Numbered from the whole stretch's first letter, positions 1 through 62,529 are shown. The stretch is DNA of 62,529 nucleotides, filler included, from 9 parts of 9 records of this genome joined end to end with filler, not necessarily neighbours in it, one strand, 5' to 3'. The notes: generated by a model not told the origin, from the letters alone. Translations and numbers: made by a program.

Positions 1-952
1 CAACACCCATGTGAAACTCACCAAAAATGACAAGTACTGGGATGCCTCCAGTTTGTCCCTCGACAACCTGACATTCTATACCCAGGAAGACAGGGCCGCT
101 GTTCAGAAACGATTCCGTGCAGGCGAAATTGATGTGGCCATGGATTTTGCGTCGGACCAGATCAACTGGCTGCGTAAGAATATGCCTGACGAGACGCGCA
201 TCGCCCCTTACATGGGGATCTATTACTACCCGATCAACTCATCGGTTGAGCCGTTCACCGATGCCCGGATTCGTAAAGCCTTGTCTATGGCGATCAACCG
301 TGAAGCGATCGTCGACAAGGTGCTGAAAACCGGTGAGCTTGCCGCTTACTCGTTTGTGCCTCCGGGGGTTGCCTACTACGAAAATCCTTCAGAGGTGGAG
401 TGGAAGGACATTCCGTATGGAGAGCGCCAGAAAATGGCCAAGGATCTTCTGGCCGAAGCCGGATACGGCCCGGATAATCCTCTGGAATTCACGCTCAGAT
501 ACAATACGTCTGAAAATCACAAGCGCATTGCTGTTGCGGTCGTATCCATGTGGAAAGCAATCGGGGTCAAAGCCGAACTGTTCAACTCGGAGGTAAAGGT
601 TCACTACGCCGACTTGAAACAGGGGGACTTCCAGGTCGCCCGCGCCGGCTGGATCGCCGATTATAACGATGCCCAGAATTTTCTCTATCTTCTTGAGACC
701 CGCACCGGTGCGAACAACTACGGCCGCTATTCAAATCCCGAATTCGATAAGCTGATGCTCGATGCTGAGGTCACCTCCGATCTGGCCAAGCGCAGTGAGA
801 TGATGCAGAAGGCGGAGGCTCTGGTAATGAGAGATCAGCCGGTTATCCCGATCTATCATTACGTATCGAAGAACCTTGTTTCCCAGAAGGTTGTCGGTTT
901 TGTCGACAACCCGCAGGATATACATCGCTGGCGCTACGTCAGTTTGAAATAG
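1..952 (+). CDS. oppA: Oligopeptide ABC transporter substrate-binding protein, 5'-partial
   Basis: SBP family 5 C-terminal motifs (DARIRKALSMAINRE, WIADYNDAQNFL); followed by oppB/C/D/F homologs. Confidence 0.9.
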   Translation, partial: NTHVKLTKNDKYWDASSLSLDNLTFYTQEDRAAVQKRFRAGEIDVAMDFASDQINWLRKNMPDETRIAPYMGIYYYPINSSVEPFTDARIRKALSMAINREAIVDKVLKTGELAAYSFVPPGVAYYENPSEVEWKDIPYGERQKMAKDLLAEAGYGPDNPLEFTLRYNTSENHKRIAVAVVSMWKAIGVKAELFNSEVKVHYADLKQGDFQVARAGWIADYNDAQNFLYLLETRTGANNYGRYSNPEFDKLMLDAEVTSDLAKRSEMMQKAEALVMRDQPVIPIYHYVSKNLVSQKVVGFVDNPQDIHRWRYVSLK

Positions 953-961
953 TATCCGGGA

Positions 962-994
962 GGGTGCGGGGCATTACGTTCCGCACCCGTTTTT
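962..994 (+). terminator. Stem-loop with T-run between oppA and oppB (partial terminator or mRNA stabiliser)
   Basis: GGGTGCGG...CCGCACCC followed by GTTTTT. Confidence 0.6.
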
Positions 995-1035
995 CGATAA
1001 CGGCTTTGCGGTCCATGAGAGGATAACGGTATCTT

Positions 1036-1959
1036 ATGTTCGCTTACGCGGTACGTCGTCTGTTAAGTGCGATCCCCACGCTGCTTATCATCATCACTCT
1101 TGCGTTTTTCATGATGCGGCTGGCTCCCGGCGGTCCGTTCGACCGTGAAAAGCAGCTGCCGCCCGAGATCGAGGCCAACATATTGAGGGCATACAACCTC
1201 GATAAACCGGTCCACGAGCAATACTTTGATTACCTGAAAAACATCGTTCGAGGAGATTTCGGCCCGTCGTACAAATACCTCGATTTTACCGTCAACGACC
1301 TGATCATGACCGGGTTTCCGGTTAGTCTCAGGCTGGGACTCTATGCGATTGTCCTGGCCATTGTGTTCGGGGTTACGGCGGGGACGGTGGCGGCCCTCAA
1401 CCAGAACTCCACCTTCGATTACCTGGTGATGGCGTTTGCGATGACCGGCATCGTCATTCCCAATTTCGTGATGGCCCCGCTGCTCGCCCTCGTTTTCGGA
1501 GTGTACCTCTCACTGCTGCCGGTCGCCGGCTGGGGCGGGGGTAAATTGCAGTATCAGATCCTGCCGGTGATCACTCTGGCGCTGCCCCAGATCGCCTACA
1601 TCGCGCGGCTGACCAGGGGCTCCATGGTCGAGGTGATGAATTCGAACTTTATCCGGACTGCACGGGCCAAAGGCCTGGCCGAGAAGATCGTTGTGGTGCG
1701 CCACGCCCTGCGGGGTGGCCTGCTTCCGGTCGTGTCCTACCTCGGGCCGGCCACTGCTGCCGTCATCACCGGGTCCGTGGTGATCGAGTCGATTTTTGAT
1801 GTGCCCGGCATTGGTCGGTACTTCGTTAATGGAGCTTTGAACCGTGATTATCCCGTGGTGATGGGAGTGGTCATTTTCTACGCGGTTCTGATCATTTTTC
1901 TCAATCTGGTGGTTGATCTGATCTACGGATTCCTCGATCCTCGGGTGAAGGTGGAATAA
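1036..1959 (+). CDS. oppB: Oligopeptide ABC permease
   Basis: MRLAPGGPF N-terminal motif, EAA-like loop RTARAKGL, hydrophobic TM segments. Confidence 0.93.
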   Translation: MFAYAVRRLLSAIPTLLIIITLAFFMMRLAPGGPFDREKQLPPEIEANILRAYNLDKPVHEQYFDYLKNIVRGDFGPSYKYLDFTVNDLIMTGFPVSLRLGLYAIVLAIVFGVTAGTVAALNQNSTFDYLVMAFAMTGIVIPNFVMAPLLALVFGVYLSLLPVAGWGGGKLQYQILPVITLALPQIAYIARLTRGSMVEVMNSNFIRTARAKGLAEKIVVVRHALRGGLLPVVSYLGPATAAVITGSVVIESIFDVPGIGRYFVNGALNRDYPVVMGVVIFYAVLIIFLNLVVDLIYGFLDPRVKVE

Positions 1960-2869
1960 TGTCAGAGGCCAGACCATTTAAATCAGACGGGCTCGCCGGT
2001 CTCAACGGCGTTGAGGCGATTAAAGGCAGGAGTCTCTGGCAGGATGCCCGGCGCCGGCTGCTCAGCAACAAGGCCGCAGTCGCTTCCATGCTGCTGCTGT
2101 CGTTCATTGTCCTCATAGCGATTTTTGCGCCGATGCTCTCCCCTTGGGCGTTTGACGATCCGGATTGGGGCTACGATTTTCCCGGGCCGCCGAATATGGA
2201 GTTGCAGCACTGGTTCGGAACCGACGGCAACGGCAGGGATCTGTTCGTCCGAACTCTCTACGGCGCGAGAATTTCTCTGCTGGTCGGCGTGATCGCGACC
2301 AGCGTGAGTCTGCTTATTGGCGTCACTTACGGGGCGACGGCCGGGTTTATCGGGGGCAGGACGGACAATATCATGATGCGCATCGTCGATATTCTCTATT
2401 CCCTGCCCTTTATGTTCTTCGTCATTTTACTGATGGTCATTTTCGGCCGGAACATCTTCCTGATCTTCGTGGCCCTGGGGGCGGTCGAGTGGCTGACGAT
2501 GGCCCGGATTGTCCGTGGGCAGGCATTGTCAGTGAAGAAGAAAGAGTTCATCGAGGCGGCGCATGCGGTCGGTGTATCCAATGCGAAGATTATCACCCGC
2601 CATATCATCCCCAACGTCCTGGGGCCGGTTATCGTCTATATGACGCTCACCATTCCCCAGGTGATCCTCACCGAGAGTTTTCTCTTTTCGGACTTGGCGT
2701 GCAGGAGCCGCTTACCAGTTGGGGCGTATTGATCTCGGAAGGTGCGAAACAGATGGAATCGGCCCCCTGGCTGCTGATTTTTCCGGCGCTGTTTCTGGCG
2801 GTGACCCTGTTCTGTTTCAATTTTATCGGCGACGGCTTGCGCGATGCCCTGGACCCCAAAGACCGGTAA
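1959..2869 (+). CDS. oppC: Oligopeptide ABC permease, frameshifted near 2680-2690
   Basis: HWFGTDGNGRDLF and EFIEAA in the first frame; GLGVQEPLTSWG...GDGLRDALDPK continues in another frame; the conserved ESFLSFLGLG is disrupted in a T/C-rich run. Confidence 0.88.
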
Positions 2870-2888
2870 TCATACATCCTGATAGACG

Positions 2889-3851
2889 ATGCTTCTGGAA
2901 ATCAAAAACCTTACGACCCGCTTCGAGACTCCCGAAGGAGAGGTGTGCGCAGTCAGCGATGTAAGCCTGCAGGTAGGTGCGGGGCAGTGTCTTGGCGTCG
3001 TCGGCGAGTCCGGTTCGGGAAAGACGCAGGTATTCATGTCGATGATGGGCCTGCTCGCCAAAAACGGACACAGCGAGGGGAGTGTCACATTCAACGGGAA
3101 ACAGATCCTCGGACTCGATACGGTCGCACTCAATACCCTGCGCGGGGTGGAATTCTCGATGATTTTCCAGGACCCGATGACCTCGCTCAACCCTTACCTG
3201 CGCATCTCGAAACAGATGACCGAGGTACTTGTGGAGCACCGGGGGATCGGTGAGAAAGACGCGGCGGCGCGATCGATAGAGATGCTCAGCCTGGTCGGCA
3301 TACCGGAGCCGGAAAAGCGCTTCCGAATGTACCCACATGAGTTTTCCGGAGGTATGCGGCAGCGCGCGATGATTGCGATGGCGTTGCTCTGCGAACCGCA
3401 GCTGCTGATTGCCGATGAACCAACCACTGCACTCGATGTTACCGTGCAGGCGCAGATTCTCGAACTGATCGCCGGTCTTGGCCGGAAACTGAACATGGCC
3501 ACTGTTTTGATAACCCACGACCTGGGGGTTATTGCAGGCCTCAGTGACCGGGTGGTGGTTATGTACGGCGGCAGAGTCGTGGAGGAAGCACCGGTCAGCG
3601 ATATCTTCCACAAACCGCAACACCCCTATACCAGGGGACTGCTCGAGTCCATGCCCCGTCTCGATACGAGTTCTGATCATGCGCTGCATGCCATTCCCGG
3701 TCAGCCGCCGGATCTCCAGGCTTTGCCTGCCGGCTGCAGCTTCGCACCGCGCTGTGCTTACGCATTTGAGCGCTGCGTCAGGGAGATGCCGGAGCTGAAA
3801 AATGCGGGCGAAAACGGGGTCAAGGCCTGTCACCTGGAGCAGATGCCATGA
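2889..3851 (+). CDS. oppD: Oligopeptide ABC ATP-binding protein
   Basis: Walker A GESGSGKT, signature FSGGMRQR, HPYT C-terminal domain with Cys motif. Confidence 0.93.
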   Translation: MLLEIKNLTTRFETPEGEVCAVSDVSLQVGAGQCLGVVGESGSGKTQVFMSMMGLLAKNGHSEGSVTFNGKQILGLDTVALNTLRGVEFSMIFQDPMTSLNPYLRISKQMTEVLVEHRGIGEKDAAARSIEMLSLVGIPEPEKRFRMYPHEFSGGMRQRAMIAMALLCEPQLLIADEPTTALDVTVQAQILELIAGLGRKLNMATVLITHDLGVIAGLSDRVVVMYGGRVVEEAPVSDIFHKPQHPYTRGLLESMPRLDTSSDHALHAIPGQPPDLQALPAGCSFAPRCAYAFERCVREMPELKNAGENGVKACHLEQMP

Positions 3852-4855
3852 GTGCGATACCTCCAACAAACAATGACTCGGGCCGGGAACCGATCCTGTC
3901 GGTACGGGGGCTCAAGGTCTATTTTCCGATCATCACCGGTGGCTTGATTCGCAGGACCGTTCCGCTCAGGGCGGTCGACGAGGTCAGTTTCGATCTCTAC
4001 CCCGGTGAAACGCTCGGGGTTGTCGGGGAATCCGGATGCGGAAAGTCGACCCTGGGGCGCGGCATCCTGCAATTGCTCGAGCCCTCCGGAGGTAGTGTGG
4101 CGTGGCTCGGGACCCCCATCGAAGGATTGACTTCGACGCAGATGAAGCCGTTTCGCAAAGAAATGCAGATCATCTTCCAGGACCCGCTGGCCTCGTTGAA
4201 TCCCCGGATGACCATTGGTGATATCATTGGCGAGCCGCTGACCGTCCATAAACCTGAGCTGTCGGCAGAGCAGCGCAAGCAGGAGGTCAGAGATATCATG
4301 GAGCAGGTGGGGCTGCTGCCGTTGATGATCAACCGCTACCCCCACGAGTTCTCAGGCGGCCAGTGCCAGCGGATCGGTGTCGCCCGGGCAATGATCCTGA
4401 AACCGCGGCTCATTGTCTGTGACGAACCGGTTTCCGCTCTCGATGTATCGATCCAGGCGCAGATCGTGAATCTGATCAGAGATCTTCAGCATGCTTTCGG
4501 CCTCTCCCTGATATTCATCAGCCATGACCTGTCTATTGTCCGGCACATCTCTCACCGGATTATGGTACTGTATCTCGGAAACATGATGGAGGTTGCAGAC
4601 CGGGACAGCCTGTATGCAAATCCGAAGCACCCGTATACGAAAGCGCTGATCTCTGCGGTACCGCTGCCCGATCCGGATCTGGAGAAGAACAAGCAGCGAC
4701 TCGTGCTCGAAGGTGACCTGCCGTCGCCGCTTTCCCCGCCCTCCGGCTGTGTGTTCAGAACCCGCTGTCCACTCGCACAGGATATCTGCGCACGCGAAAA
4801 GCCGCCGATGACGGACGTCAACGGGTCCCACCAGGTGGCCTGCCATTTCTGGTAA
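3848..4855 (+). CDS. oppF: Oligopeptide ABC ATP-binding protein
   Basis: GESGCGKS, FSGGQCQR, HPYT, C-terminal GCVFRTRC...VACH. Confidence 0.93.
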   Translation: MSAIPPTNNDSGREPILSVRGLKVYFPIITGGLIRRTVPLRAVDEVSFDLYPGETLGVVGESGCGKSTLGRGILQLLEPSGGSVAWLGTPIEGLTSTQMKPFRKEMQIIFQDPLASLNPRMTIGDIIGEPLTVHKPELSAEQRKQEVRDIMEQVGLLPLMINRYPHEFSGGQCQRIGVARAMILKPRLIVCDEPVSALDVSIQAQIVNLIRDLQHAFGLSLIFISHDLSIVRHISHRIMVLYLGNMMEVADRDSLYANPKHPYTKALISAVPLPDPDLEKNKQRLVLEGDLPSPLSPPSGCVFRTRCPLAQDICAREKPPMTDVNGSHQVACHFW

Positions 4856-5021
4856 CAATCATAAATCTGGGAAGCCCCGGATATATCAGTGTCTCTTCAA
4901 AACCCCGAGCAGCGCATGTCTGGTCTGGTCCGCATCTTCGGATTCGAGGTTCATCATTGGGGCGATCGAGCAGGTGGGCAGCAGATAGAAGACAAGTGAG
5001 GCCCTGCCGTGTGAACCGGCC

Positions 5022-5121
5022 NNNNNNNNNNNNNNNNNNNNNNNNNNNNNNNNNNNNNNNNNNNNTTAATTAATTAANNNNNNNNNNNNNNNNNNNNNNN
5101 NNNNNNNNNNNNNNNNNNNNN
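5022..5121. other. Artificial contig linker (also 15670-15769, 20900-20999, 30778-30877, 36536-36635, 46308-46407, 51462-51561, 57027-57126)
   Basis: Eight 100-nt blocks of N flanking TTAATTAATTAA (stops in all six frames); gene content and composition change abruptly across them. Confidence 0.98.
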
Positions 5122-5964
5122 AAAACCCTATCGACGATATCAAGAGTGACGCTAATCCCTCTGGGTGCGTTTATATTCGCGTGTGGTGTTAACGGCTTTT
5201 TTGTACCGCATCGGCTGCTTTCGACAGGCGTTGGCGGTATCAGCTTGCTCATAAGCTATGTGACGAATCTGCCGACGTGGCTGCTTGTTGTGGGCATCAA
5301 TGTGCCGATTTTTATTGCGGCGTGGGTGCTTATCAGCCGCAAATTCTTTTATCTCAGCCTCATGGGTATGAGTGCGTTTACCCTGTTCCTTTGGATAAGC
5401 GAAGGATGGAGCTTTGGGGTGAGTAACCCTCTGCTCTCGGCTGTGGCGGGCGGTGGGATGTGCGGTTTTGGCCTTGGGTTGATACTGCGGCAGGGCGGAA
5501 GCAAGGGCGGCATGGACATTATCGCAGGGATTATGTATAAGTTTTTTGCGTTGTCGTATAGTGCGGTATCAGTGGTTATCAACTTCGCAATCATTGCAAT
5601 AATGGCAGTGGTATTTGGGCTTGAGCCTGCGCTGCTAACGTTTGCCGCGATATTTACCATCGGGCGCGTGGCCGAGGCGATGCTTTCCGGCTTTTCAAAA
5701 TCAATTACCGTTCTCGTGTTGACAAGAAAGCGGAGTACGCGTATCACGGCAGAGGTTAACGAAACGATTGGACGGCGCGCCAGTGTGCTGCAAAACATCG
5801 AAGACGAGCAGCGGCCGAAGAAGATACTGATGTTCATCATCAAACCGCGGGAGTTCGCGCAGCTTAAAGAGATCGTATTTAAGCAGGACGAAGAGGCAGA
5901 CATTTCGATCATTGATACAAAAGAGGTGCGTGGCAGTGGTTTCGAAAGAAAGGGGTTATATTAA
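5122..5964 (+). CDS. YitT family membrane protein (DUF161/DUF2179), probably 5'-partial
   Basis: TGVGGIS and GGSKGGMDII repeats, multiple TMs, C-terminal EVRGSGF. Confidence 0.8.
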   Translation, partial: KTLSTISRVTLIPLGAFIFACGVNGFFVPHRLLSTGVGGISLLISYVTNLPTWLLVVGINVPIFIAAWVLISRKFFYLSLMGMSAFTLFLWISEGWSFGVSNPLLSAVAGGGMCGFGLGLILRQGGSKGGMDIIAGIMYKFFALSYSAVSVVINFAIIAIMAVVFGLEPALLTFAAIFTIGRVAEAMLSGFSKSITVLVLTRKRSTRITAEVNETIGRRASVLQNIEDEQRPKKILMFIIKPREFAQLKEIVFKQDEEADISIIDTKEVRGSGFERKGLY

Positions 5965-6208
5965 GGAGGCACTGATTAATTCGGGCAAACGTATTTGGAA
6001 ACCTGACGGAACGTGAGTGTAGGGTCAAGGGGAAGTGCTGTTTAACTTGGGGTTATTTATTATCGATTGAGATAGCGTCATTGTTCAATCACTTTACACG
6101 ATATTAACAAATCGTTTTATTTACTTAACTAACTATTTGGTGCTATACTTTATACTGTAGGTAAATAGAGTTTATAATAGGTAAATAAAAGATAAGAGGG
6201 TTGGACAT

Positions 6209-7928
6209 TTGAGGAGAATCGTAATAACATACCCTGACAAATGTAAGGCGTGCAATCGCTGTATCCGTGTTTGCCCGATAGGCGAAGCTAACGTCGCTAC
6301 GCTAGAAAACGGAGAAGTCAAGGTGCGTGTTGATAGCGAAAAATGTATCGCTTGCGGCGCGTGTATTGCGGCGTGTCAGCATAATGCGCGAGACTATGTA
6401 GATGATACTGAGAAGTTTTTTAGCGACCTTGCGCGCGGCGAAGCGATTTCGTTGATCGTTGCACCTGCTATGCGAACGAACTTTAAAAAACCGGGCGCCG
6501 TCTTAGCCTGGCTCAGGGAGCAGGGAGCGGGTAAAATCGCTGATGTTTCACTTGGGGCCGATATTTGTACATGGGCACATATCCGCCATATTGAAAAGAA
6601 TCGTCCGACGATGCTGATCACACAGCCTTGTCCGGCGATCGTCAACTATATCACCAAATATCAACCGAATCTGGTCAAGAACCTTTCGCCGGTGCATAGC
6701 CCGATGCTGTGTACTGCGGTGTTTATGCGCAAGCATCTTGGTGTAAAAGGAAAGATTGCGGCGCTGTCTCCATGCATCGCTAAAGCGCAGGAGTTTGAAG
6801 ACACCCGCCTAATTTCTTATAACGTTTCTTTCAAAAAGCTGGAAGAATATATTGTGAGCAAACACATCCGTATCCCGCAAGCCGGTTTTGAGTTCGACCA
6901 TTTGGATGCGTCGCTCGGGCGTGTGTTTCCGATGCCAGGCGGACTGAAAGAAAACGTGGAATTTTATATCGGCAAAGGGCTGCGCATCGATAAATCGGAG
7001 GGGCAGCACGTGGTCTATAAAAACCTAAACGATTTGGCAGCCGAGAAGCCGGGCAACGCGCCCGCGTTGTACGATGTATTGAACTGCGCGGAAGGTTGCA
7101 ATATCGGAACGGGGTGCAACCATCAAACGTCGGTATTTGAAGTCTCGCGCATGATGGATATTGAGCGGCAGCAAGCAATGGGCAGTTATCAAAAGACAAA
7201 CGAAGCAGCGATGACGAGGTTGTTTACGCTGTTCGACAAAAAGCTTTCGCTTTCCGACTATATTCGAACGTATCAGCGACGGACGGTACATGAAATATCA
7301 TATTCGAAAGATGATGTCGAAAAAGCTTTTTTTGGCGCTGAGGAAAACGGACACGCAGAGCAGAGAACATAATTGTTTTGCGTGTGGATGCGACACGTGC
7401 GAAGAGATGGCGCGCTGCATCGCAAAAGGCATCAACGTGCCCGAAAACTGTATTGAAAAGGCACGCTCAGACATACAAATAGAACATAAGGCGTTGATTG
7501 AAGAGCAACAGCGCAACTCGGCGAATCTCAGCCGCATCATGCAGGAAATAGACGGTATAAAAAAGGAGTTCAAAACCGTACTTGGCAGCGTGGACGATGT
7601 GCGCGAGACTATTACGCAATACAGCGAAATGGGTAATTTGATAGGAAATATTGCGATGCAGACAAAATTGTTGTCGCTTAATGCTTCTGTGGAAGCGGTA
7701 CGCGCCGGTGAGCATGGTACGGGCTTTGCGGTGGTTGCGGAGGCGATACGCGATCTGGCTGATGGATCGCGGCAGACAGTGGATGCAGTGGCAGATACCG
7801 GCGAACATGCAATGCAAACACTCGGTTCAATAAAGCAGGCAAATCAATCGGTTGAAGCGTCGATTGAGCGAATGGCGACATATGTGGATGAAATTTCGTC
7901 GGCGATCAAAAGCTACTCTGCGACGTGA
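6209..7928 (+). CDS. [FeFe]-hydrogenase-like protein with 2[4Fe-4S] ferredoxin, FeS and methyl-accepting chemotaxis domains; frameshift at T7 run near 7327-7333
   Basis: CKACNRC/CIACGAC ferredoxin motifs; H-cluster-like motifs [22 protein letters not shown]; second frame has [10 protein letters not shown] and MCP hairpin [27 protein letters not shown]. Confidence 0.82.
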
Positions 7929-8163
7929 GAGAGTCATATGGGGCAGGCGGTAAAATATCTATCAAAAAATTAACATGATATTGATTCAAAGTGTACAATA
8001 TGTGGTATAATGACATTGAGTAAAATACATGATAACGGGTGATTACTTGAAAACTTTTAGGAGATTCCATCGTTCCTATTTAAACGGCTTAAATATCAGC
8101 AAACTTTATTAAATGCCGCCTTGTTTTGGGCGGCTTATTTTATTCTTGCCAAGGGGGCTTTTC

Positions 8164-9533
8164 ATGACAGATTCGCAAAAAGAAAGAACTACATACTGGA
8201 TACCAACGTGCTGATGCATGATCCGTGGTGTTTTCGGTACTTCGTCGGCAACAACGTGTACATTCCGGTGACTGTGCTGGAAGAGCTCGATCATTTGAAA
8301 TCACGTGATGGCCTGGCGGGATATCAGGCGCGTGAGGCGGTACGAACGCTGCACCGCACGATTGACGGGCGCGGCAGAGAATTTGTTACCGATGGGATGC
8401 AGATGCCTGACGACGTTGTGCTCAAAGTGGCGACGGCGCGTAGCAACGGTGAAAAGCTGCCGTTTCGTGAACAGATGGGCGACAATGATATCCTTGCGTG
8501 CGCCATCGAGATAAAAGAAAATGGCCCGGATACGGAGACGATTCTTGTGTCCAAAGACGTTTGCCTCCGCATCAAAGCGGAGGTGGCGGGGCTAGTCAGT
8601 GAAGACTATGAAACAGATAAAATCAAGACGGATGAGCTGTACAGCGGGTATACCAAATTTGCGATGAGCGAAAAACAGATCGCGAAAATCTATGACGCGG
8701 GTCAAAAGCCGCCCAAAGGCGAGGAGCTATTGCCCAATCAGTTTGCGCAGATTACGAACAAGAGCGATCCGGAGCACAGCGTGATTACGCGGTATGATGG
8801 CAAAAAGCTGATACCTCTGCGATACGAAAAGCACAGCGCGTGGGGGCTTCGACCGCTGAATCTTGAGCAAAAGATGGCGTTTGAGCTTCTGATGGATCCG
8901 AGTGTGCCGTTTGTGTCGATTACGGGCGGCGCGGGCAGCGGCAAGACGATTCTTGCGACGGCGGTTGCGCTCGAAAAGGTGATGGAGCAGCACGAGTATC
9001 GCAAGGTCGTGTTTGTACGCCCGACCGTTCCGGCGGGCAACGACATCGGATACCTTCCGGGTACGGAAGAAGAGAAGCTGCGTCCGTGGATGGGAAGCTT
9101 TTACGATGCGATAGACATGCTGATGAGCAGCGACAAAGACGCAGGCAAAGCCAAGAAAGCAAAGCGTACGGAGGACGGTTTTCAGGTGGATCAGTTCATC
9201 GACGATTTTCGAAAGCGCGGTGTTTTTGAGATTAAGACGTTTACGTATATGCGCGGAAGGACGATCACGGACGCCATTGTCATCGTGGATGAAGCACAGG
9301 AAATTACGCCGCATCTGGCCAAGCTGATGCTGACAAGGGCGGGTGAGCGCGCTAAGTTCATCTTCCTCGGCGATCCGAGTGATAACCAGATCGATAACGT
9401 GCTTGTCGATTCCAAATCCAACGGGCTTGTTTACGTTGTGGAGCGGATGAAAGAATATGATATCACCAGGCATGTAACACTCCGGCAGGTGGAGCGAAGC
9501 GAGCTTGCGTCGCTGGCGGAAAAGAGCCTTTAG
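8164..9533 (+). CDS. PhoH family protein with N-terminal PIN domain (YlaK/PhoH2-like)
   Basis: YILDTNVL PIN motif, Walker A GGAGSGKT, IGYLPG, YMRGRT, DEAQ. Likely true ATG at 8164 after AAGGGGG with one A missing in an A-run (ORF track starts at 8121). Confidence 0.88.
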
Positions 9534-9547
9534 GTACGATCACTACA

Positions 9548-9580
9548 AGGCGGCTGCGCTATTACGTAGCCGCTTTTTGT
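9548..9580 (+). terminator. Intrinsic terminator after PhoH gene
   Basis: GCGGCTGCG...CGTAGCCGC followed by TTTTTGT. Confidence 0.7.
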
Positions 9581-9674
9581 ATTTCCTGCTTAGCTGGTAA
9601 AGCGAAGGATGTTGAGGGGATTCGCAGTGCGTGATCAACGTGTGAAGCGGTAAAAAATACATTAAGATGGACAA

Positions 9675-10934
9675 TTGCAAAAAAAACGCTATATAATATC
9701 AATAGACAAAAGATTGGGGAATGATTCTTTGCATGATTATAAGAAACTTAACCTAAAGCTGCGTGCGCTGGCGGTATTCGGCGGGGTTCGTGACGACGCG
9801 GCGGTACGGGCGCTGATCGTGTTGTTTGATGCAGACAATATGGATGACAAGATCAGCGCGTATGCGACGTTTACGGCTTCGCTGTATGAGAAGGGTGACA
9901 ACTGGACGGCATATTTGCACGCGCTGGTGATGAATGATGAGAATTTGTACGTTACGCGTCGTGCGCGAAACGAGGACATACCACAAAGCATTGAAGCGTG
10001 CGTGCGAAAGGAATTAGAGGTACTACAGGAATTGTCTTGCCTTCGCAGTGAGGATGTACAAGCGTGGATCGGTTATGATGGATATTTGCCCGAATGGAAG
10101 ACAAGCGCTGCGTACATTCCGGCGGATTATATGGTATATATGGAAAGCGCATCCCGCCGCGGCTTCGGAGTTTTTGCGCAACATAATGTGTTTACCGCAG
10201 AGAACGGCAGCATTGTACCGGTGCGTTTTGCGGATACGATTGGGCTGGATGATCTTAAAGGCTACGAGTCGCAGCGGCAGATGGTCGTAGACAACACGCT
10301 TACGTTGCTTGCGGGGAAACCGGCTGCGGATGCGTTGCTGTACGGCGATGCGGGCACGGGCAAGTCTTCTACAATTAAGGCCGTTGCCAACGCGTATTTC
10401 GGCGACGGTCTGCGGCTTATCGAGATGAATAAGTTCGAATTTATGCATATTCCGAAGATCGTGTCCGAGCTGGCAAAAAGTCCGCTAAAGTTCATATTGT
10501 TCATTGACGATTTATCTTTTGTACAGGAAAACGATGTGTACAATTTGCTCAAGGCCATGCTGCAAGGATCGGTGTTTCAAAAGCCGCAAAACATCGTTAT
10601 CTATGCGACAAGCAATCGCCGCCACTTGGTGAAAGAAACGTTTTCTGAGCGCAGTGGAGACGATGTGCACCGTAACGAGACAATCCAAGAGCTAATCTCA
10701 CTCTCGCAGAGATTTGGCCTGACGGTCGGTTTTTTTAAGCCAAACAAGAAAAAGTATCTCGAAATTGTGCATGCGCTAAAAACGGAGTATGGTATCGAGA
10801 TGGATGATGCCGCGCTTGAGATAGAAGCAGAGCGGTTTGCCGCTATGGGCAGAACACCGCGTGTTGCACGCCAGCTGATGGCGTACTTAGCGCAGAAGCA
10901 ATATCGGTTAGAGCGAAATGGCAGCGGTGATTGA
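9675..10934 (+). CDS. DUF815 family AAA+ ATPase
   Basis: LLYGDAGTGKSS, FILFIDDLSF, YATSNRRHLVKE; start codon uncertain. Confidence 0.85.
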   Translation: MQKKRYIISIDKRLGNDSLHDYKKLNLKLRALAVFGGVRDDAAVRALIVLFDADNMDDKISAYATFTASLYEKGDNWTAYLHALVMNDENLYVTRRARNEDIPQSIEACVRKELEVLQELSCLRSEDVQAWIGYDGYLPEWKTSAAYIPADYMVYMESASRRGFGVFAQHNVFTAENGSIVPVRFADTIGLDDLKGYESQRQMVVDNTLTLLAGKPAADALLYGDAGTGKSSTIKAVANAYFGDGLRLIEMNKFEFMHIPKIVSELAKSPLKFILFIDDLSFVQENDVYNLLKAMLQGSVFQKPQNIVIYATSNRRHLVKETFSERSGDDVHRNETIQELISLSQRFGLTVGFFKPNKKKYLEIVHALKTEYGIEMDDAALEIEAERFAAMGRTPRVARQLMAYLAQKQYRLERNGSGD

Positions 10935-11055
10935 AAAACATAGGTGAATCATCTAAAGTTATTGCAAACCTAAACGGACGAAAACGTGCTGTTTGGTTTT
11001 TTGCAGCGGTATGTTAAGTGATACAATGAATCATAATGATACAAGGAGCATATAC

Positions 11056-11385
11056 ATGAGCAATATCAACGTAACCGTAGATGCGGGTATCTGTGGGTTT
11101 GTGACGAAGATTACGGCGAAAAGCAGCGACGGGCAAAACACCGCGGTTTTGATCGAAACAGACTGCCCGAGCCTAAAGCCGATCGAAGATGAGCTGACAA
11201 AAGTGGACGGCTATGCGGCATGCTTTGGCAACCCGTGTGATTCGTCGGTATACCGGGTGGTCAATGAATATTGTGTGCATGCGGCGTGCCCTGTGCCGAG
11301 CGCGATTATTAAAGCGGTGGAAGCGGCGTGCGGGCTTGCGCTTTCAAAAGACGTGCATATTGAGGTTTGTAAGGCAGACGAATAA
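11056..11385 (+). CDS. Small Cys-rich protein (DUF6951-like)
   Basis: AGICGF, TDCP, HAACPVPSAIIKAVE motifs; AAGGAG RBS before ATG 11056. Confidence 0.65.
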   Translation: MSNINVTVDAGICGFVTKITAKSSDGQNTAVLIETDCPSLKPIEDELTKVDGYAACFGNPCDSSVYRVVNEYCVHAACPVPSAIIKAVEAACGLALSKDVHIEVCKADE

Positions 11386-11459
11386 CGCAAAGGTGATCTG
11401 CTCACTGAAATCAATGCTGTTTGTTGGATAGAATATAAAAAGCAGGAAAGAGGCTGGTT

Positions 11460-11741
11460 ATGATAGAGTTTACAATAGTTAACGGAAAAAGTCATGCGAA
11501 GGTTACGCTGTTCGCGCTCAGCACGTGCGGTTGGTGCAAGCGCACCAAGAAATACCTCGAAGACGCGGGTGTTGCGTATTCGTATATAGATGTTGACAAG
11601 CTGCACGGTGATGAACGCAAAGAAGCGCTCGAAATGATGAGGAAGCACGACCCGACAGAATCGTTTCCGACAATCGTTATCGGCGACGATTGCGTGGTCG
11701 GTTTCGATAAGCGCAAGCTTGACAAGTTGCTGGGAGCGTAA
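11460..11741 (+). CDS. Glutaredoxin/NrdH-like redoxin
   Basis: LSTCGWC active site, SFPTIVI cis-Pro motif, VVGFD. Confidence 0.85.
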   Translation: MIEFTIVNGKSHAKVTLFALSTCGWCKRTKKYLEDAGVAYSYIDVDKLHGDERKEALEMMRKHDPTESFPTIVIGDDCVVGFDKRKLDKLLGA

Positions 11742-11743
11742 GT

Positions 11744-12235
11744 TTGGCGATCAGAGAGCAAATAAAGGCGCGTGGGGAAAAGCTGAAAATGGACGCGGAG
11801 GCAGGCGGATATATGCTCAATGCGGACGACGAGTTCGTTGAGATGCTGACGGAGGGTATGCTGGATAATCAAGCGCGCTATGGTATGGAAAGCTGCCCGT
11901 GCAGGCTTTTTGAAGGCGATGAGCAGGACAACCTGGACATCGTATGCCCATGCGTCTATCGCGACGACGATCTTGCGGAATACGGTGCGTGCTTCTGTGC
12001 GCTATACGTGGCGAGTGAGGAAGATTCATACGTACAAAAGCAGGTTCCCGAGCGTAGGCCGAAGGCAGAAGAGAGGCAAAAGGGGACTAAGCCAGCAGGA
12101 GACGTACCTGAGAAAGCGTTGCCGTATCCGGTGTATCGGTGCAGTGCGTGCGGATACCTTTGCGCCAACACCAACCCGCCAAGGGTCTGCCCAATTTGCA
12201 AAGAGGGGAAGGAGCGATTCGAGCGGTTTATGTAG
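11744..12235 (+). CDS. Ferredoxin-thioredoxin reductase catalytic domain fused to C-terminal rubredoxin
   Basis: CPCR, CPC and CFC motifs; C-terminal CSACG...CPIC. Confidence 0.88.
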   Translation: MAIREQIKARGEKLKMDAEAGGYMLNADDEFVEMLTEGMLDNQARYGMESCPCRLFEGDEQDNLDIVCPCVYRDDDLAEYGACFCALYVASEEDSYVQKQVPERRPKAEERQKGTKPAGDVPEKALPYPVYRCSACGYLCANTNPPRVCPICKEGKERFERFM

Positions 12236-12239
12236 GCGA

Positions 12240-12270
12240 GAAAGCACTTCATGCGAGGTGTTTTTTTGTT
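12240..12270 (+). terminator. Intrinsic terminator after FTR gene
   Basis: AAAGCACTTC...GAGGTGTTTT followed by T-run. Confidence 0.6.
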
Positions 12271-12706
12271 CAGAAACGTATATGGGAGCGTGGGGGAATG
12301 TACTGTATGGCTGAGCCGCATTGTTCATAAATCGTTCAAAGGATGTCTATTATTCTGACAAGTTTGTTTGTTAAAATAGATACAAGATAATCCTTTACCA
12401 ATAACCTACTACTCCCCGATTGAATGGTTTTTGTTTCACCCCCCCATTCACCGAAACCGATAAGCCAATAGCAGGGGAACCAAGCAAAAGCATCTGAAAA
12501 AGGTGCTTTTTGCTTTTCGGGGTTCGCGTTAATGGAATGTCGGTTGGAGGGTGAATATAGGACACAATCTAAATATTTAGATGTCACTGCTCCAGTAAAT
12601 ACAGCAACGGCACCCATTACGGGATGCCGTTGCTGTATCAGTGGGAAGTGTGTTTATACCATCCTAAAATATCAAGATGGATATATGAAACTGGTATTCG
12701 GCATTA

Positions 12707-14107
12707 TTAGTCAATTACGCCACCATCGATAGCGTTGAAGGTGAAGGGCTGAGCTGTTTGATTGACAAATGTGATACCCTCCACAACGGGGGGTTCTTTA
12801 TCAATCGTTTCTGTTCCCGTATAGTTTGAAGTATCGAGCGCGTTTGGATCTTCACAGTCCGACCACATTTCTGAGGGCAATTGAGCCATTAGGTTGTTGT
12901 ACTCCTCGTCCGTCAAATAGTTCCATTCGTATAGCTTCTTATCTCCCGCGAAATAGGCGATGAGTTCGTCTACTTGCACTTGTGTGAATTCAGCCGGTTC
13001 CAGCAGCGTGGTGGGGATGCCGTCCGTCTCTGGCATAACAATGTGTGCGTCGATTTCGACGGTAAGGCTGCCTTCTTCGTTCGTTTCTGTCCAATAATCA
13101 GGGACTTCATACGTACTTGTCGATTTGGAAGATTGTGTTGTGTTATTATCCAATGTACTTTCGGATGATATTTCGTTGGCGGTTGTTTCTTCACTTGCTG
13201 TCGCGTTCAGCGCACTCATATCCATCGCAGCAACTTTGGTTGCATCTGATGTAGATTTAGAGGGCTGGCACGCTGTTGTGAAGCATGTCAACAGTGTCAG
13301 AAGTGCAAGTGCCGTGACTGCCAGCTTGGTTCCAAGTTTCATTTTGCGTTTCATATAAATACCTCGCAGTCTTTTTGTGGCTTCCTTTTTTGCCGCGGCG
13401 CTCATGCCCATTGCGATCTGGAAGCGCTTTGTTTGGTTAGTAAACATAGAGAGCAGCGTCTGGGCGTAGCGGTCGCGTTCGTCGTCTTGCATGGTATTAA
13501 CCACACGAGCGTCGCAAGCTGTTTCCATGTCTTGTTTCATCAGCCGTGTGCCCAGCCATACCGCTGGATTAAACCAATATATTGCACTGAGTACGTTGAT
13601 CAGCAAATACCACAGAAAATCGCGACGCTTGTAGTGCGCGTATTCGTGGAGTATGCAGTGCGTCAGTGTTTCTTCGCGTTGTTCATCGAGTAAAGATGTC
13701 GGGATGATGAGCATTGGTCGCAGCGCAGCGAGCAGCATCGTACTTTCAAACTCGTTGCTGATGCGTACAGCGCAGGGCACTTTAACGTCCATCTGCGCTT
13801 GGCAGCGGCGGAGCAGCGCCAGCGTTCTTGTCGGAATTAGCGCAGTGGCACGTTCGTGTATGCGGCGCCGAAGCCGTGCGTATGAAAGCCCCATGAAACC
13901 CAGCGTAACAAGTATGCCTGCAAGCCATATTGCGATCAATATGTCGGATAGCGTAGGCGTAAAGCGCGGTACGGATACAGCTGCGGATGAGTTATCTTCA
14001 ACGGTTTGGGTAGCTGTGCTTTGCTGCGTTGCTACCGCGTCGATATTGTTAGAATCAAAAGGGAGTAAACGGAGAGTTCCAGCAGCGTTGAAAGAATATT
14101 CATGCAT
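12707..14107 (-). CDS. BlaR1/MecR1-like M56 metallopeptidase sensor with C-terminal extracellular domain, possibly degenerate
   Basis: HEYAH zinc motif, YWFNPAVW, DMETACD; lipoprotein-like FTTAC segment; overlaps the BlaI-like gene. Confidence 0.8.
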   Translation of the reverse strand: MHEYSFNAAGTLRLLPFDSNNIDAVATQQSTATQTVEDNSSAAVSVPRFTPTLSDILIAIWLAGILVTLGFMGLSYARLRRRIHERATALIPTRTLALLRRCQAQMDVKVPCAVRISNEFESTMLLAALRPMLIIPTSLLDEQREETLTHCILHEYAHYKRRDFLWYLLINVLSAIYWFNPAVWLGTRLMKQDMETACDARVVNTMQDDERDRYAQTLLSMFTNQTKRFQIAMGMSAAAKKEATKRLRGIYMKRKMKLGTKLAVTALALLTLLTCFTTACQPSKSTSDATKVAAMDMSALNATASEETTANEISSESTLDNNTTQSSKSTSTYEVPDYWTETNEEGSLTVEIDAHIVMPETDGIPTTLLEPAEFTQVQVDELIAYFAGDKKLYEWNYLTDEEYNNLMAQLPSEMWSDCEDPNALDTSNYTGTETIDKEPPVVEGITFVNQTAQPFTFNAIDGGVID

Positions 14108-14480
14108 CGTCTCCTTTGCGGATCAATTCATCAAGTAGTGCTTTGAGTTCCTCGCTGTCTCCTTTTGAAAGCTTGCTGTTCTGTATCATGCACACGAGAA
14201 ACTCCTTCGCGGTGCTGTTTTGAATCTTTTGCAGCAGCTCGCGACTTTCGGTATGTGTGCATTCGCTCTTGGTTGTGATGGGAAAATACTGCTTGTCGCG
14301 CCGCTCTACTGTAAAGCCGATGTGGCCTTTTTCGTGCAGCTTGCGCAGGTATGATGAGTACGTATTGTAGTTCCAAGCCACGCGGTTGCCCATGCGCTCA
14401 ATGATCTCAGAAAGATAAAGCGGCGACTTTTCCCACAGCACGGACATCACAGCCCATTCGGGTTTTGTTAACGTTTTCAT
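14100..14480 (-). CDS. BlaI/MecI/CopY family transcriptional repressor
   Basis: LTKPEWAVMSVLW, W..NT...L..L..KG winged helix; GAGGTG RBS; coupled to M56 gene. Confidence 0.88.
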   Translation of the reverse strand: MKTLTKPEWAVMSVLWEKSPLYLSEIIERMGNRVAWNYNTYSSYLRKLHEKGHIGFTVERRDKQYFPITTKSECTHTESRELLQKIQNSTAKEFLVCMIQNSKLSKGDSEELKALLDELIRKGDDA

Positions 14481-14497
14481 TGCAGCACCTCGTTCGT

Positions 14498-14559
14498 TTA
14501 ATAATTGTTAATGCAAATCTTATATTTGTAAGTAAAAATATAGAATTTAAATATGTCAA
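14498..14559 (-). promoter_or_regulatory. SigA-type promoter with BlaI/CopY-like operator boxes
   Basis: Minus strand TTGACA (14559-14554), 17 nt, TTTACT; overlapping CTTACAAATATAAG (14519-14532) and TTAACAATTATAA (about 14498-14510) resemble TACA-N2-TGTA. Confidence 0.55.
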
Positions 14560-14858
14560 GAATAAATTTTAGAAATTAAAAAAGAAAAGCACATTTTTGT
14601 GCAGAACTGATAGGATGGCTCACACATGTTGTAAGCTGCATAAAGCTAAAGAGTTTATTGATCTTTGTTTATGCACCAAATTTATGTATGTTCTATATAC
14701 TATAACGTGTATGTTAGGTGTCACGTTATTGGTTACTCGTATAAGGGGATATGCAATCTATGTGAGTATAAGCATTGTTTCGGACAGTTGATTATTCACT
14801 GATTGAATATGTAATGAATACCGTATCGTGCAAATTACAAAAACAAAGGAGAATAACA

Positions 14859-15621
14859 TGTCAGATTTAAGAGACGAAAAGAAAATGCCTAGCGAAAAAA
14901 AGAAAAAAGCGCCGGATATGGATTACAATCAAATAATGACAGAATTAAAGTCAGAAATAGAAGCAGAATTGGAACTCGAAGTAGATAAGCAATACAACAA
15001 ACAAATCAATTATAACTTTCTGAGTCAAAAGCAATGTCAGGGACAGGCAGATGTTGACACAGATGTTGACACAGATGTTGATGATGGGCGTAAGGGTTGC
15101 TAACGAATAGCGGGGTTTCCCCGCTACATAAGATAAAGGATCCTGAAATACGGGAGAAAATGGGGGTACAGAACATGCAAAAAAAGGGTATTGCAAACAG
15201 GGGTACTGTAAAGAGGAGTACTCCAAACAGGGGAAAAGTCAGTGTTGATAAAGATTTTCAATTAAACAGACAAGACTTAGATCAAGAACAGAAAGTAGAC
15301 GTAAAGCCGGTACAGACACAAAATCTTCATATCTCATTAAAGAATTTAAATGATTTTTCAGCAAAGATTACGGGCAGCACCGTGTTGAAAAGAAACAAAC
15401 AGATCGTGGACGGTGTGAACATCTATTTGTATTTTGGGCACAGGTGCAAGGAGCCTGTATATAAAACTTGTTCTGATATGAATGGGAATTTCAGTATGGA
15501 TAATCTGCCGCCCGGATACTACACGATATATGCACAGTACAGCAATGGCTTTGGCTATGAATCTCCTTCTATTAAGGTGTTGCCTCTGCAGCATGTCGAG
15601 CATACCATAAGTTTGTCGTAA
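14859..15621 (+). CDS. Hypothetical protein with C-terminal carboxypeptidase-regulatory-like beta-sandwich; probably one gene split at about 15095
   Basis: AAAGGAG RBS before ATG 14859; adding one G to GGG joins ORFs 14828-15103 and 15097-15621; SDMNGNFSMDNLPPGYYTI motif. Confidence 0.5.
15048..15081 (+). repeat. 12-bp tandem repeat CAGATGTTGACA, about 2.8 copies (DVDT peptide)
   Basis: Read directly from sequence. Confidence 0.85.
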
Positions 15622-15769
15622 GGATTATAGCGCTATCCTGCTTGAGCGTGTGAAATACGGCGCACTGGCNNNNNNNNNNNNNNNNNNNNNNNNNNNNNNN
15701 NNNNNNNNNNNNNTTAATTAATTAANNNNNNNNNNNNNNNNNNNNNNNNNNNNNNNNNNNNNNNNNNNN

Positions 15770-16216
15770 CCGCTCTTTGCCCCACGGGCCAACTGTGGCC
15801 CCGGCAAAGCTTCCTTTCAGAGTGATCTCTTTCGTGATCCCTTTGATCGTGAGGTCGCCGACGACGGTAATATCATCGCCACTTCCCATCACCTTTTTGC
15901 TGATAAAGGTGATTTTCGGATGCTTGGCCACATCAAAAAAATCCGGGCTTTTGAGATGATCATCACGTTTCTTGTTGCGGGTGTCGATGGATGCAGCCTG
16001 AATTGTTGCGTTGGCAGATGACAGGGTTTTGCCCACTGTGTCGATGTTTACCTCTCCGGTGAAGTCAGTAAAGTTGCCCCTGACTTTGAAGACCATCAGG
16101 TGGGGAATACTGAAATGAATCTGGGAATGGGGAACATCGAGAGCGTAGGTTGCAGAAAAAACACTGGATGCCATCAATAGGATTGCCGATGTAAGAAGCA
16201 GAGTTTTCTTTATCAT
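15770..16216 (-). CDS. YceI family periplasmic protein, 3'-partial
   Basis: Signal peptide; HSQIHFSIPHL, SIDTRNKKRDDHLKSPDFFD, GDLTIKG. Confidence 0.88.
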
Positions 16217-16397
16217 AACGGTCTCCTTTGCGTGAATGAAGCCAATTGTTACTATTTTAGTAATAATTGTGCTGTGGCGCAAGTGACGGCTGCTCTTAAG
16301 TGGAGATCCGGCTCTGTTTTCAAGTGTGAAGTTGTCATCCTTCAATGATCTGCGAGTGTGTTATAGTGACCGGAATTGAGTTTAGACTGCCCCGTGA

Positions 16398-17606
16398 ATG
16401 AATGCTATGAGACGCTTCATCTACCCCTTCCTGTTGCCGAACGGCCTGCTTTTCGTGGGAGTTCTGTTCCTGCTTGCGCAGGAGCAGCTGCCGTTGGAAA
16501 TAGACACGGTCCTGCAGATCGTTCCTTATGCTGTTGTGCTGATCGGATTTTTGATCGGCTGGCGCTTTAATCGAACACGTTTGATCTTTGCCATAGGGCT
16601 TTTACTTCTGGCTGACTTAATTCCGAGAGTGTTCACCCCCGGGATGCCGGTTCCTCTTGTCGTCGAAGCCGTCGCCTTTTGTCTGCCGCTCAACCTGCTT
16701 ATCATCTCCTGGTTCCGGGAGCGGGGCCTGCTGAATCTAAACTGTGCGTTATGGCTCCTGTTTCTGGCTCTGGAAATCTCCACTCTTGGTGGGTTGATCT
16801 ACTTGCGACCAGAGTTGCTCGATCGGTTTCTGATGGCTTCTCTGGCGTCTCTGCCCGGTTTGCAGGGTCTGGCGCTATCGCAGCCGGCACTTCTGGCCAA
16901 TGGGATTGTCCTGATCCTTTTTGCCGTGCGTGCTTTGCGTCATGCATCTGCATTTGAGGCAGGTTTCTTTTGGGCTCACGCGGTCATCCTAACCGGTTTC
17001 CTTGAATTTGGACATCAGCCGTTCCGCCTGGTTTTGACCGGCGCCGGCGTGATTCTGATTATGGGGCTGATGGAATCGTCCCATTCACTGGCCTATCGGG
17101 ATGAATTGACTGGTCTTCCGGGGCGACGAGCTTTGAACGAGGCCTTGGACAAGTTGGGGAGTCGGTACACTCTGGCCATGCTGGATATCGATCATTTCAA
17201 AAAATTCAATGACACGCATGGGCATGATGTCGGAGATCAGGTGTTGAGGATGGTCGCAGGTCGGCTGGCTTCAGTTCGCGGAGGGGGAAAAGTTTTCCGT
17301 TTTGGAGGAGAAGAGTTTGCCGTGGTGATTCCGCGTAGGGCGGTCCAGGATGTTCTGCCCTACCTCGAGAGGCTCCGTCAGGTCATTGAACGCGCACGCT
17401 TCATTCCGCGCGGCAAGGACCGGCCGAAGAAGAAGCCGAAAAAGCGCAGCCCCGGGACAAAACGGCACAAGACGCTGAAGGTGACCATCAGCATCGGCGC
17501 AGCTGAGCGGAGCAAAGATCTGGCGACTCCGGGTGATGTTATCAAGGCTGCTGATGTTGCTCTTTATAGAGCGAAAAAAGAAGGAAGGAATCGGGTCTGC
17601 TATTGA
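16398..17606 (+). CDS. Membrane-bound diguanylate cyclase (GGDEF domain)
   Basis: Multiple TMs; DELTGL, DIDHFKKFNDTHGHDVGD, RFGGEEF, ADVALYRAK. Confidence 0.9.
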   Translation: MNAMRRFIYPFLLPNGLLFVGVLFLLAQEQLPLEIDTVLQIVPYAVVLIGFLIGWRFNRTRLIFAIGLLLLADLIPRVFTPGMPVPLVVEAVAFCLPLNLLIISWFRERGLLNLNCALWLLFLALEISTLGGLIYLRPELLDRFLMASLASLPGLQGLALSQPALLANGIVLILFAVRALRHASAFEAGFFWAHAVILTGFLEFGHQPFRLVLTGAGVILIMGLMESSHSLAYRDELTGLPGRRALNEALDKLGSRYTLAMLDIDHFKKFNDTHGHDVGDQVLRMVAGRLASVRGGGKVFRFGGEEFAVVIPRRAVQDVLPYLERLRQVIERARFIPRGKDRPKKKPKKRSPGTKRHKTLKVTISIGAAERSKDLATPGDVIKAADVALYRAKKEGRNRVCY

Positions 17607-17622
17607 TGTCAGAGAGCGTTTT

Positions 17623-18066
17623 TTAGCGCAGTCCGACGGTTGTGAACAATTTTCCGAGAGCGCGGTTGACCGGGTGGTTGCGCTTCAGGCTTTTGATGAT
17701 GGCGGGTTTGCGCAGACCGAGCTTTTTCAGTTCGTCGATAATTCGTGGGTTCGGGCCAGTTCTCAACCCCTGGCGGAATGCGTCTATCGCTTTTCCTTTC
17801 TCACCGGCCAGCATGAGAACGCGCCCCAAAATCAGAAAATGGAGGGAGTTGTCCGGTTCCCGTTTGATCGATTCGCGACACAATTTCGCAGCAGCGTGAA
17901 GTCGACCCTGACCTTTGGCGAGACAATATGCAAGGTAGCTTCTGACTTCGGGTGTTTTGCGGTGTTCTGAGACTTGCCCTAAAAAAACTTGAGCAGAATG
18001 AATATAGCCCTTTTCAGCGGCTTCAATTCCTTTGGCGAGCAGTTCGTCTATCTGGTCTGGACTCAT
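17623..18066 (-). CDS. Small TPR protein
   Basis: TPR-like helices (LILGRVLMLAGEKGKAIDAFRQGL); AAAGGAG RBS. Confidence 0.7.
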   Translation of the reverse strand: MSPDQIDELLAKGIEAAEKGYIHSAQVFLGQVSEHRKTPEVRSYLAYCLAKGQGRLHAAAKLCRESIKREPDNSLHFLILGRVLMLAGEKGKAIDAFRQGLRTGPNPRIIDELKKLGLRKPAIIKSLKRNHPVNRALGKLFTTVGLR

Positions 18067-18227
18067 ATTTCTCCTTTAGAAATTTTCTATTCAACAACAC
18101 ATTATAGACGATTTTTTATTTTGAGCGTAGTAATCTAATAAAATTCTCTGATGCAGGAACAATCCGGTTTTGACAATCTGGTTTGGACAGGTAGACTGTG
18201 AATTCAGTGATCATCTGGAGGTGAGTT

Positions 18228-18659
18228 ATGAAGACAGTTAAAGACATTCTGAACGATAAGGGGTCGGATGTTATCACTGTTGGCCCTGAAGAGACAGTGT
18301 ATGTTGCCTTGAAGAAGCTGGCGGAGCACAATATCGGGGCCCTGGTTGTCGTCGGTCCGCAGGAGAATGTGGTCGGTATTGTCTCTGAGAGAGATTATGC
18401 GCGGAAGGTGTTTCTCAAAGGGGTGTCTTCTCAGGAAACCCGGGTCAGCGAGATCATGACCAGAGAAGTCTGCTGCGCTTCGCCGGAGCGTTCTGTTGAA
18501 GAATGCCTGGCGCTGATTACTGAAAAGCGTTGTCGCCATCTGCCGGTGATCAATGACTCCAGGCTGGTCGGCATGGTTTCAATCGGCGATCTGGTCAAGG
18601 CCTCTCTTGCTGAGAAGGAATTTCTAATCAGTCAGCTGACGCAGTACATCAAATCATAA
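18228..18659 (+). CDS. CBS domain pair protein
   Basis: IGALVV, GIVSERDY, RHLPV, SIGDLVK; GGAGGT RBS. Confidence 0.9.
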   Translation: MKTVKDILNDKGSDVITVGPEETVYVALKKLAEHNIGALVVVGPQENVVGIVSERDYARKVFLKGVSSQETRVSEIMTREVCCASPERSVEECLALITEKRCRHLPVINDSRLVGMVSIGDLVKASLAEKEFLISQLTQYIKS

Positions 18660-19181
18660 ATCGAGCAGTTCCGGCCAGCGGGCAAGGAGCTCTTTTTCGA
18701 TCTGCGCCGCGACCTGTTCAGCGTTCAGGCCATCGCACTTCAGTTGCAGGTCCGCGGCTTGTTGATAGAGGGGCGTTCGTTCGGAGTAGAGGTCTTCGAA
18801 GGTCTGGTCCCTGGCCATAACTAGGCCGCGCTGGCCCATGTCCTCAATCCTTTTCTTTAGTGATTCAAGGGTGACATCGAGATAGATGATGCATCCGTTT
18901 TGACTTAAGGACGTCAGGCCTTTGTCGGAGTAGATAACCGAGCCTCCCGTTGCGATGACGCAGCGTTCCATATTCAGGGCGAGAACGGCCTCCTCTTCGG
19001 CGTGCCTGAAATAATCAAGACCGTATGTATCGATTGTCTGCTGTAGGCGCCTCCGCTCCCGGGCCTGGATGACCAGGTCTGTGTCGATAAAATCATATCC
19101 GATTCTTTTTGCCAGGATCACTCCAACGGTGCTTTTGCCGGCACCGGGCATACCGATCAGGACGACATTTTCCTGAATCAT
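18654..19181 (-). CDS. aroK: Shikimate kinase
   Basis: LIGMPGAGKSTVG, FIDTD, VIATGGS, ERTPLY. Confidence 0.88.
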   Translation of the reverse strand: MIQENVVLIGMPGAGKSTVGVILAKRIGYDFIDTDLVIQARERRRLQQTIDTYGLDYFRHAEEEAVLALNMERCVIATGGSVIYSDKGLTSLSQNGCIIYLDVTLESLKKRIEDMGQRGLVMARDQTFEDLYSERTPLYQQAADLQLKCDGLNAEQVAAQIEKELLARWPELLDL

Positions 19182-19268
19182 ACAACCTCCACGTCAATTC
19201 TCTCATCGTACTCCGGGGTCCCACGTGATATTATTATAGCTTCACGGCAATGACCAGAGGAGTTGAAA

Positions 19269-19844
19269 ATGAAAGTACTTGCGATTAATGGTAGCGCCCG
19301 GAGGGATGGCAACACAGCGCTGATGATCAAGAAGCTGTTTGAACGTCTTGAGCCCGAAGGGATTGAGACGGAGCTGCTGCAGTTCGGTGGCAGCACCCTG
19401 CGTGGTTGTATGGCCTGTATGAAATGCTTTGAGCTTCAGAATGGAACCTGTGTCATAGCAAACGATCCGCTGAACGGCATTGTTGAAAAAATGAGAGCGG
19501 CCGATGCCATTGTTCTTGGCTCGCCGACGTATTTTACCGATGTGACCGCCGAGATGAAGGCGCTGATTGATCGCAGCGGCATGGTCGCTCGTGCCAATGG
19601 AAACCTTTTTCGTCGAAAAGTGGGGGCTGGGGTGGTCGCTGTGCGTCGTGGAGGGGGGCTGCACGCGTTACAGACTTTGCAGAATTTCTTCCTGATCGGT
19701 GAAATGATTATCCCTGGGTCGAATTACTGGAACATCGGATTCGGACGGAATATCGGTGAGGTATCTGAGGACGAAGAGGGGATGCAGACGATGGAGCAGC
19801 TGGGTGAGAATATGGCGTGGCTGCTGAAGAAAATCGCAGAGTAA
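19269..19844 (+). CDS. Iron-sulfur flavoprotein / multimeric flavodoxin family
   Basis: NGSARRDGNT, CMACMKC-x7-C, LGSPTYF. Confidence 0.85.
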   Translation: MKVLAINGSARRDGNTALMIKKLFERLEPEGIETELLQFGGSTLRGCMACMKCFELQNGTCVIANDPLNGIVEKMRAADAIVLGSPTYFTDVTAEMKALIDRSGMVARANGNLFRRKVGAGVVAVRRGGGLHALQTLQNFFLIGEMIIPGSNYWNIGFGRNIGEVSEDEEGMQTMEQLGENMAWLLKKIAE

Positions 19845-19878
19845 TGGTCAAGGCCTCACACATTTTGAATAAAGGATA

Positions 19879-20127
19879 GTGAAGATGAGTGACATGAACA
19901 CGGATGCTGGAATGCCGATCGCCCTGACCCTTGAGCCGGGCGTTTATTATCGTTGTACCTGTGGAAAATCTGGAAGTCTGCCGTTTTGTGACGGGCACCA
20001 TCAGGTGGGTGAAAAAGTTCCGTTACGCTTTGTCGTTAAAGAGCGTGAAAAGGTTTATTTGTGTAGTTGCGGACAAAGTCAGAATCAGCCTCACTGTGAC
20101 GGCTCCTGCGGGGTTGCCTTACCCTGA
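19879..20127 (+). CDS. Tandem CDGSH iron-sulfur domain protein
   Basis: CTCGKS..PFCDGHH and CSCGQS..PHCDGSC. Confidence 0.85.
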   Translation: MKMSDMNTDAGMPIALTLEPGVYYRCTCGKSGSLPFCDGHHQVGEKVPLRFVVKEREKVYLCSCGQSQNQPHCDGSCGVALP

Positions 20128-20257
20128 GCCGCTCCGTTTGGTGTTGCCGAAAAGTTCGGTTGATCGTTTTTTGACTTCTGTTATATCCAATGGTTATGTG
20201 TTATAAATTAGAGCTTCAGGCCGTTTTGAAGACACGCGTAATGAAGGTGGACAAAGA

Positions 20258-20899
20258 TTGATGATGAAAACGATAGTGACTCATCCGGGCAGTGCTCACA
20301 AGGATGATTTTATGGCGACCAGCGTTCTGCTGGCGACCCTTGGTCCCGCTGAAGTCCAGAGGCGGGAGGCGACCGCCGAGGACATTGCCGATCCAGATAC
20401 CTATGTGATCGATGTCGGCATGGTTTACGATCCGCAGCGACATAATTTTGATCATCATCAGGACCGGAGCCTGCCCTGTGCGTTCCATCTGGTGATGGAG
20501 CATCTCGGCTACCACGACTCTGCCAGAATTGTTTTCGGCTGGTACGATCATATGAGCATGATGGATGTTCGGGGCCCTTACCGAACGGCTGAAAAGCTGG
20601 GCGTTGATATCAATGTGCTCTTTGCGGCATCATCTCCGATTGAGGGATATGTCCTTTCCTGTTTTTCCAAGGTCAGCCGCCTGACAGAGCAGGACATGCT
20701 CTATGGGATGATGCAGGAGTTTGGAAATGATCTGATTGCGATGATCAATCAGAAGGCGGAGCGGCTGGAGCTGTTGAAGCGTGAAACAGAGATTGTTCCG
20801 GTCGGCTCCTATAAGGCGCTTGTCAGTCGGATCGGCGATAACCCGAAGTTGTCAATGGAGCTCTATTTACGCTTTCTCGATGATCCTGAAGTCGTCATG
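20258..20899 (+). CDS. MYG1 family protein, 3'-partial
   Basis: THPGSAHKDD, IDVG..YDP, FDHHQ. Confidence 0.8.
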
Positions 20900-20999
20900 N
20901 NNNNNNNNNNNNNNNNNNNNNNNNNNNNNNNNNNNNNNNNNNNTTAATTAATTAANNNNNNNNNNNNNNNNNNNNNNNNNNNNNNNNNNNNNNNNNNNN

Positions 21000-21665
21000 C
21001 AGGTCCACATTCAACCCGTTATTGACGGCCTGTTTGATGGCCCGCAACGCCACCTTGCCTTTGGAGGCCATCTCTTTGGCACTGGCGATCACTTCCCTCA
21101 TCAGATCTTCAGGCGGCAGGACGCAATTGGCGATCCCCAGTCGATGGGCCTCATCTGCGGACAGCATCTTTCCGGTCAACAGCAGCTCCTTGGCCTGTCC
21201 GATGCCGATGATCCTGGGTAAACGCTGGGTGCCCCCATAGCCGGGAATGAGGCCCAGATTGATTTCCGGCTGTCCGAACCGGGCCGACGACGATGCGTAG
21301 ATAAAGTCACACGCCATGGATATTTCAAGTCCTCCGCCAAGGGCGAAACCGTTGACCGCAGCAATGACGGGGATTGGCAGTTCGGCAAGTTTGTTGATGA
21401 CGGTCAACCCTTTGTTGATAAACACTTTGGCCGACAGGGTATCGAGTTTGGCCAGCTCGGTGATATCCGCCCCGGCCACGAAGGCCTTTTCACCTGCACC
21501 GGTGAGTATCAACACGCGGATATCTTCAGTTCCGGCGATCTCGTCCAGGGCCTGATCAAGTTCGCCCAACAGGGCGCTGTTGAGAGCGTTGAGGGCTTTG
21601 GGCCGATTAAAGGTGATGGTCGATATGCCTTCCGTTGTCTCGACTATGATATTGCTGTAACTCAT
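21000..21665 (-). CDS. Enoyl-CoA hydratase/crotonase, 3'-partial
   Basis: NRPKALNAL, AFVAGADI, ALGGGLE, FGQPEINLG; AGGAGG RBS. Confidence 0.9.
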
Positions 21666-21724
21666 TGAATCCTCCTCCTTTTGAACTGTTCTCCAAACAA
21701 ACCTGACGGGAATCTGCTGACACT

Positions 21725-23779
21725 TCAACTCTGCTCGTTTTCCATACGGAGTTTGTGCAGCGCCATTGGATTGGTCTCTTCAATATATCGTTTGATGCCG
21801 TCGACAATGCCCTGGCACAACTTGTCCTGATAATGGCCGTTGGTCAATCGCTTGCATTCACGCGGATTGCTGATAAACGATGTTTCGATCAGGATCGATG
21901 GCATCTCGGCACCGAGGAGTACATAAAACGGCGCTTTTTTAACCCCTTTGCTCCTGATTTTACTGTACTCTTTGCGCAAGCTTTTCAGGGCGCCCTGTTG
22001 CACATAGGAGGCCAAACGGGTGGACTCGCTCACTTTGGCATTGTTCATCAGGTCTTTTAAAATCGAATGCAGGTCGCTGATGTTCTTGAGGGATGTGGCG
22101 TTCTCACGGGCAGCGACACGGATTGCCTCGTCGTCCGTGGCCAGGTTCAATATGAAGGTCTCGATACCATAAGCACGTTTGTCCGGTGAGGCGTTGGTGT
22201 GAATGGAGATAAAAAGATCAGCCCCCTGTGTGTTGGCGATGGCGGTCCGCTCCTCCAAACTCAGGAAGGTGTCTTTGCTCCTGGTCATCACCACATCGCA
22301 CTTGAGCTGCTCCCGGATCTTTTTTGCCAGCCGTTTGCCAATCTGCAAAACCACCTTCTTTTCATGTACCCCTTTGAGATATCCGGGGGCACCGTAATCC
22401 TTTCCGCCGTGACCGGGATCGATCACGATGCGTCTAACCCCCAGCGCAAGTTGTTTGACGATGGCGCTGGGCGGGAGTTTGCCGTTGCTGCGAGCGACGA
22501 GATCAGGTGTTTTGGATGACGTATTGGCCGTTTCACTTTTCTCTTCACCCCACACATCCAATACGATGCGAAACGGATTCTTTAAGGAAAATATCTTAAA
22601 TGTCTTGGATGACTTGATATCCACCACAACACGGACCGTATCGCTTTTATATTGGCCGGCGCGGGCGTCGCTGAGCAGATTGTCATTGATCGGGACTACT
22701 TTCTGCAGATCTTTGCTTAATCGGGAGTTGTGAACGTCGATATAGATGCGTTGGGGTTTTTTCAGTGAAGGATCTTCGCGCAGCTCATGATAGGTGAAGA
22801 TGGTGTCCAGGTTGGCATCGATGACGACCCTTGTGTAGCGCGGGTTCGACCAGAACCGTAATCCTTCCACAATAGCGGTACCGCCGCCGACGGTGTCGGC
22901 ATGGGAACTGGCCGGAGGTCTTGTGTCGCCATCGGCCGAACGGATCATGTCGGATATACCATCGGAGGATGCGGCATACGGGCTGGAGGGCGCCGTCATT
23001 GCCAGTTCACTGCGGGCTTTGGCAGCGAAGGGGCTCCTTGGAAATTGCTGAACGAGATCCTCCAGGGTCTTATGAGATTGGTTTCGGTCCACCTCACTGC
23101 GCGACCACTTGTAGAGCCCTGCGTAGCTGTCAGCCAATCCATACATGGCCGCAGGTGCGTGAGGACCGTCTGGATCGGCTTGGTAAGCGTTGCGATAAGC
23201 GGTGATGGACTTGATCCATTGATCCCTGTATCGTTGCAGCTTTGGATCCTTTTCCAACCGTCGGTCGTTGGCCTTGGCTCTGTCCAACCACTGTTCGGCT
23301 GAGGGGCGTGCCGGGGTGGGTTTGGCTCGCTTTGTTTTTTTCCCATTGATCCCACTGATGGCTGTCTTGGCCTTGGCACTGTATCCGCTCTTGGGAAAGT
23401 GGCGCACCACACGCCCCAGCAGGTCCAGCGACTCTTGACGATCCGATTCAAGATAGGAGTGTTTATAAAGCTCGCCGTACAACAGCCCTGCGTTGTATAG
23501 TCCTGAAGCCGCCCATGGTCCATGGGGGTTGTGCCGATATACAGCCAGGTATTTTTTAATACAGCTAAGCCACCGGTCACGATACTTTTGGCGTTTGGAA
23601 TTTTTTCGCAGCTCCAGAGCACACCGCTCGGCAGTATAATATTTTGATCTGGCAGATGCCGCAAATGCCGGTGTTTCAATCGAGGGCAATACAAAACAAC
23701 AGACAAGGAGCCATGCCAAGAGGAGTCTGTATTGGTACTTCCCGGACGGAAGAGGAGGTAATTTTCTTTTTTCGATCAT
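21725..23779 (-). CDS. N-acetylmuramoyl-L-alanine amidase (Amidase_3) with duplicated TPR-like N-terminus and AMIN-like domain
   Basis: IDPGHGGKD, EKKVVL, FISIHTNA, ILIETSFISN; YTRVVID AMIN-like segment. Confidence 0.9.
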   Translation of the reverse strand: MIEKRKLPPLPSGKYQYRLLLAWLLVCCFVLPSIETPAFAASARSKYYTAERCALELRKNSKRQKYRDRWLSCIKKYLAVYRHNPHGPWAASGLYNAGLLYGELYKHSYLESDRQESLDLLGRVVRHFPKSGYSAKAKTAISGINGKKTKRAKPTPARPSAEQWLDRAKANDRRLEKDPKLQRYRDQWIKSITAYRNAYQADPDGPHAPAAMYGLADSYAGLYKWSRSEVDRNQSHKTLEDLVQQFPRSPFAAKARSELAMTAPSSPYAASSDGISDMIRSADGDTRPPASSHADTVGGGTAIVEGLRFWSNPRYTRVVIDANLDTIFTYHELREDPSLKKPQRIYIDVHNSRLSKDLQKVVPINDNLLSDARAGQYKSDTVRVVVDIKSSKTFKIFSLKNPFRIVLDVWGEEKSETANTSSKTPDLVARSNGKLPPSAIVKQLALGVRRIVIDPGHGGKDYGAPGYLKGVHEKKVVLQIGKRLAKKIREQLKCDVVMTRSKDTFLSLEERTAIANTQGADLFISIHTNASPDKRAYGIETFILNLATDDEAIRVAARENATSLKNISDLHSILKDLMNNAKVSESTRLASYVQQGALKSLRKEYSKIRSKGVKKAPFYVLLGAEMPSILIETSFISNPRECKRLTNGHYQDKLCQGIVDGIKRYIEETNPMALHKLRMENEQS

Positions 23780-23880
23780 ATTGCTTTCGCCAGTCCCATC
23801 AACCCGAATTGTTTTCTGTAAAGACATTGTTGACTGAGCGTCAAACCTTGCGTCCAAGAAAACATGAGCAATGCCCGTTG

Positions 23881-26504
23881 TCAATGTGTCTTCTTGATCT
23901 TTTCCTGTATCTCCTGGAGCAGATTAAGCGCCTCCAGCGGGGTGATGGAATTCAGATCAATAATTTGCAAATACTCGACAATTTCACTCTCATACGGCTT
24001 AAACAGGTCCAGCTGGACATGTCCCGGCCGCTCCCCACAGCGCACTCACTCCCACTCTTCAATTGGCTACCCGCAGGGGCATGGTTTTCGACCCGCTCCA
24101 GAACCGACTTGGCCTCCCTCACCACCTGCTCCGGAATACCGGCCAACCGTGCCACCTGTATGCCGTAACTGCGGTTGGTGCCGCCCGGAATCAGTTTGCG
24201 CAGAAAGATGATCTGATCATTCCACTCCTTTACGGCGATGTTGAAATTCTTCACGCGCGGTTTGCTTTCGGCCAGTTCGGTCAACTCGTGGTAGTGCGTT
24301 GCAAAAAGTGTCTTTACGCCCCTGCCCTTCAGATCGTGCAGAAACGCCACCACGGCCCAGGCGATGCTCAATCCATCATAGGTACTGGTACCCCTACCTA
24401 TTTCGTCCATGATAACGAGACTTTGAGAGGTGGCATTGTTCAAGATGTTGGCTGTCTCCTCCATCTCGACCATGAAGGTGCTCTGGCCTGCCGACAAATT
24501 GTCCAGTGCCCCCACCCGCGTAAAAATACGGTCGGTCACTGCGATATCGGCCGCTTCGGCCGGCACGAAAGATCCCATCTGGGCCATGATCACCAGAAGC
24601 GACACCTGGCGCAGCGCAGTCGATTTCCCCGCCATGTTGGGACCGGTGATCACCAGTATCTGATCGCTATCGTCGTCAAGGGAAATACTGTTGGGGACAA
24701 AGCGCTCTCCGCGTATCATCTTTTCCACTACGGGATGGCGCCCCTCCTGAATGTGGATCTTACCGTGGGTATTGATCTGCGGTCGACAGTAATCGTTCTG
24801 GTCTGCCACCTCGGCAAGGGACAAGAGGCAATCGATCCGGGCCAGGAAACGGGCGGCAGCCTGAAGATGATCGCTATTGCCCCTAACCTCGTCCCGAAGC
24901 TGGTTGAAAATTTCCAGCTCCAACGCGCAACGCTTCTCTTCGGCACCGAGAACTTCGGTTTCAAACTGTTTGAGTTCATCGGTGATGTATCGTTCCGCGT
25001 TGACCAGGGTCTGTTTTCGAACGTAGTGGTCCGGCACCTGCTTTGCCTGGGCTTTTGAGACCTCGATGTAGTATCCGAAAACCTTATTGAACCGGACTTT
25101 CAAGGTGTTGATGCCGGTGGCCTCACGTTCACGCCCTTCGAGTTGCGCCAAGTAACCTTTTGCGTTTTTGGACAGTTCGATCAACCCGTCCAACGGGGCG
25201 TGGTAGCCGGTCCGGATCATCCCCCCTTCAGAGATCGTCGGCGGTGCGTCTTCCCGAACTGCACTTCCGATAAGCTCTCCCAAGGAGGCAAGCTCCTCGG
25301 CCGCCAGTCGAACCTTGAAAAGCTCGCTGTTGAATTGACGCAACAGTCCCCAAACATCCGGAAGCGCGGACAAAGATTTTCCCAGGGCCAACAGATCCCG
25401 GGCATTGGCGTGCCCCATGATAATCTTGCTGTTCAATCGCTCCAAGTCATACACGCAGGTGAGCGTCTCCATGAGGCGGAGCCTTACATCCCCCTTGACC
25501 AGGGCCTCTTCGACGGCGTCCAGCCGATCGCCGATCCTCTGTACGTTGAGCAGCGGGTATCGAAGCCAACGCTTCAGCTCTCGCCCCCCCATGGCTGTTT
25601 TTGTATGATCCAGAATACTGATCAATGTACCGCGCCTGTTTCCGGCGCGCAGATTGACCTCCAGTTCGAGGTTTTGCCGGCTCATGTGGTCGACCACAAG
25701 ATGATCTTCGAGTTGGTAGGTTTCAATTCTCTGAAGATGCGAAACCGTCTGCTTCTGTGTCTCCTCTACATAGAAGAGCAATGCACCGGCTGCCCCCAAT
25801 CCGGCGCTCATCTGATGACATCCAAAGCCTTCCAGCGACCGCGTCTGAAACTGTTCGATCAGTCTTTTTCGGCCTCTGACCGTCTCAAAAGTGGATGCGT
25901 CCAGCCAGTTGATGGTCCGATCATCGAGTACCGCCGCGATCGCCCGGATCACCTCGTCATCTTTCATTCCCGCCGGTAGCAGCACCTCCTTTGGGGAGAT
26001 CCGTTTGACCTCCTCAATGATCTTCTGTGATTTTTTGGTCTCAGCAACGCGAAACAGTCCGGTGGAAATATCGAGGTGTGCCAGCCCAAGCATGTTCTTG
26101 CCGATGGTAAGCGAAAGCAGGTAGTTGTTCGATTTGGCGTCCAAAAGCTCATTTTCGACAATCATACCGGGTGTTACAACGCGGACAACTTCCCTTTTAA
26201 CCAGCCCCTTTGCTGTAGCCGGATCTTCAACCTGGTCGCAAATCGCCACTTTGTGGCCGCGTTCGATAAGACGCGCAATATATCCCTGGGCGGCCCTGAA
26301 GGGGACACCGCACATGGGTACCGGCGACGCCTCATTCTTGTTTCGGGAGGTCAGTGTGATCTCCAACTCCCGAGACGCCAGTTTTGCGTCGTCGAAAAAC
26401 ATCTCGTAGAAGTCCCCCATGCGATAAAAAAGAATCGCGTCCTGGTAGGACTCCTTTATAGAAAGATATTGCTGGAGCATGGGAGTGGTTTTGGGGGTAC
26501 TCAT
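23881..26504 (-). CDS. mutS: DNA mismatch repair protein MutS, frameshift near 24035
   Basis: TPMLQQY, GDFYEMF, TGPNMAGKST, DEIGRGTST; canonical tail VQLDLF...NSITPLEALNLL lies in another frame ending at 23881. Confidence 0.95.
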
Positions 26505-26607
26505 ATTAAAAAGCTGCTTTGTCCAGGTTGGACCATTGGGGTGAGAATAACAGGTATGATGACATAATAGCGACCCAACCGGCTCTTTCGGCAGAACATA
26601 TCATGGG

Positions 26608-27063
26608 CTAATTTTGTTCCGCTGACGGGGCTGGTTCCGTGGTCGCCGCTTTGGCATCAGATTCAGATTCTGGCTCCGGTGCAACAGTCTGTTCCGTTGT
26701 CTGAGCCTCCTCTTCGGCTGTCAATGTTTCTGCTCCTGAAGCGGTAACGGGTTTGAGCGATTCGATATCTCTTTTCATCTCATCAATAGCAAGCTGTTGT
26801 GCGTCATTGTTCTGTTTCAGTGTTTTAATCTGTTTACCGGACCGAAAACGCTCCGCCAACCCGAATAGATAAGCAAGTAGCCAGCCGAGGCAAAAAAGGC
26901 CCGCGAAGAAGAGGACCACCGGCAACTCGGGAGATTGGTACCGGGTAAAAATAAGGTCGATCCCCATGCTCTCCTTGGCAAGAAAGAAGTCTTTGTTCTG
27001 ATAGATGACGGTACCAAGAAACAGGATGATAACGAGCCATATTCCGATCTTTACCTTTTTCAT
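26608..27063 (-). CDS. LapA-domain (DUF1049-like) membrane protein
   Basis: Two TMs with QN motif, then coiled-coil and acidic tail. Confidence 0.6.
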   Translation of the reverse strand: MKKVKIGIWLVIILFLGTVIYQNKDFFLAKESMGIDLIFTRYQSPELPVVLFFAGLFCLGWLLAYLFGLAERFRSGKQIKTLKQNNDAQQLAIDEMKRDIESLKPVTASGAETLTAEEEAQTTEQTVAPEPESESDAKAATTEPAPSAEQN

Positions 27064-27205
27064 TCGGATTCTCCCTGAGCGTGAATCGATATTGGCATTA
27101 AATTACTTTAATACTTACAATTTTCGATTTTAAAACTCAACCCTTTTTTCCCCGAGAGTCCGCTGCAACCGGCTCCGGGAGTTTAGCTGCCCCTCTGTTT
27201 TCCGT

Positions 27206-28390
27206 TCAGGAAACGTCAATTACTTTGGGGCGCAGGTGAGCAGGGCATTGAAGAAGAAAATAGCGGTCGGTCATACCGGCGATAAAATCGCGCACGATCT
27301 CCGCCGGCTGATGGGATGCTGTATATTCAGCAGACATATCGGCGAGAAAACCGGTAAAAATTTTCGATCGCTCATTTCCGTACTGTAAATCCTCTAAATA
27401 AGTTTCGAACAGAAGTTCAAACAGTGTCTTAATCGCGGGAGAGTGTTTTTTGATGGTCGGATTGAGATAGATGGATTCCAGATTGAATATTTTTAGCTGT
27501 TTCAGTGCCTTAGACACTCTATCACTGAAAGCGATATGAGGTTGTGAATGGCTGCAATGAATGATGTCGGTGACCAGATTGTATACGATGGTACCGTTGC
27601 TCTCCCCCAACACAGAGGTGACCTCCTTGGGCAGGTCGCTTCGTTGAATCACGTTGAGCCGAATGGCATCTTCAAGATCCCTTCCGATGTAAGCCACCGT
27701 GTCTGCCATTCTCACCACACACCCCTCCAGCGTCATCGGGCTCAAGGGCACATCCGGGTCGGTCTTCTTCTGCTCCATCTCCCATGCCAGCGTGTTAAAG
27801 GTTTTCTCCTTTTTGGGTTGGAGTACCTGGTTGTGGATTTCGCCGTCGTGGCAGAGAATGCCATCCAGGGTCTGCAGGCTAAGGTTCCATCCTCTGCCTT
27901 TGCGTTCTACCCGGTCCAGAAACTGGATACTTTGAACATTGTGCAAAAAATGGCCGATGCCGGCATCGGCACACAACTGGCTCAGGTAGCGTTCGCCGTC
28001 ATGTCCGAATGGGGTGTGACCGATGTCGTGCCCCAAGGCAATAGCTTCGATAAGATCCTCATTCAAATGGAGAAAACGACCGATGGTGCGGGCAATTTTG
28101 GAGACGAGTTGCACGTGCAGTACCCTGTGGGTGATATGGTCGTTGCGGATAAGATAAAAAACTTGTGTTTTGTCGATATAGCGGGCGTATGCCATGGAGT
28201 GCATTATTCGATCCGCATCAAGGGCATAAGCCTGACGATAGCCGAATTGAACCGTCTGCTCGGGCCGGCGCCGAAGCGCCTCTTTACTGAGGGCTGCACT
28301 GGAGGAATAGATGCCGCTCTCCCGCTCGTTGAGGTCGGATTTCAGATTCGACAGGGTCAATGTAATCTTATCAGATCTCTCCATCTGCAA
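27206..28390 (-). CDS. HD-domain dNTP triphosphohydrolase-like protein
   Basis: KTQVF, HRVLH, GHDIGHTPFGH, ADTVAY, DFIAGMTD. Confidence 0.85.
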   Translation of the reverse strand: MQMERSDKITLTLSNLKSDLNERESGIYSSSAALSKEALRRRPEQTVQFGYRQAYALDADRIMHSMAYARYIDKTQVFYLIRNDHITHRVLHVQLVSKIARTIGRFLHLNEDLIEAIALGHDIGHTPFGHDGERYLSQLCADAGIGHFLHNVQSIQFLDRVERKGRGWNLSLQTLDGILCHDGEIHNQVLQPKKEKTFNTLAWEMEQKKTDPDVPLSPMTLEGCVVRMADTVAYIGRDLEDAIRLNVIQRSDLPKEVTSVLGESNGTIVYNLVTDIIHCSHSQPHIAFSDRVSKALKQLKIFNLESIYLNPTIKKHSPAIKTLFELLFETYLEDLQYGNERSKIFTGFLADMSAEYTASHQPAEIVRDFIAGMTDRYFLLQCPAHLRPKVIDVS

Positions 28391-29183
28391 TGAGCTGCTC
28401 CATTAATTTTTCAAAGTCAATTCCATACTGTCTGAAACCTTCGCGCCCATATTTCATATTGACCTCCAACACCAGAAAATTGCCTCGGTATCGGCAGATG
28501 TCGAAGCCGACATCGTCCAATCGGCATCGCCGTGCAGCCTGCTCGGCCAGCTGAACCGCCTCGCGGGGTATCGGTGAGCGGTCGATCCTGCCGCCCTGGG
28601 CCACATTGGTGCGAAAATCCCCATTGGGCGCCACACGCCAGTAGGCATGCACAGCGTTGCGGCCGATGACCACGACCCTAATATCCCGCTCAATAGGCAT
28701 ATACTCCTGAATATAGGCAGGTGAATGGCTCTGGCAATAGCGATCCAGCTCCTCAAGGGTTCGTATCAGAAAAACGCCGCGTCCCATGGCGGACCCTCTT
28801 GCCACTTTTGCAACCAAAGGTAGTTTAAAGTGGTCCCGAATCCGGCTCTTTTGGCGTTTCCCGAAAAAGGCACGGGTTTTGGGGTGGGGGATGCCGGCCA
28901 TCTGGAAAAGGGCTGTTTGCTTGATCTTGTCCTGGGCAATTTTATAGGTGTGATAACTGGGAAAGGTCTTCTTTCCGATCGCATCCAGCAGCTCTGCATA
29001 AAACGTAGATGGATAGTATATTTTGTCGGCTCGCCGGATGAGCTCTCTCTCTTCGGCGTTGTAATCCGAGAAGTTGGGACGAACACCCAGCGTCACCATA
29101 GACGGGCATCGACGTAACCGTCTCTCAAAGGCAACGAGCGGAACCGCATCATCGCTTGTTGAGTTCATCCCACCTTCTGTCAT
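28371..29183 (-). CDS. RimK-like ATP-grasp protein
   Basis: GSAMGRGV, YIQEY, DIRVVVIG, FRTNVAQGG, LEVN. Confidence 0.85.
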   Translation of the reverse strand: MTEGGMNSTSDDAVPLVAFERRLRRCPSMVTLGVRPNFSDYNAEERELIRRADKIYYPSTFYAELLDAIGKKTFPSYHTYKIAQDKIKQTALFQMAGIPHPKTRAFFGKRQKSRIRDHFKLPLVAKVARGSAMGRGVFLIRTLEELDRYCQSHSPAYIQEYMPIERDIRVVVIGRNAVHAYWRVAPNGDFRTNVAQGGRIDRSPIPREAVQLAEQAARRCRLDDVGFDICRYRGNFLVLEVNMKYGREGFRQYGIDFEKLMEQLIADGEI

Positions 29184-29212
29184 TTGGCGGCTTGACGTCC
29201 ATCCCCGGTCTT

Positions 29213-30051
29213 TTATGCCGATGCCACCACCTTTTCCGTAACGCCTGCCAGTGCGGTCATATAATCGGATGCCGTGGCATGTAGTTCAAGTGGTGCACCC
29301 CGGTCAAGCGCCTTGACCACATTAGCGTCAAAGGGGAGTGAGCCGAGAAATGGTACGTCCATTTGCGTAGCCGTTTTTTGCCCCCACCCTCTTTGAAAAG
29401 AGAGATGGTTTTTCCACAGCATGGGCAGGCAAAGGGGCCCATATTTTCGACGAGGCCCATCATATCGAGCTGGATAGTCCGGCAAAAGTTGATCGATTTA
29501 CGAACATCCGCCAAAGCGACATCTTGCGGGGTCGTGACGATAACCGCTTTCGCATCCGTGATGGTCTGGGCAACGCTCATGGGTTCATCTCCGGTGCCCG
29601 GGGGGGCATCGACGATCAGAAAGTCGAGGTCGCCCCACTTTACGTCACCCACGAACTGCTGGATGACACCCGATTTGGCTGGCCCGCGCCATATGACGGC
29701 CTGATCTTTATTTTGCATCAGCGACTGCATTGAGACCACTTTCAAGTGGTCGTTGACTGCTTTGGGAAGGACCTTTTGATCTGCATCGATATCGAGCAGG
29801 CCCTGGATACCCATCATGCCGGCCAGGCTGGGTCCATGAATATCCACATCCAGAAGACCGACCTGATAGCCTTTTCCGGCCAACGATATGGCCAGGCCTG
29901 CTGAAACACTGGATTTCCCAACGCCGCCTTTGCCGCTCATAACAAGCAATTTTGTCTTTATCCTGCCCAGAACCTGCTTTATCTTTTCATCCTGGCTCTG
30001 TTGTGCACTCTGACCGGATGCATCGGGGGTCTGATTTCCATTTTGTGCCAT
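29213..30051 (-). CDS. Mrp/ApbC/NBP35 Fe-S cluster carrier ATPase, frameshift near 29375-29385
   Basis: SGKGGVGKS, DVDIHGPS, DAPPGTGDE, ENM..CPCC; C-terminal VPFLGSLPFD in a second frame. Confidence 0.9.
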
Positions 30052-30236
30052 ATCTCATCTCGCTTTCCTCGGTTTGCGATAGCTGTTCAGTATTTCGAAG
30101 CAGCTCAGCTGCTATTCTATCGATCCACCATGGTTTGAATATTCATTTAACATAAACCCCGCAAAGGGTTTGTTAAGTCGCAACCTTTGCTGGCCATATA
30201 GCAAGATTCATCCCCTCTTGCAATGAAAGCGACAGT

Positions 30237-30761
30237 TCAATCCTGGACTTTGAACCACTGGTCTAATTGTTTCAACCAGCGCATGGCATGGCTGCCAGAC
30301 CAAAAGACGTTGTTACAGGTGGTGCATTTGTGGAACGTTCTGTGAACGGTGGCGATGTATTCCGGAACCGATCCAACGACTTGGTCTCTGGGTACTTGCA
30401 CCAACAATCGATTGCATCGACTGCAACGGGTCAGTGGTTTTAAATCCGATGGTCTCAATTTCAGCGCGGCAACGACTTGTCGAACCTGATCGACAGGCTG
30501 GTCGTGGATGATGAAGATCAACTCTCTGGAACGCATTTCTTTTAGGACGCGCAGGCAACGGGTAAGAATGGTACGTTCTCCGTGGGCAAGCCGGGAGAGT
30601 CGATTTGGATCAGGAACGGCCGGGTCGAAGAGCGTATCTATACCGGCCAGACGCAGGTAGGCGACAAGTTTTCCCAGACTGGCATCGCCAACCAGACGTG
30701 GCAATCTTATGTTAACCATTCTTCCAAATAATGGGCACTCTGTTTGGGTAGATAGACCCAT
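30237..30761 (-). CDS. Mut7-C RNase domain protein
   Basis: DASLGKLVAYLRLAGIDT, RCSRCN, CTTC..FWSGSH. Confidence 0.85.
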   Translation of the reverse strand: MGLSTQTECPLFGRMVNIRLPRLVGDASLGKLVAYLRLAGIDTLFDPAVPDPNRLSRLAHGERTILTRCLRVLKEMRSRELIFIIHDQPVDQVRQVVAALKLRPSDLKPLTRCSRCNRLLVQVPRDQVVGSVPEYIATVHRTFHKCTTCNNVFWSGSHAMRWLKQLDQWFKVQD

Positions 30762-30877
30762 TCATAAAAAAGGCTAGNNNNNNNNNNNNNNNNNNNNNNN
30801 NNNNNNNNNNNNNNNNNNNNNTTAATTAATTAANNNNNNNNNNNNNNNNNNNNNNNNNNNNNNNNNNNNNNNNNNNN

Positions 30878-30975
30878 ATGGCAGTGTGGATACCCGGGAT
30901 TGGGATTACATTCGTTCCTGGGCTCACGATCTAAAAGAACAACTTTTACAATATGAAACTGTAAAGACGCATTAA
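30878..30975 (+). CDS. C-terminal fragment of a flavodoxin/HemG-like protein
   Basis: Manual translation ...SVDTRDWDYIRSWAHDL resembles the D.RDW..I..WA flavodoxin terminus; not in ORF track. Confidence 0.45.
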
Positions 30976-31085
30976 ACGCTGCGTCAAATGACTTTTCTTA
31001 CGTATCGTTCCTTAAAATGGAATTGGGGAAAAGAAGAACTGCGTCAAAAATCAATATTTTCCTTATATAGGGATTTGATTTTAAT

Positions 31086-33992
31086 TTATTTTAACAAAAG
31101 CATCTTTCTCACCATTTTATAATGCCCTGTTTTTATTTGATAAAGGTAGGTTCCGCTGGGTTGTGATTTGTTTTTATCATCCAGTCCATTCCATAAAAGT
31201 GTGTATGGTCCCACATTTTGTTTTCTATCCACGAGTGTTTTGATTTTTTGTCCACGGATATTATAGATGGATACATTTACGTGATCAGATACAGGCAGCT
31301 GATAAGAAATCTGTGTGTTGGAATTAAAAGGATTAGGGTGATTTTGTGCCAGGGCATATTCTAACGGTGAAGTAGATGGTTCATCAGCTGAAAAAAGAGA
31401 ATCCCATAGAGACTGAGCAGAATCCGCCGTGTTTTTTAACTGATCCATATTGTTTGCGGCTAACATAGCCAAGCCGACCTGAATGGTTTTCCCGGGGTGT
31501 ATAGAATATGGGCCAAGCCCTATTACATATGAAACATCAGCAGGTCCTGCTTCTGTTAATGTGATACCACCGCTTATCGCTTCCCATTTTTCGTCGTCAG
31601 TAAAGCCATCATACAAACCCCAACCGGGATTGTTGACATCATTATGATCATTGTAAATAGCCCTGAAAGAGATATTGCCCGGACTGAGCATTTTTGAACC
31701 GACAAAAATATTCGGACCCAGGCCAGGATCGTAAATAAAACCAAGATTTCTAGACGCATCAAAACCCGCGATATTGTTCAACGCCGTATTTTCATCTATA
31801 TCCCAGTCGAAATACGCAGCAAAATAAAAGTTATCAAGCGCAATTGTGTTCCTGTTCTCGATTTTAAACCGAAAGAGGATAAAATTATTATGCGGCGGCT
31901 CCTGATTTGCATATGTTTCCTGGGTAATTCCAATGTTCATGGGATTTTCCGCTGCATTATCTTCAAATATAGCACTCGTTTCTTCGTCTGTCAAAGAACC
32001 GGGACTGTGAATCTGTAAATTTCCATTTTCAGCGACTGTAAAATCAGTATCCCATTGAAGATTTTCGCCGATTTTGTCACCTCTGGCTGCATTAGAGAGG
32101 TTATTAAGGCTTGTTCCTAAAATAAGAGCTCCTTCAAACAACACATTAGGCCCGTTGTTATAGGAAAAACCTATACCATTCATATCAATTTCATCACCAT
32201 TGTTTGCGCGACCTATCCTGCCGATATTTGTGACAGATGTGGCAATATTGTTTACGCTGAGGGTGGTGTGTAATGGCAAAACAGTCAGGGTAAAGTGATC
32301 ACTGTCTTTATATTGTCCGGAAGAGATTTGTAAGGTAAAGTGCGCTTTATATCCCCCCGGTGTATTTTCATTTACTTTAATAAGGAATGGAGTTGGGAGA
32401 GGTTTTTCTTCCAGTGTATTAATCGATGTTAGACTCATATCTTTGTTTAAGACAGTTATATAGGCATCATTTATTTCAAGAGATAATTGAACATCATTGG
32501 CCAGCGTCAGATAATTTTTGAGATTAATAAAAATGTCCACTTGTTCTGCTGGTTCTATAATGCCACTGTTATTTTCATCGACAAAATAGAGTTCCGAAAT
32601 TTGGATAGAAGGAGTGACCTCAGTGATGGCCCGGAAGGCGTTCACCCGGCCTTTTCCTAAAAGTCCGGCGTAGGCCGGGTTTTGGGAGTCAATGTTGTCA
32701 GAGGTTAATCGAACCTGCTCAGCTGCCTGAATTCCCAGCCATTCTTTGTTTTGAGCCATTACCAGCGCTACAACTCCAGCCACGAGCGGGCATGACATGG
32801 AGGTACCGCTCAGATAGCCATATTGTGCATCATTTACAGTACTGAGAATATCCAATCCGGGAGCAGCGACATCAACATGCAGGCCATAATTTGAAAAGAG
32901 TGTTTTGACATCATCCTCTCCAGTTGCAGCGACAGAAAGGACTTTGTCATAGGAAGCCGGATATAATGGATTGTTCGTATTTTCATTTCCTGCAGAGGCA
33001 ATTACAATGGCGCCTAATTCTGTTACGTGGTCGATAATGAGTTGGCCGGTGAATGAAAATGCCCCTGAGCCCCAACTACAACTAATAATTTGTGCTCCGT
33101 TTTCCGCAGCATAAAGGATTCCTTCATAACCATAGCTAATTATTTGGTTGCTTGAGGTGCTTGCAGTATTAACAGGCAAAACAGTCGCATTCCAACTTGC
33201 CCCCGCGATTCCTATGGAATTATTTGCCACACCACAGGCTATCCCGGCGGTATGTGTGCCGTGACTGGATATGCTTGATGATGGATCAGGACTGTTTGTA
33301 CCAAAATTCCATCCATGAATATCATCTATATGGCCATTTTGGTCGTCATCTATACCATTCTCAGGAATCTCATTCCTGTTATTCCATATATTATCCGCGA
33401 GATCGGGATGGCTTATATCGGTGCCGCTGTCTACAATGGCAATAATCGTATTTGAACTTTCAGCCCTTATTGAATCCCATGCAGACGGAGCAAAAATATT
33501 TTTCAGATAACTTTGGCGGGTATACAGGGAATCATTTGGCTCACGCAGGAGCTTGAAAAGATATTTTGGCTCCGCATATTCGACAAATGGATTTTTACTC
33601 AACTTTTCAGCGATTTTGATGGGGGATTCTGATCCCTGGTAATGCGCAATGTAGATATGCTCCAGCGATGTGGATAACGTAGATTTGCGCAACGGTTTGG
33701 ATCCTTTAATAAAAGGAGTCAGGTCGGTGATATGGTTGTTTTTTAAAGTCACATCAATGAACGGGATACCTGTCAGGTGATTTTGATTCAGGCGAGTGGT
33801 GGTATTTTGTAGTTTAATTAAAACAACATTGGGCTCATACAAGGAATAGTTCTGAGAATGTTGTAAAGGATTAACGGGCAGGCTTTTGCCTGTTTTGCTG
33901 AAACCAGGAGCTTGCTGGCCTACGATGAAATATAAACAAAAAAAGAATATTTGTTTTTTGAACAAAATCATGGCTGATCCCCAGCCTCTCAC
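31086..33992 (-). CDS. Secreted S8 subtilisin-like protease with C-terminal FlgD-Ig/secretion-tail domain
   Basis: Catalytic triad VDSG, HGTH, GTSMS; C-terminal QNHPNPFN...IYNIRGQ...SGTYLY. Confidence 0.9.
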   Translation of the reverse strand: MRGWGSAMILFKKQIFFFCLYFIVGQQAPGFSKTGKSLPVNPLQHSQNYSLYEPNVVLIKLQNTTTRLNQNHLTGIPFIDVTLKNNHITDLTPFIKGSKPLRKSTLSTSLEHIYIAHYQGSESPIKIAEKLSKNPFVEYAEPKYLFKLLREPNDSLYTRQSYLKNIFAPSAWDSIRAESSNTIIAIVDSGTDISHPDLADNIWNNRNEIPENGIDDDQNGHIDDIHGWNFGTNSPDPSSSISSHGTHTAGIACGVANNSIGIAGASWNATVLPVNTASTSSNQIISYGYEGILYAAENGAQIISCSWGSGAFSFTGQLIIDHVTELGAIVIASAGNENTNNPLYPASYDKVLSVAATGEDDVKTLFSNYGLHVDVAAPGLDILSTVNDAQYGYLSGTSMSCPLVAGVVALVMAQNKEWLGIQAAEQVRLTSDNIDSQNPAYAGLLGKGRVNAFRAITEVTPSIQISELYFVDENNSGIIEPAEQVDIFINLKNYLTLANDVQLSLEINDAYITVLNKDMSLTSINTLEEKPLPTPFLIKVNENTPGGYKAHFTLQISSGQYKDSDHFTLTVLPLHTTLSVNNIATSVTNIGRIGRANNGDEIDMNGIGFSYNNGPNVLFEGALILGTSLNNLSNAARGDKIGENLQWDTDFTVAENGNLQIHSPGSLTDEETSAIFEDNAAENPMNIGITQETYANQEPPHNNFILFRFKIENRNTIALDNFYFAAYFDWDIDENTALNNIAGFDASRNLGFIYDPGLGPNIFVGSKMLSPGNISFRAIYNDHNDVNNPGWGLYDGFTDDEKWEAISGGITLTEAGPADVSYVIGLGPYSIHPGKTIQVGLAMLAANNMDQLKNTADSAQSLWDSLFSADEPSTSPLEYALAQNHPNPFNSNTQISYQLPVSDHVNVSIYNIRGQKIKTLVDRKQNVGPYTLLWNGLDDKNKSQPSGTYLYQIKTGHYKMVRKMLLLK

Positions 33993-34279
33993 GTAATGTT
34001 ACTTTCGAGAAAAAGATCTTTCTGACCCTCTTATAACGAATGAAAACCAATATAGTTCTATTTCTATACAATCTGAATTATTTTTTGTCGAAACAATCAC
34101 GTGCAGAAACAATAGTGTCATTCAGGTAAGTTAAGGATAATCATAAAAGAATCAAGTGTCAAGGATTCGTTGAATAAACAGACCACATAAAGGAGAGTGA
34201 TATCGAATGTTTATCATATTAGCTGGTGGGATAAACATTGATAGCCTGTTTTAATAATAGTACTTTTCCCAAAAACAAA

Positions 34280-34310
34280 AAAAGGCGAACCTCAATGGTC
34301 CGCCTTTTTT
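34280..34310 (-). terminator. Bidirectional-type intrinsic terminator after HMA gene
   Basis: AAAAAGGCG...CGCCTTTTT with flanking A/T runs. Confidence 0.65.
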
Positions 34311-34324
34311 AGAAGGATAATATA

Positions 34325-34735
34325 TTATACACTACCTTTGACTTTTGATTTGCTGACACCGCTACCACAACCGCAATTGAGATGTGCTTCCTGATCCGAG
34401 GTTTTGGATTGCTTAACTTTTTCAACGGCTTTGACCTTTGTGGCTTTGAATCCGGTACTGTTAACAGCTTTTTCAAGTTTTTTATGATCTGATTTTTTGG
34501 TATCATAAACAACAGTGGCATTGTTGTCCGCCAGGATGACTTTTACCTCTTTTACTCCTTCTACCTTTTCAAGTGCTGTTTTGACCTGATGGACGCACCC
34601 TTCACACGTCATGCCTTTAATATCTATTTGTGCTGTTTTTATTTTTTCGGTTTTTGTCTTGTCGCCAGCATGAGTCGCTGAGATCGACGTTAACATGAAT
34701 ATACTCATAACTGCAATACCGAGTAAATTCTTCAT
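34325..34735 (-). CDS. Exported heavy-metal-associated (HMA, MerP/CopZ-like) protein
   Basis: Signal peptide; IKGMTCEGC motif. Confidence 0.85.
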   Translation of the reverse strand: MKNLLGIAVMSIFMLTSISATHAGDKTKTEKIKTAQIDIKGMTCEGCVHQVKTALEKVEGVKEVKVILADNNATVVYDTKKSDHKKLEKAVNSTGFKATKVKAVEKVKQSKTSDQEAHLNCGCGSGVSKSKVKGSV

Positions 34736-34885
34736 AGAGAACCTCCGTGGTTACTTTTATATTATTCAAGACACATATTGATATGGCTTGTTTATTGTTA
34801 TAGCTATCCAACATCAATAAGGGAATTTTTATTTCTGAGTGAAAGTTTAATATACCTTAAATAGTAAGCCAGCATACAAAAATAG

Positions 34886-36535
34886 GTGAAAAATGACATG
34901 AGTGAACCGACCAGAGTTCAGCAAAATAGATTAAAAGACTCGTCCAGCCCATATTTGCTTCAACATGCTGAAAATCCTGTTGATTGGTTTGAATGGGGGC
35001 CTGAAGCGCTGGAAATAGCACGAGAGAAAGGCAAACCGATATTTTTATCTATTGGCTATTCAGCCTGCCATTGGTGTCATGTCATGGCGCACGAGTCTTT
35101 TGAAAATGAAGAAATTGCTGCTCTTATGAATGAGCATTTTATAAATATAAAACTGGATCGAGAAGAGCGCCCTGATTTGGATGAGATTTATATGACAGCC
35201 GTACAAATGCTAACAGGTTCGGGCGGATGGCCAACATCTATCTGGCTCACACCGGAGTTAAAGCCATTTTATGGGGGCACCTATTTTCCACCTGAAGACC
35301 GTTTGGGGATGCCGGGATTTAAACGCGTATTGCTTTCCTTAAGTGAGGCATGGCAATCACAACGCGGAAAGGTTGTCGAGAGCGCAGAAGAAGTAGCCCA
35401 GGGGATTCAAAAATCAGTAAAGGTGCATTCGGCGGCAGGAGATTTGGATGAAGATTTATTGAAAAAGGCATTTGATAATTTAAGGCACTCGTATGATTCC
35501 GCATATGGTGGTTTTAGTGATGCGCCGAAATTTCCTCAAGCCATGCAATTGTCTTTTTTACTTCGATATTATAATAAAACCAAAGAGTCGGTTGCATTGG
35601 AGATGGTAGAGAAAACCCTGGAAAAGATGGCATTAGGCGGCATTTATGATCATTTGGGTGGTGGTTTTCATCGTTATTCCACCGACTCTCACTGGCTGGT
35701 GCCCCATTTTGAAAAAATGCTGTATGACCAGGCTTTGCTGGTACGGTGTTACTCTGAAGCTTTTCAACTGACAAAGAAATCCATTTACAGAGATATCGTC
35801 AGGCACACCCTGGATTATGTCATAAAAAAAATGACCTTAAAGGATGGCGGATTTTATTCTGCCGAAGATGCCGATTCGGAAGGGGAAGAGGGAAAATATT
35901 ATGTCTGGGATTTGGATGAGATAAACGACTTGTTAGGTGAGGAAGCAGCATTATTTTGTGATGTATATGGAGCAACCAAAGATGGTAACTGGGAAGGTAA
36001 AAATATCCTCAATTTGCAGCAGCCTCTGGAGATTATGGGCAGGGATTACGGTCTTGAAACAGAATCCCTGAGTGAAAAACTTTTTTCCATGCGCAATACA
36101 CTTTTAAACACCCGGGAAAAAAGGGTGCGACCGTTTTTGGATGATAAAGCGTTGACAGACTGGAACAGTCTCATGATAACAGCCTTTATTAATGGTTATA
36201 AAATTACCGGAAATTCTGTTTATCTTGAGACGGCTCAAAAAGCAGCTCACTTTATCCAAAAAAAGTTATTTAAAAAGGGAGAACTTGCTCACTCGTTTCG
36301 TAAAAACAGAGTTCATATTAAGGGATTTTTATCTGATTACGCGTTTTTGATATCCGGTTTGATCGATCTGTATGAGGTCACTTTTCAGGTTTCATGGCTC
36401 AAATGGGCTATTGAATTAACAAATAAGGTCATCTCTGATTTTTCCGATCCGGAAGGAGGATTTTATTATAGCCTGGAAAGTTCCGAATTGATCGTAAGGA
36501 GTAAAAATGCCTTTGATCAGGCCCTGCCATCCGGG
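34886..36535 (+). CDS. DUF255 thioredoxin-domain protein (YyaL/SSP411 family), 3'-partial
   Basis: SPYLLQHAENPVDW, GYSACHWCHVM, PHFEKMLYDQA. Confidence 0.9.
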
Positions 36536-36635
36536 NNNNNNNNNNNNNNNNNNNNNNNNNNNNNNNNNNNNNNNNNNNNTTAATTAATTAANNNNNNNNN
36601 NNNNNNNNNNNNNNNNNNNNNNNNNNNNNNNNNNN

Positions 36636-36691
36636 CCCCGGATATGAAGGATCTGGGTAATGGTCATTGTGTAAGGTGCCACCTGTATTAA
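36636..36691 (+). CDS. C-terminus of a peptide ABC ATPase (DppF/OppF-like)
   Basis: Manual translation PDMKDLGNGHCVRCHLY*. Confidence 0.6.
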
Positions 36692-36711
36692 CCCAATAAA
36701 GGAGAGAAGGT

Positions 36712-38246
36712 ATGAAAAAAGGTGTATTGGTTTACTGCTCAGCGTGTTTTTTCTATCCACGACTTATTTTTGTTCTCCAACCCAGGCCGCATCAATGCTG
36801 AAAATCGGGGTGGACGCCCCACCGGCAACCATGGATCCTCTGGCGTCAAGCTCGGATGCAACATGGGCGGTTCTGGCCAATGTCTTCGGAACCCTCTATT
36901 CCATGGAAGGACCCGAGGCCGTACTGACACCGGATTTGGCAACTTCCTATGAGCGCCTGGATGCCCTCACCTGGAAATTTTATCTGAGAAAAGGGGTCAC
37001 CTTCCACAATGGATCCCCATTTACTGCTGCGGACGTAAAGTATACCTTTGAAAGAATGAAACAGCCCAAATGCTGTTCCCAGCGGATGAAAGACGGAAAG
37101 CAGATTGCGTCCATCACCATCATTGATGATTATACGGTGGTCATAAAAACCATTAAGCTCCTTTCTAATTTTGTTAAACTCCAGAACACCTATTTCATCA
37201 TGGACAAGGAAACCTCCGAGAACAGGGATCTTGGCGATATCAGCATCCGCCCTGTGGGCACCGGCCCCTATGTTTTGAAAGAATGGAAAAAAGGATCCCA
37301 TCTGACCTTTGAGGCTTTTGACAAATACTGGAAAGGCGCGCCCGCCATAAAAACCGTTAAGGTACATCCCATCAAGGAGGCATCCACAAGATTTGCCGCC
37401 ATTATTTCCGGTCATATTGATCTGCTTTCCGGAATTCCTGTTGAATTATACGACAAGGTGGTGAATAACCCCATGCTTGACATAGCCTCAGTACCGGGCC
37501 GCCGTCCCATATTCATGCCCATGTCCAATAAACCCGGCACACCCATGGCCGATATCAGGGTCAGACAGGCCATCAATATGGCAGTCGATGTGGATGAAAT
37601 TATCAAAAAACTGCACAGGGGCCTGGCCGAGCCCATTTCCCAGGCGGCTGATCCTGCCATGATCGGGTACAACCCGGATATCAAACGGTTTCCCTATAAT
37701 CCGGAAAAGGCAAAACAATTGCTGAAAGCCGCCGGTTATGCCGATGGTTTCGAGATCACGGTTGCAGGGCCCAATGACCGGTATCTTCAGGATGAGAAGG
37801 TATGCGAGGCCGTTGTCAAGTACCTGACCAAGGTCGGCATCAAGGCCAAACTGAATGTAATGCCCAAGGCCGCCTACTGGCCCCTTGTCCAGAACGGTAA
37901 ATTTGATATCTATATGATCGGATGGCTCTCCAATTCATTTGACTGGGGAGAAAATTATAATTATCTGATGCACACCTTTGATAAGGACGCCGGAACCGGA
38001 TCATGGAATGGTGCCCGGTTCAGCAATCCTCAAATCGATGAAAAATACCATGAAGCCACCGTTATTGTCGATCCGGATGAGCGGCATAATGCCCTCCAGG
38101 AAGTCAACCGGGAAATCATGGCCGATGCCTGGGCCCTTCCCCTTTATCTTGGCGTAGATACCTACGCTTTGAGAAAAGACAAGGGTATCAAGTACCAGCC
38201 GCGTCCGGACAGGTGGATCATTTACAGAGACATTACAATGAAATAG
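36712..38246 (+). CDS. Dipeptide ABC transporter substrate-binding protein
   Basis: LRKGVTFHNG, GTGPY, DIRVRQAIN; true ATG likely 36712 after AAAGGAG with one A missing in the A-run (would give signal peptide MKKRCIGLLLSVFF). Confidence 0.88.
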
Positions 38247-38339
38247 CGGGTAAGGCACGCTTTTGGGGAAGTGCGCCGGCTTTTTTTAAAAGGCGCACTT
38301 TCTTTAGACAGTTCTTAACCACTTGATAAGGTAAATACT

Positions 38340-39314
38340 TTGAACTGGATATTTGGATACGCACTGCGCAGGTTTTTTCAAAGCTTAATCGTTTTATTGA
38401 TCATTTCTTTTGTATGTTTTGCCGTATTTCGTTTTGCAGGCGATCCTGTGGTGGCATTGTCCGGACCCTATGCCACCACCATTGAACGCCAGGAGATCAG
38501 GGAAGCATACGGCCTGGACAAACCCTTTGTCATACAATACCTGAATTTCATTTATAAAGCGGTACAGGGGGATTTCGGCATCTCTTACGTCAGCAAGGTG
38601 GATCCTTTGACACTGATATCGGAAAGACTGTCAGCATCCTTTGAACTGGCGGTCTCCTCCCTGTTCCTGGCCATACTCATCGGCATCTCGGCGGGAATTT
38701 ATGTTTCGGTCAAACCCCGGGCCAGGTTGAGCCGGTTTATCATGCTGATTTCCCTGGGAGGGATTTCGACACCTACTTTTTTGATCGGCATTCTGCTGAT
38801 GATGATTTTTTCGGTTTATCTGGGGGTTCTGCCCCCATTCGGACGGGGGGAGACGGTGATGGTCGGATCCTGGAGCACGGGCCTTTTAACCTGGGACGGC
38901 ATCAAGCATCTGATCATGCCGGTCGCAACCCTTGCCGGATACCAGCTGGCAGTCCTGATCCGTTTAACCCGGGCCGGCATGCGGGAGGTGTTTACCGAAG
39001 AATTCATTAAAACAGCCTGGGCCAAAGGGTTATCAACCTCCACCGTTGTTTTTAAACACGCGTTCCGCAACGTGTTGATTCCCATTGTCACCATTTGCGG
39101 CCTCATGCTGGGGGAACTGATTGCCTTTGCTGTCATCACGGAGACCATTTTCCAGTGGCCCGGCATGGGAAAACTGCTGCTCACCTCCATTTATGAGACG
39201 GATCACCCGGTGATTGTCACCTATATCATGATCATTGCCGTGATGATTCTGTTCATCAACATCTGTGTCGATGTCACCTATGCTGTTTTAAACCCAAAAA
39301 TACGTTACGATTAG
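38340..39314 (+). CDS. Dipeptide ABC permease (DppB-like)
   Basis: GDPV, GLDKP, GDFGISY, KTAWAKGL, ETIFQWPGMG. Confidence 0.9.
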   Translation: MNWIFGYALRRFFQSLIVLLIISFVCFAVFRFAGDPVVALSGPYATTIERQEIREAYGLDKPFVIQYLNFIYKAVQGDFGISYVSKVDPLTLISERLSASFELAVSSLFLAILIGISAGIYVSVKPRARLSRFIMLISLGGISTPTFLIGILLMMIFSVYLGVLPPFGRGETVMVGSWSTGLLTWDGIKHLIMPVATLAGYQLAVLIRLTRAGMREVFTEEFIKTAWAKGLSTSTVVFKHAFRNVLIPIVTICGLMLGELIAFAVITETIFQWPGMGKLLLTSIYETDHPVIVTYIMIIAVMILFINICVDVTYAVLNPKIRYD

Positions 39315-39322
39315 AATCCGTT

Positions 39323-40219
39323 ATGATTAGGGGCCTTATGCTTAAGAATTTTTTTAAATCAAAGTTTGTTCACAGTTATCGGCATGATTATTATGCTATT
39401 TCCGGGAGCTTAATCCTGGTGGCCTTTATTTTCATTGCCTTATCTGCACCCATGATCGCCCCCCAGAATCCCTATGATATGAATACGGTTGATCTGGATG
39501 ATTTTCTTAAACCCCCGGTATGGATGGACGGAGGGAGTTCCGACTTTCTGCTGGGAACCGATGACCAGGGCAGGGGCATATTGAGCACCATTTTGTTCGG
39601 GTGCCGGACCTCCCTGGTCGTGGCCTTTTCTGTGGTGGGCATCTGCAGTGTGATCGGCGTGACCCTCGGACTCCTTGCCGGCTATTACGGCGGGTTGCTG
39701 GATTCGGTACTCATGCGCATTGCCGATGCCGTGTTTTCGTTTTCTTCTACCCTCATTGCTTTTCTCTTCCTGGGGGTGTTCAAGCAAAGCGGTGTCCTGA
39801 TCCTGATCTGCGCCATCTGTATCGCCAACTGGGTGCGGTATGCCAGAACCATGCGCGGCAGTGTTCTGGAGGTGAAAAAGGAGACCTTTGTCCTGGCAGC
39901 CAAAGCTTCGGGGATTAAAGACGGCCGTCTGCTTTTTCTTCATATTCTGCCCAATGCCATCTCGCCCATATTTGTGGTTGCGGCTGTGGACATGGCCATC
40001 ATGATTCTGCTGGAGGCCAGCTTAAGTTTTCTCGGGGTCGGCGTTCCTGTAAACGAACCCTCCTTAGGGATGCTCATCGCCAACGGAAAAGACTTTGTAT
40101 ATGCCGGGATGTGGTGGCTGGTTGTTTTTCCAAGCGCCGCCCTGGTTCTCATCGTACTGGGGGTCAACCTCTTTGCGGATTGGCTGAGAGAGGAACTGAA
40201 TCCCAAATTGGAACGATAG
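39323..40219 (+). CDS. Dipeptide ABC permease (DppC-like)
   Basis: LLGTDDQGR, HILPN, EASLSFLGVG, DWLREELNPK. Confidence 0.9.
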   Translation: MIRGLMLKNFFKSKFVHSYRHDYYAISGSLILVAFIFIALSAPMIAPQNPYDMNTVDLDDFLKPPVWMDGGSSDFLLGTDDQGRGILSTILFGCRTSLVVAFSVVGICSVIGVTLGLLAGYYGGLLDSVLMRIADAVFSFSSTLIAFLFLGVFKQSGVLILICAICIANWVRYARTMRGSVLEVKKETFVLAAKASGIKDGRLLFLHILPNAISPIFVVAAVDMAIMILLEASLSFLGVGVPVNEPSLGMLIANGKDFVYAGMWWLVVFPSAALVLIVLGVNLFADWLREELNPKLER

Positions 40220-40275
40220 GCTGTAAAAGGAACCTATAGATACACAGGCAACATCTGTAATCAGAAGGAGTAATT

Positions 40276-41261
40276 ATGAATATTGATACACTTCCAAAAA
40301 TGTCTTTGACCCGATTTCCCACCCCCTGGAAACGCTGGACCGGTTGTCCGGGGAACTGGGCGGCCCGTCGATCCTGATAAAACGGGATGATCTCACCGGC
40401 CTGGCCATGGGGGGAAATAAAACCCGTAAATTGGAATATCTCATCGGGGATGCCCTGGCCAAGGGGGCGGATACCGTGATCACCGCCGGCGGCATTCAAT
40501 CCAACCACTGCCGCCTGACTGCTGCGGCCGCTGTAAAAGCGGGGCTGAGCTGTGAACTGGCCCTGGCCGGAACACCGCCGGATATACCGGACGGCAATCT
40601 TTTGCTGGACAGCCTTTTAAAGGCAAAGGTCACCTGGTGTGAAAAAACAAAGCGGGACCAGACCATGGAGAAGATCGCCGAGGATCTGCGCAGCCGGGGC
40701 AGGACCCCTTATATTATCCCCGTTGGCGGCTCCAATGCAGTGGGAACGGTGGGCTATGTCCAGGCCATGCTGGAGCTGAAGGCCCAACTTGAAAAAGAAA
40801 AAATCAACCCCAGCCATATTGTGTTTGCCAGCAGTTCCGGCGGCACACACGCCGGACTGGCGTTGGGAAGCAGGATATGCAGATTTAACGGCAAAATTCT
40901 GGGCATCAGTATTGATCAGGTGGATACCGGGGAAGAGGCCTTTCCCCCGGTTCTGGCAGATATTGCCAACCAAACAGCCCGGCGGCTTGAAACAGATGAA
41001 GAATTTGATGAGACCGATTTCCTGTTAAATTGCGATTACCTGGGGGCCGGATATGCTGTACCCGGCGAGCTTGAACGGGAAGCGATTCTTCTGGCAGGCG
41101 GACTGGAAAGCATCCTTCTGGGGCCGGTCTATACCGGCCGGGCCATGGGCGGTCTGATCGACCTGATCCGTAAAGGCTTTTTCAGCCCGGATGATACGGT
41201 GGTGTTCTGGCATACCGGGGGGACCCCCGAACTTTTTGCCTATAAAAACGAATTTGTTTAA
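40276..41261 (+). CDS. D-cysteine desulfhydrase / ACC deaminase family PLP enzyme
   Basis: IKRDDLTGLAMGGNKTRKLEYL, QSNH, FWHTGG; true ATG likely 40276 after AAGGAG, with one C missing in a C-run (FPTPLE). Confidence 0.88.
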
Positions 41262-41291
41262 CCCGTCATCCATTCTAAGATGAGGAGATAA

Positions 41292-42092
41292 ATGAAAATA
41301 TTTATCAGTGCCGATATTGAAGGCGTTTGCGGTGTCACGGTTCGAAACGAAGTATTAAACGATTTTGCAGAATATGCACCCTTTCAAAAACAGATGACCC
41401 GGGAAGTGGCGGCTGCCTGTGAAGGGGCGTTTGAGGCCGGGGCCACCCAGATCCTGATCAAGGATGCCCATGCATATGCCAGGAACATCCTTGCCGGGGA
41501 ACTGCCCCGGGGCACCCGGCTGATCCGGGGGTGGAGCGGTCATCCCTACAGCATGATGGACGGGCTGGACCCGTCATTTGATGCGGCCATGATGATCGGC
41601 TACCATTCCAGAGCCGGTGATGACGGCAACCCCCTGGCCCATTCATTCAGCTCGGCCGCCCTTGCCGAAATCCGTATCAATGGTGTGCCTGCATCCGAAA
41701 TGATGTTTAATGTATATACGGCAGCATTGGAAGGCGTCCCCCTGGTTTTCCTGAGCGGGGATAAAAAAATCTGTGAGGAGGCCGCCTCAATGGTACCCCA
41801 GGTGCGCACCGCTTCGGTTAAGGCGGGTATCGGGGCTTCCACCGTCAATATCCATCCGGATCAGGCTGTGGCGGATATTAAAGAAGGGGCAAGACTCTCC
41901 CTGGCTGAAGGGATTAAAACACAGGTCTTCCGCCTTCCTGAAAGATTCGAAATCAGCATTGAATACCTGGATTTCAAACAGGCGTACAAGGCCTCTTTTT
42001 ATCCGGGTGCCAAAAGGATCAATGAAAAAACCATATCCTTTGAAACAGATGATTACTTTGAGGTCTTAAGAATGATGAGCTTTGCCTGGTAG
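41292..42092 (+). CDS. M55 family D-aminopeptidase (Bacillus DppA-like)
   Basis: MKIFISADIEG, DAH, IGYH, LAHS, E motif, LSGD. Confidence 0.9.
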   Translation: MKIFISADIEGVCGVTVRNEVLNDFAEYAPFQKQMTREVAAACEGAFEAGATQILIKDAHAYARNILAGELPRGTRLIRGWSGHPYSMMDGLDPSFDAAMMIGYHSRAGDDGNPLAHSFSSAALAEIRINGVPASEMMFNVYTAALEGVPLVFLSGDKKICEEAASMVPQVRTASVKAGIGASTVNIHPDQAVADIKEGARLSLAEGIKTQVFRLPERFEISIEYLDFKQAYKASFYPGAKRINEKTISFETDDYFEVLRMMSFAW

Positions 42093-42095
42093 GAA

Positions 42096-43271
42096 ATGAT
42101 GATGACAGAGATAAACAAATACGGGATGATATCCGGAGAATCCGCATACCTGCCCACGGCAGTGATACCCGAGGGTTCCCTGTGTGAACAATATGACCCC
42201 TGGATTGAGATCCGCACGGCCCATCTGGCCTGGAATGCTTCCCAGGTTAAAGCGCATGTGGGTGATGTTCCCATTATGGCCGTTGTAAAATGTAATGCCT
42301 ACGGCCATGGCACGGTGGGCATCGCCCAAACCCTTGAAAAACAGGGCATCCGGCACTTTGCCGTTGTCAAGGTCGCCGAAGCCCTCGCATTGAGGGCCCA
42401 CGGGATAGAGGGCACGGTGTTGAATTTCGGCCCCTTCTCCCCTGCTGAAGCGGAACAGATCGTGGAACATGGGATCACCCAGTCCGTATTTTCCAATGGG
42501 GTTGAGACCCTGGCCCGTGCCGCCAGAAAAATCGGTAAACCCGCAAAGGTGCACGTCAAGATCGATACGGGCCTTTCCCGGGTCGGGGTTCCGTACCAGG
42601 AGGCCTTAGCCTTTCTTGAAACCATTGCTGCCCTGCCTGATATCCGGATTGACGGAATTTTTACCACACTGACCGAGGAGGATGATTTTGATCCCATTCA
42701 GTTGGAGAGACTGAATATGGTTTGCGATCAGGCCGCCCAAAAAGGCATCCGGGTCGGAATCCGCCATGCCGCCAGTACGGATTCTGTGGTCAAGCGGCCG
42801 GCCATGCACCTGGACATGGTGCGTCCCGGGAATTGTTTCTACGGATTTGAGGCGCAACAGTCAATGAGGTTGAAACCGGTTATGTCCTTGAAAACAAGGG
42901 TGAGTCTGATAAAATCGGTGGATCCGGGACAGACCCTTTCATATCACAGGCCGGTCAGGATTGAAGAAAATCTGTGCCTGGCTGTCCTTCCCCTGGGGTA
43001 TGCGGACGGATTTCCCTTCCAGGCCGCAAAAGAGGGCCAGGTGCTGATCCGTGGACGCAGATTTCCCATGATTGACTGCATGACAGCCAATCATACCATG
43101 GTGGATATCACCGGCGCCGGGGATATTGAAGTGGGAGATGAAGTCGTGGTGGTCGGTACCCAGAAAGATGAGACCATTTCCCTTAAGGAAGTCGCAGCAA
43201 AGGCCGGCAGCAGTGTGTACAAGGTTGCCACCGGAATGAGCCCTTTTTTACCCCGCCTATATATTGAATAA
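42096..43271 (+). CDS. Alanine racemase family PLP amino-acid racemase with atypical active site
   Basis: AVVKCNAYGHG, HVKIDTGLSRVG, MVRPG, GYADG. Confidence 0.85.
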   Translation: MMMTEINKYGMISGESAYLPTAVIPEGSLCEQYDPWIEIRTAHLAWNASQVKAHVGDVPIMAVVKCNAYGHGTVGIAQTLEKQGIRHFAVVKVAEALALRAHGIEGTVLNFGPFSPAEAEQIVEHGITQSVFSNGVETLARAARKIGKPAKVHVKIDTGLSRVGVPYQEALAFLETIAALPDIRIDGIFTTLTEEDDFDPIQLERLNMVCDQAAQKGIRVGIRHAASTDSVVKRPAMHLDMVRPGNCFYGFEAQQSMRLKPVMSLKTRVSLIKSVDPGQTLSYHRPVRIEENLCLAVLPLGYADGFPFQAAKEGQVLIRGRRFPMIDCMTANHTMVDITGAGDIEVGDEVVVVGTQKDETISLKEVAAKAGSSVYKVATGMSPFLPRLYIE

Positions 43272-43298
43272 GGCATTGAATAAGGCATTGAGCAAGAG

Positions 43299-44672
43299 AT
43301 GGAACTGAATAAAACAAATACCCAGGATGTGTTGAACCGCCTTGGCAATGGAGAGCCGTTTTTTTGGATCAATCCCATGCATAAGGCGGTACGGGAGATG
43401 CCGGACAGTATCGGCATGGGGCTGGAGGCGGTCCTGGATGCCGAATCAAGGCTGCAGCGGTTTGCGCCTGTGCTTGAAAAGCTGTTCAAAGAACTGGCAC
43501 CTACCTGCGGAATCATTGAATCGGATCTGTTCATTGCCCACAGGCAAAAAAAACAAGAGTTTGAAAACACCGGTCACGGTTTCAAGGGAAATCTTTTGGT
43601 CAAGTGTGATCATGCATTGCCGGTGGCAGGATCCATCAAGGCACGGGGAGGGATTTACGCGGTCCTTCACCTGGCCGAGCGCATTGCTGTTGAGAACGGC
43701 CTGATTCAAACCGATTCCGGGGACTACACCCCCTTATTGTCAGATGCCGCCAAATCGGTTTTTTCCGGCCATACCCTGTCCGTGGCCAGCACGGGCAACC
43801 TGGGGCTGAGCGTCGGTATCATGGGCGCGGCCCTTGGATTTCCCGTGAACGTCTTTATGTCCACGGAGGCCAGGGAATGGAAAAAGGAACGGCTCCGTAA
43901 ACGGGGCGTCCGGGTAATTGAAGACGGGTCCGATTTTACTGCAGCCTGTCTTTCCGCCAGGACAGAGGCGGAAAACAACCCCCTGATTCACTTTATTGAT
44001 GATGAAAATTCAAAAGAACTCTTTTTGGGGTATTCTGTTGCCGCGCTCCGCCTGAAAGACCAGCTGGCTGACATGGGCATTGCCGTCGGACCTGACGCCC
44101 CCTTGTTCCTGTATCTGCCCTGCGGTGTGGGCGGTGCCGGCGGCGGCATTACGTTCGGGGCAAGGATGGTATTTGGTGATCATGTCCATTGTTTTCTGGC
44201 AGAACCGGTTCAGGCGCCCTGCCTTGCTCTGGGAATGATCACAGGGAAGCATTCGGGCATTTCCATCTATGATATCGGCCTGACCCTGGATACCGATGCC
44301 GACGGCCTGGCCGTATCACGGCCCTCCAGGTTTGTGGGGCAATTGATGTCATCTATGGCATCGGGATGTTATACCATGACCGATCAGGCCCTGTATCACC
44401 ATTTGCTTTGGGCCTGGAACAGGGAACAGATTGAGATCGAACCCTCTGCTGCCGCCGGTTTTGACGGGCCCGCAAGGCTTCTGGGAACCCGTGAGGGGTT
44501 AGATTTTCTGCAGGAAAAAGGATTGACCGATAAAATGGATCAGGCCGTACATATCGTCTGGACAACCGGGGGCAGCCTTGTGCCTGCAAAAGAACATGAA
44601 TCAAATCGAAAAAAGGCGCTGACGATATCAGTCGGCAGCAGGGGAAGTAAAAAACGTCATGGGAATAATTGA
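43299..44672 (+). CDS. dsdA: D-serine dehydratase (ammonia-lyase)
   Basis: GSIKARGG, STGNLGLS, HFIDDENS..LFLGY, LPCGVGG, EPSA. Confidence 0.88.
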   Translation: MELNKTNTQDVLNRLGNGEPFFWINPMHKAVREMPDSIGMGLEAVLDAESRLQRFAPVLEKLFKELAPTCGIIESDLFIAHRQKKQEFENTGHGFKGNLLVKCDHALPVAGSIKARGGIYAVLHLAERIAVENGLIQTDSGDYTPLLSDAAKSVFSGHTLSVASTGNLGLSVGIMGAALGFPVNVFMSTEAREWKKERLRKRGVRVIEDGSDFTAACLSARTEAENNPLIHFIDDENSKELFLGYSVAALRLKDQLADMGIAVGPDAPLFLYLPCGVGGAGGGITFGARMVFGDHVHCFLAEPVQAPCLALGMITGKHSGISIYDIGLTLDTDADGLAVSRPSRFVGQLMSSMASGCYTMTDQALYHHLLWAWNREQIEIEPSAAAGFDGPARLLGTREGLDFLQEKGLTDKMDQAVHIVWTTGGSLVPAKEHESNRKKALTISVGSRGSKKRHGNN

Positions 44673-45336
44673 CAAAGAAAAAGAATATATCATTGAAAAT
44701 TTGAAACGGGTGGCAGACACTTTGGTGGAAACCTTTGGCCGGAATTGTGAAGTTGCCATCCATGACCTGGCGGTGCTGCAGGAATCCCTGGTCTATATTG
44801 CCGGTTCCATCACCAAAAGAAAACCAGGTGCACCCATTACCGATCTGGTGGTCAAGGCCATAAAAAACCAGGGAAATGAGGTGAAAGATCTTAACAGCTA
44901 CCGGTCCCTGACCAAAAACGGCAGGACCTTAAAATCTTCAACCACATTTATTCGAAACAGCAAAGGGGAGGTGGTTGTTGCCTTTTGCGTCAATTTTGAT
45001 ATCACTGAATTTCTCAATGCCTCGTCTTTGATTGATGAATTCATAAAGGACAGCCAGCAGAAAAGCGTAAAAAGCAAAGAAACCTTTGCTTCTTCCGTCA
45101 GTGAGACCATATCGGTGTTATTGGAAGAAGCCGTCGCCGAAATGGGTAAGCAGCCGCCTACCATGGATCACAAGGAACGCATCCAATTGGTCAGACTGCT
45201 TGAAAACAAGGGTGCATTCCTCATGAAAGGCGCGGTTGAGCAGATCTCCGTCGCTCTGGGTATCTCCAGGTACACGGTTTACAATCATTTGAGAATTATT
45301 AAAAAAAACAAACAGATCAATGTGATTCAAAGCTGA
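44659..45336 (+). CDS. YheO/DauR-like PAS + HTH transcriptional regulator
   Basis: CEVAIHDL, GAPITDL, LKSSTTFI, GISRYTVY. Confidence 0.88.
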   Translation: MGIIDKEKEYIIENLKRVADTLVETFGRNCEVAIHDLAVLQESLVYIAGSITKRKPGAPITDLVVKAIKNQGNEVKDLNSYRSLTKNGRTLKSSTTFIRNSKGEVVVAFCVNFDITEFLNASSLIDEFIKDSQQKSVKSKETFASSVSETISVLLEEAVAEMGKQPPTMDHKERIQLVRLLENKGAFLMKGAVEQISVALGISRYTVYNHLRIIKKNKQINVIQS

Positions 45337-46307
45337 TGAAGATTGCCCGCATTAAATTCTGGAAAGAGGACCTGAAACTGACCCGGCCCTATACCATTGC
45401 CTATGAGACCATTGATGCCGTGGAGAACCTTTTTGTATGTATTGAGGCTGAAAACGGGGTCTTTGGTCTCGGCGCAGGATCGCCGGCCCCTGAAGTGACC
45501 GGGGAAACCATGGCAAAATCCATGACGGCCCTTGCCGCCCTTGAAGAGATTTTCAAAGGACAGGATATCCGTAAATCCTTAGGCCTTCTCAGATCCCTGA
45601 ATGAAACCCTGGCCGGTGCGCCGGCAGCCATGGCAGCTGCGGACATCGCCCTTCATGACCTGGCCGCCAAACTCATGGGACTGCCCCTGGCAGATATCCT
45701 GGGCCGGGTTCATGAGAAACTGCCCACCTCCATTACCATCGGCATCATGCCTTTGGAACAGACCCTTGAAGAGGCCAAAGAATATATCGAAAGAGGGTTT
45801 TCCATCCTGAAAATAAAAACAGGGCTGGATCCGGACGAGGATATTGAGCGCATACTCAAGGTCCGGGAACGGTTCGGCTCCGGGATCAAAATCCGGGTGG
45901 ATGCCAACCAGGGGTATTCTGCCCGGGATTTTGCCCGGGTATTTGAAAAGACCCGGGATTGTGTGGAATTTTCGGAGCAGCCCCTCAAAGCCGGCCAGTC
46001 GGAGGAGATGAAAACACTGGACCGGCCCATGCGGCAAACGTCGGCTGCCGATGAAAGCCTGCACACACCATGGGATGTACCGGCCCTGCTCCAGGAACCC
46101 CGGCCATTCGGCATCTTTAACATTAAACTTATGAAGTGCGGCGGCATCGGACCGGGGTTGGATATTGCCCGGCTGGCCCATTTTTCAGGCATTGATCTCA
46201 TGTGGGGATGCATGGATGAAAGCGTTATCAGTATTGCCGGCGCTCTCCACGCGGCACTGGCCTCCCCGGCGACCCGTTACCTGGACCTGGACGGCAGCCT
46301 GGATCTG
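45336..46307 (+). CDS. Dipeptide epimerase (L-Ala-D/L-Glu epimerase family, enolase superfamily), 3'-partial
   Basis: LKIK, RVDANQG, EQP, ADES, NIKLMKCGG, DLDG. Confidence 0.88.
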
Positions 46308-46494
46308 NNNNNNNNNNNNNNNNNNNNNNNNNNNNNNNNNNNNNNNNNNNNTTAATTAATTAANNNNNNNNNNNNNNNNNNNNNNNNNNNNNNNNNNNNN
46401 NNNNNNNTTTTTGTGGGATTCTTTGGCGCTTGTGGATGTTGAATTAATTATTGCTTTGATTGAAAAAAAGTGGGAACAAACAAAAACGCCCTTG

Positions 46495-46529
46495 AGCGGT
46501 GGAGATAAATTAAATTCATCTCCACCGCT
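46495..46529 (-). terminator. Perfect 12-bp stem-loop downstream of TPR gene
   Basis: AGCGGTGGAGAT...ATCTCCACCGCT; T-rich sequence follows on the minus strand after a short gap. Confidence 0.5.
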
Positions 46530-46583
46530 ATACAGGACGGTTATGTGGAAGGGGGCTCTTTTTTCAGAAATTATTTATGAATT

Positions 46584-48116
46584 TTATACAGGAATTTCTT
46601 CCATTAATTCTTCTGTCTTTTCTATTTCCGATTCACTTTCCAGTTCTTTAAAGGCAGCTAATGCTTTATTTAAGTATTCCATGACCTTATTTTCATTATT
46701 ACATTCACGCCACAGTAATCCCATTTCACGCATGGTTTCCACTTCATTCAGGCGATGCTCAATTTTTCGATTCAATGTCAGGCTTTTCTGCAGATATGTT
46801 TGTGCCAATTCCATGTCTTGCATTGAGCGATAGATGATGCCATAGAGTTTATAAGTGTCTGCAATGCCTTCCTGGCTGTCCATGCGTTCAAAGTATACCA
46901 ATGCTTTATCGCAATAGCCGTTTGCTACTTTAAATTCTGACATTTCCACGGCCACCTCTGCCTGGTGGTAATAGGAAATGCCAATTAAATAGAGATTGTT
47001 TATTTTCTGAGAAAATGAAAGTGATTTTGTATAATACTTGCCGGCCCGTTGCCACTGGCCACTCTTGGCATAGACGAGGCCAAGGTTGTGAAAGGCTTCA
47101 GCCAGGCCCATTTTGCTGCCCACCTTGAGGAAACACTCTATGGCATGGTCACTATAGTCTTTTGCAGCCTTGAGATTTGACATGGTGATGCACAATTCTG
47201 CTCTCTGAAGATAAGTGACAGCCATCTGATGCACATTGTCCGCATTTTTTGCATGCTGTACGGATTTTTCATAACAGGTACCGGCCTGCCGCCATTTTCC
47301 CTGCCGGGCATAAAAGAGTCCCATGTTGTTGTAAACCTCTGACATACCTGTATCGTCCTCTAATTCTTGATAATAGGACAGCGCTTTTGACAAATATGCC
47401 TTTGCTTTTTTATATTTGCCCTGGATATTATAGCAGGCACCCAAGTTGTTGTTTACCTTGGCCAATAATCTGGAATCACCGTTTTGTTCTGCCAGTGTTA
47501 AACATGTGCCAAACCACTCATTAACGTAAGCCCAATTCCCGGTATAAAAGGCGATACTACCCAGGTCGTTGTACAGATGCGCCTGTCCTTCCAGATCCTC
47601 TATGTCCTGATATTCCTTAAGACCCTGTTGATACCATGTTTCTGCCTCATCGAATCGATTCTTGCGAAAAGCCACATCCCCTAATCTTTTGCAGACATCC
47701 GCCTTTTTCTTGTCCAATGTAAGAGATGTTGCAATATTTAAGGCTGATTGAAATCTTTTACTCGCCCCATCCAGATCCCCTAGCAAATAGTGAATCCGGC
47801 CTATTTGCAAATCCACACTGGCGCGTTGTTCCTGTGATGAAAAAAGATTCGGAATAGCCTCGATTTTTGTAATGATATTTTTGATATAGTCTTCCGGAGA
47901 TGTTGACCCAATAACATCAACGAGAGAAAGACCTGAATTGTCCTGCAGGATAATTTTTTTAAACCCTTGTATATCTTTCAGCAGCAGCGTCAATTCCGGT
48001 GTAGATGTTATTTTTACGTCGCTTTGGCACATCTCCATTAGGCTATCTAAAATTGGATCTAGCTGGGAAATGATTTTTTTTGTGTCTATCATATCATCTC
48101 TCTTTATATTTTGCAT
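46584..48116 (-). CDS. Multi-TPR protein (MalT/Rap-like TPR repeats), no recognisable catalytic domain
   Basis: About ten ~40-aa repeats such as VNNNLGACYNIQGKYKKAKAYLSKAL. Confidence 0.85.
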   Translation of the reverse strand: MQNIKRDDMIDTKKIISQLDPILDSLMEMCQSDVKITSTPELTLLLKDIQGFKKIILQDNSGLSLVDVIGSTSPEDYIKNIITKIEAIPNLFSSQEQRASVDLQIGRIHYLLGDLDGASKRFQSALNIATSLTLDKKKADVCKRLGDVAFRKNRFDEAETWYQQGLKEYQDIEDLEGQAHLYNDLGSIAFYTGNWAYVNEWFGTCLTLAEQNGDSRLLAKVNNNLGACYNIQGKYKKAKAYLSKALSYYQELEDDTGMSEVYNNMGLFYARQGKWRQAGTCYEKSVQHAKNADNVHQMAVTYLQRAELCITMSNLKAAKDYSDHAIECFLKVGSKMGLAEAFHNLGLVYAKSGQWQRAGKYYTKSLSFSQKINNLYLIGISYYHQAEVAVEMSEFKVANGYCDKALVYFERMDSQEGIADTYKLYGIIYRSMQDMELAQTYLQKSLTLNRKIEHRLNEVETMREMGLLWRECNNENKVMEYLNKALAAFKELESESEIEKTEELMEEIPV

Positions 48117-48157
48117 AGTTGATATTGAAAACGCGACATTTTACGACACTCCTGGTC

Positions 48158-48804
48158 TCAGTCTTTTCCGATTGAATAGAGAGAAAAATGAGAAATGCTA
48201 AATCGAATCTTTTTCTCCAATTTGTTAAATTTGACTTTTTGGGGTTTACCTTTTTTGGCCTTTTCTTTTTCTTTTTCGCACTCTCTTTTTTGTTGTGCTT
48301 TGTTTTGCCATTTTTTCCCTCATATCTGGCAATGAGTTCCCATTCATTGGTATCCGGATTGTACCATCTCAGAACGACGGGTTCTGTAACACCTATTTTT
48401 TGCAGTTTGTCCCATTTTAACTCAAGAATTGCATTAGGATAAAATGCCGTACCACTTGGCCCAAATTCAAATGTTAGTGAACCATCATCTAACAGTTGCA
48501 CATTTCCAAAGAGTTCTACAAGGTCCTTGTGGTTCATCGATTTTTTACCGACTTTTAGTTTAAAGAGCTTGTCAATTTTTAAATCCCCACCTTTATCCCA
48601 TTTAATGGCACGATTAGCTCCCCAGCGCTTTTGCTGTTGTTTGGATTTTTTAGCCAGAGATGTTGGATTGGTGCTATCAGTACTCTGAATTTGTTCTGTG
48701 TTGTCGATTGTTGGCTCTGTGGGTGATTGAAATTTTGAACAATTCCAAATACCAATGATAAATAACAACGTAACACCGGTAACAAACCATTTCATAGCTT
48801 TCAT
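48158..48804 (-). CDS. Hypothetical lipoprotein, frameshifted in A-rich tract near 48250-48290
   Basis: Signal peptide ending IWNC; GGGAGG RBS; FGPSGTAF...LRWYNP; alternative frame gives KKIRFSISHFSLYSIGKD* ending at 48158, removing the overlap with the TPR gene. Confidence 0.7.
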
Positions 48805-49039
48805 GAGATCCCTCCCTTAGTTTGATCGAAAGTATTATTGTAAGTTTAAACAGCACTGATACAAAATACAAAAACGGTATTTGCCACTAATTGCAGGCAG
48901 TAAAAGAAAGAACGTCCCCAAGCCATTATCAGTTTTCACTACGGTCTTCTACCTCGTAGACTCGGAGTAAACCAATAAAAAAAATATCTTTTTTTAATAT
49001 GACGAACCATCCAATCCATTGTTAATAAAATAAAAATGA

Positions 49040-49610
49040 AAAAGGTCAGTCATAACCACAAGGCCGATGTCTTTTATGGTGATGGATTATTAAAAAACTG
49101 CGACCTTGAAAAAAATGTGAATGTTAAAAAGTATATCATCAAATAGATGCGAAATCACAGATGCCGGATCCTGGAATCCGAACGGATGAATCCAATGCGC
49201 CTTATTACAAGACAGCCGATGGTTCCATCCCTATTTTGGAATAATTCATAACAGGCAAATACGGTTTTGTGCAAACCACCAAAGCGGGAGTCTTTCTTAA
49301 AGGAGGTACTGGGAGAGACTCCCGCCAAAAAAATGATTTAAATTCATGAGTGTTTTAAAAAGTGACGCAAAATCAAGTTTGCCTGAATCCGGAAGTAAAT
49401 GATTGAGTTCCAAATTGCTTTCCATGCTCTATAGAGTAAACTCGGCCTTTTTCTGAAAATACATTGACAGAAAAAGGCTGAATGAAAAAAACCACCGAGG
49501 CGGGAGTCCTTCAGAAAGATGGTACCGGGAAAGACTCCCGCCGAAAAGAAAACGGGAAATAATCATTATTATTGTCTTGATAAATGACGCGAAATCCAAG
49601 TTGCCTAATC
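49040..49610. repeat. Three ~220-nt periodic non-coding units (hairpin + A-rich spacer + conserved 25-nt motif)
   Basis: Motif GAYGCRAAATC-N5-TGCC-N2-3-ATC at 49146, 49364, 49586; hairpin GCGGGAGTC...GACTCCCGC at 49284-49325 and 49500-49541; different long hairpin at about 49042-49107. Confidence 0.8.
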
Positions 49611-49656
49611 AATGATAGAGTGTCGTTGAGTGGTAGTGTGTTTCACTTGTTCATTC

Positions 49657-49672
49657 AGCAAGCTTTGTGCCA
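49657..49672 (-). promoter_or_regulatory. Sigma54 (-24/-12) promoter
   Basis: Minus strand TGGCACAAAGCTTGCT = TGGCAC-N5-TTGCT, exact GG-N10-GC spacing. Confidence 0.75.
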
Positions 49673-49801
49673 ATACAGTTTTAAAAGGATATTTTATTGG
49701 AAAAATTGTTTGTTTATAATAGAGTTAAGTCGTTTAATGAAGTGGAGCTATGGATGTTTCAAAGGTAAATAGCTCTCATCAGGTATTTTTTTAATAAAAA
49801 A

Positions 49802-49841
49802 CATGTCCCTCTAAAGGGACATGCGGGGCCAGGATGGGACA
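49802..49841. promoter_or_regulatory. Putative enhancer-binding-protein site (UAS 1)
   Basis: CATGTCCC-N6-GGGACATG palindrome plus a second GGGACA half-site 20 bp on; 130-170 bp upstream of the sigma54 site. Confidence 0.6.
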
Positions 49842-50110
49842 AAATGAATATCTGTACCGGAATATCTATTGGAAAATAAGTTTTATGATATCTTTTGAGT
49901 GGTCGACATTTGAACTGTGGCTGCCTTTCAGTTAAGTAATAGTTATGTTCACCACACTGTGGAAAATAAACAGGTGGCATACGTTGAAAACGCCATCACA
50001 AATATTGATTTTAGGCCAACGGCAAGCGTACAGAATTTGATCTAGCGTAGTGTCATTTGTTGTCCTGTGCTCATCGGTAATGTCGTAACAGGATAATTCG
50101 AGGGTACAAT

Positions 50111-50488
50111 ATGAAAATACTCGTAATTGACGATGATGGTATGATACGGTTTGCCATCAGGGCTGTTTTGGGCGCGAAAGGGCATTGAATATTACAGGCC
50201 AGGAATGGAAGAGAAGGATTCGATCTGGCCTGCAGAGAAAGACCGAATTTAATCCTGCTGGATGTCCTGATGCCCGGTTGAAGCGCCATAGAAAGATGTA
50301 TAAAATTTGTACAGAATCTCCACACACGCTCCATTCCTGTTTTTATGGTAACAAACGTCAGCCAAATTGCAGAGATCGATCTGGCTTTTAATCGCGGAGC
50401 TGATGATTATATCAGCAAACCATTTAATTTGGCAGAATTACATGACATGCTGTTACAACGATATAGAAAGCTAAAAGGTGTTAGGTGA
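50111..50488 (+). pseudogene. Single-domain response regulator (receiver) with two in-frame TGA codons
   Basis: MKILVIDDD...KGH*ILQA...LILLDVLMPG*SAI...MVT...GADDYISKPF; TGA at 50186 and 50279; no frameshift. Confidence 0.8.
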
Positions 50489-50626
50489 ATTATTGTTTTT
50501 TTATTCGACGAATGTGGAAAGGTATGGATTCAATTCAAGAAAAATGTGTGACAATGGCGATTTATAACATTATGGTTAATTAACAACCAGTTTTTTGCTT
50601 ATTACTTAAAAATCGGTAAAATGTGT

Positions 50627-50664
50627 TGTCCCAAAGGCAGGACAGTATCAAAAAGAATGGGACA
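50627..50664. promoter_or_regulatory. Putative enhancer-binding-protein site (UAS 2)
   Basis: TGTCCC-N6-AGGACA plus ATGGGACA with the same 20-bp spacing as UAS 1. Confidence 0.55.
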
Positions 50665-51349
50665 GAACCGGAATTTTATACAAAATAAATTAAATTAAAG
50701 GCATTCCTTTTTGCCGGATTGGAGTTAATTGAACTATAAACTGCTAATTATACAGGATCTCTCCGACCACCTGCTGGCTGGTGTTTATATGTCCCTATAA
50801 CTATTTTTATTAAGACTTGCGAGATTTTAGAGCGGATAGTTCGCTGTAAGTCTATATTAATTAATATAATGAAATTGTGTTTGTTAGTCGAATTTATCGT
50901 TTACATACTACAGCTCTGAACAGAACATTTCGTATATTGTATTTGAATACCATTATTAACAAAATGGTACTTTTGTGGATTGTGTACAAGGGATGATAAC
51001 AGATTCTGGCATAATGATTGTATATGAATAATAAAGTTGCGAATTCAATTTTACACTGAATTCGCTTTAATAAGAGGATGTCACACCATTCATCTGGTAT
51101 TCATATAGTATTTACGTTTTTCATTCTCGGGGCTTCAGGTATAAAATCCTCTTTGTATGCAGAAAGTGGCAGCTAAATATTTTATTTACCACCTTGATGA
51201 GTTAACAATTTGTACATTTTTAGGCAAAATTTTCGTTCGATCTCTCATTGTTTTCTAAAATATCGCGTTTTTTAAGGATCAAAGTAATTCAAGAGAGAAA
51301 TCCACTATCGCAATAACACACATTATTATAGATTTCAAGAGGTGTATTT

Positions 51350-51461
51350 ATGAAAATACTGGTGGTTGATGATGACCGTAGCATTCGATTTGTTATTAAA
51401 AATATTTTCACATCAAAGGGGCATAATGTCATAGAAGCGTCAAGCGGGGAAGAGGGCGTCG
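51350..51461 (+). CDS. Response regulator receiver protein, 3'-partial
   Basis: GAGGTG RBS; MKILVVDDDRSIRFVIKNIFTSKGHNVIEASSGEEGV; not in ORF track. Confidence 0.8.
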
Positions 51462-51561
51462 NNNNNNNNNNNNNNNNNNNNNNNNNNNNNNNNNNNNNNN
51501 NNNNNTTAATTAATTAANNNNNNNNNNNNNNNNNNNNNNNNNNNNNNNNNNNNNNNNNNNN

Positions 51562-52384
51562 GCAGGATGGCCCCTTCACCGCGAAGCGTTTCGGTCACCA
51601 ATGCACGCGAGGCACCGGCGATATACAGCGTCGTCGGGTGAAACTGCATCATCTCCATGTCCTGCAGCACCGCCCCCGCCCGCCAGGCCATGGCCAGTCC
51701 GTCCGCAGTCGCGCATTCGGGATTAGTGGTTTCGCGGTACAGCCGGCCCGCCCCGCCGGTGGCTAAAATAGTCGCTCCCGCCCAGAGAATCTGCAACTGC
51801 CCGCCGGGACGATAGCCGATCACACCGACGCATTCGTTTTTATCGCCGGCCAGCAAATCAACCGTAAAGTAGTTCTCGATCATATTGATGTTGGGTGTTT
51901 CGCGGACTTTGCGCACCAGTGTTTCGGCGATGCCGCGGCCGGTCGAATCGCCGTGAGCGTGAACGACCCGGGCGTGGCTGTGTCCGCCTTCCAGCGAGAT
52001 ATCCATGTGCCCGTCGGTGCGGTCGAAATCAGTGCCCCACTCGGCCAGTTGATTAATCAGGGCCGGCCCTTCCTTGACGACAAGATCGACAATCTTCGGA
52101 TCGCCGATGCCGCAGCCGGTTTTGATGGTATCTTCAATATGCGATTCAAAGCTGTCAGCCGCGTCCAGCACCGACGCGATACCGCCCTGTGCGTTCCAGG
52201 TGTTGCTGTCGGAAAAGGTGCCTTTGCACACCAATGTCACATTGCAGGTTTGTGCCGCTTCCAGTGCGGCCCGCAGGCCTGCAATCCCGGAGCCGATGAC
52301 CAGACAGTCCGTGAAGGACTGCTGCATCGAAACAGTATTGACCGGTACCAAATATCGTCGAGCATCTGCCTGTCTTGCGGGCAT
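51562..52384 (-). CDS. nadB: L-aspartate oxidase, 3'-partial
   Basis: GSGIAGL, SNTWNAQGGIA, EGGHSHARVVHA, LATGGAG, QFHPT, TETLRGEGA. Confidence 0.88.
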
Positions 52385-52555
52385 GAGAGACTCCTTTGTC
52401 GCCAATTTTCATCTTCAATTAAATGTGTGATTTTACCGTATCGAGCGGTTAGAATCAATGAATAGTCCAAAAAATGATATTTTCATTAGACCCTTTTGCC
52501 CGTTTCGATTGTTCTATGGGATAGAAACGTTTCGAAACAGCTCATTGGAAAGCGG

Positions 52556-53095
52556 ATGGAAGACAGGCGGCTGATACATCGATGTAAACGCGGAGACAGA
52601 GAGGCTTTTTGCCGGATTTACGCCAAATACCGGGACCTGCTGTTTATAGTGGCGGTCTCGATTGTGCGGGACACGCACGCCGCGGAGGACATTGTCCAGG
52701 ATGTGTTTGTTGGTTTTGCGGAAAACATCGCTGATTTTCAACTAACCGGCAGCCTGAAGGCCTATTTGTCGGTGTGTGCGGCAAATCGGGCACGTAACCA
52801 GATGCGAAACTGCCGTCATCGGGATTGCCGGCTGGATGATCAGCCGGACGCCGCCGACCCGTCCATTGAGCCGGGCGAGCGGATTGCACTGAATGAACAA
52901 TTGCAGACAGTCGCGGCGGCGATGGAGCAACTGCCGTTTGAGCAGCGGCAGATTATCGCCCTGCGGCATTATGCCCGGATGAAAATTCGCGTAATCGCAC
53001 AGTCGCTGGACCTTTCCGAAAATACCGTCAAGAGCCGCTACCGGTACGGCATGGATAAGCTGCGGAAACTGTTAAACAATGAGGTGGCCAGATGA
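52556..53095 (+). CDS. ECF RNA polymerase sigma factor
   Basis: AEDIVQDVF region 2; LPFEQRQ...SENTVKSRYRYG region 4. Confidence 0.88.
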   Translation: MEDRRLIHRCKRGDREAFCRIYAKYRDLLFIVAVSIVRDTHAAEDIVQDVFVGFAENIADFQLTGSLKAYLSVCAANRARNQMRNCRHRDCRLDDQPDAADPSIEPGERIALNEQLQTVAAAMEQLPFEQRQIIALRHYARMKIRVIAQSLDLSENTVKSRYRYGMDKLRKLLNNEVAR

Positions 53096-54282
53096 AACCC
53101 GCAGAAACGATAAACAATCTGTTTGAAAACTCAAGAGTTACCATTGACCCGGCGGTGGATGATGCGATTCTGGACAAGGCCCTTGCGGCTTTGCCGGAGC
53201 GGGCCGCAGCCGGTCATCATAGATGGAGAAAGATTATGCACAGCAAACTCACCAAAGCCGCGATTACCGCGGGGATTATTATCATCGTGTATGGCCTGAC
53301 GCTCTCGGAGAAGGGCGTCACTGAGGCGTATGCGATTGAACAGACACTTGAAGCGATGAAAACCGTCAAAAGCGTTCATTTCAAGGCAGAGCTATATAAA
53401 CAGGGTGACATTGAATGCTGGATGCTGTTTGACCCGCCGCTTCGCAAACCCACGCATGTTTGTTTGTATATGCCGGGATTTCCGATTCGCAAGATTGATT
53501 CGCCCAAAGGCTCTTTCGCGTATAATGAAAGCACAAACCGGTACCGTGTCAACCGGCGGGATGAACGCAAAACTAACTGGTATTTGGATTTCGCCAACTT
53601 CTTTGAAGAGTCACTTGAAAAAGTCGAATTCTCCGGCGAGTCCATCACAATTGACGAAAAGTTCGACGATGAATTACAAAAGCAGGTCGTTGTTGTCAGC
53701 GTTGATGAAGGTGATCGCCAGTGCCGGTATCTCATCGACATGGAAACGAAACTGCCGATTCGCTTTACGTCCTCGGAGACGACCGATTTAATGAAGTGGA
53801 TGCGGCAAACCATTGCGGTTAAAAACATGAGCCTCATTGAGTACAATCTGCCCGATCCGGAGGGACTGTTTGATATCCCTGCGGATGCCGAACGGGTCGC
53901 CGAGGAAATTGACGTGATGATTCGCCCGGGCAGTGGAATGGAAGTCGGCAATTTAACCCACCAGCAAGCCTGTGAAAAACTGGCCGAAGCATTTGTTGAA
54001 GCTGTGGCAGCGTTTGATTTTGAAAAAGCTAAATCATTGTATTTTCCGCTGATGGTTCCGCCGCCGGAGAAGCTCGCCGCGATGAAACTGGCGAAAAAGG
54101 CAACCGGCGACAAACCGCTCATTGAGATTCTGGAACTGGGACAGGCCCACGAAAACGGGCCGTATTGGATTTTGCCCTGCAAAGTGCGGGAACTGGGCAA
54201 CAAGATTAAAAACGATCCACTGCGGATTCGCTTTTATGAACTCGACGGCATCCAATACTGCATCATCGCCATGCCGGATTAA
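53092..54282 (+). CDS. Putative membrane anti-sigma factor with extracytoplasmic domain
   Basis: ATGA overlap with ECF gene; WRKIMHSKLTK + single TM + AYAIEQTLEAM. Confidence 0.65.
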   Translation: MKPAETINNLFENSRVTIDPAVDDAILDKALAALPERAAAGHHRWRKIMHSKLTKAAITAGIIIIVYGLTLSEKGVTEAYAIEQTLEAMKTVKSVHFKAELYKQGDIECWMLFDPPLRKPTHVCLYMPGFPIRKIDSPKGSFAYNESTNRYRVNRRDERKTNWYLDFANFFEESLEKVEFSGESITIDEKFDDELQKQVVVVSVDEGDRQCRYLIDMETKLPIRFTSSETTDLMKWMRQTIAVKNMSLIEYNLPDPEGLFDIPADAERVAEEIDVMIRPGSGMEVGNLTHQQACEKLAEAFVEAVAAFDFEKAKSLYFPLMVPPPEKLAAMKLAKKATGDKPLIEILELGQAHENGPYWILPCKVRELGNKIKNDPLRIRFYELDGIQYCIIAMPD

Positions 54283-54458
54283 ACCGCCATATCGAAAATC
54301 TAAACGTTCCCTGGATGCTATTTCGGGGAGCGTTTTTTCTTGAATGATTCATAGATTCATACACAATTCTGATTATTTCTATAATTTTCTTCATTTTCCT
54401 GTAATTTGATAGCGTTTTTGCGTCTATTGGATAGACAGGCGGATAGCAGGAGTGGGTA

Positions 54459-54988
54459 TTGACAAACAATGTGATTGAAAATTTGGTTTTGCAGACAAAA
54501 AAAGGAGATAAAGCCGCATCGCCCAGTTGATTCGCCTACTGTATAAGCGGATGTACCTGGTCTGCTACGGCATTATCGGCGACGAGCACCACGCGGGAGA
54601 TGTTTCACAAGAGGCATTTTTGAAAGGATTTTTAAAACTGAAAAGCCTTCGCACTCCAGGCCATTATGACCGTTGGATTGGGGAAATCGCTAAAAACCTT
54701 TCATTAAGCTTTATCCGACGCAGGAAGAAACATCGGCCTGTTATACAAACAATTAAGGCAATATGGCAAGGCAATCGCATATCACCAGAAAGTTCTCGAT
54801 GAATATTCTTATCCGCAATGGGCTATTGCTACAAAGAAATGAACGAAATCGAAAAGGCTATCGATGCTTTTGAAAAATGTCTGGAAATAACAAAAAACAG
54901 ACCGGTAAAACCGAAAAATCCAGAGCGTCATGCAATGTTCATAAAAACACTTGAAGACAATATCAAGGAATTAGAAGCATCCTTATAG
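54459..54988 (+). pseudogene. Relic: ECF sigma region 2 abutting C-terminal TPR fragments
   Basis: GDKAA/AGDVSQEAFLK sigma motifs with frameshift and no region 4; then IGLLYKQLRQYGKAIAYHQKVL and MGYCYKEMNEIEKAIDAFEKCL in other frames. Confidence 0.65.
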
Positions 54989-55026
54989 CTGACTAAGTAC
55001 TTACCAATCGCAAATTCAGAAAGTTT

Positions 55027-57026
55027 CTATGGCGACATCACCGACTCGGCGTGTACCATTTCCAGATAATGATACGGAAAGACCTTGCGAAAATTTAATC
55101 GTTCAGCGAGCTCAAACAGCCTTTGTTGATGCTCGGGATACCGTGTCCCCAGTGCCGTTAATACCACCGACTTGAGTTGTGTTGTCATGGACATTTGATA
55201 AATCCGATCAATGTCCGTCGCCGCTCCGCTTTTCAGACACGCGGCAACACATCGCTCGTTATAACCGGCCTGCGCCAATTGTTTCATCGCTTCGTCCAAA
55301 AAGAGCGTCGCTTTTTCCATATTTCCAAGCCGGGTCTCCGACACATACAGCATCAACAATGCTGACGGCGAAAAAGCATCCAAAGACTCTAAAAAAGTAT
55401 CTGGCGCGCTGTCTTTAAGATTCAACGTTAAAATAAGCTGAGTCCAAAGGTCGTTCGGCTCACCCACTATCTGCAAATACGTCTGGAAATCACCTTCGAT
55501 ATAAGCACTCTATTTCATTTGCTTTTGCAGTTGCCTGACGGTTTCGGCGGGAAGAGCCTGCCCACTGTCCTCATAGTACTGAACATAGAGTCCTTTGGCC
55601 TGCGGCTGTTGGCCCTGACTGACCAACATCTCCGTTTCTGCCGACACCCACATAAAATCACTGTTTTTTCGTTTCTGCATCCGGCAATAGTACAACGCGG
55701 CATCCATTTTACCGGTCGCAATCAGCATATCAAAATAAAACGGGGCAAAATCACGATTGTCCGGGTCGGTTTGAAGTGATTTTTCAGACAAGGCCTGAGC
55801 CGCGTCAAACTCCCCGCTGGCCGCGGCATGATAGCCCAGTGCGTGATAGCCGTAGGCACAGGGAGTCGGGCCGGAAACGGATTTGTTCAGCCAGGAAACG
55901 GCTTGTTTATTATCATCTTCGATCACCCGTCCCATGAGATACTGCGCCGCCGGATTGTCCGGATCGTTCTGAAGCCGGGCTTGGTACTCCTTCACCAAAT
56001 CGACTTCCGGCATCACCTGCGGAACGAGCCCCTGATATGCACGATGCCAGTTAATTCGAACCGGTTTGGCATCTAAACCGTCGCGAATGATTTCGATAAA
56101 TTGCAGCGACTCGACACAATACGACAACTGATTCAAATAGAGATCGTTTTCGGGTTCATAATAAAGGTTCTTTTGCAGATACGTCACCAAAACCTCATTA
56201 CCCAAGTGTTCGGAAATCACATTCGGTAAATCCTCACGCCGAACCTCTGATTCCGGCAGCATCGTAATCTGCTGGCGAGATTCAACCGTCGAGGCGGACG
56301 ACAGACTGATCTCATCGGGAAACTCTTTGAACGGCAGCCCGATCTCATCAAACACATAAAATGATTCCCCGATATACAATTTCCATTGCGTCTCGGGAGC
56401 CCGATCCGGACTGACGGCGTAATACATCTTCGCCCACAGCACCGGGGCCACCTGATCCGGATTAATGACATAAACACGCTTCATGAACGGCCGCCACAAA
56501 AATGAAGACTGAAGCTTCAGGGATTGCTCTGCAATCCCCAAACCCGCGGCCGACATTTGAACATCACCTTCTGGAATTGCGATTTTTCGATAACCGTATT
56601 TCGGCATGGTATACGTCTTGTCGTTCAACGTCACCTCATAAGAACGCGCCAACCCATTGACCAGATACACCGTGGGGTGCATCCCGCAATAAAACGCCAT
56701 CACCATAACGACCAAGATCGCCGCGACGACAACCGCCCCTGCAATCGCCCAAGCCTTTTTACTGTTAACAGGCGTCTTTTCACGTCGCCGGCTTTGCCCC
56801 TGAACGCCCTGCTTGCTCTTAATCGGTTTGTTGGAATGGAGATTTTTTTCGGACAGCTTTCGCGTCTTTTTGTACTCCTTTTGTTTAGCCATCGACGGAT
56901 CCATCTCGATAATGATATCGAGTAATTCAATCGCATCCTGATGTCGGCCCGTTCCCTGATAACCGTCCACCAGCGCAGCAGCCGGCCGGCCTTCTCTGAA
57001 ATACGTCGGTCAATGATATGCCGAAA
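55027..57026 (-). CDS. Membrane-anchored TPR protein, 5'-partial, interrupted by one in-frame TAG at 55510-55512
   Basis: ORFs 55510-56970 and 55027-55476 are in the same frame with an open linker SAYIEGDFQTY; TM segment and TPR helices. Confidence 0.65.
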
Positions 57027-57185
57027 NNNNNNNNNNNNNNNNNNNNNNNNNNNNNNNNNNNNNNNNNNNNTTAATTAATTAANNNNNNNNNNNNNNNNNN
57101 NNNNNNNNNNNNNNNNNNNNNNNNNNCCCCCGCACTTGAAATCCCCACTCCGATCCCATGAATCATACCCCATTCAAGATCTGAA

Positions 57186-59107
57186 TTACCGGGCTTCCGT
57201 ATGGTGAAGCCCGTAGTAAAATCCCTTTTTCTCCATTAATGTCTCATGGGTGCCCTGCTCTGAAATAATCCCGTCTTTGAGGATAATAATCTGATCTGCC
57301 GTCACAGCCGATCGCAATCGATGAGCAATGGTGATGGAGGTTCGATTCTGTTTCAGCTTGCTTGTGGCGATTCGGATCTTCTCTTCGGATTCCGTATCCA
57401 CGTAGGAGGTTGCCTCATCAAAGATGATGAGATCCGGCTCATGGGCAAACGCCCTGGCAATGGAGATCAGTTGCCGCTCCCCACTGGAGAGTGAAGCCCC
57501 CCTTGTGAAATGGGCGTATCAAGCCCTTGAGGAAGCTGGGTCACAACGGCGTCGGCATACGACATGACCAGAATCTCTTTGAGGTGTTCCTCGGAAAGCG
57601 GGCCTCCCGGCGGCTGGATATTTTCCCGAACCGTACCGGAAAAGAGGTAGGGATCCTGAGTAACAATTGCCACTCGAGATCGAATGGCCCGGGTGCGATA
57701 CCCTTCAATCCCTTCTCCGTTAATAAGAATCCGTCCATTGTCGTGGGAGTAGAACCGGACAATCAGATTCATCAGCGAAGTTTTACCCGACCCGGTGGGA
57801 CCCAAAATCGCAAGAGATTTTCCTTGGTGAATCTGGAATGAGACATCCCGAATCACCTGATTCTCTTCCCCCTTTTCATATTGAAAAGACACCTGTTTAA
57901 ACTCCAGCGTCTCAATTTGGTGCAACGCTTTGGTGCCCCCGAGTCTATCTTCTTCGGTATCTAAAATCTGAACAATCCGTTCCGCAGAAGAAAGGGCATT
58001 TTGCAAAATGTTGTGCTTTTCGGAAAGATCCCGAATGGGGCGAAACAGCATCTTGGTATAGGATATGAACGCAACCAGGGTCCCGAGGGAGAAATTTTCC
58101 GTAACCACCCGACCGCCCCCGTAAAAAATGATCACCGCCACTGCCATGGTGCTGAAAAGATCCACCATGGGCATGAAAAGCCCCATGATCCGAATCTGCC
58201 GCATTCCTGCCAGGTAGTTATCATGGTTGAGAATTTTGAAATCCGCCATCATCTGCCTTTGACGGGTAAAGAGTTGAATCACCTTAATTCCGTTGACCGA
58301 TTCGGAGAACATGGCGTTGATTTCCGCCACATTGGCCCTCAAAAACCGGTACACCTCCCTGGAAAGCTTTGAGAATCCCCATGTGGTGAGCCAAACAAAG
58401 GGAAGGATCACAAAGAGACACCCAGCCATTCGAATATCCATGACCACCAGGATCACTAAAATCCCAATCAGCATGAAGATGTCTTTCATCACAAAGGTAA
58501 TGATGGATGTAAAAAATTCCTGCATATTCTGCACATCATTGGTGACCCGGGTGGAGATCCTGCCCACCGTGTTTTTGGAAAAGTAGACCAGGGGGAGGTT
58601 TTGAATGTGGGAAAAAATATGCATCCTGAGATCGTGCATCATGCGCTGCCCCGCATACTCCATGACAATGATCTGGCAAAAATTGAGTATAAATCGAACG
58701 AATGCCAATACAATGAGAAGAATTCCCGCCATCACGGCGTTAAAAAGATAGCGTTCCCGCACCTTCCATGGATTTTCACTTTTCTCTCTTCCGGAGTGTT
58801 CATCCGGCAACGATTGGTTATCCGGTAACGTGACCGTGGCTTGGGATGATGAGGGTCCCTGCTCAGGTATTGCCTGAATTTTTTCAGTCAGTGCCATTCC
58901 CGGCAAAATATAGTCATCCACAGCGGTTCGCGTGACCACTGGAACGACGATTTCCGTGATGGAAAGAAGAATCATCAACAGAATGGAAACAGAAACTAAA
59001 GAGACATTTTTTTTCACAAACGGAGAAAAGCGAGCGAGCAGGGTCCAATCCTTTTTCTCATCCGGATCAACCTCACTGTAAGTACCTCTGCCAAGAGCGT
59101 TTTTCAT
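57186..59107 (-). CDS. ABC exporter permease/ATPase subunit (MdlB/YheH-like), frameshift near 57497
   Basis: TM domain, GPTGSGKT, TQDPYLFSGT; LSSGERQL, DEATS and IAHRL continue in the second frame to 57186. Confidence 0.88.
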
Positions 59108-60900
59108 TGATTGCTCTCCTGCATCCGCCATGCCCCGGCATAATACCCACCGGCGTCGACCAGCGCATCATGGGTTCCCTGTTCCGTAATCCGCCCCTGT
59201 TGAAGTACGATGATATGATCCGCTTTTTTGAAAATGGAGAATCTGTGGGAGATGATAATGATGGTACGTTTACCGATCATGGCGTCAATCACCTTCGTGA
59301 TTCGCGATGCAGTCTGCATATCCACCTGACTGACGGGATCGTCCAGAATCATGATGGGGGCATCCGGTTTTAAAAATGCCCTGGCCAGTGCGATACGCTG
59401 TTTTTGACCGCCGGAAAGCATGACCCCTTTTTCTCCGATGACCGTCTCGATCCCCTTGGGAAATCCTTTGATGGTCTCCGTCAACTGCGCCATCCGCAGT
59501 ACTTTTTCGATTTCTCCTTCATCGGCATTCGATTTTCCAAAGAGAAGATTGTCGCGAATGGTTCCTGAAAAAAGAAACGGTTCCTGGGGCATGAACGTAA
59601 TCGATTCCCGCAATAGATCCAAAGGAATCTGTTCAACCTTCGTGTCATCTATGGATACATATCCCGTCTGAAGATCATAGAGTCTTGGAATCAATGAGGC
59701 CAAGGTACTTTTGCCGCTTCCCGGTGGACCGGCAATGCCCAATAATTTCCCCTGATCCTGCACTATTTTGATATTGGAAAGGATGGAAGTCCCCTCTTCT
59801 TCATACCGAAACGATGCACTCTTGAATTCGATTTTTCCCTCAATTTTCTCGGAAAATTCACACCTATTCGGCGTCTCGGCGCCCCTATCTTTCAGCCCTT
59901 GCTCAGGCGATAGGGGATAGCGTTTCTTCTCGCAAACGGCGGCTTCGGAGGGAACATCCAAAATCGAATTGATCCGATCAATGGATGCCCTCCCCCGCTG
60001 GATCAAATTGGCGACCCATCCGATGGCCATCACCGGCCAGGTGAGCAGTCCCAGATAGCTGATAAAGGCCACAAAATCACCGGGGGTGATATGGCCGTAA
60101 ATCGCCTTTCTCCCCCCATATCCCAGCAAAATGGCCACGCTGAAGTTATTCAATAAAATAACCACCGGAATGATCAAGCCTCTCAGTTTGACCAGATCCA
60201 TATTTTTCTTGATGTAAATCTCGGACTCCGTGTTCATGGCCCTGTTTTCAAGGTCTTCCCGATTGAATGCCTTGATGATCTTTATTCCGGCAAACCGCTC
60301 CCGGGTAGACTCCATGAGATCGGAGAATGACGATTGAACATCCCGATAGGCGTTGAAAAGCCGTTTACTGAGCACTTTCGTGACCAGCGCCACAAACGGC
60401 ATGGGAAGCAGCGCCACAACCGTCAGCTCGAGATTGATGTAGGCCATGAAAAAAATGGACGCAATCCCCAAAATGACGGTATCGGTCAGTGCGACAATTC
60501 CCATCCCCAGGGCCAGGCGGATACTGTTCATGTCATTGGTGGCATGGGCCATGATATCGCCGGCGGTGCGATGATCAAAAAAAGTGGACGGCAGGGTTTG
60601 GACGTGGTTGTAGAGTCGCTGGCGAATGCCCTCTTCAGCCCGTTTGGCCGATCCCATGATCAATATCCGCCAGAAATACCTGAAAACGACGATCAAAAGA
60701 GCGGCAGCGATGATGGCGGCGGCATATTTGAACAGCCCACCACGGGAAATTTCTTGAAGGGTGATGCCGTCTATGGCCCACTTGATGATGCGGGGAATGA
60801 ATAACTGCAGGATGTCCACAGCCAGTAATGAGAGAAAACCGGCGATAATGTGGAATCGACGCTCTATGAGATAGGGTTTTATTAGATCGAATTGTTTCAA
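59104..60900 (-). CDS. ABC exporter permease/ATPase subunit (MdlA/YheI-like, degenerate Walker B LDD)
   Basis: GPPGSGKS, LSGGQKQR, ILDDP, ISHR. Confidence 0.9.
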   Translation of the reverse strand: MKQFDLIKPYLIERRFHIIAGFLSLLAVDILQLFIPRIIKWAIDGITLQEISRGGLFKYAAAIIAAALLIVVFRYFWRILIMGSAKRAEEGIRQRLYNHVQTLPSTFFDHRTAGDIMAHATNDMNSIRLALGMGIVALTDTVILGIASIFFMAYINLELTVVALLPMPFVALVTKVLSKRLFNAYRDVQSSFSDLMESTRERFAGIKIIKAFNREDLENRAMNTESEIYIKKNMDLVKLRGLIIPVVILLNNFSVAILLGYGGRKAIYGHITPGDFVAFISYLGLLTWPVMAIGWVANLIQRGRASIDRINSILDVPSEAAVCEKKRYPLSPEQGLKDRGAETPNRCEFSEKIEGKIEFKSASFRYEEEGTSILSNIKIVQDQGKLLGIAGPPGSGKSTLASLIPRLYDLQTGYVSIDDTKVEQIPLDLLRESITFMPQEPFLFSGTIRDNLLFGKSNADEGEIEKVLRMAQLTETIKGFPKGIETVIGEKGVMLSGGQKQRIALARAFLKPDAPIMILDDPVSQVDMQTASRITKVIDAMIGKRTIIIISHRFSIFKKADHIIVLQQGRITEQGTHDALVDAGGYYAGAWRMQESNQ

Positions 60901-60981
60901 ATCAGTGGCTGCAGAACCGCCCTTTCACATAGTGTTGCGTTGCTCCTCAATGCTTGCCGAAAAAGCCTGATGATAGCTGAG

Positions 60982-61442
60982 CTATGAATATTTTTTCTTT
61001 CTCTATCCAGTTCCCGTTGCATATCTCGATTCTTGATGCTTTCCCGTTTGTCGTACAGCTTTTTACCTTTTGCAAGCCCGATCTGTACTTTGACTTTTCC
61101 GTTTTTAAAATAAACTTTGAGCGGTACAATGGTAAATCCTCTTTCAGCGACTTTCCCGATCAGCTTTTTAATCTCTCGCTTATGGAGCAACAGCTTTCTG
61201 CTTCTAAGGGGCTCGTGATTGTCATAATAGGCATATTTGTACGGCGTCACGTGCATCTGACGAAGAAAGACCTCTCCGTTTTTGATGTCGGCATAGGCAT
61301 CTTTCAAGTTTACCTTGCCCTGACGAATCGATTTGACCTCCGTCCCCCTCAGCACGATTCCCGCCTCCACCTCATTGGAGATGTGATAGTCATGTCGGGC
61401 TTTTCTATTATTTGCGATAACTTTTATGTGGTTTTGGTCCAT
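60982..61442 (-). CDS. smpB: SsrA-binding protein
   Basis: NRKARHDY, EAGIVLRGTEVKS, RKLLLHKREI, GKKLYDKR; true end probably RERKKYS* at 60982 (A-run error extends the ORF to 60897). Confidence 0.95.
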
Positions 61443-61483
61443 AATTAATTTTTACCCTAATTAAGTGAATAACCCCTCAATCC

Positions 61484-62529
61484 CTATGAATTGAGGATAT
61501 TCCCGAATCTCTCTTTGACAAGCGACTCAATCTCTGAAACGGTTCCCAACCTCAACACATCGTTGACAAGTATCCTGGCTGCCAGGGCATCCAATCGCCT
61601 CACGACCTGATTGATGATGGGAATGGACATGGCGTTCATGGAGAGATTCTTCAAACCAAGTCCCACCAGCAGCGGCAGATTAACAGGGTCCCCCGCCATC
61701 TCACCACACATGGCCACATCGATATGTTTTTTCTCTGCTGCGTCCACAACCATCTTGACCATTCGAATCAATGCCGGACTCATGGGATGATAAAGATGGG
61801 CGACCTGCCGGTTCCGCCGATCAATGGCCATGGAGTATTGAATGAGATCGTTGGTACCGATACTGAAAAAATCGACATACTCCGCCAGATCCTCGGCAAT
61901 CATGACGGTGGACGGCACCTCAATCATGATTCCCAATGGAATATCCCGATTAAAGATCTTCTCTTCGTCCTTTAATTCTTCAACGGCCTGATCCAGAAGC
62001 TCACGAACCTGAACAATCTCTTCGACACAGGAAATCATGGGGATGAGTAATTTGATGTTTCCAAACGCCGCCGCTCTGAGAATGGCTTTGACCTGGGTGA
62101 TAAAGATGTCCGGTCGCTTTAAACAAAAGCGTACGGCCCGAAGTCCCAAAGCGGGATTTTCCTCTTCAATGGCGTTCATGTAAGGCATGACCTTGTCGCC
62201 ATTGATATCCAGCGTTCTGAAAGTGACCGGTTTGGGCGTCATCAACTCCACGACCTCTTTGTATTTTTCAAAAAGCTCTTCTTCCGATGGAAAGCGTTTC
62301 AGATCGATGTATAGAAATTCCGTTCGAAAAAGCCCAATGCCCTTTGCGGCATTATCCAAAACGGAAACCACCTCTTCCACCAGCTCGATGTTGGCCATCA
62401 AGTTCAGCTCGACACCGTCCACGGTTTTGGATGGAAGATGGCTTCCTCTGGCCAAAACGGCCTTATATTGCTCATAATTGGCCCGTAGTCCTTCATAGCT
62501 GAACAGGGTGTCCTCATCGGGATTGATGA
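61484..62529 (-). CDS. ptsI: PEP-protein phosphotransferase (PTS enzyme I), 5'-partial
   Basis: GIGLFRTEFLY, NPALGLRAVR, MIEVPS, SIGTNDLIQY, CGEMAG; frame open to the window end. Confidence 0.92.
   Translation of the reverse strand, partial: INPDEDTLFSYEGLRANYEQYKAVLARGSHLPSKTVDGVELNLMANIELVEEVVSVLDNAAKGIGLFRTEFLYIDLKRFPSEEELFEKYKEVVELMTPKPVTFRTLDINGDKVMPYMNAIEEENPALGLRAVRFCLKRPDIFITQVKAILRAAAFGNIKLLIPMISCVEEIVQVRELLDQAVEELKDEEKIFNRDIPLGIMIEVPSTVMIAEDLAEYVDFFSIGTNDLIQYSMAIDRRNRQVAHLYHPMSPALIRMVKMVVDAAEKKHIDVAMCGEMAGDPVNLPLLVGLGLKNLSMNAMSIPIINQVVRRLDALAARILVNDVLRLGTVSEIESLVKERFGNILNS

Follow-up and report, generated by a model that had tools for sequence, protein, structure and literature searches.

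An ORF-free stretch of the minus strand, lying between a perfect sigma-54 promoter and a lipoprotein-like gene of an uncultured sediment bacterium from the Fibrobacteres-Chlorobi-Bacteroidetes (FCB) group, contains three diverged copies of a ~220-nt folding unit in tandem. We read this stretch as the cis-acting structured 5' leader of a sigma-54 lipoprotein-TPR(-GAF histidine kinase) operon, enlarged by tandem triplication, and give this reading a probability of about 0.45. An earlier note on the same DNA had named an sRNA array, a protein sponge and a tandem cis-regulatory leader side by side; the cis leader fits best, since the downstream module is driven by sigma-54 in relatives, and the array and the sponge find no support in the form given there: the second and third units have no sigma-54 site of their own, and canonical terminators are absent from the units.

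Genomic setting and sigma-54 promoter

The window, by which we mean the whole 62.5-kb stretch analysed (1-62529), consists of nine metagenome contigs joined by linkers of the form N44-TTAATTAATTAA-N44, with G+C contents from 38% to 56%. The contig that carries the leader (46408-51461, 5,054 bp, 38% G+C) resembles only contig 30878-36535 in its tetranucleotide make-up (r = 0.94), and the nine-contig "genome" is probably a mixed bin. The entire leader contig is contained in a 6,627-nt contig of run X1, which has one extra base after 48271 and another after 49031; run X1 is probably the source sample. About 2.2 kb of the 5 kb of the leader contig are non-coding, and ~860 nt between two response-regulator genes (50489-51349) have neither an ORF nor an Rfam match.

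The sigma-54 -24/-12 box TGGCACAAAGCTTGC (49672-49658, minus strand) carries all 10 specified bases of TGGCAC-N5-TTGC and is the sole zero-mismatch match to this pattern in the window, so that a site previously described as near-consensus is in fact perfect. With up to one mismatch, four matches occur in the window, about as many as in shuffles. On the minus strand between 48780 and 49900 the box is the only site scoring at least 7/10, and no second sigma-54 site at that score was found there for the second and third repeat units (B and C). A degenerate second box in these two units was looked for by eye and dropped, as were sigma-70 or Bacteroidetes-type promoters over the repeated motif described below.

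Given the usual 12-nt spacing, transcription is predicted to start near 49646. From this position to the ATG at 48804 the leader measures ~842 nt without an ORF, or 854 nt when counted from behind the sigma-54 site. A sigma-70-like site scoring 9/12 at 49025-48996, between the third unit (C) and the lipoprotein gene, could be the operon's own promoter and counts against the leader reading.

Upstream of the promoter, a 7-bp inverted repeat found by eye (GAGCTAT-N17-ATAGCTC, 49745-49775) could serve as an activator site; its centre and the inferred start are ~114 nt apart. A canonical terminator on the minus strand (49824-49801), with a 10-bp stem followed by U6, precedes the sigma-54 box by 130 nt, has no ORF before it and could belong to another small RNA. 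Run X2 has a 151-nt contig with 98% likeness to 49747-49897. A CheY-like receiver-only gene on the plus strand (50111-50488) has two in-frame TGA codons (50186-50188 and 50279-50281) and no frameshift, and is probably a pseudogene; recoding of TGA was dropped as unlikely because the two neighbouring genes, with 750 codons, contain no in-frame TGA. Another response-regulator gene starts at 51350 and runs off the contig, leaving 37 receiver-domain residues (51350-51460; Pfam Response_reg, E 1.4e-5, below the cut-off).

Three homologous folding units

Unit A occupies 49430..49650, unit B 49212..49429 and unit C, the most diverged, 48990..49211, all on the minus strand. Over their ~220 nt, A and B are 61% alike and A and C 51% alike; the units are, by this likeness, old copies of one module, and the three structured repeat units claimed earlier hold up as homologous folding units, though only 51-61% alike. 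Tandem Repeats Finder did not call the 220-nt period. Each unit contains, in order, the motif GGCA-N5-GATTTYGCRTC, a GC-rich 14-bp hairpin, the sequence GGUGGUU and a second hairpin.

The motif copies lie on the minus strand at 49586..49605 (copy A, GGCAACTTGGATTTCGCGTC), 49364..49383 (copy B) and 49146..49165 (copy C), spaced by 222 (A-B) and 218 (B-C), in agreement with the positions and spacings reported before. All three match without a mismatch, and elsewhere in the window no match occurs even at two or fewer mismatches. The 11-mer GATTTYGCRTC alone occurs four times against 0.37 expected, a count reached by none of 100 shuffles. Whether the motif is paired varies from fold to fold.

The hairpin of unit A (49499..49542, minus strand) has 14 bp and a 16-nt loop, and that of unit B (49283..49326, minus strand) has 14 bp with one mismatch; the 59-nt stretches around them are 83% alike, confirming the two as homologues. 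The third hairpin (49062..49105, minus strand), which had been said to differ, aligns column by column with the other two and is a diverged homologue by this alignment. Of its 14 pairs 12 are kept; among these 12, two have changed on either side (G-C to C-G and C-G to U-A) and three on one side only, two as new G-U pairs and one as a G-U turned A-U. Across the units 39 of 42 cells of the 14-bp hairpin pair, and four cells are G-U on the minus strand, which would be A-C on the plus strand. With only three sequences the hairpin alone is not significant, 54 of 500 shuffles doing equally well.

For the whole units, RNAalifold gives a consensus of five helices and 45 pairs, in which 85.8% of cells pair and 14 pairs are changed on both sides. 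The covariation is that of three paralogues, and these figures are inflated by deriving the structure from the very sequences on which it is scored. None of 500 shuffles reaches the real value, and slid controls pair 35-49% of cells. In energy the consensus reaches -30.9 kcal/mol on the minus strand versus -22.9 kcal/mol on the plus strand. Helix 1 of the consensus, which pairs the 5' end with the motif, was set aside as weak and not supported by single folds. The entire leader folds beyond shuffles on both strands (z -3.9 on the minus and -4.06 on the plus strand), and this equality of the plus strand counts against the leader reading.

On the 3' side of hairpin A, after the two bases UC, come GGUGG and then U7 (49485..49496, minus strand), and GGUGGUU-like sequence follows all three hairpins. 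The further hairpin noted at 49445-49478 was recovered and maps to 49442..49481 on the minus strand, as the A/U-rich 3' hairpin of unit A, with counterparts predicted in units B and C. An intrinsic terminator was taken to be a GC-rich stem whose U run begins within 0-2 nt of its end. The scan for such sites detected the one at 49824-49801 on the same strand but none of the three unit hairpins, since stem and U run are set apart there; at hairpin A, U7 starts 7 nt after the stem. At the other end of the leader, the pyrimidine run UUCUUUCUUUU (48902..48912, minus strand) is predicted, in minimum-free-energy folds only, to pair with the lipoprotein gene's Shine-Dalgarno region, AAGGGAGGGAU (48808..48818, minus strand), and in these folds both this region and the start codon are paired.

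Several other readings of the leader's elements were weighed by eye and dropped: a pseudoknot between loop and flank (ACCAUC with GGUGGU), in which the 2-nt linker cannot span the 14-bp stem; a likeness of the 5' arm of the hairpin to the RfaH ops element; and T-box or ANTAR-type motifs.

That the earlier note recognised no riboswitch or sRNA family in the leader agrees with the Rfam check: Rfam 15 at gathering scores gives no match in the window, and at E up to 10 the interval 48000-52000 yields just two chance rows, both outside the leader. A covariance model of the unit core, R1, which finds unit A with an E-value of 1.2e-23 by construction, returned only the three units from the window and 22 loci, with nothing at E below 1 in L001, L003, L005 and L018-L036. 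Across 151 genomes it gave one match at chance level (E 0.0095), a U-run/hairpin/U-run terminator after a gene. An exact-pattern search for the hairpin followed by GGUGG retrieved no stretch among the genome contigs and none among the metagenome contigs. The units are not a dispersed MITE or REP element either, as no other copy occurs in the window or in the contigs of run X1, in which 48774-49618 is covered by the single 6,627-nt contig at a flat depth of 33.2.

The downstream operon and leaders in relatives

The lipoprotein-like gene was called at 48094..48804 (minus strand), and its true C-terminus (...IRFSISHFSLYSIGKD) lies in another frame, with an end near 48158. This out-of-frame C-terminus matches the homologue in L003, which confirms a 1-base assembly indel at 48271; the extra base of the run X1 contig after that position falls within the frameshifted gene. 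The L003 homologue shares 30% identity (E 2e-22), and a word search with the lipoprotein P0001 scored 387 candidates, none at E 0.001. The TPR protein gene follows at 46584..48092 on the minus strand, its true start being Met9 of the called ORF. The TPR protein has eight clear relatives (E 1e-91 to 1e-194, ~427 aa), the closest being P0003 (73% identity), with P0005, P0006 and P0010 also near, and five metagenome loci were recovered.

In L003 and L004 the order is TGGCATAGCAATTGC, a 609-nt ORF-free leader, lipoprotein, TPR protein and GAF-HisKA-HATPase kinase, and in L001 and L002 TGGTACGATGGTTGC is followed by 674 nt leading directly to the TPR gene. A profile of the TPR family also finds distant relatives, the best at E 3e-55. 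A sample of 401 genomes spanning the phylum of a Saprospiraceae MAG has such relatives in 17, and a set of 277 genomes from one order has them in 27. Among 21 modules in 19 fetched regions, 14 have a lipoprotein ORF of 179-239 aa directly upstream of the TPR gene and several have a GAF kinase 3' of it. A sigma-54 site of at least 8/10 precedes the first gene in 10 of the 21 modules, which makes sigma-54 control a property of the lipoprotein-TPR module. Over 339 kb, 10 of the 15 sites scoring at least 9/10 fall within the searched stretches upstream of these TPR genes. In eight modules the distance from the site to the gene is short (30, 50, 53, 69, 76, 82, 98 and 98 nt), and in two it is 492 and 558 nt. 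Long leaders behind the sigma-54 site are common to all three lineages of the window's clade, with 854 nt in the window, 674 nt in L001 and 609 nt in L003. A very long leader is a trait of this clade and a few others. As a separate feature of the family, L024 and L027 contain three TPR-family genes in tandem, mostly with their own lipoprotein ORF before each.

The tandem build is narrower in its distribution than the long leader. It was found in neither L001 nor L003, the two related lineages fetched; together with the empty R1 search at E below 1, this indicates that the three-unit architecture is not conserved even within the clade. Beyond the promoter, MAFFT does not align the leaders meaningfully between lineages, and blastn of the leader against the fetched loci returns a single 21-nt motif match, to L001. 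Here the 11-mer GATTTCGCATC occurs once, in the leader shared by L001 and L002, 55 nt after the -12 element compared to 61 nt in the window; by our own estimate the chance of such a recurrence in 660 nt is ~6e-4. The L001 copy lies in a region that folds worse than shuffles (z +2.33), and L003 has, by eye, a weak look-alike only. Comparing L001 with L002 is uninformative because they differ at just 1 of 793 leader bases. Folding is uneven among leaders (z -3.9 in the window, -0.31 in L001, -2.54 in L003, -3.14 in L026 and -2.05 in L031), which counts against the leader reading.

A 350-nt contig of run X3, labelled a marine sediment metagenome, is 96% alike over 49436-49781 (14 other letters and 1 gap), and three contigs of the same run on the TPR gene are ~89% alike (13/122, 18/157 and 28/268 differing). 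If these X3 contigs represent one organism, the promoter and unit A would be under tighter constraint than coding DNA.

Some leaders in relatives show features of their own. At L026:245-790 a 558-nt sigma-54 leader, unrelated in sequence and strongly folded (z -3.14), contains three copies of GCGAAGCCAU. In L001 a perfect sigma-54 box on the minus strand, TGGCATTTGATTTGC (1430-1444), points toward a TonB-dependent receptor gene and forms a divergent pair with the box of the TPR leader (1909-1923). Directly before the lipoprotein gene of L003, the stretch 1000-1075 offers alternative pairings (AUCCC/GGGAU versus GGGGAU/AUCCCC) as well as GGGGUGCUUUU, and looks, from these predicted pairings, like an attenuator.

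Mechanism, alternatives and significance

In the leader reading, sigma-54 RNA polymerase, presumably with an NtrC-type activator, would start near 49646 and transcribe ~842 nt before the first start codon, with read-through into the operon. The leader would have grown by an old tandem triplication of a module that keeps the 11-nt GAUUUYGCRUC, presumably unpaired, a U-rich tract, the 14-bp hairpin with GGUGGUU and the second, A/U-rich hairpin. We infer that these features act after initiation. The hairpins may serve as barriers to RNA polymerase or RNases, and a ~160-nt RNA from the 5' end might be released at hairpin A and its U7 run; a protein or an RNA would recognise the sequence of the 11-nt motif, and the pyrimidine run near the 3' end of the leader (48912-48902) would occlude the ribosome-binding site.

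The same transcript might instead act in trans, as one or several stable sRNAs or as a long RNA titrating a protein or an RNA through its three motifs, which we consider possible but rather unlikely. Candidates would be unit A up to hairpin A and U7 (~160 nt) or units separated by RNase, the lipoprotein operon being read from its own promoter or by read-through only. An unpaired region, U-rich tract and strong hairpin give each unit the shape of an sRNA, and a U7 run after hairpin A, a short, presumably unpaired motif in three copies on one RNA and a sigma-70-like site between unit C and the gene would all suit this explanation, for which the tandem sigma-54 Pxr paralogues of Cystobacter offer a precedent (PMC5568312). 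It is at odds with the lack of a sigma-54 site at units B and C and with the terminator scan, which none of the three hairpins passes and which found the canonical terminator at 49824-49801 on the same strand. It also sits badly with the relatives, in which the sigma-54 site is the operon's own promoter, and with the absence of the units from the rest of the window, the 22 loci and the 151 genomes, save for the one chance-level match. The four neighbouring genes were dropped as targets: pairing of their start regions with the motif regions and the 5' part of unit A (-11.5 to -24.7 kcal/mol) does not go beyond what shuffles of motif A give (mean -15.4, sd 3.2, lowest -32.4 kcal/mol). The units could also be a neutral spacer, that is, a leader segment twice duplicated by slippage or recombination and slowly decaying, with non-functional units whose hairpins have not yet eroded. 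This we regard as unlikely, even if the tandem build is specific to one lineage, the units are 51-61% alike with two broken pairs in unit C, and leaders cannot be aligned between lineages. The contig, moreover, is unusually rich in ORF-free DNA and has a response-regulator gene with two in-frame stops, which together suggest relaxed selection in the region. Decay alone would hardly leave conservation within the units concentrated in the motif and in stem pairing, with two of the 12 pairs kept in unit C restored by both-sided change, nor preserve the motif's offset in a lineage with just 48% identity in the TPR protein. Long leaders in all three lineages of the clade and the X3 contigs, more alike over the promoter and unit A than over coding DNA, speak against it as well.

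Two further explanations leave RNA structure aside. The 10-14-bp inverted repeats and the 11-bp motif could be DNA sites for a regulator, acting as a roadblock or in an enhancer-like way with ~220-bp phasing; the motif is conserved in sequence without covarying, its L001 copy lies in the region that folds worse than shuffles (z +2.33), and a spacing of 218-222 bp is, by our arithmetic, close to 21 helical turns. We hold this explanation very improbable, however. A DNA palindrome, or the plus strand, would have A-C mismatches at the four stem cells where the minus strand has G-U; minus-strand folding of the consensus is favoured by 8 kcal/mol; and a sigma-54 promoter normally has its activator sites on the upstream rather than the downstream side. 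Still less credible, and barely worth entertaining, is that the units descend from a small ORF or a repeat protein and have since decayed. The variable positions of the motif do coincide with third codon positions of GAT-TTY-GCR-TCN, read as D-F-A-S, and an open frame of 59 codons runs through unit A. This frame of the motif contains stops in units B and C, however, and substitutions by codon phase (15/14/16 for A vs B, 18/20/18 for A vs C) show no 3-base periodicity. The A-B spacing of 222 is a multiple of 3, whereas the B-C spacing of 218 is not, and none of eight leader frames exceeds the Pfam threshold, the single weak row (E 0.038) being below the cut-off; the D-F-A-S reading was rejected on the stops, the periodicity and the Pfam result. 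No frame between 48805 and 49672 exceeds 72 aa from stop to stop, in line with the earlier statement that no long ORF separates the lipoprotein start from the sigma-54 site.

Among known systems, Pxr of the Myxococcales is the nearest analogue in form: it has a sigma-54 promoter, lies beside a response-regulator gene and forms several stem-loops, and in Cystobacter up to three diverged tandem paralogues, 14-23% apart, each have their own sigma-54 promoter, the pxr coding region of M. xanthus measuring 108 nt (PMC5568312). Unlike Pxr as described there, the present leader has one promoter, at the first unit only, units of ~220 nt, a position directly ahead of an operon and no Rfam match. CrcZ and CrcY of Pseudomonas are long non-coding sponge RNAs with a sigma-54 promoter and a short unpaired motif that is repeated, whereas the motif here is GAUUUYGCRUC rather than an A-rich Hfq/Crc site, occurs in three copies only and again has no Rfam match. 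The Qrr sRNAs of Vibrio are likewise sigma-54-dependent, several and homologous, and under a response-regulator activator. Their genes are dispersed, ~100 nt long, each with its own promoter and canonical terminator, in contrast to the one promoter serving three joined units without canonical terminators here. Long structured 5' leaders with attenuators or helices that occlude the ribosome-binding site resemble the present one in lying between promoter and gene, in having stable hairpins and in the Shine-Dalgarno pairing that is predicted here; it differs from them in matching no ligand- or antiterminator-binding family in Rfam and in its unusual repeat build. A narrow search of the literature, which is not proof of absence, found nothing on sigma-54 leaders or sRNAs in Ignavibacteria-like bacteria.

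Taken at its widest, the leader could represent an undescribed class of modular sigma-54 regulatory RNAs in FCB sediment bacteria, whose three ~220-nt domains with the same 11-nt motif would both gate an envelope-signalling operon and act in trans as sRNAs or a sponge; we think this quite improbable. What we see resembles a regulatory leader peculiar to one lineage more than a new RNA family of wide occurrence, and the value of the finding is limited in that the repeat build is seen in one lineage only and the host is uncultured. Control of sigma-54 regulons is usually placed at initiation and assigned to activator ATPases. A clade with leaders of 600-850 nt, compared to 30-100 nt in relatives, points to a layer of control after initiation on an envelope-signalling module, and the conserved sigma-54-lipoprotein-TPR-GAF kinase module defined here provides a frame in which such leaders can be tested.
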